64,000 nucleotides of DNA from Zygnema circumcarinatum SAG 698-1b (lineage: Eukaryota; Plantae; Zygnematophyceae), in the NCBI GenBank assembly GCA_037447605.1, contig CM074806.1, positions 4,030,001 to 4,094,000 of the forward strand. Direction: 5' to 3'. Under the pieces are notes generated by a model that was not told the DNA's origin, did not search any database, and saw only the letters and a program-made list of their open reading frames with translations. Both the position numbers and the translations under genes were made by a program. The stretch's first letter is position 1; the number at the start of each line of letters is the position of its first letter. This document shows positions 1 through 64,000 of the stretch, in pieces.

Positions 1-25
1 GATGCCCCTTCTGCCCCATCTGCAG

Positions 26-3000
26 GTACTCCTCCCTCTGGTGAACGTCCCCATGATTGACTACACGCTTGAGTGGCTCGCCACAGCGGGTGTGGAGGAG
101 ATTTTTGTCTTCTGCTGCGCTCACTACCAGCAGCTGACCAGCCACGTGGACCGCCACTGGAAGCAGCAGCCGGGGCTGAAGGTCACCTGCATCGTCGCTT
201 TGGACTGTGTCAGCGCGGGAGATGCATTGCGGCATATCGACCAGAAGGGAGTGGTAAGCGCATAGAGAGAGAGATGTAGTTCGCAATATATTATTTTCCT
301 TCCGTTTATCTCTTTCCCTCATTGCTGCCGCTCCCCTGCTCCCATTCATCTCTCTCTTTCTCCAATCGGTTATGTCAGCCCTTTCCTGTACCTGCATTCC
401 TTCCCTCTTCCCATCCAATTCTTTTTGGTCTTCTTAAGGATTCCCTGAATAAGTTGGGCAGCAGGAGTATGACGTCTTCACTGAGCCATTCCGTCAGCAC
501 ACGGTCATTGATTTCTTTTTGTTCATGTCTTGCTCATACCCTTTATTTCGGGATCGTGTTTCACGATAATCTATATACAGAGGTAGATGTGGTTCACCCT
601 AGTAGCGATATAAGCCAGGAGGTTTGAATTGCTTCAACAATACATTCATCTAATCTTTATGTGTCATGTTTGAAACTGCAGATTCGCAATGATTTTGTGC
701 TTGTAAGTGGAGACACAGTATCAAATATGTCATTGGAGAAGCCATTAAAAGAACATCGTGAAAGGAGGAAACGCGATAAGCAGGCTGTCATGACTATGGT
801 GGTTCGCCGTTCCAAACCACACTCTCTCACTCACCAGGTACATATACACCTGCCCCTGTCCTCTACGAACATTGGCCATTTATATGAAGTCAGTACACAC
901 ATCAAGCTTGGCCTCCCCCTCACATGCAATCCCGTTTTGGTGACGTCGTGAAGCCATTTCTATGCAGACTCGTCTAGGGAACACAGAGCGCATATATGCC
1001 ATCAATTCGGAGTCCAAACAGCTGCTCATGTATGACTATGGCCAAGGGATGCGAAGCGAGAAGGAAAATTTGGCTGCCCAACGATCATCCCATGTTCTAA
1101 CTTTAGATAGAGCTCTTGTGGAGGAGCAGTCTTCAGTACAAGTTCGAACCGACTTACAAGTGAGTCTATTTGTTGGATTTCCCTGCGTGTTTTTTCTCAC
1201 TCGTGTTTATTCTAAGCATGGAGTGAACGGTAGAATTGACGTTGTTAGTTTGTTCGTGTCTTGAAAGGTGGTAAGCTTCGACCGGATAGAAGACTTTATG
1301 TGTCTTAGTTCTAACATCCAGCAACTTTGCAGGATTGTTACGTAGATATTTGTTCTCCCGAAGTCCTAATGTTATTTACGGATAACTTCGACTATCAAGA
1401 CACCCGGCGGGACTTTGTGAAAGGACTTTTGAGTGATGAGGTATGATAGGATGGCCCTGGGAGAGGGAGAGGGAGAGGGAGAGGGAGAGGGAGAGGGAGA
1501 GGGAGAGGGAGAGGAATAAGAAATCTTCCTAGTTTTTTTTGAGCTGCCTTTCCATGATTCACAATCGATCTGTTGAAGTTTCCGAACAAGCAAATTGTCT
1601 GTTGCAATTCTACACTTGCTCTTTGACTGCGAAATCCGGGCAGGTGATGGGAAACAAAATCTACACGTGTGAGATCACTTGCGAGTATGCAGCTCGCATT
1701 GACAACCTTCGCGCATATGATGTCGTCAGCCGTGACATCATCCATCGTTGGCTGCATCCCTTGGTCCCAGAAACCCAGTTGGGTAGTCACACAGCTATCG
1801 CGCGGGTCGACCGGGGAAACCGGTACAGGGAAGAGAGTGAGTTTCTCTCTCTCTCTTCTCTGCTTACCCCCCTCCTTTTCCTTATATTTATATCATTTCT
1901 TTTTTAAATTCCCTTCTTTTGCATTTTTATGATGGTCTTCCACAACTTTTTTCAGTTTTAGGCTCAATCACTATCGTGTTGACAAATCATTGGAAGAAAT
2001 TTTGTACTTGCCAGATGTCCAGCTTTCACGGACGGCTGCAATCGGTGAAAACACAGTGCTTGGTGAAGGAACGGTTGTGGGTGACGGAACTGCGATCATG
2101 GAGTCTGTTGTGGGCCGGAACTGCGTCATTGGGAACAATGTGGTGATAGAGGGGTCCTACTTGTGGAACGGAGTAGTTTTGGAGGACGGAGTCCATATAA
2201 AACACGCTGTTCTATGTGAGGGGGTTGTTGTAAAGAGGGGAGCCATCCTCGAGCCGGGAGTGGTCCTATCGTTCAAGGTAACGGTCAATGCCCTCCCTTT
2301 GTCCATATTTATTAGTGAAGGATTAATAACTTAACCCTCCTGTTGTGGCATACGTTCTGTAGGATTTTTTCAGTCTGAAACGTGACAGGCAGTCGGAATT
2401 TTTGACAAGGGCTTTGTTCGCCGCAGGTGGTTATCGGACCCAATTTTCGTGTTCCTGCATACAGCAAAATCTCCCTTCAGGCTCAGCCAACAGAGGAGGA
2501 CAGCAGCGACGAGGAGAGAGAGTACAGCGAGCAGAGCCAATATGAAGATGAGGGTGAGCAGGTTTTTAAGGTTTTTAGGGTTTTTAGGGTTTTTAGGGTG
2601 AACCGCCCATGCATAACATTCACACCTTTTTCACCTTCAAAGATTTCTGCAGTTGCCTCTGCCAGGAGGTAATTGGCCCTTCACTTGAATATGCAGATGA
2701 ATCGAGAGAAGGGAGTAGCTGGAGAGACCATCTCTCTTCTTCACCAGGGGAGTCAGCAAGTGAGACGCAACCAAATGAAAAGTGGAAGGAGGAGGAGGTG
2801 AGAGAGAATTGCAGAACTTTCTTTAGCCAAGTTTCCATTCTGGTTGACCGACCGTGAGGGTGACTAAAGGGAGCTTCCGCCGTTTGAGTAGTAGTCCAAC
2901 CAACGTTTGGAAAAATGGGTGCAGGTGGGAAGGGGGGGAGCAGGATGCAGTTGGCATTTAAAGGAGGGAGCACGTTTTGAAGAAGAGTGGAGACATTCTG

Positions 3001-4969
3001 TTGCTCCTATTCCTCAGAGGAGGTGGGAGGAGCTCTCTGCCCTGAAGGAGGAGGAGAGGGAGGAGGAGGAGGCTCTGCCAAGCGGGGCGGAGTTACATTC
3101 GACCCAATCAAATATTGAAGATAGTGAGGAGGAAGAGGAGGAGGACGAGTTTGAAGTAGAGGTAAAGTCTTGAGAGATAGTGAATTTCAGTTCACTAGAG
3201 GCCGAGTTTTCATTTCTTCTGTAATCTGTTTTAGGAGCTATCTATCTATATGTTCACATAACAAGTTGAGGATGTGTGTGATATGGTGCATGGACAGGTG
3301 CAAGAGTTGTTTCAAAGGACGGTGGATGAAGGTGCAACGTTTGACAACATTGTGCTTGAAATCAACGCTCTCAAGTAGGCCCAACCTTAATCTAGTAATC
3401 CCATTATCGTTTTGGACTGTTCGATCTTCTCCATAGGAGAGGAGTGAAATTCACCTTTTGCTGCCTTTCTGAACAATGAGCTGACGGCGGGTCGCAGGGC
3501 GCTGAGGTGGCAGGCTGGGATTGGTCCGAACGTTTGCCGACTGCGCTGGGGCAGTTTTCCGCTGCATGTTGAGCCTTGGACTCAAACGAGCTGCGTCTCA
3601 GTCTCCTAGTCAGTTCCTTTGACACTCCTTCACCCTACATTCTTGGCTTTCTCTCTCTCTCGCCCTCTCTCACTTTCTCTCTCTCTCGCCCTCTCTCACT
3701 CTCTCTCTCTCTCTCCCACTCTCTCTCTCTCTCTCCCTCTCTCTCTGTGTGTCTCTATCCCAACCATCGGCCCTCTCTCTCTTCCGCTCCCTCCGTTCCA
3801 CTCTTTCTTCTCTCACGGAGACGATATGTGTTGGATATAATGATGACAGAGGACGTGTTGGCAAGCACACGAGACGTAATGAAGAAATGGGGTCCACTGT
3901 TGCGCCGTTTTCTCAAGCAGCAGGATGATGAGGTGGGCTCACAGAGTTTCAAGGGGTCTTTTTTTGTGGAACTTCCATTTTATAAGGTCCGATATGCTAT
4001 TATTTTCCCTTGGTTGGAGAGGGATGTGTCAAAATTATCTTAAATCTGCCGTCAGTGTTTTGCAGGTGGAAGTCTTGCTCTCCTTTGAAGAAGAATGTTC
4101 CGAAGGACGCCAAGTCTTTGCTCCGATCTTTTCAAATGTCAGTGATGCAAACTCCTAAACTTTCTGTGTTTCTTTGTGATTGGATGTCGAGATACACGCG
4201 CCTTAATTCTGTTGATTCCCGACTTTGACAATCGTTTGTGTTCTTTTGCAGGTCCTCACTGTGCTTTACGACTACGATATTGTCACAGAGGAATCTATCA
4301 TGGCATGGGCCGATGAGAAAGCTGATGCAGAAGAATCAGAGAAGACATTTCTCCGCCAATCAGAGCAATTCATTCAGGTAAGCGAACCCGACCATATTGT
4401 TTCACCCACTACAGCACAATGAAAGCTACGTTAGAACTCGAGAGCTAGAACTTCGAGTCGAATATAAGAGTATCTGTGGAATTAGTTGAGTTATAGATAG
4501 AGGACGAGAGAGGGAAGTGACAAAAAGTTAAAATGGATGGGTTTCTGGTTTACAGTGGCTGAAGGAGGCTGATGAAGAAGGCAGTGATGAAGAAGATGAA
4601 GTGGCCGTTCCATCAGCTTCTTCAAAAACATCCACATCAGCCGCAAAGGAAACGGTTGGAGGGAACAAAAGTGGAACAGGAACTGTCAAGACTGAGGCAA
4701 AGGTGCAAGCAAAGGAACCAAAGGAGGAGGAGGAAGACGATGAAGACGAAGAAGAAGAAGAGGAAGAGGAAGGTGAAGATGAAGATGAAGATGAGGAAGA
4801 TGAAGACGAGGAAGAAGGCGGGGGCGTAAAAGCGGGCAAGGACGAAGGTGGTGTTCAGAAAAGGACAGCAGACGTTGTCTCTGAGTCAAAGTCTGAGGAG
4901 TCAAGTTTGACTGACGCTGCGGTGGAAAGCAGGGCCTCCAGTCACAGTGAGGGGGAGGTAGGCCGGTGA
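26..4969 (+). CDS. EIF2B5: Translation initiation factor eIF-2B subunit epsilon (5' end lies before the window). Inferred exons: 26-253, 682-837, 968-1159, 1333-1440, 1644-1822, 1962-2277, 2427-2553, 2697-2797, 2925-3161, 3298-3374, 3514-3608, 3850-3932, 4066-4137, 4252-4377, 4556-4969
   Basis: Nucleotidyltransferase-like N-terminus ([40 protein letters not shown]), hexapeptide beta-helix ([16 protein letters not shown]...[13 protein letters not shown]), and W2/HEAT C-terminus ([38 protein letters not shown]). GT-AG boundaries are phase-consistent. Confidence 0.95.
1459..1512 (+). repeat. (GGGAGA)9 hexanucleotide microsatellite in an eIF2B-epsilon intron
   Basis: Read directly from the sequence. 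Confidence 0.95.
2563..2598 (+). repeat. Telomere-like (TTTTTAGGG)3 plus one degenerate TTTTTAAGG, just after a splice donor
   Basis: tttttaagg tttttaggg tttttaggg tttttaggg read directly. Confidence 0.85.
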
Positions 4970-6095
4970 GTGGCTGCTGCTGGGGAGGGAGAGGGTTAGC
5001 AAGAAACGCAGCCGGACAAGGAAGTGGCAAAAGGTGACGAAGCTGAGACGATTGGGCCACTAGAAGGGGCGAACAGCAGAGGATTCCTATTGTTTGGGGG
5101 GGGGTCAAATGGTGATTTTTTGGAAGTTGTGAAGTAGAGTAAGCAGACCCTCCCTCCTCGTCGCCTTACTTATCCTGTAAGACTAAGCCCAGGTGATGGG
5201 GAGGGGGTTAGACAGTAGGAAATCTATTGCCTCGTTAGTTACTTTGCGGGCAAGCCGGATTTTGTTGCAGATTCCAATCATTTTAAAAAAACGAAATTGG
5301 AGAAGTTCCGCCTGTCCGTTTGTCTGTCCTTGTTCGAGGCAGAAATAAAATATTGGACGGGAATACGTGTTTCCATTGTGCTTGTTCTTGAACCCGAGTG
5401 CGACTTTGACATTTGAAAACACGTTGATTGAAACCATCCATCCTTCCCGCAGATGTATTCAATCGGTAAAGGAAGCTTCCGAGCAATACTGCGGGATCCT
5501 CCTACACTGAAGTACTTTCTTCTGTTTTTTTTTACTTTACTTCAAGTAAAGAAGTTGTGTACAAGAGAAAATGGATTTTTAGACAATCAAACTGAGCTGC
5601 TTTCGACCAAGAGCACTTATAACAGGGTCAACATTGTACATCAGAGCTCGTCAAAAAAGTGCATATACAAAATGGTCAAGAGCCCGTGCTTCCATTCGTT
5701 TGCGATCGATTCTCACATCGAATGTGTTGATCACAACAGCCTCTCGTACAAAGTACACAAATCTGGACGCTGCTAAACCCGAACCAGATTCTGCATTATT
5801 CCCTTTCTCCTTTTCTGAAGAACCAAAATGAATCCACTGTGCAATTTAAGAAATGACTACATCTAGCCAAAAAAGACTGTAGCAATCCCCCGAAACAATG
5901 GGGCAGGATGTGATCCACCAATCGTGGAATAATCTGCCTAATCGACCTAGCACCAAACTGCGCTTCCTGCTGCTTCCGCAAAATAGCTCGGTATTGACTT
6001 CGAAACAACAGTAATGGAACATAAACTCACCAATAGAAATTAAAAACTAGAGAACCTTCCCTACACAGAAAAATCACTAAGAATACAAGTCTATC

Positions 6096-6440
6096 CTACA
6101 CCCTGTCTGCATCCATGGCGAGAATCGACTTACAGGCCTCTAACTCTGCCCCCCATTTGCCTTCACAGCCTGGAACATAGTCCAACGACACGGCATAGTA
6201 CAAATAAATAGTGCAGAGGACGAGCAAAACCGCAAGCGTAGACAGCAAGAAGCTGTGCCTGCTCGCCATTGTCGTCCAGGAATTGTCGGCGTATTCCTTT
6301 TGTACAGTGGGTTTGATTTTCGGAGACAATGATACTGCACTCAAATTATCGATCTCTATGGGATCTGTTTCCGACGCTATGTGGGAAGAAAAGTTCACCG
6401 TTGGCCGCCTGTGAGAGGGCGAGGTCCCCCCCTTCGACAT
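6096..6440 (-). CDS. Small (~114 aa) single-pass membrane protein of unknown function; the C-terminus may instead splice at agg|gtgtag
   Basis: ATG at 6440 (MSKGGTSPSHRRPT...), one hydrophobic segment (FLLSTLAVLLVLCTIYLYYAV), then a short Cys-x-Cys luminal tail (GCEGKWGAELEACK). It sits behind a CT-rich leader and a G-box cluster. No family recognised. Confidence 0.5.
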   Translation of the reverse strand: MSKGGTSPSHRRPTVNFSSHIASETDPIEIDNLSAVSLSPKIKPTVQKEYADNSWTTMASRHSFLLSTLAVLLVLCTIYLYYAVSLDYVPGCEGKWGAELEACKSILAMDADRV

Positions 6441-6744
6441 TCTGGCGTCGCCTTCCTCCCTGTCGGCCTTTGCCGTGCCTTGCCAGCCTGCCGGGAGCCA
6501 GCCTTCAGCAGCACGAGGAGCTGCTCTGCCACTGCAAATGCAGAGAGCTGTTTTGACGACAAGGAGGAGCAGGATTCGGCGACAATGGGAGACAAAGGTG
6601 GGAGACAACCGCTTCCTTGAAGGGACGATAAAAAGCTAGGGCAAGAGGGAGGGAGAGTGGGCGGAGAGAGTGAGTGAAAGTGGTAGTGCTGGCTCCAATC
6701 TTCACTGCGAACTCAATAAGTGGTCGAGCGTCTGCCAATGGTAA

Positions 6745-6830
6745 CGGGCCACGTGGACACTTGTGTGCACGTGGTACTCTCCCATTGGAAACTGGACCGA
6801 AAGATCCACGTGGCAACACAAAGTGGCCGA
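6745..6830. promoter_or_regulatory. Cluster of three CACGTG G-box/ABRE-like elements upstream of the small membrane protein gene
   Basis: ggcCACGTGgac, gtgCACGTGgta and atcCACGTGgca occur within about 70 bp. Confidence 0.5.
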
Positions 6831-7528
6831 CTCCACTTCCTGCATGACGCGGACGGTAAAGCATTCGGACCGTGGAATCAATTGTGGATCTGGGTCCACC
6901 ACCGAGCTGATCCGCCCAATGGTGGATACGAAGGGCATCGGATTGTTTGAGAAGTGAATTAAATTTGGCTGCTTTTAGGAGGGCTTGAAGCGTGGTTGAG
7001 CCTAGACGTAGCTTTTTGCTCCTAGATTTTCTGCGTAGGTCCTTTGCGACCAGTTCCTCGTGGTTCCCCATGATGCTGATTTTGGCCGTGCACATTTGAT
7101 GGCATCACGCCATCATGAAATCAATGCCACATCCTCTTTCTCTTAGGAGGTGCAGTTCCCTGTGCCAAACTTTTTTGTTTATTGTGTGGCTCCACTTAAA
7201 ATTGTGCTTGACGTGAACTGAAATTCTCCCTCCACTATTTGCCTATACCTTTTTATAATGCCATGGACGGACGATCTTGGCTTTGTCACGGTTCTTCAGA
7301 ACTATATTTATGCTAACTTATAGAGATGTTACCATTGAACTCGGGTCTAAAGAGTTAGGCATTCCTTTTCAACCAATATTCCTCATATTTTGAAAAATGA
7401 TGCAACGCCTCATTGAATCCCTTTGTCATCAGACAGTAACAAAAGAAACACCTCCAGGAAGAGCTTCACCTCCTCGCCATGACGAGCAAGCATGAAATCG
7501 ATTACTTGTTGCTTTAATCGCAACAAAT

Positions 7529-13862
<6,334 letters not shown>

Positions 13863-14828
13863 TTGGGTCAAAAACTGGTAAAGAGTAAAAGGAATTCTCG
13901 TAGTTCAAGGTAGCCAAAACCGCTGACAAGCTTGGCAAGATGTTAAAAAGTGAACACCGAAAAAGGAAGAACGAGACTTAACTGGCTCGCGTAAAGCACG
14001 AAAGTGCAAAAGCCCCCTCCCTGCCCTCCCTACATATTATTCACTCTACACGAAACCTGCTGCTTGGAAAAACGTAGTATAAACCAGACCCTGACTGACA
14101 GTCTCTATGATATACACAGATCGGCTCTCCCTCCTGCCTCTCTCTCTCTCTCCCCCTCTCTCTTCTACCTTCCTCAACCTCCCTATACTGTACTACTGTC
14201 AACTGGATCCCTACTGTACAGCTTCCAAGGAGGACAAAATCCGAGCGTGTGAATACACTCTGCATAACTCTACTAATCATTATCAAGCCATTGGACAGTC
14301 CTCATGAATCTGCTGCCGCAGCAGCCTCCCAAATGCAGAGCCGGAGAATCATTCCTAGTGATACTCCCGAAAACAACACTGCCCAGAGGCCCAGGCATGA
14401 CTTTCCCTGAGACACTGACCGTACACTTGAAAACTGATCGAAGATCCACAGCCTATATCAGACGACCTGTATACATGGAGGACCTCCTCACTCTCGCCAA
14501 CCGTTAGCTATATTCCGACGACTGTCTGTAAACTCAGCCTTCTGCTTTTGAAGGAATCATTCGATAGACAGCTAAACACCTTCCCCCTCCAAAACTGCGT
14601 CTTGACGTCAGATTATTGGGCTTCAGATTCTTGTACCTACTCAAGCCAGCGAAGCCCCCACCCCAAGTCGACAGCAGTTCTTGTTGGGTCCAGTGGCCGT
14701 GCAGGAAATTGGAGTCCGTCCGTCAAGATTGATGCTATGAAATGCAGCTATGCCACCTTTCCAACGTCTAACTTCAGAACAAACAGCCACGGGCTATCGT
14801 CACCTCTCCCTCAAAGAGGAGCGTACTC

Positions 14829-17800
14829 TCAATCATCCGGCTCATCTCCACCGCAGACAATCTGGAGGCCTCGCGATATGGTCTGGAGTGACTTCGCTTG
14901 CTTTAGGGGTGAAACTCTCTTCTTATTAGGGGAGCTTACTTTAGTGGAAACTAGAGGAGGCGGCTCCTGCATTTCTTCTGTTAGAATGTCCTCCTGCCGA
15001 GGGCTTCCCACCTCTTCCCAGTTGCGTTCTTGTAGGAGGGCACTGAAGCCATTTACTTCTACTTCCCCACGGAGCTCCATGCCACCTTCAGACTGCTCTT
15101 CTGATGGCGAGTTTACATCATCATCCTCAAAGTCCGTGGATCCTCCAACATACTCCAAGCCTGAAATGGCAGCGTTGAGTGAATGCTGATTGAATTCCTT
15201 GATTGAAGCCATTGCAATTTGGTCTCTTTCAGTTGGTGCAAACACTGGTGCTGAACTTGAACTGATGTTCGATGACCTCCTCCTTATCTTTGTTTGAGGC
15301 CTGCCCCTCTCCGGAGCGCTGCCTTCCAACACCAGGGAATGATCTGTTGTCAGACCAGAGCTAATAGTGGCAGGTGTACGTGCCCCTCTTCCAGCACCAC
15401 TTGTTAACTTTGTGATAGACGAGCGAACAACCGCCAATGGTGATCGAGGAGCTGGAGTGCGAAAGATGGCAGGACTTGGCATGATTCCTGCCTCTGATGG
15501 CGAAGCTGCAGTCGATAAACCCATGGCTGAGTTCGGCCTTTTTCTTGATGTTCCTCCACCATGAGAAGCCTCGTCCCTGTTCTTACTTGAGCTGCCGATT
15601 GCTTCCAGATCGTTGCTTCGTACTGGGCCATGGTTATAGAATGCTAAACTCGAGTTTCCAGTAGAGACTGTAGGAGGAGATAGAGCATAGTTCGCATCAT
15701 TGCCACACATAAGGGTTGCTCCGGGAGAGAGAGAAGCTCGCTTGGGTTCTTTCCGTGGCGACGGCGCAATGAAGAATGGGTGCAACTCTCCGCTCGAGTC
15801 TAACGAAAGGCTTTTGGAAGGGGTCCGCTCTTTGGATAAGGATCTGGGAGCGCTCCTGCAGTAGCCACTGACAAAGGTCAGACAGTGCAGGTGTGCGACA
15901 ATTACAATGCCCTTACTCGGAATAGGACCTCTCAAAAAAAAATGGTTAGAAAGAATAAAACCTCATATTACCACGACTTTGAACCCCTTGCGCATCCATA
16001 TCACCTTGATTGTTGTGGAGTGGTCTCCACCTACTATTTGATTCACGTGTACCTGAGCACCTATTGTACTTTCACGTGCACAACATCATTACAGCTTTCG
16101 TTGCATCCAAGTCCTCAATATCAGGTTCTCTTGTGTTCATTCGCATTTACTAGGGGCTTTCACTCTGATGACAAATGTGGCTTCGGAAAGTTTACCCAAA
16201 GTATTGAAATGGAGTTGTGGGAGAAAGGCCGTTCTCTCTCCTTTCTCCTTTTCCGTCTGCACTGCTTGGAGACAAGAAGCAGGCTGCTCCTGTCTGGTGC
16301 TGTGGCTGTTCTACATCCAGATGCATTTCAGCGCTTTCCATTCCACTCTTGATGATAGATTCTTCTGGAAAACCCTTTGCTATTCCGGCTGCCAAAGGAA
16401 ACTCTGCGGCCCAGCACAAGGAAGATGCTCAACCCTGACGTCAAATTTGTTCATGAAATGGACTACTTTGTAGTGAATTACTGCCAGGCTCATAAAAGCA
16501 CTTCAGCCAAGCAAGAGGCTCTTGCTGATGAGCAAAAATAGACACTTGGTACAAATTTAAAGTCAAATAGAAGCTGACAGGGATATGGACGACCGAGATG
16601 TCTGTAGGTCCATTGGCCTCTCTCCCACAATTAACAATAAAACTCTCCTGAACTTAAGAATAGAGCTTAAAGGATGGGCTTATGAGAGGATGACAAGAAA
16701 GGGACTTCCAGATCCGTCGCACACCTTTTGGTTCCAAATCATCGCTCCTTTGCCCACAAGGATTTTGACATCCTTCACAGCGGCATCCATCAGAACATCC
16801 CACTCCGGCCTGCCCTCACGATGAGAACACAAGCCCTGTCAGTCTCAGCTGCTTTGGGAGCAGCTCATTTTGAGAGTATCTTTGCTACACTCTTCAAACC
16901 AGACAAGATATCTTTTTCAGAGGAAAAACTTCAGCCACATTACAATCATAGCTGCAATTTTATATCTTAAGGGCAAGAAAGAAGGCTTGCGTTCAAGAGC
17001 AATTGAAGTTTAGAGAGCAAAAGGCAGGAAAGTTCACCTGGTAGCACTCGCAGTACTTTTTCAAACACATGGATTTCTTGCAGTTGCAGCCACTCTTATG
17101 CCGCAGTCCAACTGCCAGCTGCTCTTGCCGTCTCTCATCCTACACATACGACATGGCACCATAATCAGGACAGTGTTGGGAGCAGACCCTTGGAACTGGA
17201 TGACTGTTCATAAAACATACTGAAAACGAACAAGAGGGGAGCAAAATTGAGACCACCCAGAACTAATGGCGCGAAACAAGCCGTGCCCTTCATACAGTTT
17301 TATTGAGGCTGCGACCTTTTCCGACCGTATGCAAGAAATGAGCTTACACACTGTAAAAATTACTGGGAGAAACGGACCATAACCCACTTTACTCAAAAAA
17401 GCAGTCAGCTTTTGCAACGCAGAGGATACAACGATAAGGATCTTACTGCCAGAACAGAGTTCGCCTGATCAGTGTCTTGGACGATTCTGGGCGTAAAAGC
17501 ATTGGGATTTCGAACTTCAATTTGTTCTCTCGTTTCTTTGACCAATTTTTCGAACTCTTTTGTGTTTTGGCAATCTTCACAGCGACAAGGCCCAATGCAG
17601 AACAGACCGGATCGGAAACAATCGCAGTACCTGCAACCAAATTATGATATCTGTGAGGTCTAGGCCAGAATTACAGTGAAACCCACATCCAGCACACCCA
17701 CAAATGTAGCAGGTAATTTTTAGCACCTTGCCTTTTTTTTAACTCATTCGGCAACTCAACAAGCGAAATGTACTTCATCTACTCAAGGGTTTGAACTGTC

Positions 17801-20800
17801 CTTTGGCCAGAACAAAGACTTGTGGTCAGAAAAGAGCAAGAAACATGTAGGTTATATCCTTGCTAATAAACGAACCAGGAATACTTAATTGAAAAATACA
17901 AGGTTCTCGGTTCTCAGCATGGAAAAGCCACTTACAGTTTCAAGCACCTCGATTTCTTGCAGCTGCAGCGCCTGCATTCCCCAGCCTCCTTCACCCTGTG
18001 TATGCCCCACCTATATGCATCACACGCTGGCCTGACGAGAAACATGATCGTTCGTTTTAAGCTCCAGTTGATTGTTAGAAAGGTCAGTCATTGTCAGGGA
18101 ATAGATTCATAATACAAACATGCTGAGGTTATCTGCTTTAACAAGTAAGGTATTCGGTTGGGGTCAGGATTTCAATAAAAACTAGGAACCCCTCCAAAAT
18201 CACTGACAAAAACTGCAAGACAGAATCGTTCAGAAGTTCAACTGGTGCTGAGTAAAAGCGGGATTCCAACCCAGCTAAAGTTGGCAGATTACGACAGATT
18301 CAACCTGCAGTTGGCATATTTAGTTTCACCTTTTAAGTAAAACACCCTAGCTCCATGCAAAGATAAGCAACGCAATTCACCTCTTCTTGCCATTTGAACT
18401 CCGACTCGTCTCCTCGCCTTCAGTATTATCCATCTCCATGGTGCCATACTCTACAGATAGGCGCTTCACTCCATTTCCGGCCATAACGCCAGGGTGTTCT
18501 GCCACGTTATCCTCCCAGCTGTGAACACTGACTGTCTCCAAGCCGCGCACAATCATCTTCCCCGACCCCATGAGCGACCCTGATATTGGCGTGGATCCTG
18601 CACGATCACCTGTCTGTTGGATTGAATCAGGAGAAGCTGCAACTTGTCTCGCAAGAGCCCCCAAAATTGAACTTTGGGAGAAGTTTGTCTGATGATCATG
18701 AAGAGATTGTGAGGTCCCGCAGATTCCAGAAGGTTGTTGCATTGTAAGATCACTACTCGAAGGTGTATCAGCCAAGTCTTCTACAGGTTGCGCCGCAGTG
18801 AGTATAGCCAAGTCTTCCGAGAAACACCAGGACGAAGGCGTGTCTGAATCTCCTCCCACCACTGACATGCCTTGGCTTGTACCAGACATTGAAGCCTCCA
18901 CCTGAGATACTCCAGCTGGAGCTGGAGTTCGGCAAATGGAATGGAGAGGGGGAGCGGCGGGTTGACCCAGAAGGGAGTCCTTGAAAGCTATGGCCCTTAC
19001 TGCCTTCATCGTGTTCGCACTTCGAGAACCAGGACGAGAGGATGTTATCAGCAGATGCTGCGAATCGTTTATGTGTGCTGTACTGGAAACTTGTAAGCCA
19101 TTTGCCTCAGTAGCATTTGCGGAAGCACGTAACACATGACGATCTGCTGAATTTTGCAGATTCTGCTGCGCGCCTTCTCCAGAGTTTATGCTCCCACCTG
19201 CAAGTTTAAATGGGGAAGACCGTAGCCAGTCGGATGACTCCGCTGCAGCCTGGGGATCTGGTTCAACAACGTCATACCCACGTTCCTCAAAACCGTTTCC
19301 TATGACTTCGTGAGGTCCAGCTTCATCAACAACCAATAACGCGTCCCTGCTAGACGAGACAGGTGCAGACATGTAGCTCCCACTCCAATTCGCAGTGCGA
19401 GGCTCTTCTACACTTATTGAGCGCTGAGCATGCTCCACTACTGGAACACATTCACTGGAATTACACACAATTCCAGGATCTTCTGATTTGGAAGCAAACG
19501 CTGTGGTCGTGGCAGGGGAATCTCCTTCCAGAATCTTCGACGCAATAGCCTGCTCTGTACCGTCCACAGGAGCAAGCAAGGCTGCCGACGGAGCATGCTG
19601 AACCTTCAACTGCTGGCTGGTGCATTTCAATAAATTACCATCCTTTGTGTGTTTTGTCATCTGCAGAAAATGGCTTCAGAATTTCAGATACATCACAAAC
19701 AAAATATACTGGCAGCACCACAGTCAATGCTGTTAGAAGCTTCTCGATGGACTGCACTACTCCAAAAAGCGAAATCACAGCATGTCTGTCAACAGAGTGG
19801 GCAGCTAAACTCGCTTCAAGACCATAACAACATTCATACAACAGAAGAAGCTCACTACAAATAGGCAAGTCATTCCCACTGAACAAAAAAGAAAAATGAA
19901 AACCGTATTTGTCGTCTAAAATTTTTGACAATATGGAGGAAAGAGCTTTTCGAATGGCTTTACTTGCGGTGGTGTTTGAGGTTCTCCATCATTGCCTGAA
20001 CAATATCCAGATCCCCGGTGAGGATGGCCTGGCTCAATTGCAGAGAGGTTGCGACCTCTGCATCCAGAGAGGTGTTTTTGTCACAAAAAAGGAAGGATTG
20101 TAACCCTTCCCGCAGATAGCCGAGCTTAGTGAAGCACAATATCATGCACATATTTGCACGTCGGCTGGGATGGAGGGGCACTCGTGAGTATACTTCAGCT
20201 ACTTATGAAAATCCAGTGCACATTCGTTTGCAGCATGTGCTGCTGTCACATAAAATGGAGAACAACCAGTCCATATAAACTGTGCCGCGTTTTTCCCAAA
20301 CCGCATGTGTCAACTATCATGCAATGACTCTTTTTCAGAGGCAATACATGCACATGCTCGTTCTCAAGTTCAAACCGCCGGTTCCACCAGGAATTTTCAA
20401 CACATTATTACCTCCTAAAACGGCTTGCAAACAAAGTTGCCCAAAAACAAGGGTTACAGGCTAAGATCCTTTGACAAAGCCACACCTTCGAGGCCGGGGC
20501 CGCCGCTGAAGTGGAGAAACGAAAATGGTTGGAGGCAGTTGTGTGAGCGCAGAAAGGTCTTGGTACACTTGCGGATGGAATGCCTTTGTTGGTCGGATTG
20601 GGGATAAGTGATCGAAAATCGCTCCAAACGGAGACTCTCCACATGAGGAATCCTGGTTTGAATAGCAACCGGATACAACAATCAAATCAGCGAATGAAGA
20701 AAAAGATGGGAGCAAAACACAAATCACTTATCAGGAATGTTGCTATGATTGAAGAGATTTTTCAGTGACAAAAGGATAAGGATGCTGAACAGGGACTCTC

Positions 20801-21323
20801 CAAGTGCAATGGAAAAAAAGCTTTCATATTCTGTCTTTTTGAGAACTTCTCAAACCGTATATTGAGAAAGCAATCCTGCGACTCCTTTTTCGAAATGATT
20901 TCATCATAAAAACTTCATGCAGCCAGACACAGTGGGCTATAGCATGTCTATGCAAATCGGTGACTGACAAGCTCCTTGCTCCGCCAATTCGTTGACACCC
21001 TAGACCTAATGTTTTAAAACATTAGGCCCAACTCCGACAAGAAACACTACACTGTCGAGGAGTCAAGACTCATTTTCGATACGTTATTCCTCTCCGTTTC
21101 CTGTCTAGCTCCTTGCAAAGCAACGAATCATCACTGCAGCAGACAATTGGAGGAGAAGCAGAAGGCCTAGTTGAAGGTCTTGAGCAGATCTGAGACAATC
21201 AGGCTGAATAATCCGTTGCATGGCATGGAAGTAAACAGAGCGTATAAAAAGGCTGCAAAAAAGAAGACTAAATACCTGTGCAGAGGAGCCAGTTATTGGA
21301 TGTTGACGTTCAGGAGAGTCCAT
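14829..21323 (-). CDS. TCX: Tesmin/TSO1-like CXC (CRC domain) protein, LIN54/TCX family (DREAM complex subunit)
   Basis: The N-terminus MDSPERQ...[18 protein letters not shown]...PPTIFVSP resembles TSO1. CXC1 is [14 protein letters not shown]|[22 protein letters not shown] (17990-17480), the hinge is [13 protein letters not shown], and CXC2 is [22 protein letters not shown]|[19 protein letters not shown] (17150-16715). The C-terminus contains SPNKKRVSP. Long Ser-rich exons span 19660-18381 and ~15860-14829. Confidence 0.93.
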
Positions 21324-23160
21324 TTTCCAAATCGACTCGTCACGAGAATCAAAGATCAATCTTGATCTGCTTGAAGGCCCTTGCACGAATCTGTTTGCAC
21401 GGCTTCCTGGTTTTCTTATCCTAAAGATGCAACGAAGTCTTCGCAAACCTTACTTTCATCAACTTCAGGTATTCCCGTGAAAAAGGTTCTAGCTGTGGAT
21501 TGATCCCACGACTCAGCAATGCTTTGCCTAGCCAATACTCAGTACCTCGGCATCACATGAAGCTCACATTGACTTCACCAAGCCCAACACCGTCCTAACA
21601 GACCCTCCTTTTCACACCTAAAGCCTAGCAGCGTCCTTCCAGACCTCCCCCCGCCTTCCAAACCTCCTCCTCCAAACACCCCTCCTCCAATACCCTCTCC
21701 AAAACAGCCCCCTCACTGCAACCCTACCGCTAAAGCCGCCGCCTTTGCAAGCCTACGCCTTCCCCCAAACCCTACCCTCTTCAGCCGCCACCACAGGCAC
21801 ACGTGTCAGCCGGCCGTCGGCCAGTCCCAGTCCTGCTGCCAGCCATGGATGGCCGCCCGCCCCCCTCCCAAAGCCGAGCCGCGTTTTCCCGCCCTTTACC
21901 AAAAGTGGGCGTCCCCTTGCCGCCCGGGCGGGCCGACTTGGCGCTATCCTCCCACGTCAAGCCCCACAACGACGGGAACCACGCGCCCGAATCGCATTGT
22001 GAACGGCTATGTGAGAACGCATTCGGGATCCGAAATAGTCGGAAAGGGGAAAGGAGGTTCGTGTGAATGGATATAGAAATGTGTTCACACGAGGGATTGG
22101 AAAGCGATTGTAGTGGGAACGGTTCAGGATTGAGCTAGATCGGGTCGTCGGCTAGCGGAAGTGGAAGCGCGTTTGGCGTACGGACGGAGACGGATTTCGG
22201 CGCTTCTGAGGGCGAGACAGGCGGTTACTGGGGCAGAAATGGGTCCATTTGAACAGATTTCGTACGGCGGGCGTTGACTACGGTGACGGTCGCGGTGCCT
22301 TCACAACGGATATCTTACGGGATATTTTAGGAAACGATTCAATGCGATACGATTCGATATCGAGTCCATTGGATTGCCGTTCGAGTGCAAGTTCTTGGGC
22401 GAAGGAATTTCTTGAACATTGTAATGTATTGTTGGCTCTTGACTTTGCATGTGTAATAGCGGCAGAAATTACAATCAACAGCGACATTCACAGTTCTTGT
22501 TGCGAAAATCATCTAGCTTTCGTAAGTGCTGGAAGGTCCGCTTATGACCAACGTTCACACTTTCACACTATTGCAATATAGTCATGCGCGTATGCAACAT
22601 CATAATTAGGATCAAGAATACCCGTTCTTAACTTTCAGTGACATCAAAACCACAAGAAACATGAAAGCCATCAAAGGCCAACAAATCCCAGGAACCGGCC
22701 ACAAATGACCTAAGGCCGAAAGAAAAAGCCATGAGCTGGGCCAATGCTTCGAGGCCAACAACAACGCGGCTCTTACCAGCAGCCGCCCAGGTCGCCGATG
22801 TGCGCCACGTGGCGCGCAGGGAGGAGCGGACGACCATCGGACGGCCGGCCACCAAGGAAGGTATCCAACGGGCGTTGAAGCAACTGACAATCTCAACGGC
22901 TATGGGAGCAGCCTCGCAGGCACAGTCGGTGGCGGTGGGGGGCGGTGTGCTCCGTACAGATGGAGAGCCGTGCCATTCAGATAGTGTGAACATGAACGGA
23001 CTATGAGTATGACCTATGAACACGAAGATCCATGCTTCTAGGCAACGCAACACGCCTCTAAGCCAAAGGGACCCATCCTGGTGGCAATGACAACATGAGA
23101 CTGCGTAAGCGGCACCATGGAGAACCCTATTTCCACAGCGCAGACGTCAGCAAAAGTGTG

Positions 23161-23947
23161 GTACCGTACGAATGGCGCTTGGACGACAGCCCGACAGGGC
23201 GGCCAACCGTCGTTAGCGACTGGACGCACAGAAATCGCCACATCGCAGGCGTATCGACCACTGGCCGACAGAGTCTGCCGGTGCCGGTGAAGCCGCCGCC
23301 GCCGGTACCGTACCGTACTTCCACACTCAAACTCTGCAGTGCAAAATCGAGTTTCGGGTGGTCGGCACAATCTGTGCCGGTCAGAGCCGATACGCCGGCG
23401 AAGTGGCGATATCTATATTTACTCACGACAAAACGGCAAAACGACAAATTTGCCGCCGTCCTCGCCGCTCCTCCTGGTGGTCGATGGCTCCTGATTGGGT
23501 CAATCGCTGATCGATCTGTCGGTGCTGCGACCCGTGAGTCACCAGGACGTTTCAACTTACCCAACCAGGGATTGCCACGTGCCACACACATGGCATGTTA
23601 TGATTGGTTTAGACGGAGTGGACAAATCTCCTCACTTGATTTCGTACGGTACAACCCAGGAGATTGCGGACGTTGACGTTGACCTCATTATCCGTACGTC
23701 AACCCTTCCGACAAATTTCCGTCGGGCATGTCAGGCCTACAGAAACGACAAACCTCGTCGCCCCCAGTCAGGCACGACGCCCAATTTACAATCTCCAAAA
23801 AAGGACAAAACACACTTGTGCGAATTTTTTGTTCCTCCAATAGGAGGCCTCCACGTGTATACGCGGGTCGACAACCGTACGCACTCTCGTCCGATTCTCC
23901 TGTCCGTACGCGAATTTCTGCAAGCCGCTGCGGAATTCTGGCCGTAC
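23161..23947. promoter_or_regulatory. CpG-rich upstream region with 11 GTAC cores (mostly CGTAC/GTACG), SBP-box-type sites
   Basis: GTAC at 23161, 23166, 23305, 23310, 23315, 23644, 23649, 23694, 23877, 23906 and 23944; about 3 expected by chance. Function is inferred. Confidence 0.45.
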
Positions 23948-24151
23948 GGCCTCGTTTGGCCGATGGCCAAACCTGCCGCCCCCCTCAGCCTCTCCTGCGC
24001 CGCCACCTGGCCAGCTGGAGCCATCGCCAAGTGGCATCCAGGGCCCCCCTTCAAAAGGAAGGCCCTCCCTCTCTCTTCCCCACCCGCTCCTCTCTGCCCT
24101 CTCGCTCTCCCTCCTCTCGGCCTCGCTCTACAGTCTCTCCCTCCCGCCGCC

Positions 24152-26381
<2,230 letters not shown>

Positions 26382-27521
26382 GAGCTGGGATGGAGTACTA
26401 AAAGACTCAGGGAAAGAAATTGAAAGGAACTGAAACTGTGGGGGAAGGGGGGGGTCAGAAATTAGGGTTGTGTAAAGTTTTTGAAAGATAGGGTTTGGAT
26501 CATAGGGCCCGTCTTCAATGGAGGGAGGACGGATGTTTTGGTGTGTGAGAGAGTGTACATTATTTTTTGGGTCAAACAGCTGAAACTTGAATCCTGAATT
26601 GGTGATTTCAGGTTTCGGCTGGCCCCTCGTAGAAAAAAGGATTTTGTATTCAACAGTAGAGCAACAGCAGTAGCAAGCAGTAATGATGCAGTTTGAAACG
26701 GCTTACTACGGTGACGATTGGAGAAAAATTGGAATCAATAATTGGATTTTTTTTTTATATATATATGTTGGGTGGATTAGATCACTACCTTTAAAAATTG
26801 TCAGCGTTCATTGATATGCTGTCTCAGGTGGAGGGAAAGGGAGAGCGATAGGGATTGAGAGAGGAGGAGAGAGAGAGATGTAGGTCTGAGGGAGGCAGTG
26901 AAGAGAATGCTTTGAAAAGTAATCAATTAATCTTTTGAATTTCCACATCAACTTCATACATTTTCACCGATGATCCTCTAAGCCCATTTCCTCCTGTACC
27001 AAAGCTTCTACAATTTACATATAAACTTGATTACATAAACTACCCAAAATTGTGAGACCCGACAAGTTGTGTCTCTGTCCTACTTGAGCAAAGTAGACAG
27101 CTCCTATGTACATATTCCAGTGTGTATTGACTCACACCTTCCTATGAAAACGGCATCCTCTACACACTAATATAGGTAAGGATGAGCTACTCTAATCGCC
27201 CTACAACTGTACCTACGGTTGGCAAAACCCAGTATCTTGCCAAAGCGCTACAAATAGTATTAACAGTTCTGAGATCAGATGTCTGATTTAGCAGAGGTGA
27301 GTGCCTCCGTCACTAGTCAAAATCATTTGCTTTTGATCCCAACAATCTGGAATCCTAACAATGTACAAAATGCTAAGCTGCTTTCAATCTTTAGCTGAAA
27401 GGCGCAGCCACCTGGCCCACCTTGCGGTGAAGGTGCATACCTGTTGTTATTTTTCTCGTCAACATTCTTCTCTCCCAGAAAAAAATGAATCGTTTGAGCA
27501 GCCTGTTGCTCAGTCCTAACC

Positions 27522-30500
27522 CTAAAACACCGATGCCAATTGGGTGTATGAAGCCTTCAAAAGGGCGAGACTTTCGTCGACGATCGCATCGAGCATGCCT
27601 TGCAGGGGATTGTCCATGTCGACAGTGAAGGTTGTAGACAAGTCGGTCCCCGCCATTACTAAGCTTACAGATCCTCCAACAGAAACTGTGGCTGGTGTCA
27701 TTTCAAAGTTGAAGGAAAGCGAGGTCAAGGCGAAGTAGCTGTCGTTCTCCAAGCTATGTGTGATGTTGAGGATGGTGTCGAGGACGCTGTCAAGCTCATC
27801 GAAGGTTTTATCCACCGCATTCTGCAACGCAGGACGAATCCAACACCAATTTCAGCGTGGAGAATTACTTCCCGGGCCGCAGACAAACGAAGCCGCTCTC
27901 TGATCACCCGACTGTTTGCATGCATGCAAGCTCGTCCCCCACTCCCCACACATACACCATATTGCGCCTTTCCCACACACTCTCCTCCCCTTCCCCCTCC
28001 CCCTCCCCCTCCCCAAGCTTTCATGTTCACAGCTTGTGCTCCAGGACCACTCCCAACGACTGATCCAAAGAGCCAAGCACTCCATCCCATCACCCCTCCC
28101 ACCCTCCCCTCCACGCACCTGCACCTGCACATGCACATGCACGCACATGCACATGCACATGCACATGCACGCACATGCACATGCACATGCACCTGCACAT
28201 GCACATGCACCTGCACATGCACATGCACCTGCACCTGCACCTGCACTCGCACTCCCACCCACCTGCGCTGCAACGAGCGAGCTGTTGGCCGCCTTGAGCG
28301 CCGTCCCTGCCGCGTTGACAGCGGCCGCCTCCGCCCCGTCCAGCACGCTGTTCGCGACCCCCTGCGCGGCCTCCAATGCGCCGTTGGCCGCCCTCAGGGC
28401 GCCCGCCAGCGCCCCCTCCAGGACCGCGTCCGCAGCCTCCTCCGCCGCGCTCACAGCGGCCGAGGCCGCCGCGAGCGCTGCGGCCTCCGTACCGTTCAGT
28501 ACGGCGGAGACCGCGCCCTGGGCTTTGGTCAGGGTGGTCTGGGCAGCACTTAGGGTTTTGCCCACGGCAGAGGAGAGGACGTTGTTCAGGAGGTATTGGG
28601 CGGCGTCCAGGGCGAGGTCGCCGGTTGCTTTGGCGGCTTGAAGGATGGGGAGTTCGGCGGCGTATTGGCAGTAGCAGCAGAAGCAGACGTCGCAGCCCCA
28701 GATGCAGAGTTTTTGGCAGTTGCAGGTGTTGTCTTGGCCCTTGGTGATCATACTCTGCAGGTTGTTGACGGTGAGTTTTGCGGCTGCGAGTTGCTGGTTG
28801 CAAGATATGGAGAAGTTGTTGTAGCTGCATGAGGAGGAGAAAGGGAGAATACGGAGGATGAGTGAGAAAGTTGAGATTGTTGGATAAAGATTGACAGATG
28901 TGAGGGGAGAGGGAAACAGCATATGGTCGTTCGGGAAATGGAGAACGCCGATAAGCATCATGCTTTCATGTTTAAAAATCATGGGAAAGTGTGACGACTT
29001 TAGGAAAGGGTACTCACTTATCTTGAGCAGCTTCCAAAATGTTGGAAGCATCGTTCAAAATTTTAGTGGCCTTTGCATATGCATCGTCAAAAGCCGTTTC
29101 TGCCTCTGCTTCCGCCAATTTCACCGTTGCTAAAACATCCTTTACCTTTGCATCAGCTGCATCAAAGATAGCCTGCGCTGCAAGGACTGTTGTTTGAGCA
29201 GTCTCATACTCTGCATTTATCTGAGAAAAACACCAACAACTTCTTATCAGAAGGATTGCATTCAGTTTAAAAGTTCATGATCACAAGGGAAGACTCTCCT
29301 TGCATTATGTTAGCCATCATAGACATGTGACAAAATACCGCCTTGAGGAGTTGCTTTCTAGTTACTTGCCTTTGCTTGCGCTGCATCAAAATCTGCTTCA
29401 GCTTCTGCGAGAGCATTTTCAGCCGCCTGTAGCTCGGCCTCTTGCTGTGCAATAAACTCGTCGGCAGACGCTTCAGTGGAGTTCAGGACGCTCGCCAGTT
29501 TCTTTACTGATGCTTCAATTGCACCGAGCTGAGAGGTGATGGGTGCGAGCACTAAGCCTCGCAAGATCTGCAGGAGAACCAATGATTTGGGTCCCCATTA
29601 GATTCAATAGTTTCCCAGCGGCGATATTTATAGTCTATCGTACAAAATGTTCTAGACCGGATTGACGTACATTCTTTTATAATTTCAAATGGTATCTCTT
29701 TTTGTACTTTAAAATCATTGAGTAAACGGCGGCATATGAAGGCACACACATTGCACTTGCACAGAATGATCGGTGGTGGAAAGTTCGGCACTCACATCAG
29801 AGAGTACTGTTGTATTTACAGTAACAGCAAAAATAGTACTTTGGCCGTATGGCCCGAGGAAGAGCTCCACTGTCGTTGGAAGCACTGAGAAGAGATTCAC
29901 TTCTCCCGTTACAAACAGCCCCTCGGGCACCACTTGGGGGGACTCGATGTCTTCGGCCGAAAAGGAAATTGAAGCGCTTGGAACGACAAGGTTGAAGGCC
30001 CCCAAGTCTACGCTGATGCCCAACTGCCCGAGCGCAGCTTGAAGGGAGAACGATTGCACCTCCATCAGCAGTGCCGATGGGGCAGGCAAAGTTCTCAAGT
30101 CGTACACTATCAGTTGCGTCGCATTCATCCCCAGAATGGACTCCTGCATCGGGGAGGAGTGGGGGTGGAGAGAGAGTGATAGAGAGTGAGAGTGAGTGAG
30201 AGAGAGGGTTGAGTACAACAGTGCATTGGAATTTCCCAGGAAGGTTCAAGAATAGACAAGGGGTCTACACTCCTTTGTGAGACTAAAAATCTTTCAACGT
30301 TGATTTCTCTCACCTGTGCCATCAGTGCAATGTCGAGATCACCGCTGTTGACATCGAGAGTTGCTTGGAGCTCGAAGTCGCTGATGGCAATAAACGGAAA
30401 CAGAGGCAGAGAATACGTCGTCAAGCATGTGGCGGTGATGGTCAACGTTGTCTCACTCTCTTCGAGGACCATGGCGGCTCCCACAAAGAAATCCAGAGAG

Positions 30501-31749
30501 CTTTCAACGCCGGGGAGGGCAACCCCAATAGTGAAGTTTCCACCGAGCGTGATGCTCTCAGTTGCGCTGTCGAGGTCCAGATCGAATGCGATCACTGAGA
30601 AAGGCGGAAAAAAAAAACGAAGGGGGTCATTTATTTGATGATACCTCCGACCGGTTAAGATTCAAACGATGAGTATTTCAAAAGGTTGAGATCTGCTGTT
30701 TCAATGAAATATTTGACAGAAAGTGGAGGGCTTACAGCCAGGGCCTGTGAAGGGCTCAGGAAGAGTTAGGAGCCATTTCTTGGAGGTCCCAAAATTGATT
30801 CCATTAATCGCATCAGCTGTGAGCAAGATGTCGCTTGAATCAACTCCGAGAAGCGAGAGTGCCTGCATCAATCCATCCAATTCATTGATAATATGAGCAA
30901 CCGAGTATGATGAGCGTTGACATGGAATATTTGGAGGCGCGTTAAAGTGCAAAGGACCTTAAAAACTTCAGCTTTGTGCTCATGACCATTTACGGCTGTA
31001 ACGGAATGATTCAAGAAATGGAGAGAGAGACATAGGAAGAAGGTGCTATCAAATCCGAAGGAACAAGAAGCAAAGTAAGCAGGATCAAATAAAAAACTCA
31101 CATTTGTTAACACTGTGCTGCTATTCATGTTGGGCTCCGCAGTGATACTGAAATTTGAACCTGCTGCATAGCTCATAGAGACATCGGAGAAGATAAAAGG
31201 ATCAAGAAACTTGAAAAGGAACTCCGGAGTTCCAGGGAAAAGTCCTCTCAGGACGCTGCTAAGATTCACATCTTCAGCAGTCAACGAAGCAGTGAGGTTG
31301 TTTCCCGATCCACCGTATGTGAACGCCGTCTGAAAACATCAAGAATATGAAACATGCATGTGCAAGGTTAAATAGCTGCCATACTTTCTCCATTCAAGCC
31401 CTTGGTACTATCTGGAACAATCATCTAATGAGCTAACAAGCAGATTCCACCCAAGCACATGCACGTGATGCGGCGGCCGGCAAAGAAACTTGCCTGTAAT
31501 TCAATGTCAAAAAGTGTCGCATTGAAAGTCCCTTGCAGCCCCACATTTGCAATGGCTGCTAGAGAGACTCCCTCCGTAGTGAAGTTCTTCAAAGCGGGGA
31601 TAGGCTGCCATGGTCCGTACACCTGCAGTCCAACAATCTCTGGATCAGTCTTAAGTTTTCTTATTGAAGGTCCAGCGTCAACCGAGCCGTCTTCAACTTG
31701 TGTGTGTCGTTAGAGAAGTTGGAGTGAGCGAGTGTGTGAGAGAGAGAGA

Positions 31750-31797
<48 letters not shown>

Positions 31798-34700
31798 CTT
31801 ACCGTGAGCTGGACGGAGCTCGAGCCAGCAATGACGAGGCCAATTGAGTTGTTGACAAGGCCGATCTCGGGAATGGAGGCGACCATGTTCACACGCAGAG
31901 ATGCTGGGAGCTCTGTTCCATCGTCCATTTGGAAGCCTGGAAATTCAAAGTCAAACAAAGGAAACACCCTTCTTGTTAGATCTTTTTATATCCGATAAAT
32001 CTCGAAGTTCAGATCGTCCAACGCAACGAGCTAGAGCAATTGCCCATACTGTTCTCGTCCTCCCTCTCTTCTCCTCCCTCTGCCCGCTTCTCTCTTTCCT
32101 CCCTCAATCGGCCCTTTCTCACATTACAGTGGCGAAGAGAGAGGCAGGCTATACCTGGAGATGAGATGTAGAGAATGGAGGGATTGCTGAAAGTCATGAA
32201 CGTATCATCGAGAGGCCAATTGAAGCCCACACGTGTCGCGAGCATTCCCACGGTCCAAAAACCGTTGAGGCCAACGCTCAGCATTCGCAGGCCGTTCAAG
32301 CTGTCAAACACGGCTGGGAGAGAGAGAGAGAGATTCCCTCCAACCTTTCAGTACTGAGATGACGGCTTGCAAACTGAAAGACATCCGCCCTACATTGGAT
32401 GCTAAGCAGTGCGAGGGGTGCAGGGACCAAGGAATAACGAACAAGGCAAGGGAAGGATTGAAGGAAGTTAGCAAAGAGAGAGAGAGAGAGAGAGTGTGAG
32501 AGAGAGAGGAGGGGGGGGGGAGAGATCATCAGTAGGATGTGTGTGTGGCGTACCTCGAGTTGTGAGAGTGGCGGTATCTGATTTAGAGGAGGGAGGTGCG
32601 GGCAATGAGAGGCCGGTGAGAGAGTTGATGCTGCTGTCGAAGGCGGAGAGGAGGAACATCCCCTGCGAGGTCGCGAAGGACATGTCCACAAAGCTCGTGT
32701 TCGTGGTTTGGTTCAGAGTGTACGTCACAGAGGCCGTCGTCAGCCACGAGGTGACGTTGTCGATCGGACCGAGCTGCAAAGGGGAGGAGTAATAGGACCC
32801 ACCCAAAACAAAAGAAGAGGGAGGAAAAAAGTCAGTTGTGGGAAGAGAAAACAGAAGCTATGAATGACAACAAGTGTGTATTCTAGTCTATGAGTTGACG
32901 CCGTAAAGGATGTTGACTTGGTCATAGCAGTTTGCATGCAAGGAGAAACATGCGGTTGAATGTCTCTCACATGGGTCATCTCGCCCACTCGCTCACCTTG
33001 AGCCTGAGCCATGGATCGTTGATGGCAATGAGCTGCTTGAGCAGGCCCGACCCGGTCAGAGAGGAGGGAGAGGGGAGGGGGTCAGCGAGGGAGGGGATGT
33101 TCAGAGCTAATGTCCAGTTGCCATCATAGGCCATGGCTCCTGAAATAGTCACAAGGTCACTTGTGTTGGTGGTGGAGGTAGTCGTTGCAACATCTTGGAA
33201 GGGGTTCAGAGCAGCCGTTAAAGCTGCGTCTCCCGGAAGGCCTAAAATCTGACTTGTTCGTGGAGTTACTCGGGCGGAGGAGAGCTGAATTTTTGCATAG
33301 CTAAGCGTTGCCTGGTAGATATCATTGCTGGTAAGGGGATGAGTGGCGGATTCAATGAGAGAGGAGACGGAGGCAATCGTTTTGCTTGCGCCGGCGAGTT
33401 TGTCGAGCACGAGAGTGATGTCAGCTTCAAGGATTTGGCCGAACATGCTCCTGCAGTTGCTCATAGAGAGGAGAAGGGCAAGAGAGAAGGAGGGAGGGAG
33501 GGAGGGAGTGAGTTAGAAACCTCCAATTTGCTGTGCTGCCTGAATCGGTTCAGGGTGATAATGTGTTCAAGCTGTTGCAGCTATGTTCAGTTCATGAAGA
33601 AGATGGGAGGAGTTTTAGAAATGCTTGAAATGGAGCGGAGTTGAGAGGAAGGATGTGAGTGGTAAACCCAAAGGAAAGTCTCTCACCAGGAGACGCTTGT
33701 GTTGGGCGGCGGCAGAGGACCACAGGTAGACCACATCGGGTTTTCTGCATGGAGCAGAAGAGGGGAGAGTTAAGAGCATGTGAGGAAAGTAAGCGGGATG
33801 GGAGATAAGCGGGGAACGACAGGGAGCGAGTGGGGGGGACGGGGTGAGAAGGGTAGGGAGAGAACGAGACTGTGGGGGACGGGGGGAGAGAGTGGGAGTG
33901 AGGGAGAGGAAGGGCGAAATAGAGAGAGGGGCGGGGAGAGGGAGTGCCTGTGGGGGACGGGAAGAGAGGGGAGGGGTGAGGGAGAGGGAGGGGGCGAGAG
34001 AGAGAGGGGCGGGGAGAGGGAGTGCCTGTGGGGGACGGGAAGAGAGGGGAGGGGTGAGGGAGAGGGAGGGGGCGAGAGAGAGAGGGGCGGGGAGAGGGAG
34101 TGCCTGTGGGGGACGGGAAGAGAGGGGAGGGGTGAGGGAGAGGGAGGGGGCGAGAGAGAGAGGGGCGGGGAGAGGGAGAGGCTGTGGGGGACGGGGAGAG
34201 AGAAGGGGGGTGGAGTGGAAGAGAGGAAGGGAGAGAGGGGCGGGGAGAGGGAGTGCCTGTGGGGGACGGGAAGAGAGGGGAGGGGTGAGGGAGAGGGAGG
34301 GGGCGAGAGAGAGAGGGGCGGGGAGAGGGAGAGGCTGTGGGGGACGGGGAGTGAAGGGGGGTGAGGGAGAGGAAGGCGGGAAGTGGAAGAGGGCCAGAGA
34401 GAGCGAGACAATGTAAGGTACGGAAGAGACAGGTAGAGAGACAAAGAACAACTAAGGGAGAGGGAAAGCGAAAAGCGAGGACAGTTGATGCAGAAAGAGA
34501 CGGGAAAGTGGCGGGGGAGAAGGAAATGAATGACCGACAATTTCTGAAGTTAAACTAATTTTCAGCCTCTTTTTCCGAGTGAGCTTGCTTATGGAAAAGT
34601 ACTCACTGTTCATCTTGACGACCTCCTTCACTGCGACTATGGTCTGATTGGTTCCGTCGGCCGCCGTGTAACTGACCGTCTCCGGAATCTGAGCATAGAG

Positions 34701-35754
34701 CCGCATGATGCCCCACGCGGCGTCCCATACTCCCACAAACTGCGCCACAGTTCCGTGATCCGATAACGGAAACACGTCGACACATGTGCCGTTGATAGTG
34801 GCGTTCGCCCTCAAGTAGGCCTCGGAGACGTTCGCAGGGACGCTGCCCGGGTCGATGTGGGCGATGCGGATGGCGGTGATGGTGCCGATGCTGTTCACAA
34901 CGTAGTTCCATGCGAGCGTGCTGTTGACTTGCTGTTCCGTTATCATTAACGGAGGAGTGGTGGTGGTAGTGTTGTACACGACAGGGATGGTGAGGTAGGA
35001 GCTGATCTCATACGACTGAGGGGGGTCGGCACCTGCATTGCATTGCATTGCAGTGCAGTGCCCGGATTAAAAATGAGATCAAAATTAAAACTGACACGAC
35101 CGAAGATTAAGATTAAAGTTAAAACGAGCAATGAGTGCTTTATTCATATTAAGTTAATTATTTTAATGCTTAGTTTTAAATTTTATTAAAAATTAAGCGT
35201 AAAACAGCTTATATATCGAAGCACACACCTGTAATGTCTTCCCAGTTGGGGATGCTCTGAACCCCCAAAGCGTAGGCGGGGAGGTTCGAACTGCTGACCA
35301 CCGCCGCGCTGCCGACCTGCACTTTGTAGGCCGTCCCGCGGCCCTCCGCCGTGACGTCACCATCCTCGTCGCTCGCCTCGCGGTACCCGAGGGAGACGTA
35401 CGCCGTCGTCTCGTCGTCAGATTCATTGAACCCGGTCAGGCTCGGGGGCGCGTCCAGGAGGTGCTGCACGAGGAAGGCCTGCGGGTCCTTGAGGAGGATG
35501 CTGGCGAGCTTGAGGAGGGCGCAGGGGGGGGAGAGAGGGAGGGGGTCTATGGCGGCGGAGGAGTAGTTGAGGGTCTGCGTGCAGTTGGAGGTGGAGAGGA
35601 GGCGGCGAGCGGGGAGGCGGGAGGGGCGGAGGATGCAGCTGCTGAAGGGGCAGGGACGGGCAGAGGAGGAGGGGAGGGAGGAGAGGAGGGAGAGAGCGAG
35701 GAGGGAGAGGGAGAGGAGGGAGAGGAGGCGGGAGGGTCCGGCAGAGGGCGCCAT
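27522..35754 (-). CDS. Large secreted protein of unknown family, ~1,463 aa, 16 exons (minus strand): 35754-35229, 35032-34607, 33744-33687, 33450-32997, 32773-32554, 32313-32155, 31981-31803, 31622-31494, 31329-31102, 30862-30736, 30594-30314, 30143-29796, 29567-29366, 29210-29018, 28824-28263, 27821-27522
   Basis: Signal peptide ([23 protein letters not shown]), many N-X-S/T sequons, a long region of alternating polar/apolar beta-strands, an Ala-rich heptad region with a Cys cluster, and a C-terminal beta/alpha module. The exon chain is phase-consistent using one GC donor (31493) and one weak AAG acceptor (31982). C-ending codon bias supports the chosen frames. Confidence 0.8.
28115..28246 (+). 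repeat. (TGCACA/TGCACC)n hexanucleotide repeat in the last intron of the large secreted protein gene
   Basis: Read directly from the sequence. Confidence 0.92.
33860..34350 (+). repeat. G-rich minisatellite, 78-bp unit, about 6-7 copies, in intron 2 of the large secreted protein gene
   Basis: The anchor gagtgcctgtgggggacgg recurs at 33942, 34020 and 34098 (period 78), with variants near 33865, 34176, 34251 and 34329. Confidence 0.9.
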
Positions 35755-37776
35755 GGTGGAGTGGGAAGGAGGGGGGAGGGTGAGGAGGAGGGTAGCAAGA
35801 GAGAAGGAGTGGGAGAGGGTGAGGGAGTGGGAGAGGGAGTGGGAGGGAGAGGAAGGGGGAGGGAGAGGGAGAGACGGCGATGGAGAGGGAGGGCGACGGG
35901 GAGGCCTATATCGTCAGTGAGGGCAAGGAGTGAGGCCGCACGTGCGAGCGCTCTGATTGGCCCGCGTGGGATCGTCCTCGCGGCGGCTCGCCATTGGCCG
36001 CCGACGCTCGGCGGCGCTGGATCTGTCGGTGGGCGGATTTGGGTGTCGCTCCGAGAGAGAATTTTGGTATTAGAGAAATGTGGAGTTCTTTCGATTAATA
36101 TGGCCGTCGATTTTAAAAATCGGACGGCGGACGTGTGCCGAAACATTAGTGGGATTTGTGGGAGCCAAAATGCAATTTGTTGTCTGGAGATTCTGAACTA
36201 GAATTGGGAACGGCTTTTCAAGGAGATTGCAACTATCGGTTCCGGTATGTGATTGGCCCGTTCAATGGACCAACGATGATTGAACCCTTTGTCCCGTAGT
36301 TACTATAAGACAGTTTAGGTTCCGTGCGAAACATCGAAGATGTGGATGTCGTTTGTACGGCATGTCGGTTTGCAGATGTGAGAGGACAAAGGCGGCCGTT
36401 GATTGGCCATGACCCAGCCATCGATTTTGAACATAACAGGAAAAAAGAAAAAGCAAAATCTTTCGATCAGATCGTTCAAATTTGGTAGCAATAATGTCGT
36501 TGCAATAAGTCACAAGGATTGTCGTTTTGTCGTGTAGGGATCTGGATATGCTGGACCAATGATTTGTCTTTATCCAATTCAGATTGCACAAAACGACAAG
36601 TCAGCGGTACGAAAGGAGATCTGCGCGGCAGAGCCCTTCGCTTTGATTGGCCGGTACTCGCCGGTCCTACGTGGAAAGAATCTGGAATGTCCGAAACACG
36701 ACAAAAATGGGTGCCGTACGATTCCTGCGACTGCGCGGTACCTGCCGTTCGATGCGGTTCAAGGTAGCGTAAAATAAGGACCTTCTTACGGTACGGCAGA
36801 GTTGAAACACACGCTGGCTGGTGACACGGAACACGGTCGGAAGGAACGGGACAAGAAGGAATGGGGGCTCCTCTGTCGCCCGACTTGTGGGGTGGTGCCA
36901 CGTGGCGCCGAGTAGGCAGCCTACCGACATTTCGCGCATGTCGTTTTCTGGAGGAGGCGAGCGCTGATTGGCTGAGATCCTCGCGAGTGGCCCTGTCCGT
37001 ACAGGGCGCGGGCCCATAAATAACGCCGTGTCGACCTTCTCCTCCCCCTTCTCTGAGTCGCTGTCTTCCCTCTCACTGTCCCTCCAAGCCTCTGCCTCCC
37101 CCTGTGTTGTTCGATAAACTACGAAGCGCCCTGACTCCAATTTTCAATTGTTTTATCTTTCAACTTGGCATCTTACCGACCGGCATTATCGAAAGGCGAA
37201 GGCTGCGTTAGGAGGGTTATGACTTGTAGCTTGTTCCCAACATTGCCTTCACATTGAAGCGGGTATTTCCAGTTGGAGCCCCCCCAGAACCCCCCTCCCT
37301 GGTGGGATGGTTCCCATGCCCATTGCCTTCCTCAAGCAGAGTGACAACAGTGGCGAAATCATCTCGAAGCTGAGTTGTGTGGCACAAAGAATGGCATCTC
37401 GGCAGACTCATTTTGGGGAAACTGAAGCACTCCAAGGAGGGAATGTTCACGAAGTAGTTCATCGTTAAAAACACAGTTTAATAAGAGAGTGTTCTTTTGT
37501 ACAGTAAAAGAACGGAAATCTATAACTATTTTCATAGCACGGAACACAGTCAAAACAACAAACACAAAATCTGTCCATCCCATACGTGCTTTCACCTATG
37601 CAGTTTTCCCTCAGTTCCATACAAGAGAGATGGATGCTCAATACGCAAATAAACAATGCTTCTTTACAAACCCTCTTCGCCTCTCAAAAGAAAAGGAAAA
37701 AGGGGAGGAACTACAGTAAGGAAAAGGAGAGGAGAGCAGAAGATTCCGAGGAAGAAATTGCGTCAAGTTAAACCCT

Positions 37777-40190
37777 TCACATGAGCATGCCGCCCATCCC
37801 CGGCTCGGGGAAGACTCGAGTCAACAGCGAGTACATGCCGCCGCCCACCAAGAAGACTCCACTGCAAAAGTACCCATATTTTATCAAGCACAAAAAAAAT
37901 CTCAGTAAATTCCGACTCAAATCATGGCGTAACCCTAAAAACTTCACATTGGCAGGGCCTTAGATTTTCCTTCGGTTTGAGCTTCAGCGCCGTAACTACA
38001 TCACATTTCCGGATGGAAGTTCCAACTAAGAACTGCCAACCTTCTCATCAGGCAACCTATATAGATCGCTCCTTTTAGGTCAGGGATAGAGCCACCATCT
38101 CACCTGGTTGGGTTGATCCATTTTGAGTACTGACGGAGCGAAAGGATTCTCTACACAATCGTTTTCCAACCAGCACAAAATAGAGTAGGTCAAGATTTCA
38201 CGCTAGCTCCCATAAAAAAAAAAAAACCAACCGAAAGAGACTCCTTACAGGTACACCCATCACTCCCTCCCTCACACATCGTTGTGCTCTCACCTTGAGT
38301 GCTCCCGTGAAGGAGGCAGCGAGGAGGAGAGGTGCCACGTATCCTGTCGTATATGCGAGCAGCAGTGCAGCTCCCACCGCCGGATCCTACCACATAGAAC
38401 GCCCAGTTCTGTTAGAGCCAGCACAGAAACGGCCGTTCCAAGCTAAGGAGAGAGGGGAGGCTCGTGGGAGAGGGAGTTAGAGAGCGGGGAGTGGGGGGGG
38501 GGAGGGAGCGAGGAAGGGAGGGAGGGGGAGGGAGAGAGAGAGAGAGAGAGACGCGAGAGGGATGGATGGTACATATGTCGACATACTTCGGTCGACGCTA
38601 CATACGCCAAAAGTGATGCAAGGACGGGCGTGCTACAGGGAGAGGCTGCGAGAGCAAAAGTCAAACCCGCCAAATACGTCTGGACACCTGTAACAAGCGC
38701 GGGTCGTATAAGGTCAAAGAAGTCAACGGGGTCAACGAGGTCAACGAGGTCAACCTTCCTGGCTCAGACCACTGCCCAAGTTGGCACACTCAAAAGGAGA
38801 CCATTTCAGGGTTTGAACCCGCGACCTGAGGGAAGATCGGCAGCCGCCGTCCTCGGATCGAAGTTTCCGAAAAACGATGGGAGCTGCAGAGGTACAACCT
38901 GAACCCCAAACCTCGTCCAATCCTTTCTTTTTACTTATTTGTTCATTATTCGGCACACCCATGAGCAGCAAAATGCCCACCGATTCTTTCACTTCACTTC
39001 GTGTCAAAACTAGGGTTTTTTTTTTGAAGAATAGTACCTGAAGCAGATTTAGACCCATTAGTATGGCGATGCAGGAAACTGCAATGGGAAGTCCGGGTCC
39101 TATTTGGCCATAGGCTTTGCCGGCCAAAGAGGCGGCGATACCCAGACCTGCTAAAGTGGTAGCTAGGCCAAAAGTGAAGGAGAGGGAGTCTCCCACAAGC
39201 TGGGAGAGGAATTTCAGGTTTGGAAAAACCCAGAAGGAAAAAAAGGGGCGGGAAGAGTCAGGTGAAAGAGTGGAATACGACCTTTTTTTTGCGATTAAGC
39301 ACCACGGTTCTATGTTTGGTTCTGCGCTGTTTGAACATTTGGAACGGAAGAGAGGGCAAAGGTGATCACCTGCATTCGGCTTTTCCCTGCTTCATATCCG
39401 CCTGGTTTAGACCCACATCCCAGATCCTTCTGACAATTGTGAGAGAGAAGATAAAGAGAGAGAGAGAGGGAGAGCGAGAGAGAAAGAGAACGATTACGAG
39501 AAAGAGAAAAAGGGAGAGGGAGAAAGAGAGAGAGAGAGAGAGTACCTATGTAGCCGATGGTGAGAGGGAGAACGCTGAGAGTGCAGGGAGAGAGGCTGGT
39601 CACAAGACCGGCTCCCAAAATTACGCCCACACTGCATCCACACAACACTTGACCCAAAAAAGAAAAGGGGGGGAGGGGGCCAAAAAAGTTTTGTTTGTGC
39701 TTCTGCTTCTGGACCAAAGATGAAAGTAGTTTCTTGAGAGGCAAATTCAGTTTGTGTTTAAATACCACCAATGGACGGTGCAATTCGGGCAGTGTTCCAT
39801 TGTTGAGAAAAGAAATTGAGTTTATGTCAACATTATGCCATTGAAAGTGAACACTTGAATACATCTGAATGTGGGACAAATGAAATTTTACCTTGTGAAG
39901 GTCAAGCCGGAGGCGAGCTGTGATTGGACGACATCGTTTGCCTGCTGCCCGGCTGCAAACAGAACTTCCCCAATATTGTCGCTTAAAGAAGAATCCGCGA
40001 TTTCTGTCAAAAAAATTCCGCTTCCATGCCCGGTCTGAACAGCAGACACACAAATGCATACGAACTGTAAGCAAAAAAAACAAACAAATAGAACTGAGGA
40101 ACTTCGACTGATCCATTTTGGTCGTCATAGAACATAGAACTAGAAACATGCTTAACGTGATATGTGTGCCTATGTGTGTGTGTGCGAGAG

Positions 40191-40228
<38 letters not shown>

Positions 40229-40443
40229 AGACGGATAGGGCGAGGGCGGGCAAAGGCGGGCGAGGGAGGGGAGGGAGGGAGGGAGGGGGAGAGAGAGAGG
40301 GAGGGGGAGAGAGAGAGAGGGAGGGAGAGATGGAAGCAGACCTCGAGTGCGGCTGCAAGCGCATGAGGAGAAAGCAAAAGACTGAGTCCCACAAACGTTC
40401 CGATCGCCAGAGCCGCTGCTTGGCGAGGAAGAGACTGGGATAC
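37777..40443 (-). CDS. ccdA: Cytochrome c biogenesis protein CcdA (thylakoid DsbD-type thiol-disulfide transporter); C-terminal part of an apparent D27-like-CcdA fusion. Exons 40443-40342, 40034-39892, 39631-39546, 39401-39370, 39199-39038, 38898-38826, 38687-38587, 38386-38294, 38150-38104, 37861-37777
   Basis: [49 protein letters not shown]...[61 protein letters not shown]...GGGMYSLL. Both catalytic PC cysteines are present and all phases are consistent. Confidence 0.96.
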
Positions 40444-40551
40444 CTGCAAGGGGCCAAAGGAGAGGGTGAGAGAGAGAGGAGAGAGAGAGAAGAGGGAGGG
40501 AGAGAAAGGGAGAGCAAAGGGCATTTGGGTTGGCAAGAAAACAGTACACAC

Positions 40552-41324
40552 CTGAGGACAGGTGCTGCTGGGAAGCTGCACGGAAGCGGCAGTCGCTACA
40601 GGACAAATGGCCAAACACGGAGACTTTAACGCTTCATCCTGCTCTCTGGGAAGGGGGTCCACTCCAAACTTGAACTGAATCGCAGCACACATAGAACGGC
40701 TCGTCAGGATTGGGAGACTACTCCGGCATGTATCGAATTCACTTGCCCATCTTTACATATAGAAAACACTCTCGGTCTGCCTACCTCCCTCTCCCTCCCT
40801 CCCTCTCGTCCTCCCCTTCCTGCCTCCCTCCTCCGCTCCCGACCTCTCTCCATCCTCTTTACCCTTTCGCCCACCCTCAATCTCACTGCCCCCCTGCTCT
40901 CACTCACCCTCTCACCCTCACCCCACCCTCCGTTTCCCCCCCCCCCCCCTCTTCCCTATTCTTTTCAGTTCTCCCTTAACATTTGCTGGCCAATAGCAAG
41001 TCGCCACCTGGCAACTGAAGTCGGTGTAGTCGGGCTCCATCGCGAGGGGGATGCCCATGTGCTCACGGATGAAGGTCTGCATGGACCACCCTAACCTCAT
41101 ATCTCGGTATTTTTGGAGTTTATGGATTTAACTTCTTATATAACTCATACTGTCGAACAAATCTGCTCATCAAGGATACTCACAAACCGTTTAACCTTGA
41201 CAGGAACCGCCAAAAAATCCGCCATAGTTCACGTGGGGAGGCACCCTATTGACAGACGGGAAGACGAGGGAGGGCTGGCAGCAAAGGGGGGGAGAGATGG
41301 TGGGGGAGAGTGGGGGAGAGGGGC

Positions 41325-41385
<61 letters not shown>

Positions 41386-43116
41386 AGCGAGAACACACCT
41401 CCGTCGGCTGCTTGCACGTGTGAACGCACACAGCGGCACATTTGCTCTCCTCCAAATATCGGCACCGTTCCACGGAAACCTGCTTCCCCCAGGCTCGCAT
41501 AGAGCTTCAGAAATACTATCAAGTCAATTGAACAGATGTGACTGTCGTTCTCAAGACTTTTCACAGTTCCACGGGGGGCGAGCGAGGGAGGAAAGGGAGG
41601 AGGGAGAGAGAGTTGAAGTCCCGGGTCTTGGGAGAGCGGGGAGAGTTGAGCGAGACAGAAACGGGGAGGGTGAGGGGGAGAGAGAGAGAGAAAACCTGGG
41701 AATACAGCTTAGAGCCGTCCGGCAGGTCCATCTCTTTCACTTTGCAGGGGCCCATGAGCCACTGGCATGTGACCTCTGTCACGTAGGCTGAACCCCCCCC
41801 CCGGGAAAAAATGTATATTGTATTCACGAGAACAGGAAGGGAAGTCCGCTGCTTGAATAAGAAGGGGAGGGAGAGAGAGAGAGAGAGGGGGGGGGGTGCG
41901 AGAGGGAAGGTGTGAGAGAGGGGAGGAAGAAAGAGGGAGATGGGAGTGGGAGCAGAAGAGAGTAGAAGGTTAGGCTTAGATTAATAAGCTTTATGCATGA
42001 TTTGATTCCAACCTCAAAAAATACAAGTAAAGGAACGTAATTTGATTGTTACCAGTGAGAATGGCAGCCGGCTTTCCTCCTCCGAGGGGAGCGACAAACC
42101 TCCGAAAGAGAGGAAGAAGACCGGACGGGAAAAGAGAGCACAGAATTCGGACCTGCATAAGCAATATGCCAGAAGAAGAAAGAAAGAAAAGAGAGCGAAA
42201 TCTGCTTGAATTTTAGTTTCTAGAAGTAAGGAAAATGATCTGTGTAAATGGCTTAAAGCCCATTCTCTTCGATTATATTATACAATAGAAGAATGTGAAT
42301 CACAGTTTCAAGAATATTGAAACAGGAAGTTTTTAAAAAATGCTATGAGTTTCTTTTTTTTTTTCATCGGACGAGGGTAGGACGTACCGAAGCCTCCTCA
42401 ACTTGAATTTTCGAACGGTATTTTGACATAGAACGCTGCGCCAATTCAATTATGCCTTCATAGCCCACTCGCTCCGAATCCCAACCAACCTCCTGATCAA
42501 TCCGAATAAAAAAAAAAAATGCCCACGAAATCTTCATAAATTCATACGAGACTAGGACGCTGAAAAATAGAGAAAGATAGCAATTGATAAAAATAGAAAT
42601 ATTTTAAATTTATGTAAGAAGAAATTTAATTCACCAACTGTCTGCATTGTCTTCCCATCCACTTACCTGCACCATCTTGCGCCGAAAAATTGCCATTAAA
42701 AAATCATCGAACGGGTTGGATTCATAGGCAGGAGCCGGCCCCGGCGGAGGAGGAATAAGCTGCGTCTGAGTCAAGCTGCCATTCTGAACCCCTCTGCTCT
42801 GCTCCCTTGCCCTAATTTCTCCCCCCCTCTGAACCCTCCCAACCTGCCTCAAATGCGAAGGCCCTGAACCCCTCACTTTCCTCCCCCCTCTCCTCGTTAT
42901 CTCTACCCCTCTCCCCAGCCCTGAACCCTTCTCAGCTCTGGCTCTCTTCTCGGCGCGCCAGCTGTCAGCATTGCATCTCCCCGCGGGTCCATTCAGGCAC
43001 CAAATTTCCCTCTGCGATTTGAAGATTGCGCGGCCATCACCTCCGGAGAACAATGGAAGCTGCTTTGCAGCATCGCCACGTGGCCCTAGAGCAGGGCAGA
43101 GGGAGAGAGCCGCCAT
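40552..43116 (-). CDS. D27-like: D27-like (DUF4033) beta-carotene isomerase-family protein with a plastid transit peptide-like N-terminus; N-terminal part of the fusion (no stop codon). Exons 43116-42667, 42492-42388, 42152-42053, 41787-41696, 41479-41399, 41076-41008, 40674-40552
   Basis: EVGWDSERVGYEGIIEL, VRILCSLFP, VTCQWLMGPC, VERCRYLEESKCAAVCVHTCKQPTE, MGIPLAMEPDYTDFSCQFKFG...PCLAIC. From recall it is closest to the Arabidopsis D27-like 2 type. Phases are consistent. Confidence 0.94.
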
Positions 43117-43140
43117 GGCGGGGACGAGCTTGCTAGCTCG

Positions 43141-43277
43141 CACGTGCGAAGGGCAGCGGAGGGCGAGCCACGTGGCGAGGGCGCGGCAACGGCTCTTTGG
43201 TACTGTACCTTCGAAGGCCGAAGGCCAAAAGGTACAACTGTACGAATTAGTACGGTCATGCCATTTAGTATATGTAC
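43141..43277. promoter_or_regulatory. Proximal promoter of the D27-like-CcdA gene: two G-boxes (CACGTG) and six GTAC cores
   Basis: CACGTG at 43141 and 43169; GTAC at 43200, 43205, 43232, 43240, 43250 and 43274. A second cluster of four GTAC lies at 43760-43795. Confidence 0.55.
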
Positions 43278-43826
43278 GAAAATGGCCAATGGAATGTTGC
43301 CATGTGGTGGATGGTGACGTCGGTGGAGGTCGTGGTCAACGTCTGTCGGAGTCGCCTAGGACGGGGACGGATTTTGACCTTCCCATGACGACATTGTTGT
43401 TGCAATTGTTTTGTGGTGGACACTTTCTTACTTGTAATTAATGTGGGGCATTGTAAGGTGCGGCTCTGGCATTCTCAATTACAGCCAATAAGGGTCGTAG
43501 TCAAGCACCAATGTACTCCAATAAGAGCAGAATGACCTCATCTATACAGAAGGCCTCATTGCCCCAAACTCGGTGGTTGTCCTACGCATGGCACAATGTA
43601 TGAAGTGTGCATGGTTGTGTTGCACACGCTTCACGCAGTCCTAGCCCCCCTCCATTTTTGGGGATTGGATTGTCCTCTCGCATGCGCACATGCCCACGTG
43701 CCACGATGCCCATGTCCATGCCTGCTCTGAAGTATAGGGTGAGGCAGGCCATACGGACCGTACGGGTGATCGTACCACGCGTACGGCAAGAGTACGGATG
43801 TGGAAGTTGGCGAGTTCTAAAGCTGT

Positions 43827-46800
43827 TTAAAGCCTGTAGACGTTCATGTCATCTTCTACGAAGGCTGTGATAATAGACCGGATATTCCTGCAAAGGAGAA
43901 GAAAGAGAAGCTTGAGTCAGTTCAAATCGAGAGGTTAATGTTTCTTTTGCACAAACATTTGCTTTTTGATGAAGGAAAACAAAGCAAAAGGGAAAGCGTG
44001 GGCCTTAACATGTCAGCAGCGAAGCCCATCTTCAAAGCTCGAGGGGTCTCTATGGCTCCCGGCCAACTGCTGATGATGCTGTGGATCAGAGCGTCCTTTC
44101 TCCATTCCACCTACAAAAACTCGAGATGTAAAAAAAAAAAAAAAAAAAAAGGGGTGAAAGTACTGCTAAGCAAAAGATGAAACAGGCGATATAACGAAAC
44201 AGAAAACTTGCAAAGTCTCTCAATTCAGTGGTGAGATAATCAGAAGTTTTGCAAAACCAAAAGGACTGAGCTCCACAGCATCATCCCCTTCTCTGGCGAG
44301 ACCATGTCTGAGTTGAGACTCACCAGACTGACATCGCCCCCTGCTTGGCGAACCTCTTCCAACATTTCTGCCGGGGTTGTCTGAATGAACCCCCGAAAAA
44401 TAAACACCACAAGGTGAGATTAATAGCAACAGCAACCCTAACAAAGGTCACCAACTGAAAATGACGAACGAATGACGTCTGTACAGCAACAAAACGACAC
44501 ATGGAATGGAAGTCGATTAAGAATGGTGAAGTTGAAGGTGCTGCCACTCACAGTGACGCCGGGGATGGTAACAATTCGAGACTGCCCTTCCATGTCGAGT
44601 GTTCGAGCATGCAGTAGGTTCCGGATCACTAGACGAGGGGACTGCATGGAGATCAATGAGACAGATGAAGAGGGAGAGAGAGAGAGCGAGAGGAGGTTGC
44701 AAGGACACAAGAGACGGGGGGAGTGGGAGAGCACGAGCGAGGGAGAGAGAGGGAGAGAGAGGGAGAGGACGCACTTGGATCCATAGCGGAACGTTTGCAT
44801 CCACAGGGCACACGCTGGGCTGATGTTGAAGCGGCTCTCGGATGATGCTGGAGACAAAAGATGATGTTGCACTGTTCGGTCTGCACCAAGGGAAAGGAGG
44901 AAAAGAAGTCATGCAATAATCCGTTTAACTGAGAGGAACTGGCTTTCAAAAAAAACATGAACATGGTTGCCACGCTTGAGCGAGGGTGATGCCATTTTCA
45001 ATCTTCGGTCAAACTCACTTTGAATTCTCAATGGAGAAGAGAATGAGATATGGATCTTGAAAAGTGTAAAGTTCTAGACCCAAAAACTTAATTAACTAAT
45101 ACTTTCAACTGCCACCGTACAAACCCAAAGCAAACGGTTCAGTCAGAAACCTCTAACTATGAACTACTGTATGCTATTTTGCTACCTGGCCCAGGCACAA
45201 TAATGAATCTCTCGACTAAAACATTACATCTATGAAACTTTTTGTTTACTCAAAAAGATGAGATGAGAGCACCTGCCAGGACGGACCGCAATGGTGGGAA
45301 GTCGAAGGCAGACCCCATCCACATATCCTCTTCGAGAAGCATCCGCTATGAGAAGCTCGCAGATTGCTTTCTGATGACAACATCACCTTTGTGAATGATA
45401 GGAGGAATCATTGGTTGATCTCATTTTATGACCTAAAGTAAGGAGGAAAGTTAAGTTTTAACTAGCCTGCTAAATTGAACTACAGATAGAGCTACCTGTG
45501 TTCCATAGGAGGACTGTGGAACTGGCGTCGAGTCCTCCGTGAATGGTTCCTTGTGCCTCTCTTCTCCCTGTAATGAAAAAAGTAAGGGGGATAAACAAAG
45601 TAAAGGCGTAAATATCACTTTTCTTATAGTCTGACGATTTGGACGATACATTTCCATGAGAGCAGAAAGAGAGCAACAAAGGCTCCTTCCAACAAACGTT
45701 TATCTCTGAGACTTTTCAGTTTGGTGAATTTTTGGGCATCTAAACGTTAGACTTTCAGGAATTACCAAGTGAAAGCAAGGGAGCCCCTTCAAAGTAGAAC
45801 ATTCAAATCGTTAGCCATACAATAATGAAAAAAGGAACACAAACACGTCTATTCACTCACACTGCTATGCGAAGAAGGTAGCCTTCCGAAAATTGCAACA
45901 GAGCTGGTGAATATCAAGCGAGGACGATGGCCTGCTTTTCTGCAAGCATTCAAAAGAGCTCGAGTACCATCCACATTGACCTGCAATGTAATAAGATGAA
46001 GACAAGGGTCGGCATCGAAAATACATAGAAAGAGAGAACGGAGAGAGAAGGACGGGAAGGGAGAGGGACGGGGAAAGGAAAAGGGAATATGAAAGGTAGA
46101 GAGAAAACAGAGAGAGGCGGGGGCGACAAACGGGGGAGAGAGAGAAGGGCGAAAGTAGAAGAAGGAAAAATCCCGAACAAACTGACCAAATTTTGCAACG
46201 TGACTTACCAATTCTTTACGTAAAGGCAAAAATCTACAAGGAAAAGCAGATTATGATATGTAAACGCATTTCTTGTTCAGACATTCGGACCTTCATTCCA
46301 CTATCATAGTCCGCCTCTGCACCTCCACTGAGAACGGCTGCAAGGTGATAGATGCTGCAGAATTCAGAAAAAAACAATCGGTTAAATCGCAAAGGTCATC
46401 AGTGCATACTTGATACTTTATCATTGTAAACAAAACTCTATGCAATAAACAGTAAATATTGAAAGCGACAGAGGCTTTCTAGGTTAACATTTTTGCTCAC
46501 CATGTCACATGCTTGTCAATAAGGTCCTCCAGAAGAGCTGTATTGGTGATGTCTCCAACGACCTGCCAAGATGCGCATTAGAGGACAATGAAATGAGAAT
46601 TGGAGTTTCGGATGTCATGAGGAAAAAAAATGGGAATCACAAAAAGGGCGAAAACCGTGAAAGTGCAAGAAAAATCCTTCCACTTGTTAGATTTATTTTC
46701 TCTTGATTTTGCTGCGCTCATTTAACTAGGGTACGGCATTCACCGGTACTTGTGTTCAGCGGAAAAGAAGTCTCAGCAGACGCAATGCTAATGGAAGAAC

Positions 46801-47087
46801 TCTGCATGTTGAATAGACTTTCACTCAGGATAACATAAAACTAGAAAAAATGACAAAAATTCTAGCGAAACAAAAGGATAAGCCCATACAGATTCAGTGC
46901 CAGGAAGCCCTTGAAAGTTTTCAGGCTGTGCCATGTCCAAAAGCAAAATCTTGACATTTCTTGCAGAGATTGACGCGCCATCGTTGTCTCCGGATACGTC
47001 TCCATTTGTGGCCTCCTCTCTCTGGAGCAGCTCCTTGGCGAGGCGTTGGCCGAGAAAGCCATGCCCGCCGGTGATGAGGATCGTCAT
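43827..47087 (-). CDS. Extended SDR / NAD-dependent epimerase-dehydratase, D-erythronate dehydrogenase (DenD)-like, multi-exon
   Basis: MTILITGGHGFLGQRLAKELL, IYHLAAVLSGGAEADYDSGMK|VNVDGTRALLNACR...IFTSSVAIFG, PQSSYGTQ|KAICELLIADASRRGYVDGVCLRLPTIAVRPG, SSFVSSIIREPL, SPRLVIRNLLHA, IISSWPGAIETPRALKMGF. The YxxxK motif is split by an intron. Confidence 0.88.
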
Positions 47088-47937
47088 GGATGCAAGTCCA
47101 GGCAACCTCTTTTGGAAAATTGTTGGAATGAAAATGAAAATGAAATTGTAGGCACTGTTATGGAAATTGTGGAAAGAAAGGCAAAAATTTAATATATGGG
47201 TAAAAATTAGAGGGGATGCCTAGGTTTTACCGAAGGATTCTCGGGTTTCGCTGTTGTTTTATTGGTTGGGCACCTGATATTTCCAACAGTTGCCAATGGT
47301 TGGTAGCTATCAGGATCGCATCTACATCTAGCTTCTGAATGATAGTCAACTCCTTTGCTTCTCTCTTGTCGATGACTTTGCCTTTTTATGCTTTTTTGTA
47401 GCTTGCTATATCAGCTTCTTGCTGAAGCTCCCTCCTCGTGTCATGCTCAGGCTCCAATCTTGCCAATTGAGAACTTATGTTACGAGGCGGGGACAAGCGC
47501 CAACAAGAGGTGAACGTTAGAAATGACAAGGCTGAACTGTTTTCTCGTCTTATTCAGCTCTTTTTATTCAGCAAATCGTCTTCTCATGCGATGAGTAGGT
47601 CGATGGACGGGTGAAGGGTGAAGTGCGAAACTTGAGTACACGGGAGCCAGCTCAGATTGACCTTCAACATATTGCAGGCGACAGGACATATTCCTTCAGC
47701 TATTGGCATCTCTCTCAGCAAGGGTCCGTAATGCGAAGAATCAGAGCTAGTTAAGAAGCTAAGTTCTCCTCTCTCCTGACAATTGCCAGCGAGACTGGAG
47801 TGACGGCCCCCATAAATGCGTGCTCATACTCCCTTCTAGTACCCCTCTCACTACTTCTACGCTGGTTTTCCCACTATGTATGGATCCACCATACAATGTT
47901 TCCATAAGTGAAGATAGAAAGCCCGCTACCCTCTCTT

Positions 47938-47947
47938 NNNNNNNNNN
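47938..47947. other. Assembly gap (10 N) next to a poly-C run
   Basis: Read directly from the sequence. Confidence 1.
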
Positions 47948-48224
47948 TTCCCCCCCCCCCCCCCCCCCCCTCGTCTGTTATGGCCATTCATCCTCTCCGT
48001 AGCTTCCAAGGCATACAACGCCGCTCTCAGTCGGCCCCCCTCCCTCCCTCCCTCTCTCTTTCACGCTTTCACTTGCTATAAAGTTAAGAGGGGCCCGTAC
48101 AGAATAACCCAAAGACGGGACCCGTCTTGGAAGGAACAACAGAATGGCAGCTCTGGATGCCGTGGGAGTACAATGTACACGCCTTCCTTCATAGCAGTGT
48201 CAATGTCAAAGGCAATTTCTCGCC

Positions 48225-51200
48225 TCACTTGCTGCCCTTCAGCTTCAGTGCCAGCTTCTGCCTTCGCTCCACCAGCAGTCGGGTCAGCTTAACGAGCTCC
48301 TCCTTTGTGAGGAAAAGAACCGACGCAGCAAACACACTCTGTACAATCTTGGTGCTCATTCCTTTGTAGAACCCATTGATGCCTTCATATCGTAACATCT
48401 TCAGAATGGCATCCAAGGTACCTGTTCATGGCCATGATGACGTGTCGGAACACCTCATAGTTAGTGAGGGTGTTTACGTCGGACGGTTTTGGGTTGTTGA
48501 GGCTGTTTAGAGTAATTTTAGGGTCGTTAGTGTGTTATTTAGGGAAGATTACTACTTCTAAACCAAGGCCAAGGAAAACCTATCTACAAGGGCACTGACC
48601 TGTGTATCGACTATTCGCGTCCGTCCCAATGTCTTGCCGTGCTTGAAGCCGTGACTGAAGGCACCAATAAAGGGGAGCCCCCTAGCCAATGAGATACTTG
48701 AGAACAGCAGAAATGGTGGGACTTCAAGGATAATCAAAACGGGCATACTAACAGTCTAAGCCGGTAGATTTTAAACAGGGAATTCGGAGAGAAAAAGGAC
48801 GAGAGACAGGTAGAGAGCGAGAAGGAAGGGGCAGAAGGAAGCGGGGAGGGCGGGAGGGGAATACCTTGACCACAAGGAGTGGGTAAGTTGCTACGGTAGC
48901 ACCCAACTTTGCAATGGCTCCTAAGAGAAATATCTGTGTCAACAATGTCATCATCATCAAAGTCAACATGCATGCATTCCTTCCTTGACCAATGAAGAGG
49001 TACTCGACAGAAATCTGAACAAGTAAAAAAATATCCAGCTTTGCTATATCCAAAAAGTCTGCCATTGATACATAAAAACTACAAACTCGTACTGCTCACC
49101 TCTGTTGCAGAGGCAGACTTAACTCCTCCCCTCGCTTGGGGTCGTTTCGCTGTCAATTTTGACATAAGGCTTTCATATATAGTAAACTGAATTGCTGGGT
49201 TACTCACCTGGAGGTGTCAAGAGAATCGAGGACGACAAATTAAGGAACCGCATTCAGAAGGACACATGAACTTTGTGCTGACCAAAGATACCGCGTTTTA
49301 TAATGTATGCGCATTTCAATTCTTCCTTACACGAATTTGAATCTTTTTTGCGCTTCAAATGGTAACCAATTTCAAATTTAATTTTGGCTGAGCATCAAAC
49401 AACTCAGCAACGAGTCATCAGTCAAGGGTGAAGTGGACAGAATAGCCACGTAAAGCAGGGCTGACTTAAATGCTCTCAAGCCAAGTAAGGCAGCCCGAAA
49501 CGTAAGTCAAGGAGTATGGCAAATACCATCACTAATGTTGGAACCACGCCCTTCCAAAAGCCTAGCGCACCGGCCTCCCTGTGCAGTTCCATCACCTGTC
49601 GCCATCACCAATACAGCGATGACATATCAAGTGAAGCTGAGCAGAGGAGACAGAAAAACGATATACACCCCTGACAAGCCCGGCGATAGAGCAAATAGCC
49701 CTCGTGGGGCTGTAACAAATGATAAACATAACCGCAAAAGAGAGCCTAAACAAACCCAAAGTCCCATTTATTAAGTTATGACGTCAGATAAAGATCTGTA
49801 TCGTCGTCATTCATCTAAAAAGACGAACATTGGTAATGCAGATTGTGACAAATCGCCACTCTATTCACTTTTATGCCTGACCATCGCATCTACACAAAGA
49901 ACACATACTTCATAATCTCATTCTCCAGGCGCCAAAGGGACCAAGAGCTGGCAGTACCGACATAGGACAGGATGTTAAACGAACGACGTAATTCGCTAAT
50001 ACTGAATAGTGAGAAGGTGGGAAAAGGGAATACTTCTGATGGCTTACTGTTGCTATCATTCCCTGAGGCTTCACAACAGTCTCACGATGACTAGCTCCAT
50101 CAACAACGATCGGCTGCGGTTCTCCCTCGGTAGAATTGGAGCCACCATCACTTTTGAGAAAAGGCTGACTTCGCGGCAATAAACACTTTACTTGAGACGC
50201 CGTCTATCCACAGGAGCAGTAAGAAAAGGACAATCAGAAATGTGAGTGCATATGGGCACAGATACCGCTTCCTTTTAGTTGATGGAGCTACGATAGACAA
50301 GGGAACAGGGAGGAGGAGGGAAGGCCGGAGAGGTGGAATAATGTATTAAGTTCTAGAAGGAAGACTTATGCAGCAATTGCACAAGAGGAAACGGTCAGGA
50401 CTCTTAGAGCCCCATTCAAATGATACAAACGAACAATTTCGATTACCTGCATTCTCGTGACAATAATCCAAATAGGGTTTGTTAGCAGTACATTCGCACA
50501 CCTGTCCATCCTCCACAGATAAAAACGGTAAGGGATAAGTGAGGGAAAGGGCAATTAAAACAACTAAAGAAACTCTTCAGACTCAATAACACTCATATTG
50601 CAAGCAGAACAGTACAAGAAATTATGCTCACGCTGTCTTTTGGGACTTGGTGTAGAAGGACCTTCTGACACTAACATTGGAAGAAAAATACTCACAGAGA
50701 CTATGCTCACACTGTCAATCTGTATAAGTGAGATAAAAACCATACTTTTACTGATTGAACCTGAAAACAGACTATACCATGACAATCCTCCTTTCGTCAT
50801 TAACATTAGCCGAATCTGGCAGACACGTTTGATCTAGGCAGGCCACACAATAAACAAGAAACCGTGCGAAGCATCTGAACGAGCTCTCGTTTAATGTACC
50901 AACCCAGCTAATGCAGCAACAATGAGCGAGGACAGCATTCCAACTGAGCCATCTCCTTTGCCAGCCTTCTTCCGTTGCAGTGCGATAGCCTCAGCTCGAT
51001 CCCGAAAGAGTTGGTAAAAGTAGTAGTACACCCCCTGACAAAGAACGTCACGGAATACGCAAAAGTTGAGGACTGCAAACATCAATCAATGTTTCTAACA
51101 GACAAACATTTTACAAAATGCGAAAGAATGATTTCACAAAGCCCTTGCCGTACCTGGGAGGCAGCAGTTCCAATAAGAGATGGCTGCAGTCCCCTATAGA

Positions 51201-52440
51201 GTCCATACCAACCCTCCCTTTTGATAATCTGGCCACATTAAAGCGACGGAAACAAACAATTGGAATCAAACCAAAACCTCTCTGACAGCTCGCGCCCGGC
51301 GCTACCTTCGGTAGTTTGTATCCCAGAAATGTCAATTCAAACCTTAACTTTGGTAACACGTGGCAAATAAAGCATCTTTGGAAAGACAGACAGAATGTCG
51401 TAGTAAGTTACAGACTGAATGACTAAGACTTTCCAAATGGAACAAACAAAGCATCAGTTACTGCCACGCTTCATCAGAGAGCAGTGTAATCAGCAGCAAG
51501 TGCGTAATCAGGTCATCTTACATCCAAAATCTCGTGAAAAGTCCCATGAGCTTTTTTTAGAGGTTTCGCTTGCGCCGCTACCAATGCCTGCTCTTCAGCG
51601 CTGCCAGGTTCCTTCTGCTCCTCCCCCTTCTTTCGATTTCGTTCTGTCTGCTGGCGCGTATTAACCTGCACACGTGAAACGTTCCCTAATGCAATGAAGG
51701 TGAAATCCTTAGAATTTTCTTTACATGTATTGGCATACGAATGCATCGGCGGACAACATTGGAACAAAAGGATATAGTTTTGTTCTATTGTACTAAACAA
51801 TCGAAAGTTTGAGCAACTTCCATCGTTGCTCAAACAGAGATGAGAACCGTGTCTCGAAAGGCTCTGTACCGCTTTTCTACTTTAAGCCTTTGATGCTGAG
51901 AGCCTCACACAGAAGATCTGCTATTCGAGAAGTGGCTTCCGTGAAAAAATAACGAGACTCCAGCGAGAAGCTACAACAGAAATTTTTCAGGGCATTCATC
52001 CACAACGGCTGCGGCTCACAAGCTGTAGGCGTCAAAGTGGGGAAATAAAACGCAAGATACATGTATGACTTAAAGCCTTACTTGGCATTCAAAAATTGAA
52101 TATGGAATAATAAGCCGTCTCCTTAGTTTCACTTAAAGCCTTACATGGCATTCAAAAAATTGAATATGGAATAATAAGCCGTCTCCTTAATTTCCAATGC
52201 AACAGGAAGCTGTACAGGATGAAACCTTCACGGGATTGTGGATGAAGGCGAAAATTGCGCAGGCTTTGCCTGACGTGAAGAAAAAGCTTGCCGAGAGAAT
52301 TCATCGAGAATGAGGAAAGAAATCTCGGAATCGGCAAGGAGGCAGCCAGCTTCACTTACTGCTTGTAGCGGATAAGTGAGCAGCTGCGCGATGATTCCAC
52401 CAGACGCTCCCGCAAGCCCGTTCACAAGAGCATCCGACAT
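48225..52440 (-). CDS. PXN: Peroxisomal NAD+ carrier (mitochondrial carrier family, PXN/PMP38-like), multi-exon
   Basis: MSDALVNGLAGASGGIIAQLLTYPLQA, GVYYYFYQLFRDRAEAIAL...GDGSVGMLSSLIVAALAG, CANVLLTNPIWIIVTRMQ, FLLGAIAKLGATVATYPLLVVK, GTLDAILKMLRYEGINGFYKGMSTKIVQSVFAASVLF. Internal exon boundaries were not all resolved. Confidence 0.9.
52068..52194 (+). repeat. Tandem duplication, 63 bp + 64 bp, in PXN intron 1
   Basis: acttaaagccttac(t/a)tggcattcaaaaa(a)ttgaatatggaataataagccgtctcctta(g/a)tttc occurs twice. Confidence 0.93.
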
Positions 52441-53704
52441 CCTGAAACCTCGAAGATCCCTCCTTTCAGCCGGTAGTTTGCATCAACATGCAGATGTCTT
52501 GAGGCTAAACATGATGGTCGAGGAGACCAGAGAAATCTACAGAAAGTGAGGGAATGCAGACTGCTTCAGATCAAACACCAATTTTGCAGCGAGCAATGTA
52601 TTATCAAGTGAGATATAGTCGAAAAAAGACAAGGAAAAAGCAATGGCAAGTCATAGTGGAGGGGAAGATGGAGGGGACAATTGTGTCATATAATTTACTA
52701 GAAAATTTTGCATTGTGTACGGAAAAGTTTCTTGAAAAAGTACAGCCCCAGGGGAATTTCGGACAAGAAAAAACTTTTACGAACGGTATTGGAGCTGTAG
52801 ACCATAATTGTTCATAATTACGCCTACTCGCCCTACTGTACTAAACATTTGCGAAGAGTTTCGGGAAATTAAATTGGGAAGAAAATCATGACCAGGAATT
52901 CTTTCTTCCTGTCCCACTTTTTCTGACGTGGCTGCTTACGTGGCGCCACGTCAGCGCGATAGCGGCAAATTGGGCCCACCTTTCTCCCGCAGCGCGCTCG
53001 GCGGGATCGATCGCACGTGGCAGGACCACACTTGCGAGGGCGGGGCCCTACGCCCTAGTCGACTTTTCATTGCCAACGAGAAAACAAGAATACATGGAAG
53101 TTAGATTGACCTCACGACAGGCGGTTAACCAACACGGTGACTAACTCCAGTCAGCTGAGGCACTAAATATTAGTTGAGGGGTATTCGACCATTCGTAACT
53201 CGTTCGTCATTAGTCAGGTCATGTCAGATTAGTCGTGTTCTGGGCACGTTGATTTTGACTGAAACATGGGGCAAGACATACAGTCCCATCCCCACCCCAT
53301 CCCCATCCCATCCCCATCACTGCCTCATACCCACAAACCCTAAATTGTCTCAAGAGGGCAAAATGAAGCGCTCAAGAAGACCATATTCACTAGCATGCCT
53401 GAGACGGCATTTCAGAATGCTGAAATATTTACACATCAGACGGCGCCTGCACCTGACCTGCACGGCGCCCAATGGCATTCACTACGTCTCCTGCCAACCT
53501 GAGGACAGATTGGAAGGGTGTCCTAAGCCCTACTCTTTGCAAAAAGAAACAGCCTAATAGCGAACCTCTTTGCGGAAACAAACCAGAACATCGGTGTTAT
53601 GCTCACTCCTGCCTTTCCCAGAATAGACAAGCTCTACTCAAGCTTACCTCCCTCCTGGCCTAAACGACATTTTTCTACATCATAGGTAAAATATCTACCC
53701 CGAT

Positions 53705-56527
53705 TTACCGGCCCGTGTTCTGCCCCAAATGCCGATGCTGTTGTTGGAAAAATTCCAAAACTTCTTGAGGGGACATAGCGGAGCCGGCTGGTCTCTGAGC
53801 TTGCGCTGTCTGAAACTGTTCCTGCAACTGTAGCGTTTCGCCCGCTCCTCACAACTTTAATCAGCAACATTGCAGAAGATCAACTTACAATACGACTCCC
53901 ATATGACTGAGCCATGCATCGCAGTCATCCATACTCATAAACAACAACAAAAGCATGCTCCAATGGACAGAGCGGATGCCCCTCTGAGCACTTTCAGTGG
54001 TAACTATTTGCTTTTTGATAGGGAGTAGACGGAGTATTCACCTGCTGCATGAGCTGCCTTTGCTGCTCTGGGGGTTGTTGACGCATGGCCTGCAGCATCA
54101 ACGCTTGCTGGCCAATAGGATGCGTGTGGGACCCACCATCCGGAAAAAAATCAACAGGCAATACTTTGGATTTGAAATATTCGCTTTTTAACCTGGTTAC
54201 GAGTCATACGAGCAGTCACATAAAGATACCCATGAAATACTGCCGGTTGCTGGAAAATGAGGAAGTTTCTCAGAAGCGAGGACAACGCTATGTCAACATG
54301 ACTTCCAATTATTCACACGAAAATTCCATATTGATGAAAATTCTTTTGCAGGCATTAATAGTGCTTTGACTCCGGAATGACGTGTAGATCAAAATCATCA
54401 CTCGCAGCTGCATTAATTATTTTCCGCTGCCTTGTTTAGCACCAACAGGGTTAAGATTGGAAGCAGGGCCTAAACCGGAGGCATGGCTGCACCTGCTGCT
54501 TCATATGGTCCATCTGCGCCTTTTTCTGTCGAAATGCATCTGCCGGCAGTTCCGCTTCATCACAAGCCATTTCTTCCCTGCAGCCAAGATGAACTGTTTG
54601 ATGTAAACGCAGGAGAATCTTTTAGAGTTAGTGAAAAGTAAGTTAACTAGTGAGAGAGAGAGAGAGAGAGAGAGCAGCGTTAGTTAGAGAGTTTGTAAGT
54701 AGAGTAAGTAAGAAGCCTAAATCCGGAGAAGGCCATACAAAACATGGAACTCATGAAAAGGAGGAAGACATTTAGAGCCATCCACTTCAGAGAAAGTGCC
54801 ACAAACTACGGACGAAGTCGATTCGATTGCAGAAGTAGCCCTTACTTAGCCACAAACTCAAAGAACTTGGTCATGAGCTCCCGGTCGTTTTGGTAGATTG
54901 TGCTCACTCGGCCTAAGCAGGCAATTCCAAAGTTCGGTTCTGGAGACAAACCCAATACCCGCACATTCTCATTTCCTATGTCGATACCAGCATGCATATG
55001 ACAGCTCTCAAGTATCCAACATAATTCCCCTGAACAGAACATCACACTACTTGCATCCGGCACAAGCGCGTCACTCTGTATAAGTAGGGCGTAATTCATC
55101 AGCCCGAACTGCCATTGCGCTGAACTGCGCTTTTACTCATCGGCTGAAGAAAGGTCATGATCCTTTTCCAGATGAGGATTGAGTACATTGAGTTTTAACC
55201 TCAGGAATCGAAACGAAATGCACCGAAGAGACAACAAAGGCTCAATAGACCCAATGCTCGACGCTTGCAGCTCTTGAAGGATTTCAGCCTACCAACGCCC
55301 ATGGACTGAAGAAGTTCTTCTTGGATCTCTGTTGTTATCTCCGCTGCTTCCTGTATCGTCCAGCCTCCTAGCCCAAGCCTGTCATCACTGTTTTCAAGTG
55401 GTTGTCGCACATGGTCGACTACCTTATGGACAAGGACTTAAAGAAGGGCTCTCAAAAAAAGGAAGAGATGTACGCATATGAGACTCTTTGATAAAAAGGC
55501 CAAGCTCCAAATGCGTTAAAAAGGCAATGAATTGAAGGGGCAAAACCCGAACGTAAAACCCGAACAAATCCGACGTGTCTAAACAGTTTCATGAAAGTAC
55601 GTAGTCTGCCACTAGAATCATACACAACGATGTCACAATTTTAAGTGAATGCACAAGAAGTCAGCTTCTTTGACGATGAAAAAAATTCGTTATAAAAAAC
55701 TTGAACAGATTAAGTAGGCCCTAGACAATATCTAAGGGAATAAAAATATTGATTTTTCAAAAGATTGCAGACTTGGAGGAGATAACTCAGATGATAATGC
55801 TCTCGATTGCAACTTTTGTGTTGCATGAGGAAATAAGCCGGATGCCCACCTTTCCCGCCTTCACCCCGGCCTTCACTCGCTCTTTGGTTTCTGTTGCAGT
55901 CCACCATTCCCGCGAAAGGAGCGAAGAATGAGAATGGGTGGGTTAACGATACAAATAAATGAATTACTTCATCATGTGCTCGCGCCCGCTAACAAAAGAA
56001 AAGGGATGGCCGCTCTCGCTTCTAAACGCCTACTCCCTCTCGCTCTCTATGTCTCTCGCCCGGAAAGTTCCCGTGGATTATTCAGATGCAATACGTTCGC
56101 TGGAAAATCCGAAAGCATCCCTACATCGTCTGACAACCGTAAAATGGTATCTTGCTAAGGCCTGGAGACTGCGTCAAATACAAGAAGCGGAGACACCGCA
56201 CTCTCTCAAGTTCAAAATCCTACAAATGCTGAAAATTTCTAAATTTCTCTTTCTAATTTTGAAAACAAGGTTAGGCAATGAAGAAGCATAATAAGACTGG
56301 TTCAGCCTCAAACTCTGCTGCTGCACATTGCTTTTCCTTTCCAAAATGTAAGTCACTCTGCTGGTCTCCGGATTTCAAAAACGCCATCGTTGCAACTCAC
56401 CAGGTTTTTCCAACAAAACAGAGTTTTCGCGAAAAAGAAGAAGAAGCTGCTCCCTTGACAGCATCCCTGTGCTCTGCAGCTGAGCGTTGTTAGGTCCCCC
56501 TGCTGTGGACCCACTCCAGCTAAACAT
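53705..56527 (-). CDS. Conserved green-plant protein of unknown function (~190 aa, helical, Gln-rich C-terminus), multi-exon
   Basis: Spliced reading: MFSWSG...LQSTGMLSREQLLLLF..|ETKERVKAGVKAGK|EAAEITTEIQEELLQSMGV|EPNFGIACLGRVSTIYQNDRELMTKFFEFVAK|EEMACDEAEL...|QALMLQAMRQQ...|LQEQFQ...MSPQEVLEFF. This matches a land-plant family I recall (LSREQLL / FGLACLGKV / EEMACDEAEL) but cannot name. Confidence 0.82.
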
Positions 56528-58557
56528 GGCGGATATACTACTACCGCCTTTCAAGATTTCCTCCGAAGATCAATAAATCTAGTCCGAACCTGCTCAGGAA
56601 GGACAAAACAAGTCCCAAGTAGTGCGAAATCCTGTAAACCAGCTTCAGTTAGAGCCAAAATAAAAGAAAATAGATTATGAAAGGGAGTGAGCCCGCGGGT
56701 AGCTCCTTTTTAGAGAGAAGTATATAAGAAAATTATTCAATGACGCTTTCAAAATTATCCTAGTGAGAAGAGTGTTCCTGCCATAGCGTTTGCGCTGCTT
56801 TCAGGGAGGAAAAAAGGTCACCATGGCTAAGTGTAGGGGGTAGGAAAGAGAAGGACGCCGACGGATTCCGTTGGGTACGGTGTACGAACACGCAAAGTGT
56901 ACGGCTCGGTAGCTGGAACTGTACGAAAACGTGTGGGAATTGCAGCACAACCATTGAATGGGGATTGGGGAACCCTTCGCCCTTTGAGTTCAACCATTGG
57001 TTTCTAATGGTTGGCATCGTCGGATTTTTTGTGTGATCCGATGGTTCAACCGACCAACGTGGAAAGAGAAGCCAAATGGCAAAATCGTGACTAAGGAAGT
57101 GCTGATGATTTAAACGGAAGGCTTTATCATCAACCACACTTTGCTAGAAGTTTGTCCTTTCCAAAAAGGAATGGTTAGTCACCATGGCATTGGCATCGTG
57201 AGATCAACACCAATGCATCCCTAGACATGGCATGAACAAGAACGAATTAGCCTTAGCTGAAACCAATGATGCCACATCATGTCCCTAATTAACCTTGACC
57301 TCATCATTGGCATTGGCATTGGCACTCACTGTACGGCGGTTCCATGGCCAGTTCCACCGCGCGTGCGAGCCTGGAACCGGGCCCTGCCTGCAAGACGCTG
57401 CATGGAGGCGGCCGCCCCGACGCCGCCTGTCTCTGTCAAGGCCGTCGCACACGCATGCGACGCCGTCTCGACCAATCAGAGGCCGGAAAGCATCGCTGAA
57501 GCAGCTGCTGTCGCGTCCAAGGCGGCCCTGCGACCGCCCTCCCTTGGGGAACAGAGACGGCGCCTGCAGGAAGAGGCGGTGCAGGAAGGAGTCGCAGGGG
57601 AGGGGAGGGGACGATTTTTAAGGGAGTAGGGATATTCTGGGATCTATAGAAGGAGAGGGGAGAAGGAGAAGGAGTTTTTTCGTCTGCTTGTTGCGTTCAT
57701 TGCAGGTGATTTCATGCAACACTGTACTGCTTTTGTTTGAAGTCTATGTCTTTTTGCGCTCACTGATGACCGATTCGTGATTTCTTTTGGCATATCAGCG
57801 TTCTTTTTATCAAGATTTTTTAGAAATCCTTGATTTTCTCGTCTTTAAGTAGCTCTGCGCTTTTCTTGCGCACTGTAAGTGCAAGAATTGCATACGGTGG
57901 CTTTAAATGAGTGGGTAATATGTGCTCAGAGTCGCAGAGTAGGTTAGCATTGCGGAAATATATGTACCAATGGCGAGCTCTGGAATCGTGAGAGGTGAGC
58001 GACCAATCAGGCTGCGCGGGACTCTTATCGGAGACAGGGTACGTTTCTATCAGCGACTCTTTAGGAAATAAGGTGTTGCTTCCGTACACTGTTATAGTTC
58101 TCAGGATCTAAGATAAGTGCGTCCTACAACTGAAAAAATATGCCTACTTTTGGTTCTGAAATTTTGTCATCATGCATCATGTACATGTTAAATTGAAGGA
58201 TTTTTCCGCTATCACGCTGAAAGAACAAAAATAAATAGAAATGAAGTAAGGAAGAAATGGTGGAATACTCAAATGTGCCGCGTGGCTTTGTCGAGGAGAA
58301 AAAAGTTTTGGCAGGGATAGTCAGAAACATGAATGTGGATTCTTGATCTTGTTAGACTGTGTTGCAAATGGAAACCGTCATACTGTTGAAGTCATTTTGG
58401 TTAAACTTTCCGAGACTGTAATTTTCATAACGATCACATTTCTTGGCATGTGAAAGATACATGACAAATTTAGTAACATACACGTTCTTAGTTCGATGCG
58501 CACATCGACATGGACTCGTCGGAAAGCTGCTAAACTGCGCAACGAGGTGGCTTGCAG

Positions 58558-59728
58558 GAGACGGGCAAGGTGCTTTACTTGGACGCTGGAAAGGACTTTG
58601 TTGACCTTCTGCTTTCGTTATTGCTGGAGCCACTTGCAACAACGCTGAGTCTTCTCAGAAAAACAACAGTAGCTGAGGAGTCGAAACAAGATTACATTGG
58701 AGTGGTGAATCTCTACAATAGTGTAACCAAACTCAATGAGCACGTCTTGTGTGTCCCAAAGTTGGTATTCACAAAACCAAATGGCTCGTTTTCCAGTAGA
58801 ATTCTGAGACGTAACATCCGCAGTGCACCACCGAAGTCCGACATTTTTTACAGGTGCTCCTATTCAGCAGAGTTCCCACGTCGTGCCTGCGCCAATGTTA
58901 TCTCAAGGAGCTATAACACTCGCTGCCCTCATTGCATCATTGGACGTTTGACGATTGAAGTAACCGTTGAAGACGACCTGAAGAAAGCTGAACCGGAAGT
59001 GGAGGATGTTCTAGTAGAGAAGGATGACGGCTCTTGCAGTCATCAATCCAAATATGACGGTCTTCTCGAACCTGAAGAGAACAGGGAAACAAGCTCGGGC
59101 TATGTAAAAGATGCTGTAGAATTCACAGTTACCGACCACCTTGAGATATTTCCCACCTCCACAAAGAAGACTCTGGACCTTCTAAAAAGTGCCGGTGTCA
59201 AAATGGAGAACTTGGAAAGCTTCGACATCACAATGGATGATGAGCAGGTATTCTTTTCCCTCCTACGCCCATTCAGTTACCACTTTTTTCCCTGCTTGCT
59301 CTTTTTCAATTCCGTCCTCGCCTCATTTCCCATCTGTTCATCAGAGTAGCCAACATTAACCTCACTATTAGATTCGTTAACCTCGCTCTAGTAACGGCTC
59401 AAAGCTGTCTTTCATCATAAAACAAAAGTCGAGGAGGTAGGATATGCATTTAGTGTGGTTCTGTAGTGCGAACCGATCTAGTGCATTTGTCTTGGAATGG
59501 AATCGTTTTAGACCACTAAAAGGAAAACCTTATTATTCGTTGTACAAACTTCCCTCTTTCGTTTTTCATTTCAAGCAGACGATGAAACTCATCCAGGCGG
59601 CGTATAAGGGCAATACAGTTCTTAATGACGTCTTTGGAGTTTTTTTCTCGGATGGCGTTCGGGGAACGGCGCAGCCTAGCGAAATTCTCGAACCCTCGTC
59701 AAAATTACGAAAGCTTTGCCCTGGGTAA
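58558..59728 (+). CDS. DUF674 family protein; exons 58558-59247 and 59579-59728; first exon and start codon unresolved
   Basis: KVLYLDAGKDFVDLLLSLLLEPL, VNLYNSVTKLN, YRC...C...CPHC, GYVKDAVEFTVTDHLEIFPTS, |TMKLIQAAYKGNTVLNDVF. Confidence 0.85.
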
Positions 59729-60343
59729 CGTTAACTCCGGTTTCTCTGAATGAGTGCTCGCTTGAGCAGTCGCTCACTGGCCTCTTCATTCCATTCTCGC
59801 ACCAGATCATTCCGTACTTTCAGGTTTTCAGTTCTGTCACACGCGCCCGTATATCAAACTAAAGCGTTGTAAAAAACATTGTGAATACACAGAAAGCTAG
59901 AGGGCTGCTATTTTTAGTTTTAGAATTTTTTTAGAATGCTGTGGTGTTCTTTTTCTCAGATGCTCTTCCTTTGCCATTTTTAGGCTTCCTTACTTTATGT
60001 ACATAGTATAACATCAAAACAACACTTGAGTGACCAAGGTCATGGCACATTTCAAATCAATGCAGGCCAATGTTTCCTTTTCCCCCATGCCAAAAAAGAA
60101 ACAAACACGCAAAGAATCCTTTACATAAGATCCGAGTTCGGTCAACAGCGGACATGACATATTCTTCTGCTAATTCCCAAGAAAACAGAAAATGGGCAAA
60201 CAAAAAGACCAAATAACTTAACCATCGAGCGCTCTTCACACTCCACGACTACATCTAAAACATCAACTAAAAAAGGGTCAAAAAAGATGCCCAAGCGGCT
60301 CTCTCTCTCTAACTCTCTCAACTTACCTGCCTTTACTCCGAAC

Positions 60344-61884
60344 TTAGCCGAAGCACTGTTCCCCAGGGACAGGTGGAGGAATGTACCCATAGTCGAGAAT
60401 TTGGAGGCCAAATACGACTATGGCAGCGAGAAGAGTGAGATAGGCAAGCCCTTCAGCCGCTCCAAGAAGGCCAAATGGACCATTAGGGAGTCCTGACCCC
60501 GTTTTCACTTTGGTGTAAGCAGACCAGCCTACAACACCCACAATCGCCAAATAGGCCACTCCTTCAAGGGCACCGAGGCTTCCGCCAGGACCCGGAGGCA
60601 ACCCACATCCTGAACACATTACAATGCAATATCCTTTGTGATGTCATGGCTGAGAGCAAGTTGGCCGATAAAAGTCTGTGCACAAGAAAATGGATAATCT
60701 ACTGATCTTAAGCACTGCCCCCTCTCCCCCACCGGCCCAAAATAAGGATCTTTGAGGCACTCTGGTAATGAGGTCAGCTATTGATCGGCATCTGGTGCTG
60801 AAAGCATTTGCAGAGGAAAAATAGACAAGGCTCAGGACTAACCATTTCTCCAAACTTCACTGTCAAGCCACCCGCGGAACAGATGCTACTCTGACTAACA
60901 CGATGCGAATTCAAGAAAAACCTTCTCTTACATTAGCACTGATGCAAACAGACAAATAAAGTTTAACAAGGCGAAAGAAAAGAATGACAAACCTGAAGTA
61001 CAAAGTGAAGACAGCTATATTTCTTAAACATCATTCTCTCCTTCCTGCCCTCTCCACCCTCAGCCTCGATCTTGCTCCCTTTCTCGCTCTCTCACTCTCT
61101 CTCCTACACTCTTCCCTCCCTCACCCTTCTATATCTCTCACTTGTGTTGACATTTATCTCCCGTTCTTCCTACTACAAATGCATTGAAACCAATGCAGCT
61201 TCCTTGCCAACTCCACATCCAAAACCAGTTCTTAAGCATTTATTGGTTAACTGCGTTAGCCTACTTAATTGGCTGCTTTAAATATTTGATTAACTTTATA
61301 TCACTACTAAGATATAGAAGTTGAGGCCTCGGTTATTTTGTCAATTCTAGATAGAAAAGCCACCTTAATAAAATGCCTCGTTCAGCATGCACATTTTCTG
61401 CAAGCTCGATTCTGACCTTCCCTTCACCTTATGACCAGGTATCAGCCCACAATCATTCAAAATCCGATCCCATGCCTTAATCTGCTTCTGACGAACGTAC
61501 ACCCCTCCATGAAATCAAAATTCCAGGAAGGAAAAGCGCCTTTGAAGCGCAATCACCTGTCGTTTTAAGAGTGTAGAGCGACCACGCGACAACTGGCACC
61601 GAGACAAGGCCTCCCACAGCAGCAGCAGATTCCAAAGTACTTGAACTATCACTGTCACTCGCTTGTGCAACAGTCGAACCCAGCTTCACTCCTTTCTTCT
61701 CCTGCCGTTTTGACAGCTGGCGTCTCTCAAGCGAAAGAAGGCCGCCATGGAAGGACCTAAGGGGGGCATTGGAGAGGCAAGAAGGCGAGCGGGAAAAAGA
61801 AGCATAACAGAAAGTGATAGGAGAACTTGAAGAGGCGGCGAAAGCAGGTGCGAGAAGTGCCGCTGCGGAGGCAGCCATGGCCAT
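60344..61884 (-). CDS. Small conserved plastid (likely thylakoid) membrane protein, 2 exons: 61884-61557, 60609-60344
   Basis: Ser/Ala-rich transit peptide, then VVAWSLYTLKTTG|CGLPPGPGGSLGALEGVAYL...KVKTGSGLPNGPFGLLGAAEGLAYL...YIPPPVPGEQCFG. It has an internal duplicated GLP.GP.G.LGA.EG.AYL motif. I recall it as Arabidopsis At3g50685-like. Confidence 0.87.
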
Positions 61885-62025
61885 CCCTCGGCGCTCCTCT
61901 TCCTCCCTTGATTCTCTCCAGGTGATGGCCCTTAGCCCTAATTTCTCTCTCTCTCTCTCTCTCTCAAAACTGCGTCTCCTTTGACGACACCCTCTTCAAG
62001 CGAAAGCCAATCCCTGTTCGTCACG

Positions 62026-62156
62026 TGTACAATAATCTGACTTGTCCGCTCTGTGATCGTCGAATCTAGGCACAATGCTAGGCCCGCTCGGATCCACTCC
62101 TTCGGATGTACCGTTTACCGTACAGTACAAACAATGACGTACGGTTCATCCGTACA
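62026..62156. promoter_or_regulatory. GTAC cluster in the ~630-bp divergent promoter between the plastid protein gene and SCD1
   Basis: GTAC at 62108, 62120, 62125, 62139 and 62152, plus one near 62027. Confidence 0.5.
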
Positions 62157-62514
62157 GGAGCAGGGCCATCCGCCCATCCCTACTGGGAGGAGGGAGGGGA
62201 GACCTAAACGGAGCCATGGCAGCCATGGAAGCTTGAAAGCTTGCAAGGAGGGTATGGCTTCCGCTTGCCGCTTATCCGTCGCCATAGCCTGCATAATCAC
62301 CGCACGCATTGCAGTCCTTATTATTTAAGTTCTGCTTTACTTCCTTTTATCTTCTTAAGCTCGCCTCTCCCTCGCATCTACCTCCACTCTTCCCCACGCC
62401 CACCCCCCACCGCCCCCTCTCTCTCCCTCTCTCTGTCTCTCTCTCTCTCCTCCCTCTGTGAATATCCAAAGCTCTCTCACTCGTTCGTTCCTCACTCTCA
62501 GCTGCATTGGCGCC

Positions 62515-63687
62515 ATGACTGTGGAGGAGGAACTGAAGTGGAAGAACAGGCTGGTGGACTATTTTGTTGTATGCGGTTTAGGCCTAGATCTTCAGAGCCT
62601 GAATGATGACAGGGGCTACCAAGGCCGCAATGTTCGCTACATTCCTTCTTTGTTGGACCACTACCCTCCCAAGGAGCACGCCAATTTCGAAATCCCGCCC
62701 TTGCTTGCAACGGTGAGCATTCCAATTCAGATCCAAGTTCAAACCCTAACTTTGTAGCCCATGCTGCAACATTTCTGCACTGCTAGGCAGGAGGGAGGCA
62801 ATGTGGTTTGCAGCTGAATTTGGGAGACAACTCCCTGTTGGAATTTGTGGCCTGAGGTTCGTATGCTGTTCTTGAAACTCCGTTCTTTGCGCTCAGACAT
62901 TCATATGTGCTTCTTTACAGCTTCACTTCCCAGAATTCAGAAAGAAGGGAATAGACAGGAATTCGTAAGGGTGGCGTAGCCATTCGCCTCAATGATAGAT
63001 AATGCCGAAATGTTACTATCAGTTTTTTGATGGCTTTTTTACAGCCTAACCGATCCAGATCATTTATCTCTGAACGTCGGATGCGTGCGTATGTAGCCAG
63101 TCGTTCTCGCGGAGACAATTGTCTAGTTGAACTTTTGTGGCTACGCTGCATTATCAGCTCTAATTTTTAATGTTTCCACTACAGGGGTCTTTACGATTAC
63201 CATGATAATTTGTTCGTTGAAAAACAAAACAAACAATTCATGAACTGATGTGAAAGCAAAATGTTGGCGCTCTTCATGACCGATAAGGGTACTTGAAAAT
63301 GATTTTACAAGCAAAATATTATCTAAAGCCTGAAAGATGTAATTAATTGTTGGAAACATTCGAACACGGTAAGTGTTGAAGTATGTGTGTAAAAAAAATT
63401 CAAAAAAGTGTACGAAGGGTGAACAATTGCAGCGAGTGTCTGGAATCTGGAATTTGATACATCACTTCAGGAAAAAAATCTCCATAACTGTCCCTGCCTG
63501 ACCGATATTGACCTAACCGATAGAACATCTTTACCTTGAAACAAACAATTACTGACTAATGACTGAGTTGCTTTGTGAGACATGCAAATGCAGGCAGTTC
63601 TGCCGTGCGGCCTGACCTTCTATGAGAAGCGACCTTATGCTAGCCAGGAGGAATCACAGTCGAGCAGCTATCCAATCATTCTCACAG
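62515..63687 (+). CDS. SCD1: SCD1-like DENN domain protein, first two exons (62515-62712, 63594-63687); the gene continues past the window
   Basis: uDENN start RLVDYFVVCGLG...GYQG...YIPSLLDHYPP...|AVLPCGLTFY...SYPIILTG is collinear with the plant SCD1 N-terminus. Confidence 0.88.
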
Positions 63688-64000
63688 GTGCAAATATCTC
63701 CCCCTCCCCCTCCCCCTTCCTCTCCCAAACCCCTTCCCCTCCCCTCCCTCTCTCCCACTTCCACTGTAAATATCCAGCTAACATGAACTGCCCATACTAG
63801 ACTCTTTCTTATTGTCTTCCTCTCTTTGATTTCCTTCACTCTTCTCCCCCCGTTTCACCTCTTCCCCCCCCATTTCACCTCGTCCCCTCAGAGGTTTTCA
63901 AGCTCTTGCTGCTTCTATTTCTCTCGTCGCCCTTCATGTTCATCCTACTAAGTACATCTTTCTCCTATTTCTGTGCACTCTCACCTTCCATCCGTTCTCC

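Follow-up and report, generated by a model that had tools for sequence, protein, structure and literature searches.

The minus-strand locus running from 35754 to 27525 is, on the evidence of its sequence, a real multi-exon gene of a streptophyte green alga. Coordinates are those of the window, a 64,000-nt stretch of contig CM074806.1 (GCA_037447605.1) from Zygnema circumcarinatum SAG 698-1b. Sixteen open exons join to give 4,344 nt, or 3 × 1,448 codons, from a first ATG at 35754 to a stop at 27524–27522. The splice sites conform to consensus, with 14 GT-AG introns, one GC-AG intron and CAG at every acceptor, and the reading phases are consistent over all 16 exons. A tentative mini-exon (2b) was included because exons 2 and 3 are otherwise out of frame. 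The preliminary description had placed a gene of ~1,460 residues at 27522–35754, in good agreement with this model, and every peptide it quoted is found in the translated sequence. The features of the locus are as follows.

35229..35754, minus strand: exon 1, 526 nt; CCACC-ATG-G context at the first ATG, donor CAG/GTGTGT; signal-peptide-like segment (~35659–35754), then a Cys/Pro/acidic N-terminal region
34607..35032, minus strand: exon 2, 426 nt; N-terminal domain, beta-leaning, six sequons
33870..34376, no strand assigned: 78-bp tandem repeat, 6.6 copies, within the 862-nt intron 2; noncoding in the model
33687..33744, minus strand: exon 2b (tentative mini-exon), 58 nt; strong acceptor GCAG/, donor /GTGAGA
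32997..33450, minus strand: exon 3, 454 nt
32554..32773, minus strand: exon 4, 220 nt; 42% Ser/Thr/Asn, three sequons
32155..32313, minus strand: exon 5, 159 nt
31803..31936, minus strand: exon 6, 134 nt
31494..31622, minus strand: exon 7, 129 nt; the sole GC-AG intron of the gene starts here (CAG/GCAAGT)
31102..31329, minus strand: exon 8, 228 nt; four sequons
30736..30862, minus strand: exon 9, 127 nt
30314..30594, minus strand: exon 10, 281 nt; clearest amphipathic beta-strand run
29796..30143, minus strand: exon 11, 348 nt; beta-leaning module with relatives P0002 and P0003/P0004
29366..29567, minus strand: exon 12, 202 nt; Ala-rich helical region begins here
29018..29210, minus strand: exon 13, 193 nt; amphipathic helix rich in Ala/Glu/Asp, period 3.6
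28263..28824, minus strand: exon 14, 562 nt; Cys-rich insert, then five 26-residue Ala-rich helix repeats
28668..28724, minus strand: dense Cys cluster, 8 Cys in 19 residues; TGC/CTG-rich DNA
28263..28658, minus strand: the five 26-residue repeats, each opening with VLxGxE, in register with P0005
28115..28246, no strand assigned: (GCACAT)n microsatellite within the last intron
27525..27821, minus strand: exon 15, 297 nt, then the stop; last helix, strand meander and C-terminal amphipathic helix

The N terminus of the predicted product carries one Arg, an 18-residue Leu/Ser-rich core and Ser-Ser-Ala ahead of Arg-Pro. Judged by eye and from hydropathy, it has the basic n-region, the hydrophobic core and the small residues at −3 and −1 of a signal peptide, and the core (Kyte-Doolittle 19-residue mean of 1.96) is the sole transmembrane-like stretch in the protein. 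The signal peptide proposed earlier fits this segment, and export is likely, although short of proof because the codons concerned sit in CT-rich low-complexity DNA. DNA of this kind is common in this genome. The potential for heavy N-glycosylation, also proposed earlier, reflects a real enrichment: 31 N-x-S/T sequons are present against 13.4 ± 3.2 expected from within-exon shuffles (2.3-fold), none of 5,000 shuffles contained 31 or more, and the excess persists through exons 3–15. Neither a GPI-type hydrophobic tail nor a KDEL-type terminal tetrapeptide can be read at the C terminus. The whole 1,448-codon product has a net charge of approximately −78, with Lys and Arg together making up 4% of residues, and contains no Pro-rich rod. 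Taken together, these features support a secreted, heavily glycosylated protein and suggest an extracellular location.

The initial impression that the protein belongs to no recognizable family was upheld, with no exon giving a significant match in Pfam, NCBIfam or the PDB sequences, and few relatives found in large libraries. Searching 15 exon pieces against Pfam and NCBIfam at E≤1 returned nothing but five unrelated weak hits. Within the body of the protein, relatives were detected for exon 11 only, which matched just two of 1.84 billion proteins, both exon-sized environmental ORFs (E 2.6e-4 and 7.8e-4). Both relatives (P0002 and P0003/P0004) start where exon 11 does, at its acceptor, and stop close to its donor position. 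Neither the locus's own product nor any transcript-derived protein containing exon 11 was present in the library searched. The three real relatives of the protein, at 28–42% identity, resemble eukaryotic exons. The suggestion of horizontal origin, with kin in bacteria and fungi, gained nothing from scans that were weak evidence, being able to detect close relatives only: none was found in bacteria or archaea (two scans, one genome per species, 185,579 species), JGI metagenomes (two scans) or viruses (three scans), nor on plasmids by tblastn. The family thus appears restricted and rapidly diverging, an impression that may be overstated if zygnematophyte proteomes are thin in the libraries.

Exons 2–11 are beta-leaning by Chou-Fasman propensities. 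Period-2 amphipathicity clearly exceeds that of shuffled sequence in exon 10 only (z 3.2), where Asp and Glu make up 15% of residues and Lys and Arg are both absent, and is modest in exons 6–8, 11 and 15 (z 1.2–1.7). Of the ~800 residues of alternating strands described previously, the beta lean therefore stands, whereas a clear strand signal is confined to exon 10. When the body exons were compared by blastp, no internal repeat emerged, and AlphaFold2 models of pieces of the protein were unusable (pLDDT 36–45; 36 for exon 11).

The ~340 Ala-rich helical residues of exons 12–14 had been described as heptads forming a long coiled coil, which does not agree with their periodicity. The hydrophobic period is 3.6–3.67 in these exons, as it is in the relative P0005, and in exon 14 the power is 22.3 at 3.67 compared with 1.1 at 3.5; exons 13–14 also carry an amphipathic helix signal (z 2.4–3.8). 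The region instead contains a 26-residue sequence repeat with a VLxGxE motif and a super-period of 52 residues, and self-similarity at offsets of 26 and 52 was matched by none of 2,000 shuffles, both in this protein and in P0005. Helical repeat of 26 residues is the more apt description, and a canonical heptad coiled coil is not supported, as the helices break every 26 residues and the 3.5 periodicity is weak. A low-confidence AlphaFold2 model (pLDDT 36–45) likewise places helix breaks approximately every 26 residues, followed by three strands and a helix. The Ala-rich region is interrupted by a 9-Cys segment; the dense Cys cluster lies in a 21-residue insertion missing from P0005.

A word search with exon 14 retrieved one protein, P0005, of 254 residues, whose alignment to the exon 14 repeats is gapless (55 of 132 residues identical). 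Exon 15 aligns, also without gaps, to the C terminus of P0005 (19 of 99 identical; z 7.7) at a single working offset, a match reached by none of 20,000 shuffles. The gapless alignment across exons 14 and 15 confirms their junction. The C-terminal 231 residues, including the hydrophobic strand meander of exon 15 (~27612–27737), are conserved between the two proteins, and the terminal module noted in the preliminary description is real.

We favor, at roughly even odds, an intact gene for a secreted, acidic N-glycoprotein that is lineage-restricted and fast-evolving and has a structural or adhesive role in matrix, wall or mucilage. In this scheme, the product of a single intron-rich nuclear gene would enter the secretory pathway via a cleavable N-terminal signal, would acquire N-glycans at many of the 31 sequons and would leave the cell as a highly acidic glycoprotein of ~1,450 residues. 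Three parts make up its predicted architecture: a strand-rich body of ~1,000 residues (exons 1–11), a tail of ~340 Ala-rich helical residues, of which at least the last 130–156 are arranged in 26-residue units, and a short conserved cap at the C terminus, predicted as three strands followed by a helix. Each unit would consist of ~22 helical residues and a Gly-containing turn, and the units most likely stack as antiparallel helices via their small-residue faces instead of building a long coiled coil. The negative charge would suit binding to cations or a pectic matrix; a matrix or adhesion role is suggested by composition and architecture only, and the body may instead serve in ligand binding or lipid handling.

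The streptophyte algae adjoining the land plants surround themselves with elaborate extracellular matrices, which serve in adhesion, gliding, conjugation and desiccation tolerance and whose protein components are, to our knowledge, largely unknown. To these the gene adds a large secreted glycoprotein of no known family, conserved in parts, in which a helical repeat of 26 residues, not recorded before, precedes a conserved cap at the C terminus. The locus alone settles no long-standing question, and its importance would hinge on the body turning out to be a novel fold or a device for handling lipids outside the cell. An outside chance exists that it is the founding, hitherto undescribed member of an extracellular family, spanning conjugating green algae and environmental eukaryotes, whose strands and helix repeats handle hydrophobic material outside the cell. 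Such a protein could act either as a secreted lipoprotein-like carrier or as an extracellular groove-type conduit, and we know of neither in the plant lineage.

Several other explanations were weighed against a secreted matrix glycoprotein. The locus could have been mis-modelled and in fact comprise two genes, or be a pseudogene or silent relic, as its repeat-filled 862-nt intron, the tentative mini-exon between exons 2 and 3 and the missing library entry for its product might indicate. This is distinctly unlikely, given that all 16 exons are open, with splice sites matching consensus and phases that agree, and given a sequon excess throughout exons 3–15, which require the exon 1 signal, and conservation of exon 11 and exons 14–15 at the protein level. 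Distant membership of the bacterial and fungal DUF6603 family (PF20248) of uncharacterized proteins, possibly through horizontal acquisition, is more doubtful still. Exon 15 matched the profile at 12.3 bits, far under the gathering threshold of 27 (E 0.064; 32 of 502 positions), and a protein-language-model search returned DUF6603-containing clusters as the nearest named for both exon 11 and exon 15 (score 0.80 each), the two atlas clusters concerned having bacterial and fungal (Ascomycota) members. However, with ~18 pieces scanned at E≤1, one match of E 0.06 is expected by chance, and none to DUF6603 was found in Pfam searches with P0005, P0002 or P0003. Exons 11 and 15 are unrelated in sequence but draw identical named clusters (DUF6603 and Myco_19_kDa), suggesting an effect of composition, and a third of shuffled proteins reach an atlas score of 0.8. 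The blank bacterial genome scans and the fifteen spliceosomal introns also argue against this origin, the latter against recent transfer. The likeness to DUF6603, which consists of a sub-threshold resemblance in the exon 15 strand meander and comparable feature profiles of two exons, is therefore probably compositional. It is very unlikely that the protein is a secreted membrane-attacking or defense protein, with a helical bundle and a hydrophobic strand "tongue" as in the ClyA/Hbl/Nhe-type alpha pore-formers. The conserved C-terminal module of helices, hydrophobic three-strand meander and amphipathic helix presumably resembles theirs, but it covers only ~100 of 1,448 residues, and the protein has no similarity to a toxin family or solved structure.

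The remaining two explanations involve lipids. The preliminary description likened the repeated strands to AsmA/VPS13-type bridge-like lipid transfer grooves. These belong to the repeating beta-groove (RBG) proteins, which also include ATG2, BLTP1–3 and TamB and in which a series of repeated five-strand units forms one continuous hydrophobic channel; a body of this kind would be a conduit for bulk lipid transfer. The likeness is loose: both are large, and amphipathic helices close to the C terminus come after a long region that leans to beta and is partly amphipathic. We consider such a conduit highly improbable. The Chorein_N, VPS13, ATG2, AsmA and DUF490/TamB profiles, of which the VPS13-, AsmA- and TamB-type models are, we take it, among the Pfam and NCBIfam families, matched none of the 15 exon pieces at E≤1; the body has no detectable repeated unit, and no bacterial relatives emerged from the genome scans. 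Moreover, known RBG proteins are cytosolic in eukaryotes or else periplasmic, membrane-anchored and found at contact sites, whereas the cleavable-looking signal and sequon excess of the algal protein suggest an extracellular glycoprotein. A secreted protein that carries or binds lipids or other hydrophobic material, comparable with exchangeable apolipoproteins or large lipid-transfer proteins, is also unlikely, if less so. Amphipathic beta sheets would form its pocket and tandem ~22-residue amphipathic helices would cover a hydrophobic surface, consistent with the amphipathic strands of exon 10 and helices of exons 13–14. Nevertheless, Ala, Gly and Ser make up most of the apolar helix faces, a composition more in keeping with packing of helix against helix than with contact to lipid, and no similarity to an apolipoprotein, vitellogenin or lipid-binding family was found at E≤1 (Apolipoprotein, ApoLp-III and Vitellogenin_N in Pfam; the PDB sequences were also blank). 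Exchangeable apolipoprotein families are from animals. Although the algal unit is of 26 rather than 22 residues and its breaker is Gly-x-Glu rather than Pro, the protein shares with apolipoprotein A-I-type proteins its apparent secretion and the arrangement typical of their repeats, namely tandem ~22-residue helices with an 11/3 (3.67) hydrophobic periodicity and short helix-breaking segments between them.

Scoring of phase-consistent donor/acceptor pairs, together with reading of the DNA, resolved a minus-strand chain of long stop-free segments across window positions 27522–35754 into a gene model of 16 exons, whose introns are GT-AG in 14 cases and GC-AG in one. The introns are 141–862 nt long and have a CAG acceptor in every case; the GC-AG intron, located between exons 7 and 8 (CAG/GCAAGT, 31488–31493), carries the sole non-GT donor among the 15. 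The summed exon length of 4,344 nt corresponds to 1,448 codons, close to the ∼1,460 residues of the preliminary description, and GC content is 0.565 in exons versus 0.495 in introns. The weak spot of the model is the interval between exons 2 and 3, where the frame closes only via a tentative 58-nt mini-exon (33744–33687) with good splice sites, preceded by an 862-nt intron (intron 2) that contains a tandem repeat. Mis-modelling of the locus is considered quite unlikely, and its status as a real gene is solid.

Features of the window within and beside the gene
33870–34376: 78-bp tandem repeat, 6.6 copies with 88% matches, making up much of intron 2
28668–28724: Cys cluster of the gene, 8 of 9 Cys in 19 residues, in TGC/CTG-rich DNA
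28115–28246: (GCACAT)n microsatellite, ∼22 copies, in the last intron of the gene
25345–26223, plus strand: 293-codon open frame just downstream of the gene

Translation of the 78-bp repeat on the minus strand gives long proline-rich, extensin-looking open frames of up to 320 codons, which are probably not coding. The 293-codon frame opens with a DPHF...G..Y.F.G...FCLVSD..LHIN pattern, which we take to be reminiscent of plant root-cap/LEA-type proteins; no Pfam model matched it at a cut-off as loose as E ≤ 1, a result that may reflect placement of the Pfam domain in another exon.

The open frame of exon 1 is read from its first ATG, and its product has a single Arg followed by an 18-residue Leu/Ser-rich core and then Ser-Ser-Ala, the core being the sole stretch of the protein with membrane-type hydropathy (1.96, with all other stretches at ≤1.5). 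These signal-like codons sit within CT-rich low-complexity DNA, and the export signal should therefore be treated with some caution. The excess of N-x-S/T sequons independently supports entry into the secretory pathway, with 31 observed compared with 13.4 ± 3.2 expected from within-exon shuffles, none of 5,000 of which reached 31. The protein is strongly acidic (net charge about −78, Lys+Arg 4%) and rich in Ala, Leu, Ser, and Thr, and neither a GPI-like tail nor a KDEL-type ending is found in the C-terminal sequence at the end of exon 15. The product can be described with confidence as export-type, sequon-rich, and very acidic; the signal-like N terminus and the sequon count, both read from sequence, agree with the secreted protein of high N-glycosylation potential that had been proposed. 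CT-rich tracts resembling (GA/CT)n occur in many introns as well as in the signal-peptide codons of the gene, and a very long (GA/CT)n microsatellite (∼0.7 kb, 24450–25290) has open frames on both strands that encode Leu-Ser and Arg-Glu repeats.

Chou-Fasman propensities indicate a β leaning in exons 2–11, clear helix in exons 12–14, and a mixed character in exon 15. For period-2 amphipathicity, exon 10 reaches significance (z = 3.2) and exons 6–8, 11, and 15 show modest values; helical amphipathicity is significant in exons 13–14 (z = 2.4–3.8). The predicted β leaning of the body is solid and upholds that part of the earlier proposal of ∼800 residues of alternating strands; the alternation itself reaches significance only in exon 10. 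In blastp comparisons, the body exons showed no internal repeat, only the helical exons resembled one another, and no paralogue of the gene was found within the window.

The helical region had been described as Ala-rich heptads forming a coiled coil. Its hydrophobic power peaks at 3.6–3.67 residues across exons 12–14 and not at 3.5 (22.3 at 3.67 versus 1.1 at 3.5 in exon 14), and the final 132 residues of exon 14 show self-similarity at offsets of 26 and 52 residues, with BLOSUM62 scores averaging 1.13 and 1.20, respectively, versus a maximum of 0.88 in 2,000 shuffles. Every 26-residue unit of exon 14 opens with VLxGxE. The tail is thus firmly identified as a 26-residue Ala-rich helical repeat in place of the heptads; a literature search for such a repeat returned nothing relevant. 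The units would form an antiparallel helix stack, with Ala/Gly/Ser faces packing together. Upstream of the repeats, exon 14 encodes a 9-Cys segment, the dense part of which is a 21-residue insertion relative to P0005, a 254-residue relative of exons 14–15. As the insertion is absent from P0005, the Cys cluster may be a recent low-complexity expansion of trinucleotide type and not an old disulfide knot.

P0005 (Logan assembly) was recovered by a word search with exon 14 (E = 1.8e-9). Comparison in the 26-residue register was used instead of a MAFFT alignment, which set exon 15 onto the helices, and revealed a gapless match that covers the final 132 residues of exon 14 (55 identities) and runs on through all 99 residues of exon 15 (19 identities). 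For exon 15 the score is 77 versus −72 ± 19 in shuffles (z = 7.7, with none of 20,000 reaching it), the second-best offset scores only 2, and the two C termini are at most one residue apart. This alignment confirms the exon 14/15 junction and defines the repeat tail plus C-terminal cap as a conserved unit, so that conservation of the strand-meander/helix cap is well founded. The (GCACAT)n microsatellite of the last intron is absent from the gene or transcript of P0005.

A HMMER search of 1.84 billion representative proteins with exon 11 gave three matches, one of which (P0001) was rejected as a spurious, Thr-rich bacterial repeat protein. The others, P0002 and P0003 (E = 2.6e-4 and 7.8e-4, 28–33% identity), are exon-sized ORFs on short ENA metagenome contigs. 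Both start with a translated pyrimidine tract and CAG right before the homologous Glu/Asp-Ser/Thr, as in exon 11, and their alignment ends at the same donor position. These shared boundaries indicate that both ORFs correspond to this exon in eukaryotic genes that contain introns. Exon 11 as a word-search query found no match in the protein libraries, from which the gene's own product is absent, and a profile of exon 11 with both ORFs matched nothing beyond those two. Pattern-based scans, which detect only fairly close relatives, gave no match in JGI metagenomes (query alignments A1 and A3), in bacterial and archaeal genomes (one each from 185,579 species; A3 and exon 10), or in viral contigs (A1, A3, and exon 2), and plasmids gave none by tblastn. 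Taken together, the gene product securely belongs to a small, fast-diverging family without annotation.

Family, structure-sequence, and library searches were run exon by exon. Nothing significant was found with any exon piece in Pfam or in NCBIfam, or among PDB sequences with exon 15, the exon 11 profile, or P0005, in keeping with the earlier view that no family is recognizable. One lead was DUF6603 (PF20248), to which exon 15 showed a sub-significant match (12.3 bits, E = 0.064, 32 of 502 profile positions) and whose clusters in a language-model atlas scored 0.80 for both exons 11 and 15. However, ∼18 pieces were scanned, so one Pfam match of this E value is expected by chance; the match was not reproduced by homologues, including P0005; the same Myco_19_kDa cluster is listed for the two exons as well; and shuffled proteins commonly reach an atlas score of 0.8. 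The resemblance is probably compositional, and DUF6603 membership or a horizontal origin is very unlikely. No mention of DUF6603 was found in the literature, and a literature search on zygnematophyte secretomes likewise returned nothing relevant.

AlphaFold2 models of P0005 with exon 14 (pLDDT 45.5) and of the exon 11 alignment (35.8) were too poor for use; a low-confidence model of P0005 suggests helices interrupted at intervals of about 26 residues, with three strands and a last helix after them. A pore-former-like role for this C-terminal cap is scarcely probable, and a lipoprotein-like role with hydrophobic ligands for the protein is unlikely. The preliminary description was largely right in observation and mostly unsupported in interpretation; its repeating β-groove (RBG) of the lipid transfer type has no profile match and is highly improbable. 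Compared with the cytosolic or periplasmic location of such grooves, the predicted location here is extracellular, and the gene product, a genuine orphan secreted protein, is most economically read as a glycoprotein of the extracellular matrix, wall, or mucilage that would serve in structure or adhesion.
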